In this document: piece by piece, positions 1-64,000 of the stretch | Position numbering within the stretch: the first letter of the stretch is position 1 | Layout of the letters: every line of letters begins with the position of its first letter | Source: Macrostomum lignano | Lineage: Eukaryota | Direction: 5' to 3' | DNA length: 64,000 bases | Assembly (NCBI GenBank): GCA_002269645.1 | Contig: NIVC01002476.1 | Location: 23,032-87,031, forward strand | Position numbers and translations under genes: made by a program | Notes under the pieces: model-generated | Database searches by the model: none | What the model saw: the letters and a program-made list of their open reading frames with translations, nothing else | What the model was told of the DNA's origin: nothing

Positions 1-3000
1 GTGGTTTCCTAATGTAGCTTGTGGTTTCCTAATGTGGCTTGTGGTTTCCTAATGTAGCTTGTGGTTTCCTAACGTAGCTTGTGGTTTCCTAATGTAGCTT
101 GTGGTTTCCTAATGTAGCTTGTGGTTTCCTAACGTAGCTTGTGGTTTCCTAATGTGGCTTGTGGTTTCCTAATGTAGCTTGTGGTTTCCTAACGTAGCTT
201 GTGGTGTCCTAATGTAGCTTGTGGTTTCCTAATGTAGCTTGTGGTTTCCTAATGTAGCTTGTGGTTTCCTAATGTAGCTTGTGGTTTCCTAATGTGGCTT
301 GTGGTTTCCTAATGTGCTTGTGGTTTCCTAATGTAGCTTGTGGTTTCCTAATGTAGCTTGTGGTTTCCTAATGTAGCTTGTGGTTTCCTAATGTAGCTTG
401 TGGTTTCCTAATGTGGCTTGTGGTTTCCTAATGTAGCTTGTGGTTTCCTAATGTAGCTTGTGGTTTCCTAATGTAGCTTGTGGTTTCCTAATGTAGCTTG
501 TGGTTTCCTAATGTAGCTTGTGGTTTCCTAATGTAGCTTGTGGTTTCCTAATGTGGCTTGTGGTTTCCTAATGTAGCTTGTGGTTTCCTAATGTAGCTTG
601 TGGTTTCCTAATGTAGCTTGTGGTTTCCTAATGTAGCTTGTGGTTTCCTAATGTAGCTTGTGGTTTCCTAATGTGGCTTGTGGTTTCCTAATGTGGCTTG
701 TGGTTTCCTAATGTAGCTTGTGGTTTCCTAATGTAGCTTGTGGTTTCCTAATGTAGCTTGTGGTTTCCTAATAGCTTGTGGTTTCCTAATGTGGCTTGTG
801 GTTTCCTAATGTAGCTTGTGGTTTCCTAATGTAGCTTGTGGTTTCCTAATGTAGCTTGTGGTTTCCTAATGTAGCTTGTGGTTTCCTAATGTAGCTTGTG
901 GTTTCCTAATGTAGCTTGTGGTTTCCTAATGTGCTTGTGGTTTCCTAATGTGCTTGTGGTTTCCTAATGTAGCTTGTGGTTTCCTAATGTAGCTTGTGGT
1001 TTCCTAATATAGCTTGTGGTTTCCTAATGTAGCTTGTGGTTTCCTAATGTAGCTTGTGGTTTCCTAATGTAGCTTGTGGTTTCCTAATGTAGCTTGTGGT
1101 TTCCTAATGTAGCTTGTGGTTTCCTAATGTAGCTTGTGGTTTCCTAATGTAGCTTGTGGTTTCCTAATGTAGCTTGTGGTTTCCTAATGTAGCTTGTGGT
1201 TTCCTAATGTAGCTTGTGGTTTCCTAATGTAGCTTGTGGTTTCCTAATGTAGCTTGTGGTTTCCTAATGTAGCTTGTGGTTTCCTAATGTAGCTTGTGGT
1301 TTCCTAACGTAGCTTGTGGTTTCCTAATGTAGCTTGTGGTTTCCTAATGTAGCTTGTGGTTTCCTAACGTAGCTTGTGGTTTCCTAATGTGCTTGTGGTT
1401 TCCTAATGTAGCTTGTGGTTTCCTAACGTAGCTTGTGGTTTCCTAATGTAGCTTGTGGTTTCCTAATATAGCTTGTGGTTTCCTAATGTAGCTTGTGGTT
1501 TCCTAATGTAGCTTGTGGTTTCCTAATGTAGCTTGTGGTTTCCTAATGTAGCTTGTGGTTTCCTAATGTAGCTTGTGGTTTCCTAATGTAGCTTGTGGTT
1601 TCCTAATGTAGCTTGTGGTTTCCTAACGTAGCTTGTGGTTTCCTAATGTAGCTTGTGGTTTCCTAATGTAGCTTGTGGTTTCCTAATGTAGCTTGTGGTT
1701 TCCTAATGTAGCTTGTGGTTTCCTAATGTAGCTTGTGGTTTCCTAATGTGGCTTGTGGTTTCCTAATGTAGCTTGTGGTTTCCTAATGTGGCTTGTGGTT
1801 TCCTAATGTGGCTTGTGGTTTCCTAATGTAGCTTGTGGTTTCCTAATGTGGCTTGTGGTTTCCTAATGTAGATTGTGGTTTCCTAATGTAGCTTGTGGTT
1901 TCCTAATGTAGCTTGTGGTTTCCTAATGTAGATTGTGGTTTCCTAATGTAGCTAGTGGGTTTCCTAATATAGTTTGTGGTTTCCTAATGTAGCTTGTGGT
2001 TTCGTAATGTGGCTTGTGGTTTCCTAATGTAGCTTGTGGTTTCCTAATGTAGATTGTGGTTTCCTAATGTAGCTAGTGGGTTTCCTAATATAGTTTGTGG
2101 TTTCCTAATGTAGCTTGTGGTTTCGTAATGTGGCTTGTGGTTTCCTAATGTAGCTTGTGGTTTCCTAATGTAGCTAGTGGGTTTCGTAATGTAGCTAGTG
2201 GTTTCCTAATGTAGCTTGTGGTTTCGTAATGTAGCTAGTGGGTTTCCTAATGTAGCTAGTGGGTTTCCTAATGTAGCTTGTGGTTTCCTAATGTAGATTG
2301 TGGTTTCCTAATGTAGCACGTGGTTTCCTAATGTAGCTTGTGGTTTCCTAATATAGCTTGTGGTTTCCTAATGTAGATTGTGGTTTCCTAATATAGCTTG
2401 TGGTTTCCTAATGTAGCTTGTGGTTTCCTAATGTAGCTTGTGGTTTCCTAATGTAGATTGTGGTTTCCTAATGTAGCACGTGGTTTCCTAATGTGGCTTG
2501 TGGTTTCCTAATGTAGCTTGTGGTTTCCTAATGTAGCTTGTGGTTTCCTAATGTAGCTTGTGGTTTCCTAATGTGGCTTGTGGTTTCCTAATGTGGCTTG
2601 TGGTTTCCTAATGTGGCTTGTGGTTTCCTAATGTAGCTTGTGGTTTCCTAACGTAGCTTGTGGTTTCCTAATGTAGCTTGTGGTTTCCTAATGTAGCTGG
2701 TGGTTTCCTAACGTAGCTTGTGGTTTCCTAATGTAGCTTGTGGTTTCCTAATGTAGCTTGTGGTTTCCTAATGTAGCTTGTGGTTTCCTAATGTGGCTTG
2801 TGGTTTCCTAATGTGGCCTGTGGTTTCCTAATATAGCTTGTGGTTTCCTAATGTAGCTTGTGGTTTCCTAATGTGGCTTGTGGTTTCCTAATGTAGCTTG
2901 TGGTTTCCTAATGTGGCTTGTGGTTTCCTAATGTGGCTTGTGGTTTCCTAATGTAGCTTGTGGTTTCCTAATATAGCTTGTGGTTTCCTAATGTAGCTTG

Positions 3001-3058
3001 TGGTTTCCTAATGTAGCTTGTGCTTTCTTGATGTAGCTGGTGGTTTCCTAATGTAGCT
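1..3058. repeat. 20-bp minisatellite (GTGGTTTCCTAATGTAGCTT)n, about 150 copies, truncated by window start; intronic to the sushi gene
   Basis: Direct periodicity; array ends about 30 nt before the AG acceptor at 3085-3086. Confidence 0.97.
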
Positions 3059-3086
3059 AATATAACCTAATGTAACCGCCAACCAG

Positions 3087-3773
3087 AGGTGAGCTGCGAC
3101 ACTGACATCCTGATTCCCAAGACTGCCGCTGGACTCGCCATGCTAGAATCGCTGAACTACAAATCGAACGCCGTCATCAGCTTCGACAATGGCACCGTTG
3201 TGAACACAAACGCTAGCAGTGTCAACAATCAGGAGCTGATGCCGTACAAGACTGTGCTGACCTTCTTTTGTCAAGATGGCATGGACACTGGCACTGGGGC
3301 GCCCATCGCTCTCTGCCGGAGCAGCGGCGACTGGAATCTCTCTAGCCTGCCAACCTGCACCAGTGAGAGCTACTGCTGCCACCCACCCCTCCTCCTCACT
3401 CTGCACCGCACCCACCCCTCCTCCTCATTCTGCGCCGCACCCACCCCTCCTCCTCCTCACCCTCCTCCGTACCCACCCCTCTGTACACTGCATTTTTAAT
3501 CAATGTTTTGACTCTCCGCTCTCCCAACTTTTGTTTTCAGAAGTCTCCGGCAAATTGGACGTGCGCGGTAAATTTTTCGTGCCGCCAGCCGTGGAGGCGG
3601 CCGCCGCTGGTTCAGTGGGCGCTTTGGCCATCACCATTTCTGTGCTGTTTGGCATCAGCCTGCTCATGCTGGACCTGTCAACTCTGTCCAGAGATCTGGC
3701 CTTGATGAAGCGAAATCTCACTAATTTGAAACGGCGACTGGATGCTAGGCGTCTGCAAGCTAACAAGCCTTGA
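3087..3773 (+). CDS. Last two exons (3087-3362, 3541-3773) of a sushi/CCP-domain single-pass membrane protein; 5' part outside window
   Basis: Phase 1-1 exon encodes F-x-C-x-x-G...A-x-C-x3-G-x-W...P-x-C (sushi-like). CAG|AG acceptor, A|GTGAGA donor, TTTTCAG| acceptor at 3540. Last exon has a hydrophobic segment (ALAITISVLFGISLLML), a basic tail and TGA at 3771-3773. Confidence 0.75.
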
Positions 3774-3920
3774 CTAGTTGACATTTTATCGTTCATTTAT
3801 TAACTAATAACTTAAATTAAGTAAATTAAATAAATAAGTAAATAAATTAAGGTTTACTGCCCTCAGTTTAACTGCTAATTTTTAACAGAAATACGATGTA
3901 TCACTTTCTTGCGATGTATA

Positions 3921-4490
3921 CTTTGATTGTCTATGGTCGAGTGCAGTTGTGTAGCAGTGGCTTTGATTGACTTTATTGTCTATGGCCGAGTGCAGTTCTG
4001 TAGCAGTGGCTTTGATTGGCTTTATTGTCTATGGCCGAGTGCAGTTCTGTAGTAGTGGCTTTGATTGGCTTTATTGTCTATGGCCGAGTGCAGTTCTGTA
4101 GCAGTGGCTTTGATTGGCTTTATTGTCTATGGCCGAGTCCAGTTCTGTGGCAGTGGCTTTGATTGGCTTTATTGTCTATGGCCGAGTGCAGCTCTCCAGC
4201 AGTGGCTTTGATTGTCTTTATTGTCTATGGCCGAGTGCAGCTCTCCAGCAGTGGCTTTGATTGGCTTTATTGTCTATGGCCGAGTGCAGCTCTCTAGCAG
4301 TGGCTTTGATTGGCTTTATTGTCTATGGCCGAGTGCAGCTCTCCAGCAGTGGCTTTGATTGGCTTTATTGTCTATGGCCGAGTGCAGCTCTCCAGCAGTG
4401 GCTTTGATTGTCTTTATTGTCTATGGCCGAGTGCAGCTCTCCAGCAGTGGCTTTGATTGGCTTTATTGTCTATGGCCGGGTTCAGTTCTG
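3921..4490. repeat. 49-bp minisatellite (CTTTGATTGGCTTTATTGTCTATGGCCGAGTGCAGTTCTGTAGCAGTGG)n, about 11-12 copies
   Basis: Direct periodicity downstream of the sushi gene stop codon. Confidence 0.93.
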
Positions 4491-5319
4491 TGACAGCTGC
4501 TCAATGTTTTGGGAAATTTTATAATTTAGCACCATTTTAAAATTGAACGGAGCAATCTCTGGCACGATGTACTTTTTTATCATGGCAGAGTTTTAAGACC
4601 AGAGCAATATTTAGTTTACACTGACCGACAATCTACGTACAGGTTAACTATCTACTAAAACTTTTGAATGTCAGATTTAGACAATTCTATGCACTCCTCT
4701 AATTTCTCGAACCTAATCATTTTTAGCACACGTGACTTAATTTTGTTTATCTTCTTCTCTCGCAAGTACTACGGTACCCTCGTAAGTAGAAACAAACAAT
4801 TGTCAAACTTTCCAGCGTATTTTAAAAATTTCGATAAGAACTCGAAAATCTGGGTTTTTTTCTTAGTTTTTTCATCAGTTTAAGTAGCAAAAAGATATAG
4901 CAAGCGAGCCTCTATAGGTAAAGAGACATTCTACAAGAGATTTCTGGAAGAAAAGATTTACCTACAGCTAGCTACCGCCCCTATCTCATTGCGCAGTGCG
5001 ACGTAATTCTTGTTGTATATAGGAGTAGTTGGCAATAATTTTAGGTGAAAAAGACACACCTTCTGTGCAGGCTGGTCAATTTACCTGCACCTACAGAGAC
5101 CTGTCTATAAAACATGTAGCTATCTTTCTGTAGTCTCTCCTAGTGGCAGCAAGTATTCGCATTCCACTTGCCTCAAACGACCCTGCAACTTATAGAATTC
5201 GCATTTGATCTTTTTGATAAGAGAATACATGTGTGCAACACTTCAGGTAGAATTTTAGGGCTTATATAGACTCGTGATACACAGAATTTCCTGCTTTGCA
5301 TTGCCTGTACTGTCGGACT

Positions 5320-8300
5320 ATGTCGGACTTCATCAACTGTTTGATCGTATCTGAGGAGGATTTGCTGTGCAATGGCACCGAGTATCACCTTGCGGATCAC
5401 AAGGCCACGCCAGAGGACGCGTTGTTCTGGATTTACTTGGGCATTTATGCTCTGCTAGTACTCGGAGCTGGTAAGTTGCGCGTCTGATTGAGTCTGTTTC
5501 GTCTTTCATTTTTTTCAGTTTCTCTGTAGAAGCATTGTGCTCGTATAATATGCGTCTACGACATATAATGAAATACTGATTGACCTTCGAGCATCTGACC
5601 TAACCTGTCTTTGAGCATCTGATCCAACCTGTCTTTGAGCATCTGACCTAACCTGTCCTTGAGCATCTGACCTAACCTGTCTTTGAGCATCTGACCTAAC
5701 CTGTCTTTGAGCATCTGATCCAACCTGTCTTTGAGCATCTGACCTAACCTGTCCTTGAGCATCTGACCTAACCTGTCTTTGAGCATCTGACCTAACCTGT
5801 CTTTGAGCATCTGATCCAACCTGTCTTTGAGCATCTGACCTAACCTGTCTTTGAGCATCTGACCCAACCTGTCTTTGAGCATCTGACCCAACCTGTCTTT
5901 GAGCATCTGACCTAACCTGTCTTTGAGCATCTGATCCAACCTGTCTTTGAGCATCTGACCTAACCTGTCTTTGAGCATCTGACCTGTTTTTGCTCATTCT
6001 AGCTATCTTAGAACATTTGCCTAAACTCATCTTTGAGAATTTCACCACTTGTCATAAACTGTCTTTGAGCATCTGTCCAATGTGTTAAGTGATTAAACGT
6101 TTTAACTACGCCAAGTACAGAAAGCGCTCTCGACTCTGAAACACAGGTCTCTTAGTACTCTCACTGGTAACCCATATGCTTTTGCAACTCTTACCTGCAA
6201 CCGAACACTCAAATACAGGCCTAATGAGCGGCCTAACCATAGGCCTGTTAAGTCTCGACCTGCTCAGCTTAAAAGTGCTCAGCGATTCTGGCACAGGCGA
6301 GACGAAACGTTTTGCCAAGCGTCTGTTCCCCATCATCAGACAGCATCACTGGCTGCTGGTGACTCTGTTGCTAGGCAACGCGGCTTGCGTTGAAGCAATG
6401 CCGATATTTTTAGATCGGGTTTCCGATCCAGTGACTGCTGTCCTTGTCTCCGTCACGGCTGTACTGTTTTTTGGAGAGTGAGTTTCGCTTTCTATTTTTG
6501 CTACTGCCAGTAGTTATATATTGTTGAAATATTAAAGTGTAGGAAATTTGTCGACTTTTTCAGAGTCATTCCACAAGCTCTGTGCACCAGATACGGATTG
6601 AAGATCGGGTACTATTGCTCTCCGTGAGTTGAACGCGTCTATGCGCTTGCCTTTTACACTGTACGTGACAGGCAGGGCCAATCCCAAAAGCAACGGGTGT
6701 GTTCAGGTCTGACGATCTTAAAGTCAAGGTTAGGGTTAGGGGTTAGGCAAATCGTCATCATCAGGGCATGCCACAATCGTCACAACAAACCATAAATTTA
6801 TAAACTAAAACAGAATCAAGGCGATAGACAAATAGCTTTAATGCTCACAGCACTCTGATTTGGTGTTCCACCCCACCGCTAGCAAGCTGCACATTCAAAT
6901 TAATGTTCGAAACTTAATAATTCCATAAAACCATCCATCCAACCATCCATACAACCATCCATCCAACCATCCATCTAACCATCCATCCAAGCATACATCC
7001 ATCCAACCATACATCCATCCAACCATCCATCCAACCATACATCCAACCATACATCCAACCATCCGTCCAACCATACATCCAACCATCCATCCAATCATCC
7101 ATCCAACCATCCATCCAACCATCCATCCAACCATCCATCCAACCATACATCCAACCATCCATCCAACCATCCATCCAACCATCCATCCAACCATCCATCT
7201 AACTATCCGTTTAACACTTTGAACAGCTGCATCGTGTGGTTGTCACAACACGCAGTGCAATCTAACAAGCAAGGGCTCTCTTGTTCTTGTGTGAAGGTGT
7301 CGCTTAGTTTTTCTTATGTAGGAAACGCTCTGATCAACAGAGCAACGGAATTCGTGAACCATCTAACGTAATAGTTCAACCAATATTAAAACCTGCTCAA
7401 AAACCGTCTCACCCTCCAGCATAGTGTACGTCTGCATGGCCGTGATGTCCCCGATTGCGTTTCCCATATCCAAACTGCTCGACTGCATTCTGGGTACCGA
7501 CCACGAGACCGTGTTCAAACGCGAAGAGCTCAAATCTCTGGTCAGTTTCCATGGCCCGGAGACTCGCAGACAGCCGCTTAGCGGCCGGATGTCTGCGCGG
7601 TCTCGGACGAGCTCGCTGGTGTCCAACGCGACTGCAGGGGCCGGCGAGTTGACATCGGCGGGCAGTGGTGACAACCCGAGTGACCAGCACAGACGGTCGG
7701 TGCTGACAAGAGACGAGGTAAGTATTGTTTAGTACCTCTGAATAAAATGTATCGATGGTGTCAAAGCAATAAGTAAGTTGCAATTTTTTAAAGACCATCA
7801 GGGCAAGCCAATTGACCTGCTTCTTATTGATTGGCTTTCTACATTGAGTTTCTTACCAGGAAACTGTTATCCAGCCATTGTTTTGCTACCAAAGCAAAAA
7901 CTCGCACAAAACTCAACGATTTTACAATAGAGGTCCTCCGATGTTCCCATTCCCCATTTACACACGAGGTGTGAGTGTAGATAACAATTGCAGTAAAAAT
8001 CTCGCAGACAACTATTTTTCACAGACAACTTCTTACGTGTTTTGGCCTTAGATCAGATGACTTTTACTTGGCTGTACGACCTTATCCGTGCATTATTTGC
8101 ACAATCTGTCAGTGGCGTATGCAGGAATTTTAATTAAAAGGGCCGCTAACCCAAAGAAGCGCCAATATTTGGTTTATTGGTGGGGGCGCTTCTGTCTCTT
8201 GGTGAGCGCCCACTGTCTCTTGGTGAGCGCCCACTGTCTCTTGGTGAGCGCCCACTGTCTCTTGGTGAGCGCCCACTGTCTCTTGGTTGGCGCCTGTCTC

Positions 8301-10181
8301 TTGGTTAGCGCCTTTACCCCTGTCTCTTGGTTAGCGCCTTTACCCCTGTCTCTTGGTTAGCGCCTTTACCCCTGTCTCTTGGTTAGCGCCTTTACCCCTG
8401 TCTCTTGGTTAGCGCCTTTACCCCTGTCTCTTGGTTAGCGCCTTTACCCCTGTCTCTTGGTTAGCGCTTTTACCCCTGTCTCTTGGTTGGCGCCTTTACC
8501 CCTGTCTCTTGGTTAGCGCCTTTACCCCTGTCTCTTGGTTAGCGCCTTTACCCCTGTCTCTTGGTTGGCGCCTTTACCCCTGTCTCTTGGTTAGCGCCTT
8601 TACCCCTGTCTCTTGGTTGGCGCCTTTACCCCTGTCTCTTGGTTGGCGCTTTTACCCCTGTCTCTTGGTTAGCGCTTTTACCCCTGTCTCTTGGTTGGCG
8701 CCTTTACCCCTGTCTCTTGGTTAGCGCCTTTACCCCTGTCTCTTGGTTAGCGCCTTTACCCCTGTCTCTTGGTTGGCGCCTTTACCCCTGTCTCTTGGTT
8801 AGCGCCTTTACCCCTGTCTCTTGGTTGGCGCCTTTACCCCTGTCTCTTGGTTGGCGCTTTTACCCCTGTCTCTTGGTTGGCGCTTTTACCCCTGTCTCTT
8901 GGTTGGCGCCTTCACCCCTGTCTCTTGTGCCGGTGGACGCGGCGTCCAAGAGGTGGCAAAAGTCGAGCTCCGGTTATTCGTCGAGTTTGCGTGGTCACCT
9001 TTTTTCGTTTAGTTTTTGCAAGAGCGTAATTTTTGTGAGGACGATTGCGGAGGGTCACGGCTCCTTGCCCCCCCCCTCTGCGTACGCCATTGCAATCTGA
9101 CATTTGTCCTACTCTCGGATTGAATGCATAGCTACATGTAGCTCGCATGCATGAATGTACATGTGCGTAGTATACAATAAGTGTGTGTGTGTCTACGTAC
9201 GCATCCATACTCAGAGGGTAAGTGGAATGAGCTTACTCTGCTTTGCCTCCTCGCTAAATACAGTTCGACTCGCTTTGCCTCGAGTTGCCTCAGCATCTGA
9301 AAGCCCCATTGCGAGTAAAATTCTACGAGTACACTCTCCATTTGTTCTGCATGGCTTTAAACATTCGATTCTCCAACTCCCCAAGGTAACCATCATCCGG
9401 GGCGCTCTGGAACTCACCAGCGTCACAGCTGGAGACGCCTGCACTCCTATCGAGAAGGTGTTCATGCTGTCTGATGAGCTCACATTGGACTCAAACACTC
9501 GACAGCGGATCATGCAGAGTGCTCACTCTAGAGTGCCAGTTTATCACGGCGAAAATCGCGGCGACATTCGCGGTCACCTTCTCGTGAAGATGCTGCTGCT
9601 GTTTGAGTCGCCCGCCAGCCCATCGATGCAGGAGCTCATGACCAACAGGAAGTGCTTCCGGGAGATGCCGTTCGTGAAGAGCAGCGCTCAGCTATACGAT
9701 TTGTTGAGAATTTTTCAACTAGGAAAGAGTTGAGTACCTGTGAATTTCTGCATTTTCTTTAATTTGTTGTGATTTTTAGGCGATGAGAACCAGTTTAGTA
9801 ATTCGAATCTTTCCTAATCCTATTCAACTAGGTCACATGGCTGTCGTCCTTGACAACAACTCGTCCTCGCCAGATGGCGTTCGAGGCATCATCACACTAG
9901 AGAATGTGCTCGAAAAACTTCTACTCGATGCTATTCAAGACGAAGCTGACAATCTTCGAGAGGAGTTCAGCCAAAGCGAGGGTCACATGACACTACTAAA
10001 TTCGCAGCGACAGATTTATAGCAATGGTTTCCAAGTAAACCGCGAGGTAAACAGCCTTTCGGTTGCTAGGCCTGTTGCTAGGGCGTTGGAAGCAGACGGA
10101 AGCGACTCTGTGCAAGTGGAAGTGAAGACGACGAGAGACACGGAGCGAACTCCCCTGCTGATGGATCGGAAAATTTCCTGA
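5320..10181 (+). CDS. DUF21 + CBS-pair metal transporter (CNNM/Mam3 family), 486 aa; exons 5320-5470, 6219-6477, 6564-6623, 7420-7717, 9386-9728, 9832-10181
   Basis: Family motifs [76 protein letters not shown]. All introns are GT-AG with matching phases; summed CDS is 1461 nt. Confidence 0.9.
5590..5985. repeat. 24-bp minisatellite (TTTGAGCATCTGACCTAACCTGTC)n in CNNM intron 1
   Basis: Direct periodicity; explains ORFs 5515-6048 and 5556-5978. Confidence 0.95.
6929..7200. repeat. (CCAT/CCAA)-based 12-bp simple repeat in CNNM intron 3
   Basis: Direct periodicity (CCATCCATCCAA). Confidence 0.93.
8110..9092. mobile_element. Non-autonomous hAT-like MITE carrying an internal 26-bp minisatellite, in CNNM intron 4
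   Basis: Imperfect TIRs CAGTGGCGTATGCAG / CTGCGTACGCCATTG. Flanks CAATCTGT (8102-8109) and CAATCTGA (9093-9100) give a 7/8 match to an 8-bp TSD. Confidence 0.6.
8190..8927. repeat. 26-bp minisatellite (CCTTTACCCCTGTCTCTTGGTTAGCG)n
   Basis: Direct periodicity; source of the overlapping repetitive ORFs at 8088-9100. Confidence 0.95.
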
Positions 10182-13100
10182 TCGATCGGTTTGACAACAT
10201 TCTGAATAAGTACATCATGCATAGATGCATACGCGTTATCAGCTACAGCTAGCTCATTAACATATTATGCTGAACTATTGCTGATTACAACAATTTAAGA
10301 AACGATTTCATTTACAGTCCCCGTGTATATAGTCTATATTTCAAAGACCCTTTACATGTACATGTACAGTGTGCACCATTATATGCGTATGCTTAGAAAG
10401 AAAGAAAAAAGTTTAGAATGACCTCATCTTCATGTATTACTTTTTGGCTATAGCTATTGCTCATTGATGTTACAAAAATACAAGTGCGCGTTGAAGTACG
10501 TTTAAAAGGCATTAATTGAGTTTTACACAATCCGAAGTAATTAAATATACATTTACGCTCGTTCACAATGTAATATACAGCGCTTGTTCACTGGAACACA
10601 AAAATATTTATGCATATTATAATGGTGTAAAAGTTATTTTCGGCTACATCGATCAGTAACGCAAAATTTTAAAAGTAACCAATTTCTACATACGAGAAAT
10701 TGTATGTAGCCTTTATACTATACACGCTTCTACATTACGTAGATGTTTAGGAGTATGCGCGGGAATGGTAAGAATTGCATTGCATCGTTGTGGGAGTGGG
10801 ACCATATGTGGCCGAGCTAGCTACAATAGGCCTTTCACCAGCAAGGTGCGTGACTCGATGGGCAAAAATTGTTGCATTTATTATTTTATTCTTACGTTTT
10901 GTTAAACTGTTAATTACGTGTGCAACAGATCGAGAACGCTGATAAATAGGCAGCTTTAACATATATATTGCTTCTCTTTAAAGCCGTATATTTTAAACCT
11001 TCATGAACCATACTGTACATGTAAACTATAACAGCTCTCATGTACATTATACATACGTATGTACATTATACATACGTACAAAACCTATACATAAGTCAAA
11101 TGTATTTCATTTAACTTTTCGGTCACCTATAAATTTTTAAGCCACTTTTAATTTGATTGTGCATGAATTCACTTCACTTGAATCGAAAGGCGCGTAAATT
11201 AGAGTGATCGCTACGGCGATTCTTCGGAATGCTAGAACCACTAGTATGATAAAATAGACTTTATGTATTGTCTATATTTTCTGCAATATAGTGATCGTTT
11301 TTTAGAATATTTTTTATGCTTTAAAATTTATTTAGATAGTCAATAATATAGCTGTTGCTTCTTTACGCAAGCGCGTTACTTTTAATGTGCCCCTTTCTTT
11401 GAAAATCGCGCTAATTAAAAAACCGCAAGGAAATTGGGCGGCCACTCTTCTAGTGTAGTTTTTAGACTCAAGGATGTGCTCGAATTTACATTTATTGTAT
11501 AAATTTTTGTTATAAAAAATAAAAACTCCCAAAGACTTTAAATTGCTTGAATTTTCTCATTGATAACTTTCATATTAATAACTTTCTTTATTCTAAACTA
11601 TAGTCTAAACAAAAAGTAGGCCTAGTATAGTATACTAAAAATTGTTTGCTTCTATAAATGTTAATTTTCTAAATTAAATTATAACTAGCATAAATTTCCT
11701 CCCTTCATCCTATGTACAAATAATATTATAATTAATATATTTTAGAGAAATGTCAATGAATAATTTGGGTCTCCAACAAGGTTATTATAAGCTGAAAATA
11801 ATATAATAATAGTTAAGTCTAGGGCCTAATACAAAAAATTGAATTTTTCTTAATAGGTAATTTCTTTAGGCCCTTAACCCTAGTCAACATCTAAGCAAAA
11901 AGTATATAAATATATATTACCATATTATAGATAGGGACTTCAGTGAGTTATAAGAAGTGCGTGCCAATGGCAAAAAAGTAAGAAAAAAGTCCAATTTTTC
12001 AAGGGCGATTTTAAAGAAACTATAGAAGCCAGGATGAAAGTAAAATATGCATTTAAAAGGTAAAAAGGAGCTCTTTCAAATGACACCAACTGCAAGTCTA
12101 GCTTTGTTATACTTTTTGCACTGTCTATTTTTAAAGTTGACCATTTTTTAGGAGGAATATAAAATTGAAGCCAAAATGAATAAAAAAACAGTGGTTCAGA
12201 AAATGCTTTTTCTTAGCTGCAATGTGTTTCTTATAATGGAAACAAAGGTTTTATAGTGTAAAGGGATAATTTAGAAACATTTTTCTGGTGTTAAAAAAAA
12301 ATTTTTTTTTCTTTTAATGCCCATATGGCTCTATGCAAAATTTCAAATCCAAAATTTTCCATGAAATCCTTTTCCTGCATTGTTTCTCTTTATATTTTTC
12401 ATTACCTATTGACAATACAAGCACAGTAAAAAAAACCGCTTGCCAATAGCTATAGGCGCAAAAATTTTGTGGAGGTTTCTTTTTTTGATACGTTTACATG
12501 TAAAATACCCATTGAAACATGTATTTCGTGTTTTTTGTGAGACTCTGCCTTCCGGCAAACTAGTTCTCTGTGTCATTTAACTAATTCTGCTATGCTGAAC
12601 ACGATAGACAAAACCGTTTTTTAATAAACCCATGCGCAAAGCCTGTACAGCACATTACATTGCAGTTGGGGTGTCTGTCATGCATTAAAAATTTAGGGCA
12701 AGAAGTAGAATAGTATTATAGTAGGTAAAAACCTGAACAAAATGACACTAGCCTTGTATAAATTAAGCAAGCAGAACAGATGCTATTGTATTTTTAAAAT
12801 TGCAATCATTGCGTATCTGGTTAAAATAGTCAAAATTTCATACACCCATCCTGTTTCAATTAGCTTAGCAACTTGGGCATATAAAATAATATTAAAATAT
12901 ATAATTCATACAATTAACACTAAAAAACTGAACAAAATGACACCAAGCACAGTCATTTTGGTTGGCTAGAAAATTAATTACAAGTGTTCAAAGACAAAAA
13001 GCCAACTTTTTGGCCAAAAATGATCACAAACCGTAATGTAAAAATTCCATTGGCTAAAGGCACAAATCGGGGTTACTAAAATAGCTGTAGTTTCCTTATT

Positions 13101-13589
13101 ACTCAACCAAATCACTAAAGTTTGGCCATTTTGGAAATGGGAAAGTAAGATCTATCTAGTGAAATAGCAGCCTATAACAATTTCTGAAATTTAATTTTCT
13201 CACTGAAGTGCCTATTATAGAGTAAATAATTGCTTTTCAGTTTTTGATTGAAATAATGGCCATTTCAAGCTAAAATTCTACTTTGGTTGCATTGTATATT
13301 TTTCACTTTTTTAAACTTAAATTTAAATTTTAATAAATATTTTGAACTATAAAAAAACCTGGTGCAAATTAATTGCACCTTAATTGCCTTAATTGCCTTA
13401 ATTGCATTAATTGCAATGCCTTAATTGCAAATTAAGGTAGAAAATAAGACAAACACTTAATTGCCTTTGTAAGATTATATTTCATCTTTTTACAGAGTAA
13501 CAATACTTAATCACTACTGAGAGTACTACTATTGAACTTTTTCTCATTAATAAATGTTAGAGTTTGCTAGTGTTTTATTGTATACTTTA

Positions 13590-14290
13590 TCTATACCTAT
13601 AAAAATCAAAACTCTGTCTGTCTGTGTGTGTGTCTGTGTGTGGACAATTTTGATCGCTATGGACTCCTAAACTGCTCAACCAAATGACACCAAACTTTAC
13701 ACCCACCCTAAACTTACTACGGAGAATGTCTTAGGCTACCTTTTAATTTCCTAGACTCAAGTCTTCCTACCTAAAAGTACTAAAAACTGCTCAAAATGCG
13801 TGATTTTTTCACTAAATCCTCCATAGCGCCGCTCCACTTCTACTGATTTTCTTCAAATTTGACACAAGCAATTTTCAACTATTTTGACACAATTGTGTAA
13901 AATTTCAAATCTCAAAGTTAATCCTGAAAGCCGCTGTGCACTTTTAAAGTTAAAGTTTAAAGTTTGGTTGTTTTTTTCAATGAGGCAGTCACCCCAACCT
14001 CCACCCTCTTGCCTCTCTTTCCCGATACGGATCTGGGCCCAGATGTGTAAAAGGGTTTCAAAATTGACTAACTTTCAGCTGCCATAAGTTTGCTCCACGT
14101 AAAGCGATTGACTTCAAACTTGACACAATTCTTCATTGACTCATTCTCTATCTAACTGTAAAGCTTCAACTCTGTAACTCAACCGAAAAAGAAACTGTAA
14201 GCATGTGAAGTTTGTCTGCTTTTTCTGTTGTTTGTGCCACTCACTCACTCATTCCCCCAGAGCCAGACGAAGGGTCAGGCGATAGGACTG
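13590..14290 (+). mobile_element. Possible non-autonomous Helitron-like remnant
   Basis: Begins A|TCTATACCTATAAAA, then a (GTCT/GT) microsatellite and CTCCTAAACTGCTCAACC...CACCAAACTTT, a layout typical of animal non-autonomous Helitrons. No clear 3' hairpin/CTRR found, so the end coordinate is approximate. Confidence 0.3.
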
Positions 14291-14824
14291 AATGTACATA
14301 GCAAATGTACAACTGTGTTTTGGAATAACTTTATTTATAGCCTTCTTTGCACCCCAAGAGTGGAGAGGCTACGTTTAGCCATAACAGTTTAGTGAGAAAT
14401 TCTAACCACTGCCCTCCCCTCTGTATTGGCAAACTCTGCACCAGTTTAACAGTGGATGGCAATTGGCAAATCAAGGGAATCCAGCATGGTTTGTAAAAGC
14501 AAAAGATTTATGAAAAGGCGATGCGATGCAATGCAATACAACCCTACTAAATTAGGCACACCATGGAAATTTTAGGTTTCTTTTAAAGGTACTGTGTAAA
14601 TATTAAATGGCCTCCTAAGAAATGCGTATTTCCTTGGTTGTTAGACTGATGCAGACTGCAGTGGAGCTGAAGATATACAAATTCCTTTCAGGGCTGCAAA
14701 TTGGCAAGAAAGATGAAGTGCTCAAAGCATGAAAACAACCATGAGAGTACTACATCCTACAAACTGGCTTTCCAAGCAGGGATGGGCAGACTTTTACCTC
14801 AAAGGCCAGATAAAGAATCCAGCT

Positions 14825-15545
14825 CATAGCTGAGGGGTAGATGAGAGTGGAAAGAAGAAGGAATAGACGATTCGAAGAGAGGAGAGGCGACAAAGGGGAT
14901 AAAAGAAAAGATAAAAGATAATAGGAGAGATGAGGGGGTGATCGGACGATGAGAGAGAGGGGGAGAAGAGGGGAGAGAGGAAAAGCAAGATGAGAGAGCA
15001 GAGAGCTGCAGATGAGAGGAGAGAGGAGACAGCAGAGAGGAGAGCAGAGAGGAAACAGGTGAAAGAAGAGATGAGAGAGTAAAGGGAAGAGAGAAGAGAT
15101 AAAGATACATCTCTACATCTCTAAGGTTGTAGAGATGAGAGAGGTGGAAGGAGAGATGAGAAATGAGAGATGAGAGATAACGGAGAGAGGAGAGTGGAGT
15201 GAGAGAAGAGAGGGAGACAGAGTATAGACAAGGGAAGGGAAGAGAAAAGAAGAAAGGAGAAAGGAAAGTGAGGAGTCATAAGAGGGGAAAGAAAAGAGTA
15301 CAGAGGAGAGAGGTGAGAGAACATATCAGACAGAGATGCCAGATTAAAGAGGGGGATGAGAGAGCAGAGACGAGAGTGAACAGATAAAAGATGGGAGAGT
15401 AGAGAGAACAGAGGAGAGGTTACAGAGACGAGAGGAGAGAGGAGAGACAAAGGTAGAGAATTGAGTGAGGAGAGAGGAGAGGAAAGAGGAGAATTGAGAG
15501 GGGAGAGAGTAGAGAGAGGAGAAGAGATAAGAGAGAAAGACAGAG

Positions 15546-15627
<82 letters not shown>

Positions 15628-15960
15628 ATGAGAAGAGATAAGAGAGAAAAGATAAAAGAAGAGAAAGGAAAGATAAGAGAGCAAAGACGAGAGAGAAAAG
15701 AGGTGAAAAAAGAGATGAGAGAAAAGAGGAGAGAGTTAAGAGAAGAGAGAAAAGAATAGAAAGGAGAAGGAAGATAAGAGAGAAGAGGGGTAAGAGGAGA
15801 GAGGAGAGAGGGGAGAGAGGAGAAAGGAGAGGAGAGAGAAAAGAGAGAAGAGATGAGATAAGAGAGATGAAAGAGAAGACAGATGAGGGAAGATACGAGA
15901 GAAGAGGGGAGAGAGGAGAGACGAGGGATGAGAGAGATGAGAGGAAACAAAGAGACGATA
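14825..15960. repeat. AG-rich low-complexity tract with a pure (GA)n core
   Basis: Composition; produces spurious Leu/Ser-rich minus-strand ORFs. Confidence 0.93.
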
Positions 15961-17152
15961 GAAATTTTAAAGGATCCAAGGGACGTAGGGAGAGTCAGGG
16001 AGAGACTTCAGATTTCAGAATACATGCAAAAGTAGTTCCGGGTATTAGAATTCCCTGGGTTCAAAATCCGCGGGTTTCAACAGCTTGTTAGATATAAATT
16101 ATAAGTTTAAGTCTATAATACAGTTAATCAAAGTATCTTTGTTTTATTATACCTGTTTCTAATATTTTTAATTTTTTTAAATTAATAACTATGGCAACAA
16201 GAATCTATAAAATATGACAGCAACTACCATATTTCTGTAGTTGTAGCCATAAGAGCAGCTATCTACTATATAGGCATATCCATAGTTGCCATAGGCACCA
16301 CTTATTTTACCATATTTATGCTTAACACTTCTATGTCCTAGGCTCACAATAGCTAAATGTACACAATTAGTTTAGCATATTTATGTTGCTCATATGTACA
16401 TTCCCCAATTATTGATTGCACCACTTTTACTCTTTACTAATTTCCCTTTCCCATATTTTACTCACTTGTATATTGTATGCTTTTACTCAATTCATAAATA
16501 TATCAAACCAGAGCATCTTGCTCAAATGCATTTCCATTTTTCATTGTTTCTATAGTGCATCATAGTTCGTCTTTCATCTCTAGTTACTCAAACAACTATA
16601 ATTTAAAAAAAATACATAGATACGCATTAAAAAATATTGAAAAAATTGCTAATGGGTAAAGGGGTTATTTTCCAAGGTATAGGGGCCATATGAAAAGAAC
16701 ATGGATAGATCAAGATGAGGTCTAAGTGATAGAAATTTCCTGCATTATTACATAATATATCTCAAAAAATGTCCCATGTTAAGTAGGCCTACTACCTGCT
16801 AATGGACACTTTGTAGCCACACTAAGTGCAACATGCCAAGCACCAGTCTATCAGTATAGCTATGGGATCTTATTTCATATACAAATTATTTTTTGAAAAA
16901 TATAGGCTACCATGGGTCCAAGAAATAAGTACTATTTTTTTTAAATTAACATACAAACAAATTTTTGTGGGCCTTATCAAATAAAAGATAAGTTTTTCCA
17001 CTTTTAGATCACTAAATTTTAGACACCACTCATCCTTTTTATTTATTTTAGCACTTGAACTAAATAAAGAAAATTTGATTATTAATAAACAATTATGGTT
17101 TATGTATAAATTTTATACTTTATTGTGGCCCATTGCTGTCATTAAGTTCTGG

Positions 17153-24963
<7,811 letters not shown>

Positions 24964-25150
24964 TTATATAATAATATCAATAAAATTCATATTTATTCCC
25001 GCTGTGTAAGTCCAACAATTACCATGACTCCCGTGTGTGAATCTTCACTAATGCATAAAACCAGGTGAGCTCTGATTTATAGCTCGAATTTTGTTATAAC
25101 AATTGTAATTTTTGAACTGTCGGTGTTAATTCAATTTGTCCGTTGAAGAC

Positions 25151-25164
25151 GTTACCTTGGCAAC
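25151..25164. promoter_or_regulatory. RFX X-box-like motif GTTACCTTGGCAAC
   Basis: Fits GTNRCC-N0-3-RGYAAC, but one chance match in 64 kb is plausible and no target gene is confirmed. Confidence 0.3.
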
Positions 25165-25794
25165 AAACTCACTAGTGATCCTAACAACTCTGGGCTCTGG
25201 GGCGACTATTGTGACTTTTTAACAACTCAAACGACTGTTCAGTTGTGTTAGCGCTTAACTTCTCTACTAACTCAAGTAGGTAGACCTGGGTATTGTTTTC
25301 ATATCGGGTTGAATTATTTTCTTTGTTAATAAATCGTATTCTAACAACTATCTTGGCTGTGCTATATAATCACTATTTTCATTAGGTGCACATTTATTTA
25401 ATTGTTTTATTATACAAGTTCTGAAAAATTATTGTCCCCACCCCTAGCCTGGCAGGTTAGAGCATTTTTATTTTCAAACATTTCCCATCGTATTGCACTG
25501 TTTTAGTATAGTGGATTTTTTGTGTAGTGTTTCTACCAGCTATTCTATATTACTAATAGTAGTTCAACATTGATTTCTTTCTCGTTTTTTTCCAATTAAC
25601 TTAAACTATCAAGTAGTTTTAGTGCCTCAATTTTTATTTTTATGCTATTGAGGCGTTAAATTTTGCACTTTAAAGTCGATCATCTGGGCGTAATAATTTT
25701 TCAGTCATTAGCGGTTTCCGTCATTGGTCATTAATAGTCTTTAAGTTTAAATACTTTGTTAAAGACAGATAGAATCACAGAAAGTTTTGTTTAT

Positions 25795-26495
25795 TGACAG
25801 TTGAGATCATAGACAGTTGAGGTCAGAGACAGTTGAAGTAATATACAGTAGAGGTCATAGACAGTTGAGGTCATAGACAGTTGAGGTCATAGACAGTTGA
25901 GGTCAGAGACAGTTGAGGTAATATATAGTTGAGGTCATAGACAGTTGAGGTCAGAGACAGTTGAGGTAATATATAGTTGAGGTCATAGACAGTTGAGGTC
26001 ATAGACAGTTGAGGTAATATACAGTTGAGGTAATATACAGTTGAGGTCATAGACAGTTGAGGTAATATACAGTTGAGGTCAAAGATAGTTGAGGTAATAT
26101 ACAATTGTGGTAATAGACAGTTGACGTCATAGACAGTTAAGGTAATATACAGTTAAGGTCATAGACAGTTGAGGTCATAGACAGTTGATGTAATATACAG
26201 TTAAGGTCATAGACAGTTGACGTCATAGACAGTTGACGTCATAGACAGTTAAGGTAATATACAGTTAAGGTCATAGACAGTTGAGGTCATAGACAGTTGA
26301 TGTAATATACAGTTAAGGTCATAGACAGTTGACGTCATAGACAGTTGAGGTAATATACAGTTAAGGTCATAGACAGTTGACGTCATAGACAGTTGAGGTA
26401 ATATACAGTTAAGGTCATAGACAGTTAAGGTCATAGACAGTTGAGGTCATAGACAGTTGAGGTATTATACAGTTAAGGTCATACAGTTAAGGTCA
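25795..26495. repeat. 16-bp minisatellite (GACAGTTGAGGTCATA / ATACAGTTGAGGTAAT variants)
   Basis: Direct periodicity. Confidence 0.93.
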
Positions 26496-27124
26496 TGTTT
26501 CGGATCAATATATGCGTCATGGACAGTTCAGATCTTAAAAGCCTGGTATCATAGACACTGATGCATAGACACTGATAAAGAAATTTCCAGAGCTTCAGTA
26601 ATTTCTGCGAGCAAAAAATATATATACACAATATAATATAAAAGCTATATATTTTTTATTTTACGAATGGCTTTTTAAAGTTGATCAAATATCTATCTTT
26701 AAAGCACTTTTGTAGCTATGTACAGTATTTATTCTGTAATGCTACAGTCGTGTATTTTTTACACAATCAATTTTGTCTATCGTACTGATCATATGCCAAA
26801 GTTATTGTAATTTATATGTAGAACTAATAACTTTATCAAATTATCGGGGGCCAACATGTTAAAATTGTTTGTTAATTCAAATGTGCACATTTTTATTGTT
26901 TATGTTTACTACTATTCCATTGTGCTATTTGTTTGTGTGTTTTTTGGCAGTTAAAACCTGTTTTTGACAGAATAAATGCCGCTTATAGACAGGATATCAA
27001 GGAGGTGTTGTTGCCCGCTGGGTTTATAAATGCTTCTCGGAAGAGAAGGTTAGGAAATTTTATATATTGCCTTTGAGACTTGCATTTGTATTGATTTTTT
27101 TATCAGTTCACTCCTTTGCTACTC

Positions 27125-27690
27125 CAGCCTCCCAGAGTGTCAGTTGCTGGGCCAGCCTCCCAAGAGTGTCAGTTGCTGGGCCAGCCTCCCAGAGTGTCAG
27201 TTGCTGGGCCAGCCTCCCAGAGTGCCAGTTGCTGGGCCAGCCTCCCAGAGTGTCAGTTGCTGGGCCAGCCTCCCAGAGTGTCAGTTGCTGGGCCAGCCTT
27301 CCAGAGTGTCAGTTGCTGGGCCAGCCTTCCAGAGTGTCAGTTGCTGGGCCAGCCTCCCAGAGTGTCAGTTGCTGGGCCAGCCTCCCAGAGTGTCAGTTGC
27401 TGGGCCACCAGCCTCCCAAGAGTGTCAGTTGGTAGGCCTCCAGTCTCCCAGAGTGTCAGTTGCTGGGCCACCAGCCTCCCAGAGTGTCAGTTGCTAAGCC
27501 AGCCTCCCAGAGTGTCAGTTGCTGGGCCAGCCTCCCCGAGTGTCAGTTGCTGGGCCACCAACCTCCCAAGAGTGTCAGTTGGTAGGCCTCCAGTCTCCCA
27601 GAGTATGTGTCAGTTGCTGGGCCACCAGCCTCCCAGAATGTCAGTTGCTGGGCCAGCCTCCCAAAAGTGTCATTTGCTGGGCCAGCCTCA
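27125..27690. repeat. 28-bp minisatellite (CCAGCCTCCCAGAGTGTCAGTTGCTGGG)n
   Basis: Direct periodicity; stop-poor in all three + frames. Confidence 0.93.
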
Positions 27691-28334
27691 CAGATCCTCA
27701 CTTTCTGAGCCACCAGAAGCCACCGCCAACCGCTCAGATGCTTCAGTTCATTTTACATGCTGCTCGTAGCAGTTTCACAAGAGCTGACTGTAAGCTAAAG
27801 TGAAATAGGGACGGCTTTTGCCTTGATTAGCTAACTGTGTGTAAGAAGCGTGCTGCATTCAATCTGAGTCTTGTTTTACTTAACTGCAAGATTTATGCGC
27901 ATAATTTAGCATAAATTTTTATGAAAATCGTTTGACCACTTAGCAGAAATTGGTCCGAATTATTCAAGAATTTTATATTGTACTTTTTAGATTGGCTTTT
28001 CTTGGGTTCCGCTAAGGTAACTGGCAGCCTATACGAGCGTATGTGCTTGCTATTATTTTAATGTCAATAATATTAATATTAGGTTCTTAGTTTCACTATC
28101 CAAAATCTAGTTCTGCTCCCCGGGGTAAAAAAAATCTGATCCTAGATAAACTTGTTAGGGGTGAAGTTGTTCAACGATGCCATGTGTAGCGCTCAAAATT
28201 ATATTTAGCTCGCGCATGTTAATATGCTGCGTGATGTTGGAGAGCATTCTGGTATTTGAGCATTCGAAACATTTAGGATATGTCTGTAGGCTACCATGCA
28301 TGGCTGGAAGGGATTCGGGTCGGGAGAGGGGAGG

Positions 28335-29200
28335 AAATGGGAGTGGAAAAGATGAAAGGGGGAGAGATGGAAGAGAAGAAGAAAGAGATGAGAGGAGGGA
28401 AGAGAGAGAAATGGGAGGAGGGAAGAGAGATGGGAGGAGGGAGGAGAGATGGGAGGAGGGAAGAAAGATGGGAGGAGGGAAGAAAGATGGGAGGAGGGAA
28501 GAGAGATGGGAGGAGGGAAGAAAGAGAGATGGGAGGAGGTGAGAGAGATGGGAGGAGGGAAGAGAGATGGGAGGAGGTGAGGGAAATGGGAGGAGGGAAG
28601 AGACATGGGAGGAGAAAGAGAGATGGGAGGAGGGAAGAGAGATGGGAGGAGGGAAGAGAGATGGGAGGAGGTGAGAGAGATGGGAGGAGGGAAGAGAGAT
28701 GGGAGGAGGTGAGAGGGATGGGAGGAGGGAAGAGAGATGGGAGGAGGTGAGAGGGATGGGAGGAGGTGAGAGGGATGGGAGGAGGTGAGAGGGATGGGAG
28801 GGGGTGAGAGGGATGGGAGGAGGTGAGAGAGATGGGAGGAGGGAAGAGAGATGGGAGGAGGTGAGAGGGATGGGAGGAGGGAAGAGAGATGGGAGGAGGT
28901 GAGAGGGATGGGAGGAGGTGAGAGGGATGGGAGGAGGTGAGAGGGATGGGAGGAGGGAAGAGAGATGGGAGGGGGTGAGAGGGATGGGAGGAGGGAAGAG
29001 AGATAGGAGGAGGTGAGAGAGATGGGTTGAGGGAAGAGAGATGGGAGGAGGTGAGAGGGATGGGAGGAGGGAAGAGAGATGGGAGGAGGTGAGAGGGATG
29101 GGAGGAGGTGAGAGGGATGGGAGGAGGGAAGAGAGATGGGAGGGGGTGAGAGGGATGGGAGGAGGGAAGAGGGATGGGAGGAGGGAATAGAGATGGGAGG
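28335..29200. repeat. G/A-rich ~19-23-bp minisatellite (GAGGGATGGGAGGAGGTGA-type)
   Basis: Direct periodicity and composition. Confidence 0.92.
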
Positions 29201-29317
29201 AGCGGAGAGTGAGGCAGAGACGGGAAGTAGTGGGGTGCTGGTAGTGTACAGCGATCTCGTGTTTCGATCTCAGGGCAATAAAACACGTACATGAATATAT
29301 GTTATAATATATTGTAC

Positions 29318-31535
29318 TGATGTAACCACGCTCTGGTCGCGGGATAGGGCATGGGAACTTTTTCGAAAGTGCCTCCTATCCCGTGCACCCTCTGCACAGA
29401 GCTGTCGAGACTCGGCCAGGTCTCCGACCAGGCCTGGAGACTCCCGTTCTGCTGCACCCCTCCTGCTGCCTTGGTTCCGTCTCCCCTGCCGCCACACCAG
29501 CCTTTCCGGAAGCTCCCTACCCCTCTCTGTACCTCCCCCTCTACCCTATCTCTTCTGTTTTTCGCCCTATTCTTCCTGTACTTTCCCTATTCCCCCTCTT
29601 TTCGTCTCCCTCTGCACTCTTTTCCTGCGCTGTCCCCCCTTTCCCTGTGTCTACTTACAGTATTTTGTGTGCTCACCGTCTCCCCATCCCCTCTCAAACT
29701 CCCAAACGGTGACGCAAGTCGTGTGACCCCTTCTCCCCCTCGGTGACTCATCGATGACTCATCCCCCTCTCTTGCGCAACCTTTTCTCACGCTATTGTTC
29801 TCCTCCCCAAATTTCTCATGCGACACCCACCCCACCTCCGCTTCTATTGTTCTCGTTTTTGTTTCTTTTGTTCTCTCGACCCCCACCAATTATCACATTT
29901 TCTCCGATTTTCTCTTTCTTTTGTTCTCGTTTTCGCACCTAATTATCACCTTTTCCCCAATGTTTACTTTTCCATTGTTCTCAGTTCTCCCCAATTATCC
30001 CCGACTTCCAATTCCTTTGTTCTCGACCCCAGCCCTATTGTTCTCAATGTTTGCTTGCGCAACACTTTCGCGACCACCCGCTGCGCCAATTATCCCCCCA
30101 CCCCACCTCCGGATTGCGCAATTTCCCGATTTCTCATGTTGCTATGCCGGTCTCATGCTTCTCATCATGACTCATTCTGACGTCATTCTGCCGGCAGCCA
30201 ATCAGAGAGAGGGAGCCATGGTAACAACCTTGAGGAGGCGGCAGTGAGGTCTATAAAAGGAAGCGATTTCGGCATGAGAATACTCAACTGAGTTTATCTC
30301 TGTTCCTCTCCTCGTCCTTCTTTGGACTTGCTGTCAGATTGAGTTCTGACCCATTCGTCTATAAGACGAATCCCTGCCGGTCCGCGGTCTGTTACCGCCA
30401 AGTTATCCTTAGCTCCCCAAGTGAGCTCGCCTATCGGCCAGCGGTCTGAAACCGCCCAGCATCATCAGCATCGCCTGATCTACATCAGCGCCTCGTTGCT
30501 TCAGCGCATCGCCGCTTCACCGTCTGCCTGACTGCAGCCTACAGCCGCCCTCGGTCACTCCGCCGCTCTCTCTCTCTGTGCAGCTGCCGGTAAGTTCCTG
30601 TTACTAATTTGTGCTCTAATTACCTTTGCTTATCCGGGGTTTGCCTATTTTCCATTGTCTGATTAGAGAGCTGAGCCAATTGTGATACCGTACTTTTTGC
30701 TGTATTTTACTCAATAGTGAAGCCGCCTAATTGCCTGATTATTTGCCTAAGGGCCTAATTATTAACTATTAATTAATCCCATCATTATTCACTCTTTCAC
30801 CATCATTTCACTCATGGCTTGCTAAGCCTTTCTCCCGGGGTGGCAAAGCATAAGGAAGTTTTGGTAAGCTAATGGCCTCTCCCCGTGCACAGCCCGCCTG
30901 TGAGTGCGTGCTGCGGGGCCGCGTGTGCGTGCAGTAGAGGGATTAGCGAGTCTTGGCACAGAATGGCAGTAGGAAGGTTGCAACCCCATGCTGACGCGTC
31001 CCTTCGCCCTGAGCAATCTAAACTATAGACAGTACATGTTCGTCTCATACTACTCTTAGTAATCGAAGTCGCAAGTTAGCCTCGCTCACAGCCACAAAGG
31101 ATCCCCTGCTGAGAAATCCTCCAGGTTGAGCCCAGAGTTCCCGATCATGCCCCAAGCAGAGTCCCTGTACTCGGCTGCATGCGTCTCCCCTGTTAGCCTA
31201 AATCTCCTGGTAACCATCCCAGGCGGGGCTCTAGCCTCGAGAGGTCTGGTAGAAAGATCCAGGTGCGCCAGGTCACATAGAGTGGTGGCAGCCACTCGGT
31301 CATACGATGACCGAGTGACCAACTATTGCACCTTGGCTACAGGTGGGGTCCATGTGGGTCCTTGGCCCTCTGGTCACAAAGCGCTACCAAAGCTATCAAT
31401 CATGTGGGCGGGACAGTCTGGTGCTGGAGGTCCGTCAGGCCATTGCCCGGTCATAGGCAGCCTACGGTCATTGCCCCCTCTAGTCATGCGTTCGTCTCTC
31501 TACGGAGCGGACAGGCGACAAGGGCGGTTACATCA
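29318..31535 (+). mobile_element. 2218-bp element with TG...CA ends and a 4-bp TSD; probable solo LTR (or non-autonomous TIR element)
   Basis: Ends TGATGTAACC...GGTTACATCA form a perfect 10-bp inverted repeat, flanked on both sides by GTAC (29314-29317, 31536-31539). Confidence 0.7.
30178..30258 (+). promoter_or_regulatory. Pol II promoter cluster inside the 2.2-kb element: CRE TGACGTCA (30178-30185), CCAAT (30198-30202), TATAAAA (30252-30258)
   Basis: Canonical motifs in canonical order and spacing; strong donor CCG|GTAAGT follows at 30590. Confidence 0.55.
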
Positions 31536-31984
31536 GTACCTTTTTTCAGCTATAGCCCTCAGCCCCACTGCGGCAGGCCCAAAGAAATTGACCTGACGAG
31601 TTTCGCGCCTTGACCGTGCGGGCGGATTTTATGGCCCCATACAGTGCGTCTAAGATGGCTTTCGTGTATAATAAATGCATTAGTCTGGACATGGGGATGG
31701 CATGCAGTATTACCTGCCTCCTTACTGTGACAGCTCATATTGATTTTTTCTAGGCTACATCCAGCTGCTTTAGAACTGCTCTGCGACTTTAAGACCCTCC
31801 CTGCTCACTACCTCCCATGTAGTGAGCGGAGATAATCAGTAGCGTAACTCCGCTACCATAGACAAAGACATCCGTGCCATACATGGCTAGCGGAGATAAG
31901 GCCTTATATTCGGGTCGCACATGCCGTGGATTACATACAAAGAATCGCCTGATACGAAGAGATATCAGGCGATTCTTGTTTATC

Positions 31985-32900
31985 TCTCCCCACTGCTCCC
32001 ATCTCTACCCCACTGCTCCCATCTCTCCCCACTGTCTCCCATCTCTCCCCCACTGCTCCCATCTCTCCCCACTGCTCCCATCTCTCCCCCACTGCTCCCA
32101 TCTCTACCCCACTGCTCCCATCTCTCCCCACTGTCTCCCATCTCTCCCCCACTGCTCCCATCTCTCCCCACTGCTCCCATCTCTCCCCCACTGCTCCCAT
32201 CTCTCCCCACTGCTCCCATCTCTCCCCACTGTCTCCCATCTCTCCCCCACTGCTCCCATCTCTCCCCACTGCTCCCATCTCTCCCCCACTGCTCCCATCT
32301 CTACCCACTGCTCCCATCTCTCCCCACTGTCTCCCATCTCTCCCCCACTGCTCCCATCTCTCCCCACTGTCTCCCATCTCTACCCCACTGCTCCCATCTC
32401 TCCCCACTGTCTCCCATCTCTCCCCCACTGCTCCCATCTCTCCCACTGCCTCCCGTCTCTCCCCCCACTCCCTCCCCGTCTCTCCCCCACTGCCTCCCGT
32501 CTCTCCCCCCACTCCCTCTCATCTCTCCCCCACTGCCTCCCATCTCTCCCCCACTGCCTCCCATCTCTCCCACTGCCTCCCGTCTCTCCCCCCACTCCCT
32601 CTCATCTCTCCCCCACTGCCTCCCATCTCTCCCCCACTGCCTCCCGTCTCTCCCCAGTGCTCCCATCTCTTCCACTGCCTCCCATCTCTCCCCACTGTCT
32701 CCCATCTCTCCCCCACTGCTCCCATCTCTTTCCCACTGCTCCCATCTGTCCCACACTGCCTCCCATATCTCCCTACTACCTCCCATTTCTCCCCCACTGC
32801 CTCCCGTCTCTCCCCCACTGCCTCTCATCTCTCCCCCACTGCTTCCCGTCTCTCCCCCCACTCCCTCTCCTCTCCCCACTGCCTCCCATCTCTCTCCACT
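31985..32900. repeat. C-rich ~19-20-bp minisatellite (CCCCACTGCTCCCATCTCT)n
   Basis: Direct periodicity. Confidence 0.93.
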
Positions 32901-33427
32901 CGTTTACCCCAACTGAAATTCGCCCATTAGCAACTATTTACAAAAGCCACTAGTGGCCAAGAGGTCACGGATCGACTTTACAAAAAAACTCTCTCCACAC
33001 TCAACACTGTTTCTCTCAACACTGCGTGTGCGGGCGCATCCTGCACACCAAACAGACAACTGACAATTTATATTGCAATAATGAATGAATGCTGAACTAC
33101 CCCATCATCTGTGCCAGAACAGTTCTGCCACTGCCTGCGCTTAACTTTAAGTGCCCCGCGCAAATTGCTTTCAAGCTAATGGATGCTTTTTGATGGGGTT
33201 TGATGGCTCCGGCTGCGCTGCCAGGACCTCTGAGCCAATTCAACAGAAAGTAGCCTTAAGTGTCCTTTACTTGGCTTCCAATCCAGTTTGCTAGTATAGT
33301 TTTAAGTAGTCCCTCGAGCGCCATCGGTCATAAACATTTTCGGACATTTTCGGACGTTTTGATGGACAATAAAATGTTTAAATTGGGAATCCTTAATGAC
33401 AGGCCACTGCGCGCATGGCTCACCATT

Positions 33428-33920
33428 ACCATGTCTCACCCTCTAAACCCTCATGACCATGTCTCACCCTCTAAACCCTCATGACCATGTCTCACCCTCT
33501 AAACCCTCATGACCATGTCTCACCCTCTAAACCCTCATGACCATGTCTCACCCTCTAAACCCTCATGACCATGTCTCACCCTCTAAACCCTCATGACCAT
33601 GTCTCACCCTCTAAACCCTCATGACCATGTCTCACCCTCCAAACCGTCACCATGACCATGTCTCACCCTCTAAACCCTCATGACCATGTCTCACCCTCTA
33701 AACCCTCATGACCATGTCTCACCCTCTAAACCCTCATGACCATGTCTCACCCTCTAAACCCTCATGACCATGTCTCACCCTCTAAACCCTCATGACCATG
33801 TCTCACCCTCTAAACCCTCATGACCATGTCTCACCCTCCAAACCGTCACCATGACCATGTCTCACCCTCTAAACCGTCACCATGACCATGTCTCACCCTC
33901 TAAACCGTCACCATGGCCAT
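33428..33920. repeat. 28-bp minisatellite (CATGACCATGTCTCACCCTCTAAACCCT)n
   Basis: Direct periodicity. Confidence 0.95.
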
Positions 33921-34609
33921 GTCTTACCCACTAAACTATCACTAATCACCGACCATATCCCACCCTAATAACGGCGAATTATTTCTTTTATGAGTACATT
34001 TTGCTTTTACTTTTGCTTAGCACATAGCACATAATTTTTGGTAGCGAAATATTATTCGGTGTTACAATGTGTACTTTTTCTACACAAAGTGCCTATCATC
34101 AGAGTTCGTGTCCTCTGCTGCCCCTCAAATCTTGCACCCACACAGAGAGAGATGAAAATGCATGTAGAAGTTAACTTTGGCTACAGATAAAGAATGTAAG
34201 GGAGGGAAAGCCAGCATCAGTATAGCGGCATCAAATTCGGAAGAATTCGCTTCCTGCCAAAGTGATGCTCGGGTATAGATTAGGCCATTTTCATTTCAGC
34301 CACAGCCAGCAACTGGCAATGATGGATGGCGTGTTGCATACAAGCGGTTTGCAATAATTCAGCCTTATCATAAAGAACTGTCTCTAATATTTTGCAGACG
34401 ACTAATTCAAGACATGATGTCAATAATTTGGCAACTATCAAGCGGTGTGGGCGGTGTTGGTGTGGCTTCTGACTTGATGATAAAGCACGTTTTTCGAATA
34501 TTCTGCCTCTTAAACATAATGTTTCATAAGTTTTTTGCCGGGTTACACAAGTTCAAGCAGCCTTGACTTTTTCGGATTGGAAAAAGATTGAATACCGATT
34601 TAAGCGCCA

Positions 34610-35560
34610 ATCGATTTTTAGTGCTTTTATCAACCGATATTTGGAGCTTATTTATATCAATCGATATTTTGAGCTTTTATCAATCGATATTTGGAGCTTA
34701 TATCAAACGATATTTTGGCTTTTATCAATCGATATTTGGAGCTTATATCAATAGATTTTTTGAGCTTTTATCAATCGATATTTGCAGCTTTTATCAATCA
34801 ATTTTTGTAGCTTTTATCAATCGATATTTGGAGCTTTTATCAATCAATTTTTGTAGCTTTTATCAATCGATATTTTGAGCTTTTATGAATCGATATTTTG
34901 AGCTTTTATGAATCGATATTTTGAGCTTTTATGAATCGATATTTTGAGCTTTTATCAATCGATATTTGGAGCTTTTATCAATCGATATTGGAGCTTTTAT
35001 GAATCGATATTTGGAGCTTTTATCAATCGATATTTGGAGCTTTTATCAATCGATATTTTGAGCTTTTATGAATCGATATTTTGAGCTTTTATCAATCGAT
35101 ATTTGGAGCTTTTATCAATCGATATTTGGAGCTTTTATGAATCGATATTTGGAGCTTTTATCAATCGATATTTGGAGCTTTTATCAATCGATATTTGGAG
35201 CTTTTATCAATCGATATTTGGAGCTTTTATCAATCGATATTTGGAGCTTTTATCAATCGATATTTGGAGCTTTTATCAATCGATATTTTGAGCTTTTATC
35301 AATCGATATTTGGAGCTTTTATCAATCGATATTTTGAGCTTTTATCAATCGATATTTTGAGCTTTTATCAATCGATATTTTGAGCTTTTATCAATCAATT
35401 TTTGGAGCTTTTATCAATCAATTTTTGCAGCTTTAATCAATCGATATTTTGAGCTTTTGTCAATCAATATTTGGAGCTTTTATCAATAGATATTTGGATC
35501 TTATGTCAATCGATATTTGGCGCTTTAATCAAACGTTTTTTGGGCGCTTTAATCTCGATT
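34610..35560. repeat. 23-bp minisatellite (ATCGATATTTGGAGCTTTTATCA)n
   Basis: Direct periodicity, degenerate at both edges. Confidence 0.94.
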
Positions 35561-36104
35561 TTTGGCGCTTATATTAATTGATTTTTTGCGCTCTACTGTA
35601 TTAACCGGTTTCTGGCGCTTTTATGAAGCAGTTTTGGGCGCTTGTAGCAAATTATTTTAACCATCAATCTCGTTTTGGAGGTAAGCAGTTCGTTGGTGCC
35701 CAACTGTCTGCATGATCCATAATGCTCGTATTCATCTGTCCAACTAAATTGGATTTAAGAGTTTGCTGCCCTAATTTCCCTAGAAATCAGATTGCAATAG
35801 GAGCGTATAACTTATCTTGCTCGTGGTTATTAGCATCTCTAGCCACTCCGACTGGCTGGTCATAGCTGATTAACTCAGTGATGTATCTCTTTCTGCGATT
35901 AACGCTTGATGGCTTTGTATATAATTCAGAAACCTGCTTTCCTGCTTAAGAAACCTGCCCATTAAGTCTTCTTAATCCCAATAGCTTATCCAATGCTGCG
36001 TTAGCTTCGCTTGATTGCATTTAATCGATTCTAATGCATTTTTATTGGACTACCTTCTCTGGTCGCTAATGATTTTCTTGTCCATCTATTCATGTCTGCT
36101 CCCC

Positions 36105-36655
36105 ACCTGCTGTCTACTGTCTACTGTCTACTGTCTTTTGTCTACTATCTATCTACTATACTATTTACTGTCTTCTATCTACTGTCTACTATCTACTCTA
36201 CTCTCTAACGTCTACTGTCTACTATCTACTATCTACTCTCTACCATCTACTGTCTACTGTCTACTCTCTAATGTCTACTGTCTACTATCTACTATCTACT
36301 CTCTACCATCTACTGTCTACTGTCTACTCTCTAATGTCTACTGTCTACTATCTACTATCTACTCTCTACCATCTACTGTCTACTGTCTACTCTCTAATGT
36401 CTACTGTCTACTATCTACTGTCTACTCTCTACTCTTTACTCTCTACTGTCTACTAGCTACTGTCTACTATCTACTTTCTTTCTATCTACTGTCTACTGTC
36501 TACTCTCTAATGTCTACTGTCTACTAGCTACTGTCTACTATCTACTTTCTTTCTATCTACTGTCTACTGTCTACTCTCTAATGTCTACTGTCTACTATCT
36601 ACTGTCTACTATCTACTCTACTCTCTAACGTCTACTGACTATACTGTCTACTTTC
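36105..36655. repeat. (CTACT/CTGT)-type low-complexity repeat
   Basis: Direct. Confidence 0.9.
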
Positions 36656-37345
36656 TTATCAACCCTCATGCAGCAATTTGATGTAATTCTATTACCCTAT
36701 TACGAACCTATTTTGGAGCAAATGCTTCGCGTGTTGAGAAAATCAACTGAAGGAGCAGAGCCTCACGCCCCCCCAAAATACAATGAATTACTTTTTATTT
36801 ATGGGCGTTAGGGGAAAACGGGGCGTGCGATGCTCTTAATGCTATAAGCCCCCTCCCTGGCTTGTGCCGGCAAAGAATTCTCATTTCCTCTTTTCTCCCA
36901 TTTCTCCCCCCCCCTCGACGTCCCTCGCTCTCCTCCTTCCTTCTACCCATTCTGCGCTCCGCGGCGGCCCCTGAACAGTAATTTCCTACTCTCCCTAAGT
37001 CTATAAAAAACAGGCCGTGGCCATATTTGGTCCGGCTCAGCCAATCGGGCGGCCCCCTGCTGCAGGTCCAGTGTACAAGCGCAGCGTCATAGCTCGTGTT
37101 TAGCCTTGCAACCCTATGAGTGTACGCGCGCAGCTCTTTAACAAGACGTCGATGACAATCGGCTCTTGGCCAACTCCTCTCCCTGCATGTCTGTCTGTCT
37201 GTCCGCTTCTCTCCCCCTCCCTCACCGCGCTCACTTCCTGGACTGGTTAACCCTTAATATACAGCATTGCTAGTGAGCCAGTTTGGCTTGGGAGTAGCCA
37301 ACTCCTTTTGTTCGATATTTGAGCAGCATCCTTACGGACACAGAA

Positions 37346-39922
37346 ATGCAACTTCTATCATTGCTGCCACTACTGCAGCTGTTTCTGCTTAATCAGCTCA
37401 CCAGTGGCTTTGCTGACCAACCGGGGGTGACATGCGTTTGCCAGACTCGACCGAGTGCTCAAGCAGCTCGAGAGTTGTCCTGTCACAACTGGAGTCCGGC
37501 TTTGAACTTCGGCCTCGGCCAGCAGCAGCAGCAGCAGCAGCTGACGGGGCCGACCTTCGTCTGTCGGGGCTACGAGCTGTCCGCGCCAGGTTTCAACATC
37601 GAAGCCATCGAAGGTGAACTCGGCCTCGGCTTGAAAATCGGACCGGCGCTGATGAAGCTGGACCTCAGCTCCAACCAGTTGTCCCTGCTCGACCAGCCTC
37701 ACTTTGCCTCGCTGCCGAACCTGCACCGGCTTGAGCTGGGCTCCAACCAGATCAGGTTGATCTCGCACCGGCTGTTTGACGGTCTCAAGCAGCTCATCTT
37801 TCTGGACTTGGACAACAACCAGCTGCCTGAAGTTACTCAGGCCACATTCGGGTCTCAGCGAGTGTTCAGCCCTGGCAACCAGTGCAACCTGCGCTCCCTG
37901 CTCTACCTCTACTTGGCTAACAATCGTATCGAACGCGTCGATCCCAACAGTTTTGATTGCATGTCGCGGCTCAAAGTGCTCAACTTGCAGCGCAATCTAA
38001 TTAAGGTGCTGCCGGAATCCACCTTCTCCGGTCTCAGCTCCATCACTAGCCTGAAACTGTATGCTAACCGCATTGACACGGTGCGGGACTCCGCATTCAG
38101 CCAGTGCTGCCGGGAGCTGAGATACCTCAGCTTAGTTGACAATCGAATCTCCCATCTGTCGCGTACAATTTTCAACTTCATGGGCAATTTGACTTCGCTC
38201 TACCTAGACCGGAACCAATTCGTCCAGGTGCCAACCTACCTGCTGGCCTACGCAGCCGGCCTCGGGCCAGCCAGCCTCTCCGACGTCCATATTCAGCGCA
38301 ACCACATCGTGCGCATCCGGAAGAACGACTTCCGGGACGCTGGAAAGATCGACGCTCTGAACTTGTTCGATAACAGCATCCAGCGCATCGAGGACTACAG
38401 CTTCGCCAGCCTGTCCTGGACAAGAAGCCTCATCCTACAGAAGAACGAACTTCGCACAATCAACAACCGAACGCTAGCTGGCTTGTCCAACCTTCGCTAT
38501 CTGGTACTCACGCAGAATCACATCGAATTCGTGGAAGACTACGCGTTCACTCCGCTGGTCCGCTTGGACACTCTTTCAATAGCGTCGAATCGTCTTACGG
38601 AAGTTCGTCAGCTAATGTTCGTCGGACTAAATCACACCTTCTCGTTGAACCTGGCGTCCAACTATATCCAATCGCTGCGCGGGGACGAGTTCCAGCTGTT
38701 GCCGAGCCTGCGCTATCTGTACCTGGACAAAAATCGGCTGATGCGAATCAGGCGCGGCTACTTTTCGGGTCTCACCGGTCTGCGCAAGTTGGACCTCAGC
38801 GACAATCGCTTGAACGAGCTGGAGACTCAAGCCTTTGCCGATCTCGATGAGCTAGCCTTTCTTGACCTCAGTGGAAACAACTTGGAGACCATTTGCTCCG
38901 CCAGTCTTCAGGGCCTACGGAGCCTGCAGTCTTTGTTCTTATCGAAGAACCGTATCGATGCACTGGACCCAACACTGCTAGCCAGTCTTCCCGCGTTGAG
39001 CGTGCTCGACCTTCGAGACAACCGCCTGGCCGAATTCTCCATCAACTGGCCGCTGCCATCCGCCGCAGTGGCCAAAGCTCGTCCTGGCCAGGCGCTGACC
39101 CACCTCGACCTCGGCGGGAACAGACTTCGTCTGACCGACACCGACGGTTGCGGCTTCTGCGGCCTCGACTCGGTCCGTTTCGCCAGCCTGGGCGTCGAGC
39201 TGAGCAGCGTCGCTCAGCTGACTGCCGACAGTCTGCGTGGCCTCGGTGGGCCCGGGCTCGACCTCATCATCAACGAGAAACAGTGGCCACCGGCAGCAAC
39301 GGCCGCTGCGGCCTCCACGGCAGCCGAGTGTCGAGTCGCTTGCAAATCGCGGCAGCAGCTGCAGCAGCTACCGAAGGAGCTGACCGACAGAGCCTGCCGG
39401 TCTAGACTCAGCCAAGGTCGAAGCAACGTCGCTGGCGCCGCGGACGCCACCTTCGGCACCGCAGCTGCAGGCGGCGGCAGCTTCGCTCGCCTGATGCTCT
39501 ACGTGTCTCTGCCGGCCCTGCTGCTGCTGATCCTGGCCGTGGCCTCCGTCAGCGGATTCTATCTGATGGCACGTCGTCGTCGACGTCAGCGAAGCGCCGC
39601 CGCAACAAGAGCAGCGGCAGCGGCGTCTGGTGTTTACCATGTCGACCAGCAGCAGTTGCAGCATCTGGGCATGCAGAGCGTGCTGGGCCAGCAGCAGCAA
39701 CAGCTTGCTGGGCCTCCACTGTTGCCGCAGTCTCAGTCGCAGCAGCACCTGCAGATGCGAAATCACGGTCATCACCAGCATCACCATCGTCAGCAGCAGC
39801 CGCAGCCTGGAATGTCAGCCTACGACACTGAGCCAAGCCTACTGGAGATGAGCATGGAGCTGACGCCATCAAATTCCGACGTGAAGTTCAATAGCAAAGT
39901 GTATGGCAATTTGCTTTCGTGA
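37346..39922 (+). CDS. Intronless leucine-rich-repeat type I membrane protein, 858 aa (signal peptide, Cys N-cap, about 20 LRRs, one TM helix, Gln/His-rich tail, no TIR)
   Basis: Single ORF. N-terminus MQLLSLLPLLQLFLL..; repeated LxxLxLxxNxL/I; TM LMLYVSLPALLLLILAVASVSGFYLMA followed by RRRRR; TATA-like (about 37002) and CCAAT (about 37041) motifs upstream. Confidence 0.92.
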   Translation: MQLLSLLPLLQLFLLNQLTSGFADQPGVTCVCQTRPSAQAARELSCHNWSPALNFGLGQQQQQQQLTGPTFVCRGYELSAPGFNIEAIEGELGLGLKIGPALMKLDLSSNQLSLLDQPHFASLPNLHRLELGSNQIRLISHRLFDGLKQLIFLDLDNNQLPEVTQATFGSQRVFSPGNQCNLRSLLYLYLANNRIERVDPNSFDCMSRLKVLNLQRNLIKVLPESTFSGLSSITSLKLYANRIDTVRDSAFSQCCRELRYLSLVDNRISHLSRTIFNFMGNLTSLYLDRNQFVQVPTYLLAYAAGLGPASLSDVHIQRNHIVRIRKNDFRDAGKIDALNLFDNSIQRIEDYSFASLSWTRSLILQKNELRTINNRTLAGLSNLRYLVLTQNHIEFVEDYAFTPLVRLDTLSIASNRLTEVRQLMFVGLNHTFSLNLASNYIQSLRGDEFQLLPSLRYLYLDKNRLMRIRRGYFSGLTGLRKLDLSDNRLNELETQAFADLDELAFLDLSGNNLETICSASLQGLRSLQSLFLSKNRIDALDPTLLASLPALSVLDLRDNRLAEFSINWPLPSAAVAKARPGQALTHLDLGGNRLRLTDTDGCGFCGLDSVRFASLGVELSSVAQLTADSLRGLGGPGLDLIINEKQWPPAATAAAASTAAECRVACKSRQQLQQLPKELTDRACRSRLSQGRSNVAGAADATFGTAAAGGGSFARLMLYVSLPALLLLILAVASVSGFYLMARRRRRQRSAAATRAAAAASGVYHVDQQQLQHLGMQSVLGQQQQQLAGPPLLPQSQSQQHLQMRNHGHHQHHHRQQQPQPGMSAYDTEPSLLEMSMELTPSNSDVKFNSKVYGNLLS

Positions 39923-42226
39923 AATAGTTTGATTTCTTCGTGTCAAATAAGTGAAATTTGGCAAAAGCTGCTTCGTACTTTTACTTTTTAATCCAATCCA
40001 ATGCTAAATTATTGTAATTAGCATCTTGCATCTTCTCTTCTCTTGCCACTAAGTTTGATCTAACTTGTTTCTCTCACGACACACAGTTGTTTTTTATTTT
40101 ACGCAAAATAGTTCAGCAAAACCTGCTTCACCCGTTGAAAATGGTACCGTGACAAAAACCACTGGAGTCTCATCGCAATTACAACTTGCTAGCGTCTCTA
40201 GGACGACTCTTGTGACTCGAGCGTCTCTGCAATGGGACGGGGAGGCGGCTGTTGAATCACGAGCGCATCAAGTGAGTTGCAGAATCGTAAAAGAGTTGCG
40301 AAAAAAGTCATCCAAAAATCGTTGTTTTAGCGCTTAACCTTCTACTAATTTAAGTAGACTAAATGGATATAACCCCAGAGTCACTTACGTCGCTTCAGAG
40401 AAGAAAATAAGACGCCTCAAATTTACTCTTGGGCGACTCTTGAACGACTTTTTGGCGACTTGTGCCGTGACATCTCATCGGTTTAGAGTCGTCTAGAGAG
40501 TCACTTCTTTCCTGTTTCTATTGTGTCCTTGGGTCAAGACGTGACACTTGAAAAAGCATTAGCGAGATAGAAAATCAAGCATTTTTAAGCACTTAATGAA
40601 GGATTTCTAATATGTGGATCACAAAAAGGATGTTTAACCTACCCACCAATGTCAAAGGCATAACATTGTAGCTTAGCTTAAGCTCTAAGCACCCTTTTCT
40701 TATCTGATTTTTCTAAACAGGTTTCTTATCGTCATAAGATCATGTTAAAGACCCAGTTGATGTAATCTGCTTCTTTTTTTAAGAAAAAGTCCGTTTCATA
40801 ATGCGCCCTCCTCCTGCTTTTGCCTGCTTGCTGGCAGGATACGTCCCAATGCACTGCATCTTCTATTGGTCCTCTTGCTGGCCTAATTGACAGGGTTGGT
40901 AAAGAAATCAAGGACTTATTACCTCACCAGAACCAATCATCTTTCCAGTTGGAAAGTCTGCAAGCCTAATTATTATTTAATAAGACTCATTAATTCCGTC
41001 TGCCAGTTTGGTTTTTCACCATTACTTGCTGTACAATTGTGATTTTTTTGTTAAAATGGCTTTATTCTGCATAAATTACATGTACCGTATAACACACGAT
41101 TGACCCCTGTCTATTTGTAAAAGTTATACAATGCCTACATATACTGCCTAATCATTTTCCCCAATATGTTGGAATAAGTATGCAAAAAGCAATGCTTAAC
41201 TATATAAATGCTGTTCGTTGAAATCTTGTGTAAATTTTTTGCTGTTATTTAATTTTTAATCGCGATTCTATTCGCCATTGAGATGCCAATTAAAGTACAT
41301 AAAAATTCATTGAATTGGGTAAATTTAAATTTTGAGATTAGTCTTGATTTCTGTTTTTTTCTGTCAAAAAGCTGACTGGTTGTTCGAGTTCAATTGCAAC
41401 TACGAATTAAAAAACATTTTTGAGTATTTGGCAATGCATTCTACTATTAAAGAACTGATTCAGTAAGAATGTCTGAACCAAAAAAGCAAAAGAAATAAAA
41501 AGCCGGTTAGTATGCGACACTCACTCTTGACGCTTTTGCAAAAGCACCGGAAAGCAGTTTGGACAAACTGAAAGCGTTTCTGACAACTGGTGGAACTTTG
41601 GTCGAACCGGAAGCAAGTTGGTCGAACCGGAAGCAAGTTGGTGAAACTGGAAGCAAGTTGGTAGAACTGGAAGCAAGTTGGTAGAACTGGAAGCAAGTTG
41701 GTAGAACTGGAAGCAAGTTGGTGGAACTGGAAGCAAGTTGGTAGAACCGGAAGCAAGTTGGTAGAACTGGAAGCAAGTTGGTAGAACTGGAAGCAAGTTG
41801 GTAGAACTGGAAGCAAGTTGGTGGAACCGGAAGCAAGTTGGTGAAACTGGAAGCAAGTTGGTAGAACCGGAAGCAAGTTGGTAGAACCGGAAGCAAGTTG
41901 GTAGAACTGGAAGCAAGTTGGTAGAACTGGAAGCAAGTTGGTGAAACTGGAAGCAAGTTGGTAGAACTGGAAGCAAGTTGGTGGAACCGGAAGCAAGTTG
42001 GTGAAACTGGAAGCAAGTTGGTAGAACTGGAAGCAAGTTGGTGGAACTGGAAGCAAGTTGGTAGAACTGGAAGCAAGTTGGTAAAACTGGAAGCAAGTTG
42101 GTAAAACTGGAAGCAAGTTGGTGGAACTGGAAGCAAGTTGGTGGAACCGGAAGCAAGTTGGTTTGGAACCGGAAGCAAGTTGGTAGAACCGGAAGCAAGT
42201 TGGTAGAACCGGAAGCAAGTTGGTAG

Positions 42227-42894
42227 GGTTGACGGTCGTTTCGTCTGCTGCCAGTTCGTCTGCCATTCTTTCGTCTGCAAAAATACGATGCAGTCAATTC
42301 GTCTGCCACAAAATACTAAGACTAAGTACGATGCCAGTACATATAATATTGAAAATAAATATCTGTATATCTTAAAAAGTTCTTATAGTGAAGATAACGA
42401 ACTCATTACGTTAGAAGCACGAACGTACGATCTAACAATATTTTCCCAAGGGACCCATAGGGATAGTATACAATACACGCATACAACTTTTGTTTGTTAT
42501 ATGAATTTTGTAAGCTGAATAATTGTTCATAATGAAAATGCATCATCATTGGATAAAGTCATAACAATGCTCATAACAGCCAGCCGATCGTATTCAACAG
42601 CGAATTCTGTCTCTACCTTCAATATTCGTAACTGCAGCTTCCATCCATCCATCATATTAAGTTCTTTTTTTAACGGATGTTTAAAATTGATATCATATTT
42701 CTTAGAAATGATGCAAAAAACAAAATTACGCTTAGAAAAACTGACCTCCCACTTTAACTCTTTTTGCATAACTCACAACATTTAATTATAAAAAATTAGC
42801 TTTGCTAGCTATTTAGCTTTACCTTAGTTTTTTCTCAAAAAGTCGTTTCGTCTGCCGGCAGACGAAAAGGCGGCAGACGAAATGACCGCGCACC
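42227..42894. mobile_element. 668-bp MITE-like element with ~38-bp imperfect TIRs and an 8-bp TSD
   Basis: Left end GGTTGACGGTCGTTTCGTCTGCTGCC versus reverse-complemented right end GGTGCGCGGTCATTTCGTCTGCCGCC; GTTGGTAG duplicated at 42219-42226 and 42895-42902. Confidence 0.75.
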
Positions 42895-42942
42895 GTTGGT
42901 AGAACCGGAAGCAAGTTGGTAGAACCGGAAGCAAGTTGGTGA

Positions 42943-43278
42943 GGGGGCCGTAGCCCAGCGGTAGCGCAGCTGCTCTGGTGTGCCAGCGACCCAGGCTCGA
43001 TTCCAAGTGCAGTCACATTAATTTGGGGCTGAATTGGAATCTCGGCTTGGCTCTCTGCTCGTGCAATTAACGGCCTTGAGAGCCAACCCCCCGAGGCACA
43101 GTGAGGTGTACATGCCTAACGATAAAATAAAGTTAGGGCCGCTGTACACTCTTGTGTGAGTGTGTGCCTGCTCAGGGGAGTCGGCGGAATGGTCAGTAAT
43201 GCCTCTCGCCGGTTGTGTGCCTATGTCGCTTAAAGTGCGCCAGGGTGCACACAACCCCCCTGCCTCTAATAAAAAAAA
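42943..43278 (+). mobile_element. tRNA-derived SINE with poly(A) tail
   Basis: A-box TAGCCCAGCGG, B-box-like GGCTCGATTCC, AATAAAAAAAA tail, and AAGCAAGTTGGTG repeated on both flanks (TSD-like, but also part of the host repeat unit). Confidence 0.75.
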
Positions 43279-44679
43279 GCAAGTTGGTGGAACCGGAAGC
43301 AAGTTGGTAGAACCGGAAGCAAGTTGGTTTGGAATCGGAAGCAAGTTGGTAGAACCGGAAGCAAGTTGGTTTGGAACCGGAAGCAAGTTGGTTTGGAACC
43401 GGAAGCAAGTTGGTTTGGAACCGGAAGCAAGTTGGTTTGGAACCGGAAGCAAGTTGGTCGAACCGGAAGCAAGTTGGTTTGGAACCGGAAGCAAGTTGGT
43501 TTGGAACCGGAAGCAAGTTGGTTTGGAACCGGAAGCAAGTTGGTTTGGAACCGGAAGCAAGTTGGTAGAACCGGAAGCAAGTTGGTAGAACCGGAAGCAA
43601 GTTGGTAGAACCGGAAGCAAGTTGGTTTGGAACCGGAAGCAAGTTGGTTTGGAACCGGAAGCAAGTTGGTTTGGAACCGGAAGCAAGTTGGTCGAACCGG
43701 AAGCAAATTGGTTTGGAACCGGAAGCAAGTTGGTTTGGAACCGGAAGCAAGTTGGTTTGGAACCGGAAGCAAGTTGGTCGAACCGGAAGCAAGTTGGTTT
43801 GGAACCGGAAGCAAGTTGGTTTGGAACCGGAAGCAAGTTGGTTTGGAACCGGAAGCAAGTTGGTCGAACCGGAAGCAAGTTGGTTTGGAACCGGAAGCAA
43901 GTTGGTTTGGAACCGGAAGCAAGTTGGTTTGGAACCGGAAGCAAGTTGGTAGAACCGGAAGCAAGTTGGTAGAACCGGAAGCAAGTTGGTAGAACCGGAA
44001 GCAAGTTGGTTTGGAACCGGAAGCAAGTTGGTAGAACCGGAAGCAAGTTGGTAGAACCGGAAGCAAGTTGGTTTGGAACCGGAAGCAAGTTGGTTTGGAA
44101 CCGGAAGCAAGTTGGTAGAACCGGAAGCAAGTTGGTAGAACCGGAAGCAAGTTGGCCAAACCGGAAGTTCACTGAACCGGAACCGGAACGGGGCCTCTGT
44201 TACCCTCAATGTAAAGAGGACTTCTTGGTTTTTTACATAAAGTTTCTTTCTTAAGCGAATACCGGACCTTGCGCTTCATCAAAGCAACCAAATGAAAGTT
44301 TATTACTAAGAGCTATTCGAGCTTTTATTTAATGAGAATTATTCGTTATAAAAATATTTATTTCTCATTTGGCAACTATCTGCTAAAAACAAAATTTCAA
44401 TTGAATTCTTTAAAGAATTAAATCCTAAACAGCATATTATATACTACTGCTGGGACACACGGCCTTGCTGAAATTTCCTGCAGTGATCATTTGAGCAAGA
44501 GCGAGTAAGTTACCTTTATAATCTAGTATTTAAAAAATGAAAATCTTATACTACATGTAAAAATGGTTTTTCGGTAGGTATATGATCGATTTCAGAAAAA
44601 ATGGCTCAACCGATTTTCTTCAAGCTTGCACCATTCGATCAGAAACTCTTGTTTCGCTATATAACTCATAGTTTATCTT

Positions 44680-44990
44680 CCATGGCTCATATAGTTATCC
44701 TTTTTGACTCATGAACATTCTCAGCTATGGCTCATAATAATCTTTTATGACTCTCTATGACTCCTCTATTCCTCTATGACTCCAAATTATCTTTTATGAC
44801 TCATAATCTTTCTCTATGACTCACAATTGTATTTTATGACGATCATAATCATTCTCTATGACTATAAATTATCATTTATGACTCATAAATATTATCTATG
44901 ACTCACAATGATCTTTTATGACTCATAATCAATCTCTATGACTCACAATTATCTCAATGACTCACAACCGTTCTTTATGACCCACACAAC
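44680..44990. repeat. Degenerate short repeat built on TATGACTC
   Basis: More than 10 spaced TATGAC(T)C cores. Confidence 0.75.
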
Positions 44991-45140
44991 TATCCATAAT
45001 TTTAAGCCATACCCCTTTGCTAAATAAGGAGCTCAAGAGACAGTAACAACAGAGTAAGCATTTATCTGAATATTATCGAACTTCAAATTGTTCGGCCACG
45101 AATTCCAGTAGTTATGCAACTCATAAATCCATTTGTCCAA

Positions 45141-46753
<1,613 letters not shown>

Positions 46754-48431
46754 GGTTAATTAAGAGTAATAATGGGGGGGTCGATCTGTGCAGTGCATAT
46801 GTTATTATTCAGTAATTCGTTCAGTGATGCTTTTTAATTACAGTTTAAATGTGAGGCCTTATAGTGATGCTTTGTTTATTACATGACTGTATTTGAAGTT
46901 GTACGGTCGTAAGTCTCTTACCAATGCATATAAATAAAATAATATCACTACCACCCTTGCGCATTGCACTACGCAAAATAAATACATGCATTTATATATA
47001 TATCAGCTATAATGAATTTACATGTATTTAAATGTGACTGATAATGTTACAGCACATGTATCACTTGTATCTTGATACACATATCGTCGTCATGCATATC
47101 TAGAAATGCACATGCAAAATTAGATCAGTAGAATAGATAAAAAGATGCACTGTGTTTGCATATTGTATACAGCAGGTGGATTCTACGCGCATGGAACACA
47201 TATATGTACATGTAGTAATGTAGGTGCAGGAAGCAGATAGACAGATTCAAAGACTCGTCTCGTCCCTCGAATGATCAATGGGAGAGACGAGTTATACTGT
47301 ACAGCGGAAAAGCGCGCGGATAAGTAACAACATCAAAATTCACAGCCCGCTGTAGTACATAAGTCTGTGGAGACAGTGTCAGCTGGTGCGCCCAGCAGCT
47401 GATATGCACGTGTCTCCCGGGTCCTCCTTTGATCCCGCGTCCGAACGTTCAGCTTATGTGGTTCTCAAGGGCATTAATTGCATGAATAGGTCACCCTGGC
47501 CGCGAAATTTAGCCCCAAATCAATGCACTGACTGATCGTTCATATTCATTGATATACACTATTCGTAAGCAGGTGTTGTATATTTACATGTACATTTTAA
47601 ATTTCCGTACTACATGTATTTACAAAAGCATTATTCAAGTTTCAGTATTTTCGATAAAAAAGAATTGATTAATGTACCGGAAGCAGACCAGGGAAAACAC
47701 GTACATGTAAAAATTATCATTGGCAGTACAAATTTTTGCATGTTGCTCGAAAAAAATGTTAGTATCTTTGATAAAAAAATTAAACTAATTCTTATAAATT
47801 TAGATGCGCTAGCTAGTACGCATGCATACGTTACTTAAATACATGGATAACAATATAGGGGGCCCATTGAGCTTACTCTGGATTGGGTTGCTTGATGCAG
47901 GAAGCACAATCAATTAAACACATTCTATTCTTGTTGCATGAATAAATTGATGTAGTTTAGATATATATGTGTATAGTTTTCTGCATTTACTGTTTTATTT
48001 GATAATAATTAATAGAGAATTAGAACGAAAACAGAATTTTTCATTCATGTTCAGGAAATCGAACAATTTCATCTTATAGAATTTTATCGAACAGTTAATC
48101 TTAAGTAGCTACGGATTTTTCCGCAATACCAGTCGGACTCATGATCATAACATTATAATAATTATTCCACTTGACGAACGTGTACGGTGACGGTTGTCTA
48201 AACATTAAAACAAAACTTTATAGATATTACAGTCTAGTTTATAAACAAATGTAAACCATTTTAAAACAAACGTGCTTTTTATACAGAAACAATAATTAGA
48301 TAAGAATAGTTCATACAATTAAAAGCATCCGGTTTAAAAAGAATGCTATCTTTTTCAACTTAGTCTGATCTGCTAATTTTTTGTTCTGTTGACACGAAAG
48401 TTATACATTTCGCGATAATAGTAGATTTTTA

Positions 48432-49663
48432 ATGGATCCACTATTTCAAGCTTTGAGCCTTTTTCGCCGAAGAAAATATGAAAAATGCATTGAAAAATGC
48501 ACAGAAATACTAGACAAGAATTCGTATGATGAGGTAATTAGTACAAATTGATCTTTTTCACTAAAAGTTTCTTCCAATTCCATTGAGGTAGTTCGTCAAT
48601 TCTGAGAAATGCACAATTTTTTTATTAACTGTGAGTATGATGCAAATTTTGCGTGTTGCTGTTTATTGATTAAAATGCATGCTTTAGTTATAATTTAAAA
48701 CCATATGATTTTTACACCATTGTAACAAAAATATTAAAAAGTGGCATCTAGAATTTATTGCTTTTTGTAGACAAATGATACAGAATATATACAAGTTAAT
48801 TTACTCTTTTAATTCAAAATTATTTGTATAAAACAGGATAAAGTATACACAAAATATTTTTATTAATTTAAGGTCTTAATATTGCATTATATCAGACTGC
48901 TATTTACCTTCTATTATAAAATTGGCAAAAAATGCAATTTTAATTTTGTCTAAATTGATAATAAAATAACCTCCATAATCTATTTTCTTTCTCATTCTTT
49001 TCTACAGAAAACCACTATAGTTTTAAACTTGTTAATAAAGATTCACATATACAATGACGTACACTTCCAGTAGTATAGAGCGCATTTTAAAAAAAGAGAA
49101 TTTCATTGCATAAATTTAAAACAGGCCGCTTGGCTTCTGAAGATGCAGGCCCTCACCGAGCAGGTCTACGTTGACGATATTGAAAATGACGAGGACGGCA
49201 TGGCCGAGGGCCTCCTGGACGACTCCGCCATCGCTTCTGTGGCCCGGCCGGGCACCTCACTGAGGGTTGCCACCGCTGGCGGCGGCTCTGGAGGCCTGCA
49301 GCAGGCGATGCGGCCGTCCACTCAGTCTGGCCGGCCCGTCACCGGCTTCGTCAGGCCCGGCACGCAGGGCTCCGGGGCCGGCTCGCTGGAACAGGTCTGC
49401 CTGTGTCTGCCTGTGTGTCTGCCTGTGTGTCTGCCTGTGTGTCTGCCTGTGTGTCTGCCTTTGTGTCTGCCCGTGTGTCTGCCTGTGTGTCTGCCTGTGT
49501 GTCTGCCTTTGTGTCTGCCTTTGTGTCTGCCTGTGTGTCTGCCTGTGTGTCTGCCTGTGTGTCTACCTGTGTGTCTGCCTGTGTGTCTGCCTGTCTGTCT
49601 GTCTGCCTGTCTGTTTTAGTGTCTGTCTGTCTGTCTGTCTGTCTGTCTGCCTGTCTGTCTTAG

Positions 49664-49700
<37 letters not shown>

Positions 49701-52700
49701 GCCTGTCTGCCTGTCTGCCTGTCTGACTGACTGTCTGTCTTAGTGTCTGTCTGTCTGTCTGTCTTAGTGTCTGTCTTAGTGTCTGTCTGTCTGTGTGTCT
49801 GTCTGTCTGTCTGTCTGTCTGTCTGCCTGTCTGCCTGTCTGCCTGTCTGTGTTATTAGCCTGTCCATAAGCCTGTGCCCGCACTTCACTCATGAATACCC
49901 TAACCCTTCCCCATCAAACCCTCTCTCAGGCTCTGAAGACGCCTCGAACCGCGTCGAACGCTCGCCCAGTGACGTCATCATCTGGCCGGCTGGTCCGTCT
50001 TGGCACAGCCTCCATGCTGAGCAGCCCGGATGGACCCTTCATCAATTTGAGCCGATTGAACTTTTCCAAATACGCCCCAAAACCGCAGATGAGTCGGGCG
50101 CTATTCGAGTACATTTTATATCACGAGAACGACGTTAGAACGGCTCTTCAACTTGCTGCCATGGCGACAGAGGCGCACCAGTTCCAGGACTGGTGGTGGA
50201 AGCTGCAGCTGGCCAGGTGCTACTACAAGCTGGGCCTGTTCAGAGACTGCGAGCAGCAGCTGCGATCTGCCATGAAGCAGCAGGAGTGCCTGGAAAGCTA
50301 TTTGTTGCTAGGCAAAGTGTACACCAAGCTCGACCAGCCGCTTGCGGCCATAGACAACTACAATCAGGGCCTCACTAAGTTTCCCAACGACCGCTGTCTG
50401 CTTACTGGATTGGCTCGGATTCAGGAGGTTGGAGACTCTTCGAGTGGCTTGGGGATTGGGGTTGGATTAAGGTTTAGGGTTGGATTAAGAATTAGGGTTA
50501 GATTAAGGATTAGGTTAAACTAAGGATTACAGGGCTAGATGAAGGATTAGGGCTAGATTGGAGATTAAAGTTAGATTTAGTATTAGAGTTAGAGGTTGGA
50601 ATATGGCAGAGGGCGGATTGGGGGAGCGGCCAGATCGGGGCAGAGGGCGGATTGGGGGAGCGGCCAGATCGGGGTAGAGGCCAGATCGGGGCAGAGGGGC
50701 GGATCGGGGCAGAGGGGCGGATCGGGGCAGAGGGGCGGATCGGGGCAGAGGGGCGGATCGGGGCAGAGGGGCGGATCGGGGCAGAGGGGCGGATCGGGGC
50801 AGAGGGGCGGATCGGGGCAGAGGGGCGGATCGGGGCAGAGGGGCGGATCGGGGCAGAGGGGCGGATCGGGGCAGAGGGGCGGATCGGGCAGAGGGGCGGA
50901 TCGGGCAGAGGGGCGGATCGGGGCAGAGGGGCGGATCAGATGACGTGTTTCGCACCGCCTCTCCCCCACAGGGCCTGGGCAACCTGGAGAAAGCTGCCGA
51001 GTGCTACAAAGATGTTCTTCGCTACGACGCCATGAATGTGGAAGCGTTGGCGTCCATAGCAACCCAATATTTCTATAACGACCAACCTGAGCTGGCTCTG
51101 AAACTCTACAGGTGAGGGGAGAAGAGCAGAAAAGAGCAATTCCTCCGACTCTCATCACCGCAGGCTGTGGTAGAGAGACTGGTAATTTTCCTCAGAGATT
51201 CGTCTTCCTGCCCGACATCCCCATGCAGTTCGGCCGGCCCTAGAAACCCCTCAGGCCTCCAAAAGAATTATTTTTTACAGTCTCGAGTTTCAAATCCGAG
51301 AAGGCTTGCTTCCTGAAATTAATATTCTTTCCCGTCGAAGAGAGATGCAGAAGCGGTTTCAATTGCTATTCGATTCTGAAGGTGCCGTTAGGTCTGCATG
51401 CTGACGTCTTCGAAAACTACCAGCTTCACTTCTTGACTGACTGGCAGCAAGTGACAGATGTCAGACAAATTTTGGCAAACCTTTTGTATTGCGTGCCAGC
51501 GAAACCTCTAATTCGTTCTAGGATGGGTCATCAATGACCCTAGGTCATCAATGACCCTAGGTAATCAATGACCCTAGATAATCAGTGACCCTAGGTAATC
51601 AATGACCCTAGGTCATCAATGACCCTAGGTAATCAATGACCCTAGATAATCAGTGACCCTAGGTAATCAGTGACCCTAGGTAATCAGTGACCCTAGATAA
51701 TCAGTGACCCTAGGTAATCAATGACCCTAGGTAATCAATGACCCTAGGTAATCAATGACCCTAGGTAATCAATGACCCTGGGTAATCAGTGACCCTAGGT
51801 AATCAATGACCCTAAGTCATCAATTACCCTAATTCATCAATGATCCTAATTAATAAATGACCCTAACTCATCAATGACCCTAGTTCATCATGAATTTCTC
51901 ATGACCCTAAATCGTTAAAAACCCTACGTCATCAATGACCCTAAGTCTTCATGACCCTAACTCATCAGTGACCCTAAGTCTTCATGACCCTAACTCATTA
52001 ATGACCCTAAATCATTAATGACCCTAAATCGTTAATGACCCTAGGTCATCAATGACCCTGGCCTAAGTCTCCAATGACTCATTTCTAATGACCCATTATT
52101 TCATGAGCCATGCTTAAAAAAATACTATTTCCAGACGGCTGCTTCAGCTGGGCCTCGCCTCTGCCGAGCTCTACACCAACTTGGCCCTGTGCTGCTTCTA
52201 CGCTCAGCAGTACGACATGTGCCTGACCTGCTTTGACCGCGCCATCACCGTGGCTAAGAAGGAGGAGCTGGCTGATGTGTGGTACAACCTGGGTCACGTG
52301 GCATTGGTGAGACAGTCTGGGAGTTCAAAGCTGCTTAAATTAAATAGTGTATATGATTCAGGGCAAAGGTAGAAAACAGTGAGTATTGAGTAGATCACAG
52401 TGAGTAGAGAGTAGATTAAAGTGAGTAGAGAGTAGGTTTCAGTGAGTAGAGAGTAGGTTACAGTGAGTAGAGAGTAGATAACAGTGAGTAGAGAGTAGAT
52501 TACAGTGAATAGAGTAGATTACAGTGAATAGAGTAGATTACAGTGAGTAGAGAGTAGATTACAGTGAATAGAGTAGATTACAGTGAGTACAGAGTATAAT
52601 ACAGTGAGTAGAGAGTAGATTACAGTTAATAGAGTAGATTACAGTGAGCAGAGAGTAGATTACAGTGAGTAGAGAGTAGATTACAGTGAGTAGAGAGCAG

Positions 52701-54390
52701 ATTACAGTGAGTAGAGAGTAGATTACAGTGAATACAGTACGAGTAGATTACAGTGAGTAGAGAGAAGGCTATAACTTACAGAAGAAAGTGTAGAGGTGAG
52801 ACAAAACTTCGCCCTTCAAATGTACCCCTAGCCCCACCTTTTCAAGGTGAGACGCAGATTTCCTTTCAAAGCAGCGTGACCTAGCCGCTAGCTGTGCTGC
52901 TTAACCTGAAAATTCACTCAGAAGAACAGCTGCTTAATTCTTGTTATCCAAAGATAACCCAAGGAAAAATAAACTTGGGATGTTATGTACTTTTACAGTT
53001 ACTTGCTTGCTTGTATGACATATTCCCAGATAGAAAGAGTAGGATATGATTGGTGAAATCTGAGAGAGTTTGAGATCAAAATTGACGAGACAGAAAGGGT
53101 TTTAGATGAAGGGATGGGCATGAAGAGATGGACAGGAAGGAACGTGAGATGAAGGGATGGACAGGAAAGGATGCGAGATGAAGGGATGAACAGGAAAGGA
53201 TGCGAGATGAAGGGATAAACATGAAGTGATAAGCATGAAGGGATAAACATGAAGTGATAAACATGAAGGGATAAACATAAAGGGATAAACATGAAGGGAT
53301 GCACATGAAAGGATGGACAGAAAGGGATGTGAGATGAAGGGATGGAAAGGAAATGATGTGAGATAAGGAGATAGACTGGAAGGGATATGAGATAAAGGGG
53401 TGTGAGATGAAGGGGTGCGAGATAAAGGGATGGACAAGAAGGGGTGTGAGATGAAGGGGTGTGAGATGAAGAGGTGTGAGATAAAGGGATGGACAAGAAG
53501 GGGTGTGAGATGAAGGGGTGTGAGATAAAGGGATGGAAAAGAAGGGGTGTGAGATGAAGGGGTGTGAGATGAAGGGGTGTGAGATGAAGGGGTGTGAGAT
53601 AAAGGGATGAATAAGAAGGGATGTGAAATGAAGGGGTGTGAGATGAAGGGGTGTGAGATGAAGGGGTGTGAGATGAAGGGGTGTGAGATGAAGGGGTGTG
53701 AGATAAAGGGATGGACAAGAAGGGATGTGAGATGAAGGGGTGTGAGATGAAGGGGTGTGAGACAAAGGGATGGACAAGAAGGGATGTGAGATGAAGGGGT
53801 GTGAGATGAAGGGGTGTGAGATGAAGGGGTGTGAGATGAAGGGGTGTGAGATGAAGGGGTGTGAGATGAAGGGGTGTGAGATAAAGGGATGAATAAGAAG
53901 GGATGTGAGATGAAGGGGTGTGAGATGAAGGGTTGTGAGATAAAGGGATGAATAAGAAGGGATGTGAGATCAAGCAAGGACAGAAAAGTACACAGTTACA
54001 CATGGAGACTTCCGCTCTGATTCAAGCCACTTTCCTGACGGCACCAATCCGACTGCCTTCCCGCAGGCGGTGGGAGACCTCAGCCTCTCCTACCAGGCGT
54101 TCCGCTTGGCCCTATCCTACAACAACGATCACGCGGAGGCCTACAACAACTTGGGAGTGCTGGAACTGCGCCGCAACAATCTGGAGATGGCGCGCTCGTT
54201 TTTTCAAGCCGCCAGCACCCTCAGCCCGTCGATGTTCGAGCCGCACTACAATGTGGCAATCATGGCTGAGCGCATGGGTGACCTTCAATCAGCCTACCAG
54301 TCGGTCAATCGGGCCCAGCAGTTTTTCCCCAACCATTCCGACTCCAAGGATATGCTGAATGCGCTTAAAGTACATTTCTCTGAGATTTAA
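48432..54390 (+). CDS. TTC8: Tetratricopeptide repeat protein 8 / BBS8 (BBSome subunit), 501 aa; exons 48432-48533, 49125-49394, 49930-50427, 50972-51111, 52135-52306, 54067-54390
   Basis: Signature segments RPGTSL, RLGTASML..DGPFINLSRLN, ALFEYILYHEND, DWWWK, CCFYAQQYD, DVWYNLGHVA, HAEAYNNLGVLE. GT-AG introns are phase-consistent (1506 nt). Confidence 0.95.
49395..49850. repeat. 12-bp (GTCTGCCTGTGT)n grading into (GTCT)n, TTC8 intron 2
   Basis: The first unit is the splice donor itself (CAG|GTCTGC). Confidence 0.93.
50605..50938. repeat. 18-bp GC-rich minisatellite (GGGGCAGAGGGGCGGATC)n, TTC8 intron 3
   Basis: Direct periodicity; preceded by degenerate TTAGGG-like sequence. Confidence 0.94.
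51530..52060. repeat. 17-bp minisatellite (TCAATGACCCTAGGTAA)n, TTC8 intron 4
   Basis: Direct periodicity. Confidence 0.93.
52390..52765. repeat. ~21-bp minisatellite (AGTGAGTAGAGAGTAGATTAC)n, TTC8 intron 5
   Basis: Direct periodicity. Confidence 0.9.
53100..53970. repeat. 15-bp minisatellite (GATGAAGGGGTGTGA)n, TTC8 intron 5
   Basis: Direct periodicity. Confidence 0.92.
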
Positions 54391-54628
54391 ACACAATTGA
54401 TGCTCGAGTAAGCATCATGGAGACAGACTTCAATATTGCACTGACGACATCTGCAATTTTACATTAAAATATCTGGTAAAAAATAAAATTCTAATAAAAT
54501 TGCACCTGTGATATAGGCTTTTTAAGTGGTATATTACTGCGAGAACAGTTAAAGCCAATCTCTGCTTTCACTGTTTTCACTTATTAAAGAATGGAAATTT
54601 CTTAATGTCTACTTAAAATTATTTTTGT

Positions 54629-55668
<1,040 letters not shown>

Positions 55669-56080
55669 AACTTTATTTGGATATGTTGTGTCCCCATTCG
55701 ATGAGCTTTGACAGTTAATTAACACAGTGGCAGCCCTACAACCTGTGGTTATACGACCTACAATTCTTGTCTCAGTGCTGCGTGATTAGGAGCCGTATTT
55801 GTCCCCGGGGCTGCAGCAGGGAGCGAGTTGTTTTTATTGGAGAGCTGCACAGATGAGAATTGAGGAGTATGTGGGAAGCTATCTATGTATTCATCTATCT
55901 CTTATCTAAGTAAGATAAGTAAGTCTCATTGAGTGACGTCAAGTGCTTTATTTCAAGGGTAAATGAACGAAGAAATTGAGAAGAAAACTCATAGTTATGC
56001 AACACTTTCCGCATATATTTAATGATATTTGCTCTCATAGTTGGCTTTTTCGAATTCAAGGGTGTCAATTGCTCTTGGAC

Positions 56081-56602
56081 TTAGTTCCGGTCGGAATCTC
56101 CTGCGCTCAAGCCGCGCTTCCAGAACGGAGCTCGCTTCCAGAACGGAGCCCGCTTCCAGAATGGGGCGCGCTTCCAGAACGGAGCCCGCTTCCAAAACGG
56201 AGCTCGCTTCCAGAACGGAGCCCGCTTCCAGAATGGGGCGCGCTTCCAGAACGGAGCCCGCTTCCAAAACGGAGCTCGCTTCCAGAACGGAGCCCGCTTC
56301 CAGAACGGAGCTCGCTTCCAGAACGGAGCGCGCTTCCAGAACGGAGCCCGCTTCCAGAACGGAGCCCGCTTCCAAAACGGAGCTCGCTTCCAGAACGGAG
56401 CCCGCTTATTTTCGCCATGCAGTCCAGCAGTCCACCGAGCGATGATTTTCTTTGTCACATCCTCATTCAGGATACTACCGGTACTGCGCATCTCCCGTGT
56501 CAGGTGCCTGCTGGTGCTTTCCAAAGCGGAGGAGGCGTCATCCACTGCAACAACCGCTAGAAGGACCGATGCGAACAACAATGTCAGCGACAACCTTGGC
56601 AT
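56081..56602 (-). CDS. Neuropeptide/peptide-hormone precursor, 173 aa: signal peptide + spacer + 16 x (APFW-KR) + short C-terminal peptide
   Basis: Hydrophobic N-terminus MPRLSLTLLFASVLLAVVAV; every APFW is flanked by KR; repeat units differ only at third codon positions. AATAAA lies 129 nt past the stop (55947-55952, minus strand); TTGCAG acceptor just 5' of the ATG; TATAAA at 56821-56826 (minus). Confidence 0.92.
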   Translation of the reverse strand: MPRLSLTLLFASVLLAVVAVDDASSALESTSRHLTREMRSTGSILNEDVTKKIIARWTAGLHGENKRAPFWKRAPFWKRAPFWKRAPFWKRAPFWKRAPFWKRAPFWKRAPFWKRAPFWKRAPFWKRAPFWKRAPFWKRAPFWKRAPFWKRAPFWKRAPFWKRGLSAGDSDRN

Positions 56603-56954
56603 TGTAGCGCAGGTTTCACTGCAACATAGATTGAAAAATTCAAACGTACCTGGTATATTACGAGCGTAAAAGTCTATACGATGACATCTGAACGTGAATG
56701 CATCAAAGACATGTTTACCTTAAAGGCTTTCGATACAGTCAATAATTCACAAAATATTTTGCCGCTAATCCGCCTTGTTGACTCAGAGTGGGGCGAGCGG
56801 AGCGACCGTGAATTACCGACTTTATAAGATGCTGGTGGATTGTCAGCCTTTGCCGATTTGCTGGAAGTCTGTGAGCTCTGGTTGGCTCGATGAATACGGA
56901 TCTTTTGAGGGCTCGTGTCTTCGTTGTCTGCTTCCTGTCTTCTGAAATTTTTTC

Positions 56955-57641
56955 TAGTGTCTGGCTTAGTGCACTAGTGACTTAGTGCACTTAGTGTCTT
57001 AGTGTCTGGCTTAGTGCACTAGTGACTTAGTGCACTTAGTGTCTTAGTGTCTGGCTTAGTGCACTAGTGACTTAGTGCACTTAGTGTCTTAGTGTCTGGC
57101 TTAGTGCACTAGTGACTTAGTGCACTTAGTGTCTTAGTGTCTGGCTTAGTGCACTAGTGACTTAGTGCACTTAGTGTCTTAATGTCTGGCTTAGTGCACT
57201 AGTGACTTAAGTGCACTTAGTGTCTTAGTGTCTGGCTTAGTGCACTAGTGACTTAGTGCACTTAGTGTCTTAGTGTCTGGCTTAGTGCACTAGTGACTTA
57301 GTGCACCTAGTGTCTTAGTGTCTGGCTTAGTGCACTAGTGACTTAGTGCACTTAGTGTCTTAGTGTCTGGCTTAGTGCACTAGTGACTTAGTGCACTTAG
57401 TGTCTTAGTGTCTGGCTTAGTGCACTAGTGACTTAGTGCACCTAGTGTCTTAGTGTCTGGCTTAGTGCACTAGTGACTTAAGTGCACTTAGTGTCTTAGT
57501 GTCTGGCTTAGTGCACTAGTGACTTAGTGCACCTAGTGTCTTAGTGTCTGGCTTAGTGCACTAGTGACTTAGTGCACTTAGTGTCTTAGTGTCTGGCTTA
57601 GTGCACTAGTGACTTAAGTGCACTTAGTGTCTTAGTGTCTG
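56955..57641. repeat. 45-bp palindrome-rich minisatellite (TTAGTGTCTGGCTTAGTGCACTAGTGACTTAGTGCACTTAGTGTC)n, about 15 copies
   Basis: Direct periodicity; two AGTGCACT palindromes and one CACTAGTG per unit. Confidence 0.95.
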
Positions 57642-58323
57642 CGTACAATATTAAAACTAGTGCGGGATACGCCAAAGGCTGCTTCAACTGATCTAGCCCG
57701 TCCAACCAAGGCTCTTTGATGGCACCAGAAGGCGATGCTCACTAGTTGAGTCCAGCATCTTTACAAAATCTCACTAAAAATCAAAATAACAGGCAACTAC
57801 AGCCATGGTGCAGCTTCATTCAGTAGACAAGCAGCGAATTACATGTAGCATCAAGCGGCGAATCGAATTGTCTCTCACAGTGGGTGGAGCAGTGGGCAAT
57901 TTTTGTTCATTTACTCTCGTTTGGTCTGCTACTGGACTTCACCGGATCTTTACAAGATGTCGGCCGAGTCTGCAGCACAAGATTTCAAGGTGACACCGAC
58001 GATCCAGTTGAAATCAAAGACGCATTCGTTCCTGAGTTCATCTGCGAGGAGTTTGATTTGCCGACTACCGACGACCCTGATGTACAACGACTTCTCTTGG
58101 AGTTCAAAGACTTCAGTAGAGAAAAAGCCGGGCTAACTCGATCAGCCAGGACAGTGAGAGCTTTTGGCTATGGTTTAGATGTGGAGGTCCTGCAGTTAAA
58201 CCTGTGGTCCAGGCTTTGCGAGTGAGGTCCAGGCATTGGACTTGCTTGCTTCTCCATGAAAATTTCCTTTCCATAGAGGGTACGAGGGGCTTCGTGGTCC
58301 AGAGTAGTCTAGTTTGTTGGTAG

Positions 58324-58500
58324 TGTAGTGAAACTACAAGAAAACTTAAGAGTTGAATGGAAATATATTTTATGAGTTTAACGATGTAAGGATTGGGGCG
58401 AGAAACTTAGCTGCGAGAAAGAACTGTAAAAGGAAATTAGTCTATGGCAAATTATAACAACTGAGTCGCAAATAAAAAGTACAACAAAATACCCATACGA
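58324..58500 (-). repeat. 3' LTR of the Gypsy element
   Basis: About 177-bp direct repeat of 62696-62871 with roughly a dozen differences by eye. Confidence 0.9.
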
Positions 58501-61500
58501 CTCCCCCCTCCAATTGCGGAGCTCGGAGAAAACAGACTGTAACCGAAGTCTTAAATGGTTGAATAGCTTATATGATCAAAACGAAGCGGGTAGGACAGTT
58601 GAAATAAATTCTACATGAGAAATCGAACATTAAAAAAAGAGAGAATATTGAGAAAAACTGTCAGAAGACGTTATACGTTACAAAGGTTAATAATAAATGT
58701 AATCATTTTGGCGAAAAATAACAAAGAACTTGTCGGTTCGCTGTTTCACGCGATACGGCCCTGAGTACGGCCCTCGAGCGGCGACCGCACACGATCGACC
58801 CGAACCCAGACGAATTCAGCCATTTTCAGGTCCTTGGGTACGTAGCTCCGTGGTTCGTGCGTCGTCGCATGTGGACTCGGTAGCTATGTCAGCAGTTCCT
58901 GCAGCCGCGTCCGAATATCCGTTGGGGCGAGTGGTTCGGAAGTCAGAACGCGCGGAACCATCGGAAGCTCGCCGGTAACTCTGGTGAACGGTGATACTCC
59001 TTGATCGTCAGGTGCAACGTGCATCGCGAGAAGAGCCACAGGTAGGTCTGTCAGCCAATCATTGCCTCGAGGACGTAGCATCGTCTTCAGGGTGCGATGG
59101 GCTCGCTTGAACTTGCCATTGGTTTGAGGGTGGTACGTCGTTGTGCGTAATCGATGAAAACCAATTGATGACGAGACCGAGTGAAAGAATTCTGATTCGA
59201 ACTGGCGCCCGCGATCAGTGATTACATACAGTGGCACTCCGTAGCGCGAGACCCAGGACGAGACGAATGCATGGGCGACTACTTCCGCGGTTATTGATTC
59301 CAGTGGTGTAGCTTCTAGCCAGCCAGTCGAGCGGTCGACCATCGTGAGAAGGTAGCGGGCAGACTGGTGGCCGAAGTGGTGGCATTAGCTGGTGGGAGTG
59401 GTCCTACAATATCGATGTGTACCACCTCAAAGCGATTTGATGGTAGTGCAAAGGCCTGTTGCGGGGAGACAGTGTGACGAGTTACTTTACTCCGTTGGCA
59501 GTCCTGGCAGTTCCAGCAGTAGGTCTTGATGGACTTGCACATTCCGGGCCAAAAGTAACGTTCTGTGATCAGTTTTGCTGTTTTACGGTAGCCGAAATGA
59601 CCAAGTCGATGGAAGGAAGCAATCACGGCGTCGCGGAGAGACGGCGGAATGATCGGGCGAGGATACAGCGTTGACGTCTCACACCAAACGACGACGTCTT
59701 TGTCCAGAGAATACAATCGAATATTTCGTGCCGGTGAGAACGACTCCGGTCGTTGTCCTTCAGCGATACTGGGCAGATCAACAGGGAATTGGCTTGATGG
59801 GGCAGCGACTACAGCGTCTGTTGCGATGTTGGACACGTGATTATTCACTGGGAAGTCAGGCAGTCGAGAAAGGGCATCTGCTATTACGTTGTCTGCACCG
59901 CGAATGTACTGGAAATCTGCCACGTACTCGGAAAAAAACGGTCAAGTAGTCCTGATTGCGATCTGACGTAGTGGTGCGATTGGCGTGGAAGGCCTGAGCT
60001 AGTGGTTTATGATCGGTGAACAAGGTCACGATCCGTCCTTCAATGAGGCTGCGGAAGTGCAACACTGCCAGGTACGCTCGTACGCCGCGAGTAGTTCTCG
60101 GTCGAACGTGATGTACGTCCTTTGGGATGACGACAACTTCTTGCTGAACATGCCGAGAGGTGACGTTCCGGTTGAAGAGGTTTGATGAAGAACGGCACCA
60201 ACACAGTCGGCTGAGGCATCAGTGTACAGGTATCTCCCCGCAGTACAGTTTGGGTCCGGATGATGCAGAAATAGTCTCTCTGAGAGAACTTGTTTGATGT
60301 TTTCGAAAGATTTCTGATGCTGCTCTGTCCATTGTAAGTTTCCTGCTGACTGTAGTCTTGCAGCGGATAGATGCAGTCAGCGAAATTTGGAACGAATCGG
60401 TGGTAGAACCCGACGACGCCGAGGAAGCGCCGAAGTGCGTTCGAATCCGTGGGTGTCGGTCAGTCAGTGATTATTTGGATCTTCTTCTGGAGAGGTCTTA
60501 TTCCTTCAGGAGTCACGCGGTGGCCAAGTAAATCTACCTCGGACTGAAAGAATTCACATTTCTTCAAGTGAACCTGCAGTCCGTGTGTTCTTAGGCGGTC
60601 TAAAACTTGTTCTAAATGCGAGTAGTGGTCCTCTCGAGTCTTCGAGAATGTCAGGACATCAACGATGTAAGAGATAACGAATGACAGTCCGTGAAAAACA
60701 GAGTCGATGAAATGTTTAAATGTTTGTGCTGCATTCCTCAGGCCGAAGGGCATGCATGTGTACTCGAACAATCTAAACGATGTGGTGATAGCGGTTTTTC
60801 AGATATCCTCTTCTGCGATTAGAATTTGATGAAAGGCGCGAACAAGGTCTAACTTTGAAAACACAGTGCTTCCGTGTAGGTACCGAGTGAAGGTTTGAAT
60901 ATGTGGAACCGGATAGTTGTCCGGCTTTGTTGGTTTGTTCAGTTCACGATAGTCACCGCACGGACGCCAGCCAGCTCCCTTGGTGCCATGTGGAGGGGTG
61001 ACGCCCAAGCGCTTGAGGATGGTCTGAGGTAGCCGGCATCGATTAGCTGCTGAAACTCCTGCTTTACAGCCTGCAGTTTTGCAGGGTGCAGTTGCCGGGG
61101 TCGCAAGTGAACCGGTTGTCCACTACCAGTGTCTAGCCGGTGAACAGTGTCGTGCTTGACCTCTGAAGCTGGCGGAAGGGCTCCGCCTTCAACGAAAGAA
61201 AAACAATCTGCAAACTTTGTAAACAGCGTACTCGTCCGAGAATCCAGGTTGAGTGGCAGTTCTACCGACACAGTGAATGGGCCAGAATGAACATTTGAAA
61301 TTGACAAGGTAACAGTGGACAGTCCTGTTTCTGAGTCTCGAACGTGTTTGCGCTGGCAATCGACAACTGGCAAATCGACAATCTGGCAATCGACAACTAA
61401 CCCATGGTGAGCCAAGAAGTCGTAACCAATGATGGGTTTTACCACTGAGGCGACGAGAAAGGTCCACTGGAAGCGCGTCGCAAACGGTGGATTGAGACAT

Positions 61501-62695
61501 CCAGTAGGACCGACCCGCAAACTGGTATGGCGGCTCCGGTAGCAGTAATTAAACGAACGTTTGTATCTTGAACGAGTACGTTAACGAGGTGAGGTGGAAC
61601 AATGGAAACCGAAGCTCCGGTATCCACAAGAAACTTGCTGTATGTATTGTTGATTTTAACATCTAACTCCAAACAGGTGGTCGATGGTATCTTGGCACTG
61701 CGCACCGCGACCTCGGTCGCAGTGCGACTTAGCTTTTTGGCTGTCGAGAAGGTGATGGTGAACGCGACTGAGATGGCGTTTTTTCATTAGGATGCGGCAC
61801 TCGGATCGGAAGCGAGCTGTCCTTGGGAAACTGGCACCAGGGGCGACACGACTATGGCGGCCATAGTAGAGGTGTGAGCGGCAAACGACGGGGCGTTGGC
61901 CAGGCTTAAATGGGTCTGTTCCAGTGGGCTTACCAGGTGCATGTCGTTGTGGAGCTTGCTCAGAACGCTGTTAGGGTGTCCGGTCTGCACCGGTCTGCTG
62001 AATTGGGCAAACCGTCGCTGGTGATGGAGAGCTAAGGCCTCTAACGATCAACATTGAGTCAGCAATCTCGGAAATTTGCTGGGATGACTGCTGTTGGAAT
62101 CCCAAAAGTGCGATACGAAGGTCCTGGGGTAGACAGCGCATCAGCGTGGCGTTGAGGAGTTCCTCGTCGGGCTGTATCCGGCACTGCTCCATCTTGCTCC
62201 GGAGCTTGCGCATGAAAATTGATGGCTTGTCTCCTCCGAGGTCCGAGACTTGCAATACTTCCGAAACCTTCTCCTGCTGGGACTTCTGCTGAGTTGATGT
62301 TATCGTTGTCTTCAATTGTTCGTACTGTTTTGGGAGTCTGAGCGGACAAATGCAGGGCCGCGATATCTTCCGGTAGATGAGAAACTAGGTGGTAAAATTT
62401 GGCGGTCTCGTTGGTCACCCTGTTGAGCATAAATTGGGCCTCCAGCGTGAGGAACCATGCTTCCGGGTTGTTGCGATAGAAGATTGGCAGCTTCAGGTGG
62501 GCCAGGGAGACTATAGCGGTGTCGGCGGCGTTTCCTAATGCAGGTGTAACCACTGGTGCGGCCGAACTTGGTGCGGCTTGCGTGGTTGTAGGTGTGTAGG
62601 AGCGGAACTGTTGCTGGCACTGTCCGTCATTGGATTCGTCTTATGTGAGTACTGAGTATGCGGGTAATATCTTTCGCCGCCTCACCAGACCAATT

Positions 62696-62871
62696 TGTAG
62701 TAAAACTATAAGAAAACTTAAGAGTTGAATTGCAAATATATTTTATGAGTTAACGATGTAAGGATTGGGGCGAGAAACTTAACTGCGAGAAAGAACTGTA
62801 AAAAGAAAATTAGTCTGGCAAATTATGACAACTGAGTCGCAAATAAAAAGTATAACAAAATACCCATAGTA
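62696..62871 (-). repeat. 5' LTR of the Gypsy element
   Basis: Direct repeat of 58324-58500, adjacent to the PBS-like motif. Confidence 0.9.
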
Positions 62872-63935
62872 GGTAGACATGACCGCTGTGGTTTTCGACT
62901 CTGAGAGTCTGAGACCAAGTCTGAGACCAGACACTCTCTGGACAGGTGCAATTTCTGAGCAAGGTGAGTGTGGGTAGCCCTGGACTCTAAGCTCTCTGCC
63001 AAAGGCCTCGAAGAGGACATTTGTCGAAGGCCCCCTGAATGTTCAGGAAAAGCAATCAGTTCAAGACTTGATAGACGACACAGGCTAAACAGTCGAGATG
63101 TAAGTGTTTGGTATTTAAATTAAGCCGTATGTAATAATAATCGGAATTGATTCTTCAGATGGGATCCTGGGGCATTTTTCTTGACGCAATAATAATTTGG
63201 CGGTACCAGTAAATATAACCAAGAGAAGTAACACAACAGCTAATTGACTCCTATAGTAACTAGTAGCGAGTAACTTCTAGTGTTCTTTGTGCGGACCTGG
63301 AGGAAATGGATGAAGCAACAAGTTAGTGAAACACATCTACCGATGAAAATACCTCGTATTGGCTATCTCATGAAATGCCTGCATCGTTAAGGACAAAACA
63401 GAGCTAGACTAGCTAGAGCAACGCGTAACTCAATACGCGCAGCCTCATCAAGGATGCGGTGGATCAGCTGATAGTGAGAGCTAGCAAAAACAATTAGATA
63501 GCTAAGTGAGTCGAAATTTAGTCATGTTAAAAATAATTTTTACAATTTTATCTGCAGAAACAGTTTTACATGCCCAGCTGAAAGAACTCACTCAGCTACA
63601 AAATTATAGTTGATTTTTTCAACTCGTGAATTTTACATGTATTTAGGTAAAGCACTCTTTGAGAATCAAAAAAATGTTTGTTGTCATTTGTATGCATAGA
63701 TAATCAATTCAAGAATTCCATTCGACAAATTGAATGCTCTGGTAGATTAATGTTTGAATTAAGATAAAATTTTTCACAGAAAGGAATGTCAGTTTTTGTT
63801 TAAATTAAAATTCCATTGTAGCTACTGAAATTCAATAAAAACGACTTTAAAAAGCAAGAACCATTTTAATATTATGTGAGAAAAAACATTTTACCGGCTA
63901 TAATTAATTTTCTTGATTAAACAGACAAACAAGCG

Positions 63936-64000
63936 ATGCAGATGTCCTTAGCCACAAGCACTGCTGTCTTGCTGATAAGCGCTGCCATTTTGGCCAACTT
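63936..64000 (+). CDS. Possible start of a secreted-protein gene continuing beyond the window (MQMSLATSTAVLLISAAILAN...)
   Basis: ATG shortly after an acceptor-like TTTCTTGATTAAACAG; open hydrophobic stretch to the window end. Only 21 codons are visible. Confidence 0.35.
   Translation, partial: MQMSLATSTAVLLISAAILAN

What the first reader, a model, noticed from the sequence alone, without database searches (positions are those of the whole stretch)
56081..56602. Prohormone encoding 16 copies of a non-amidated tetrapeptide, APFW
Seen: a signal peptide, a spacer, then 16 x APFW-KR. The 18-bp units vary only at third positions of Ala (GCT/GCC), Pro (CCG/CCA), Phe (TTC/TTT) and Arg (CGA/CGG/CGC); no unit changes an amino acid. 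This separates it from the ~25 non-coding arrays in the window and indicates selection on the peptide. Established: KR sites are prohormone-convertase cleavage sites, and amidation needs a C-terminal Gly, which is absent here. The nearest motif I know is molluscan APGWamide (APGW-G-KR); short non-amidated multicopy tetrapeptides such as achatin also exist. Inference: a possibly undescribed W-peptide family or a derived APGW/RGW relative. The N-terminal Ala-Pro could be trimmed by a dipeptidyl peptidase. Spacer peptides (IIARWTAGLHGEN, GLSAGDSDRN) may also be released. I do not recall a described APFW peptide but cannot search.
Basis: partly seen in the sequence, partly recalled or inferred. 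Interest (0 to 1): 0.88.

Follow-up and report, generated by a model that had tools for sequence, protein, structure and literature searches.

The report
Flatworm prohormone with 16 APFW peptides
This is very probably a real flatworm gene (Macrostomum lignano) for a secreted precursor that is cut into 16 identical four-residue peptides (Ala-Pro-Phe-Trp), and tapeworms and a monogenean carry similar '...Phe-Trp' peptide precursors that I could not find described in the papers I could read.

Summary
Window 56081..56602 (-) is a 173-aa ORF: signal-peptide-like N-terminus, spacer, 16 exact APFW-KR units, short tail. All variation among units is synonymous.

The genome matches Macrostomum lignano Mlig_3_7 in size and scaffold count. 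It is full of 18-bp satellites that also give open 'xxxWKR' frames, so an open frame proves nothing. Four other lines of evidence do:
- A diverged second copy has 20 units, with many synonymous and only three single-unit amino-acid changes.
- A second gene has an unrelated signal peptide and spacer but the same APFW-KR array.
- Precursors with the same architecture occur in tapeworms (Taenia, Dibothriocephalus, Schistocephalus, Spirometra) and in a monogenean (Protopolystoma).
- Satellite controls vary non-synonymously.

It is not the APGWamide orthologue. The same genome has a canonical KR-APGW-G-KR precursor elsewhere, and the amidation Gly and C-terminal Cys pair are absent here.

Best reading: a convertase-processed multi-copy peptide precursor giving free-acid APFW. 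It belongs to a flatworm '-FW-OH' family that I could not find named, though Koziol 2016, McVeigh 2009 and Preza 2022 were not readable. Transcription, cell type and the mature peptide are untested. New member of a known kind; moderate interest.

The parts
56081..56602 (-). Complete single-exon CDS of the APFW precursor (173 aa plus TAA stop)
   Evidence: It is the first ATG in a frame that stays open back to 56719. There is an A at -3 (gctacaATGc).
56546..56602 (-). Predicted signal peptide, aa 1-19 (MPRLSLTLLFASVLLAVVA), with cleavage inferred after Ala19
   Evidence: Arg3 sits in the n-region. The hydrophobic core has an 11-residue Kyte-Doolittle maximum of 2.85, followed by a hydrophilic stretch. 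Val17 and Ala19 fit the -3/-1 rule. This is a heuristic; SignalP was not available.
56408..56545 (-). N-terminal pro-region, aa 20-65 (VDDASS...VT-KK-IIARWTAGLHGEN), with a KK site at 56447-56452
   Evidence: It differs from the C312 second copy by 4 non-synonymous and 3 synonymous changes, so it is only weakly constrained, as precursor spacers usually are.
56402..56407 (-). First dibasic KR site, in front of the array
56114..56401 (-). Sixteen 18-bp units, each encoding APFW plus KR
   Evidence: The 5 distinct variant types (16 cells) are all synonymous.
56084..56113 (-). C-terminal tail GLSAGDSDRN (no Cys, no Gly-KR)
   Evidence: The amino acids are identical in the C312 second copy, with 2 synonymous changes.
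55947..55952 (-). AATAAA, candidate polyadenylation signal about 130 nt after the stop
   Evidence: It is conserved in the C312 second copy. Inference only; no transcript data.
56821..56826 (-). TATAAA, candidate TATA box about 220 nt upstream of the ATG
   Evidence: It is conserved in the C312 second copy. Inference only.
56619..56718 (-). Candidate 100-nt intron in the 5'UTR (AAG|GTAAAC ... TTGCAG|TG). Alternatively the AG at 56619-56620 is a trans-splice acceptor 16 nt before the ATG.
   Evidence: Both splice-site motifs are conserved in the second copy, whereas an alternative GTACGT donor at about 56648 is deleted there. M. lignano trans-splices many mRNAs (PMC5730564). Inference only.

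Best explanation
The ORF is a real protein-coding gene of the flatworm Macrostomum lignano. It encodes a preproprotein of the regulated secretory pathway.

Inferred processing steps:
1. The signal peptide is removed after Ala19.
2. A furin/PC2-type convertase cuts after each Lys-Arg.
3. A carboxypeptidase trims the two basic residues.
4. No Gly precedes KR, so no amidation follows.

One precursor therefore yields 16 copies of free-acid Ala-Pro-Phe-Trp, plus spacer fragments. The peptide most likely acts as an extracellular signal, either a neuropeptide or a gland-derived hormone or pheromone, through a receptor that is still unknown.

The gene belongs to a family found so far only in flatworms. 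Its members have a signal peptide, a spacer, and several peptides that end in Phe-Trp-COOH and are separated by KR. In Macrostomum one peptide has been amplified to 15-20 copies in two paralogous genes.

What is shown: the architecture, the purifying selection on the peptide, the paralogues and the orthologues. What is inferred: the processing, the secretion and the signalling role.
For: 1. Architecture: a signal-peptide-like N-terminus, KR before and after every unit, and a good start context.

2. Selection. Across the three M. lignano arrays (window; C312 second copy, 20 units; gene B, 15 units), 13 of 18 distinct variant types and 51 of 57 variant cells are synonymous, against 22% expected (p = 9e-6). 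The five non-synonymous variants (APFS, SPFW, TPFW, DPFW, a terminal KK) affect one or two units each.

3. Gene B (G000 C629, C2328, C215). Its signal peptide and acidic spacer show no similarity to gene A. It still carries the same APFW-KR array, whose consensus differs only by a synonymous Pro codon.

4. Negative controls. In the same genome the 18-bp satellites that read ETxWKR or VTLWKR have frame changes, no signal peptide, and mainly non-synonymous variation.

5. Positive control. The canonical APGWamide precursor of the same genome has the same layout.

6. Orthologues. All have a signal peptide, a spacer and peptides ending in FW between KR sites, without Gly.
   - Taenia solium / T. 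asiatica: SPFW, SDFW, YGNQAFW, RENFW. UniRef names the T. asiatica protein 'Neuropeptide'.
   - Dibothriocephalus, Schistocephalus, Spirometra: SPHFW, YHAFW, SPAFW, SAFW, ASFW.
   - Protopolystoma xenopodis: GVRHFW ... GPIRAFW.
   - A metagenome contig: QFW, APFW, DPFW, EAFW, EPFW.
   - Every hit of this type that carries an organism name is a flatworm.

7. Processing machinery. The genome has many P_proprotein-domain loci. An M. lignano PC2 homologue is expressed in the nervous system and is essential (PMC4490696).

8. Precedent. Non-amidated flatworm peptides have been confirmed by mass spectrometry (Sm-npp-26, xFDPILF-OH; PMC9495596).

9. Flanking signals. TATAAA, the splice-site motifs and AATAAA are conserved in the second copy, in flanks that are otherwise 5-6% diverged.
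Against: - No transcript, expression or peptide evidence could be obtained. The exact protein is not on record, and records of this genome may be masked.
- The signal peptide was judged by rule of thumb only.
- E-values between repetitive precursors are inflated. Non-coding satellites reach 1e-23 against the query. Homology with the cestode genes therefore rests on shared architecture and on the taxonomic restriction, not on scores.
- Gene A's spacer is not acidic, and its protein does not end in FW as the cestode precursors do.
- The window array alone contains few independent mutations.
- The genome is about 15% tandem repeats, so fortuitous arrays are common.
Confidence: 0.8

Rival explanations
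1. It is a non-coding 18-bp minisatellite that happens to lie behind an ATG and a hydrophobic stretch. The ORF would be fortuitous.
For: The window holds several dozen tandem arrays. The genome is about 15% tandem repeats. Many 18-bp satellites give long open 'xxxWKR'-like frames. Five of six frames are open across this array. Phase-biased variation also occurs in two non-coding arrays of the window.
Against: Variation is synonymous-only or synonymous-biased in three independent arrays. A second gene with unrelated flanks carries the same peptide. Flatworm orthologues conserve the FW-KR pattern. The satellite controls behave the opposite way.
Confidence: 0.04
2. It is the Macrostomum version of the APGWamide/RGWamide (planarian cpp-1) gene, in which Gly changed to Phe and the amidation Gly was lost.
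For: The peptide has the Ala-Pro-x-Trp pattern and the same multi-copy KR layout. The profile search retrieves APGWamide-type precursors (KR-APGW-G-KR repeats; source organisms not given) at E = 1e-12 to 1e-4.
Against: The same genome has a canonical signal peptide + spacer + KR-APGW-G-KR precursor of 13-17 units at C2598, C2092 and C67. The APFW gene has no Gly before KR and no C-terminal Cys pair, which are the features Thiel et al. 2021 use to define the family. The cestode and monogenean relatives share only FW, not AP-x-W. An old duplication of the APGW gene cannot be excluded, but nothing supports it.
Confidence: 0.06
3. It is a processed multi-copy peptide precursor, but not a neuronal one. 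The peptides would be exported from gland cells (prostate or seminal fluid, adhesive, pharyngeal or epidermal glands) as a pheromone, an allohormone or a defensive peptide. Alternatively, dipeptidyl-peptidase trimming of X-Pro leaves the dipeptide Phe-Trp as the final product.
For: Nothing here identifies the cell type. The very high copy number (15-20 units across up to 7 loci) suits bulk secretion. In M. lignano and in the metagenome relative P0001, nearly every peptide starts with X-Pro or X-Ala (AP, DP, SP, TP, EP, EA), which are the classic dipeptidyl-aminopeptidase substrates. FW is the only part conserved across the family.
Against: The cestode peptides do not consistently begin with X-Pro or X-Ala (YHAFW, SDFW, RENFW). 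An X-Pro N-terminus is also a common way to stabilise true neuropeptides. The only name any source gives a family member is 'Neuropeptide'.
Confidence: 0.25

Closest known systems
Unnamed flatworm 'x-FW-OH' precursors: Taenia solium KAL5967552.1, T. asiatica A0A0R3W293 ('Neuropeptide'), Protopolystoma xenopodis VEL13158.1, and those of Dibothriocephalus latus, Schistocephalus solidus and Spirometra
   Same: Signal peptide, spacer, several short peptides ending in Phe-Trp placed directly before Lys-Arg, no amidation Gly, a small precursor (about 100-180 aa) encoded in a single exon where this could be seen, and flatworm-only among hits that carry an organism name.
   Different: The parasites have 4-6 different peptides of 4-11 residues, and the protein ends in FW. 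Macrostomum has 15-20 copies of one tetrapeptide plus a short non-FW tail. The N-terminal regions cannot be aligned. Homology is inferred from architecture, not from a significant non-repeat alignment.
APGWamide / RGWamide family (molluscan APGWamide, annelid RGWamide, planarian cpp-1 VPGW/TPGWamide)
   Same: A multi-copy tetrapeptide with an Ala-Pro start and a Trp end, KR flanks, and a signal peptide plus spacer plus array layout. A canonical member exists in the same genome.
   Different: There is no Gly, so the peptide is a free acid, not an amide. Position 3 is Phe, not Gly. There is no C-terminal Cys pair. It is a separate locus from the true APGWamide gene.
Achatin-type and other non-amidated multi-copy short peptides (the achatin GF[AG]D comparison is from my own knowledge; Schistosoma Sm-npp-26 xFDPILF-OH is from PMC9495596)
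   Same: KR-flanked, repeated, non-amidated short peptides released from one precursor. Sm-npp-26 shows that flatworms do make free-acid neuropeptides, confirmed by mass spectrometry.
   Different: There is no sequence similarity. The motifs are unrelated (G-F-A/G-D and FDPI[LI][FY]).

Membership tests
Classical peptide prohormone (regulated secretory pathway precursor) | N-terminal signal peptide | tested here: inconclusive
   Arg3, a hydrophobic core with a Kyte-Doolittle maximum of 2.85, and V-x-A at -3/-1 all fit a signal peptide. No trained predictor (SignalP) was available.
Classical peptide prohormone (regulated secretory pathway precursor) | Repeated peptides bounded by dibasic convertase sites | tested here: met
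   There are 17 KR sites bounding 16 APFW units, plus one KK in the spacer.
Classical peptide prohormone (regulated secretory pathway precursor) | The peptide is conserved more strongly than the spacer, across paralogues and orthologues | tested here: met
   Synonymous bias has p = 9e-6. The spacer differs at 4 of 67 residues between the two gene A copies. The gene B spacer is unrelated, yet the peptide is identical. FW-KR is kept in cestodes and a monogenean.
Classical peptide prohormone (regulated secretory pathway precursor) | Processing enzymes present in the organism | tested here: met
   37 matches to PF01483 (P_proprotein) in G000. A PC2 homologue is expressed in the nervous system and is essential (PMC4490696).
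Classical peptide prohormone (regulated secretory pathway precursor) | Transcribed in neurons or endocrine cells, with the mature peptide detectable | not testable with these tools
   No transcriptome, expression or peptidomic data could be reached. The exact protein is not on record.
APGWamide/RGWamide (cpp-1) family | C-terminal Gly before the dibasic site (amidation) and a GW-amide end | tested here: not met
   All units are APFW-KR with no Gly.
APGWamide/RGWamide (cpp-1) family | Two C-terminal Cys residues 20-30 aa apart, downstream of the peptide copies (Thiel et al. 2021) | tested here: not met
   The tail is GLSAGDSDRN followed by a stop, with no Cys. A further downstream exon is not expected, because the stop codon follows directly and an AATAAA lies 130 nt later.
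APGWamide/RGWamide (cpp-1) family | It is the organism's orthologue of the family | tested here: not met
   Separate canonical KR-APGW-G-KR precursors lie at C2598, C2092 and C67.
Flatworm x-FW-OH precursor family (unnamed) | Signal peptide, spacer, and at least 3 peptides ending in FW directly before KR, without Gly | tested here: met
   compared.
Flatworm x-FW-OH precursor family (unnamed) | Protein terminates in ...FW, and the spacer is acidic | tested here: not met
   Gene A ends in GLSAGDSDRN and its spacer is not markedly acidic. Gene B has an acidic spacer and ends in DPFWKKRTPF. The metagenome relative P0001 also ends in KRDGN.
Flatworm x-FW-OH precursor family (unnamed) | Homology demonstrable outside the repeats | tested here: not met
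   The N-terminal regions show no alignable similarity, even between genes A and B. The MAFFT alignments are conserved only in the FWKR columns.
Non-coding minisatellite | Variation indifferent to codon position, frame not preserved between copies | tested here: not met
   See the synonymous bias above. The frame and the peptide are preserved in 6 of 7 loci. The C215 copy has frame breaks.

The most novel reading that the evidence does not exclude
APFW is the Macrostomum representative of an undescribed signalling-peptide family restricted to flatworms. The family would be defined by a free Phe-Trp C-terminus and would date back to the base of Rhabditophora, since it occurs in Macrostomorpha, Monogenea and Cestoda. 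It would have its own receptor, distinct from the xPGWamide system. That would offer a tractable free-living model (transgenesis and RNAi in M. lignano) for a peptide system shared with tapeworms.
Probability: 0.4. Interest if true: 0.55.

Novelty: new member of a known kind. Interest (0 to 1): 0.42.

Why it matters
Peptide signalling in flatworms is studied both for its evolution and as a source of drug targets against parasitic worms. Most families described so far are amidated.

This family would be non-amidated, shared by a free-living basal flatworm, tapeworms and a monogenean, and absent from about 1,300 other spiralian precursors. It would add one ligand family to that catalogue. M. lignano is transparent and open to RNAi and transgenesis, so the family's function and receptor could be worked out there.

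The extreme amplification of a single tetrapeptide also makes peptide detection and knock-down phenotypes easy to test. The amplification amounts to 16-20 copies per gene, in two genes with several genomic copies each.

This does not change any general concept. It is another instance of a well-understood gene type.

Tried and rejected
- **Literature strings.** Full-text searches for APFW, FWKR, xFWKR strings and SPHFW found nothing relevant.
- **Key papers not held.** Koziol et al. 2016, McVeigh et al. 2009 and Preza et al. 2022 could not be read. I therefore cannot say whether the FW family has an 'npp' number.
- **Indirect literature checks.**
  - The 30 Taenia crassiceps npp orthologues, derived from Koziol's 325 sequences, contain no FW precursor.
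  - The Schmidtea prohormone supplement has no FWKR.
  - The Thiel 2021 spiralian set has none.
  - The polyclad atlas supplement has none.
- **Pfam.** No family matches the M. lignano or relative precursors.
- **Transcript evidence.** The exact protein is not on record.
- **Other genome hits to the query.** Those inspected (C996, C1643, C3357, C611, C3329, C158, C882, C61, C1194, C808, C1883, C146, C3412, C597, C2916, C2964/C4567) are plain satellites without KR pairs or signal peptides.
- **A 31-nt intron just upstream of the ATG.** Rejected, because its donor site is deleted in the second copy.
- **RNA folding of the array.** Uninformative; the self-complementarity comes from the repeat.
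- **Fungal Kex2-processed repeat or RiPP precursor (ustiloxin-like).** Considered at the outset and dropped once the genome matched a flatworm assembly.
- **Metagenome scan.** It added only one more ANFW-type contig from an unknown AT-rich eukaryote.
- **SRA run numbers of the Logan hits.** These could not be resolved to organisms.

Full report
**What is there.** The minus strand of window 56081..56602 carries a 173-codon ORF. Its parts, in order:
- MPRLSLTLLFASVLLAVVA, which looks like a signal peptide. It has Arg3, a hydrophobic core with an 11-residue hydropathy maximum of 2.85, and V-x-A before the likely cut.
- A 46-residue spacer containing one KK.
- KR.
- Sixteen exact APFW-KR units.
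- The tail GLSAGDSDRN and a TAA stop.

The ATG is the first in the open frame and has an A at -3. Only the third positions of Ala, Pro, Phe and Arg vary, which gives 4 variable columns, 16 variant cells and 5 variant types, all synonymous.

**Which organism.** The window is G000:C2476:23032-87031, in a genome of 764,410,778 bases in 5269 contigs. The Macrostomum lignano Mlig_3_7 assembly has 5270 scaffolds and 764,424,962 bp. It is about 15% simple and tandem repeats, and 180 Mb of it sits in duplicated blocks (PMC5730564). The identification rests on these numbers and on the flatworm affinities of the genes found here.

**Is it more than chance?** An open frame is not evidence in this genome.
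- Five of six frames are open through the array.
- The genome search with the protein returned about a hundred places. All of those inspected, apart from the gene A and gene B copies, are non-coding 18-bp satellites that read ETRWKR/ETIWKR, VTLWKR, SHPAWK and so on, with frame changes and no signal peptide.
- They score as well as E = 1e-23, so E-values between repeats mean little.
- Within the window, two other arrays also concentrate over 80% of their variation in one phase.
- For the window array alone, p is about 5e-3 for the columns and 5e-4 for 5 of 5 synonymous types, with few independent events. Units 7-10 and 11-14 are a duplicated block.

**Evidence that it is a gene.**

1. Copies of gene A. 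There are two near-identical copies (C2656 at 99.9%; C4727 at about 98-99.9% over the aligned segments, 3.5-kb loci) and a 92%-identical second copy on C312. The C312 copy has 20 units, 5 synonymous variant types spread over 26 cells, and only 3 non-synonymous changes, each in a single unit (APFS, SPFW, TPFW). Its spacer differs by 4 non-synonymous and 3 synonymous changes. The flanks differ by 5-6%.

2. A second gene, B. It lies on C629 and C2328, with a frame-broken copy on C215. It has a different signal peptide (MRGSAILRAGLCLILSAALVTASA) and an acidic spacer with no similarity to gene A. It nevertheless carries 15 units of APFW-KR, two of them DPFW. The unit consensus differs from gene A by one synonymous Pro codon.

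3. Pooled over the three arrays, 13 of 18 variant types and 51 of 57 variant cells are synonymous, against 22% expected (p = 9e-6).

4. Controls. The C996 satellite has one non-synonymous variant in 42 cells and one synonymous variant in 1 cell. The C3357 satellite has 0 synonymous and 9 non-synonymous types. The bona fide APGWamide array behaves like the APFW arrays.

5. Flanking signals are conserved in the second copy: TATAAA (56821-56826), an AAG|GTAAAC donor (56718), a TTGCAG acceptor 16 nt before the ATG (56619), and AATAAA (55947-55952). These gene-structure details are inferences.

**Relatives elsewhere.** Word-seeded and exhaustive profile searches returned small precursors with the same plan: a signal peptide, a spacer, then peptides ending in FW directly before KR, never with Gly.
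- Dibothriocephalus latus, Schistocephalus solidus, Spirometra: SPHFW, YHAFW, SPAFW, SAFW, ASFW-stop. In D. latus there are two tandem single-exon copies.
- Taenia solium and T. asiatica: SPFW, SDFW, YGNQAFW, RENFW-stop. UniRef names the T. asiatica protein 'Neuropeptide'.
- The monogenean Protopolystoma xenopodis: GVRHFW ... GPIRAFW-stop.
- Several unnamed assemblies. One is a 660-nt metagenome contig whose peptides are QFW, APFW, DPFW, EAFW and EPFW.

Every hit of this type that carries an organism name is a flatworm. The string FWKR does not occur in the roughly 1,300 spiralian precursors of Thiel et al. 2021, nor in the planarian prohormone catalogue. Only FW-KR is conserved. The Ala-Pro start is a feature of the Macrostomum lineage and of the metagenome relative. 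Homology is inferred from architecture and taxonomic restriction, because no non-repeat region aligns.

**Relation to APGWamide.** The profile also pulled in APGWamide-type precursors weakly, so I searched the genome with one of them. M. lignano has a canonical precursor at C2598, C2092 and C67: signal peptide, acidic spacer and KR-APGW-G-KR repeated 13-17 times.
- xPGWamides are already known in flatworms: planarian cpp-1 and a polyclad.
- Thiel et al. define the family by amidated GW peptides plus a C-terminal Cys pair.
- The APFW gene has neither feature and is a separate locus.

It is therefore not the APGWamide orthologue. An ancient duplication cannot be excluded, but nothing supports it.

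**How it most likely works.**
- Shown: the precursor architecture, purifying selection on APFW and on the KR sites, and the presence of convertase genes and of an essential PC2 homologue expressed in the nervous system (PMC4490696).
- Inferred: co-translational signal-peptide removal, cleavage after each KR, carboxypeptidase trimming, and no amidation. This would release 16 APFW-OH per precursor ([M+H]+ 520.2554), together with VDD...VT, IIARWTAGLHGEN and GLSAGDSDRN.
- Precedent: free-acid flatworm neuropeptides have been confirmed by mass spectrometry (Sm-npp-26).
- Unknown: whether the producing cells are neurons or glands, and whether X-Pro trimming shortens the peptide to FW.

**Known or new.** I found no description of APFW or of the FW family in the searchable literature. 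The three most relevant papers were not readable. The T. crassiceps list built from Koziol's sequences lacks the family, which weakly suggests it is unnamed. The UniRef label 'Neuropeptide' shows that someone or something has flagged a member.

**Verdict.** This is very probably a real gene and a new member of a well-known kind. Interest is moderate. It would be higher if the family proves undescribed and bioactive.

Noticed in passing
G000:C2598:16988-17500 (L033 1411..1908, -), G000:C2092:180374-180900, G000:C67:990808-991400 (L035 1246..1827, -): A canonical APGWamide precursor in the same genome: MTAFATSRLLLLLIVSVAV..., an acidic spacer, then KR-APGW-G-KR repeated 13-17 times. It looks like the Macrostomum counterpart of planarian cpp-1 and polyclad APGWamide. 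I did not check whether a downstream exon carries the family's Cys pair.
   Followed up: partly
G000:C31:426700-427500 (L014 1213..1971, -): About 40 tandem units reading MGFG-KR, which would give MGF-amide. Variation is biased towards synonymous changes (5 synonymous types in 21 cells against 4 non-synonymous in 6 cells). No signal peptide or start exon was found within 1 kb, and the array edges decay. It could be another peptide gene with an upstream exon, or a satellite.
   Followed up: partly
G000:C215:103046-103198 (L012): The third copy of the gene B APFW precursor has frame breaks inside the array: APFWKR units continue as LHSGS... and then resume in another frame. This is either an assembly indel or a decaying copy.
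   Followed up: no
window 58887-61783 (-): Pieces of an LTR-retrotransposon pol gene (aspartyl protease, RVT_1, RT_RNaseH_2, rve integrase) spread over several frames, about 2.3 kb upstream of the APFW gene on the coding strand.
   Followed up: partly
window 49870-54387 (+); 7367-7729 (+); 3071-3496 (+): Exons of neighbouring genes sit between the satellites: TPR repeats (49.9-50.5 kb and 54.0-54.4 kb), a CNNM transmembrane-domain exon, and a Sushi-domain exon. The APFW gene lies tail-to-tail with the TPR gene.
   Followed up: partly
P0010 and P0014 (Logan assemblies, organism unknown): Long precursors (472-571 aa) with dozens of KR-flanked peptides ending in FY, including APFY and AAFY runs. 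P0010 also has a Cys-containing N-terminal domain. This is a possibly analogous '-FY-OH' multi-copy family in another animal.
   Followed up: no
P0025 and P0028 (Logan SRR31655983, SRR35213535, SRR26425195): FW-type precursors carrying 4-6 x-FW-KR peptides (mostly xxAFW or ANFW). They have an extra C-terminal region, and both end in ...FNPTGW. The organisms are unknown.
   Followed up: no
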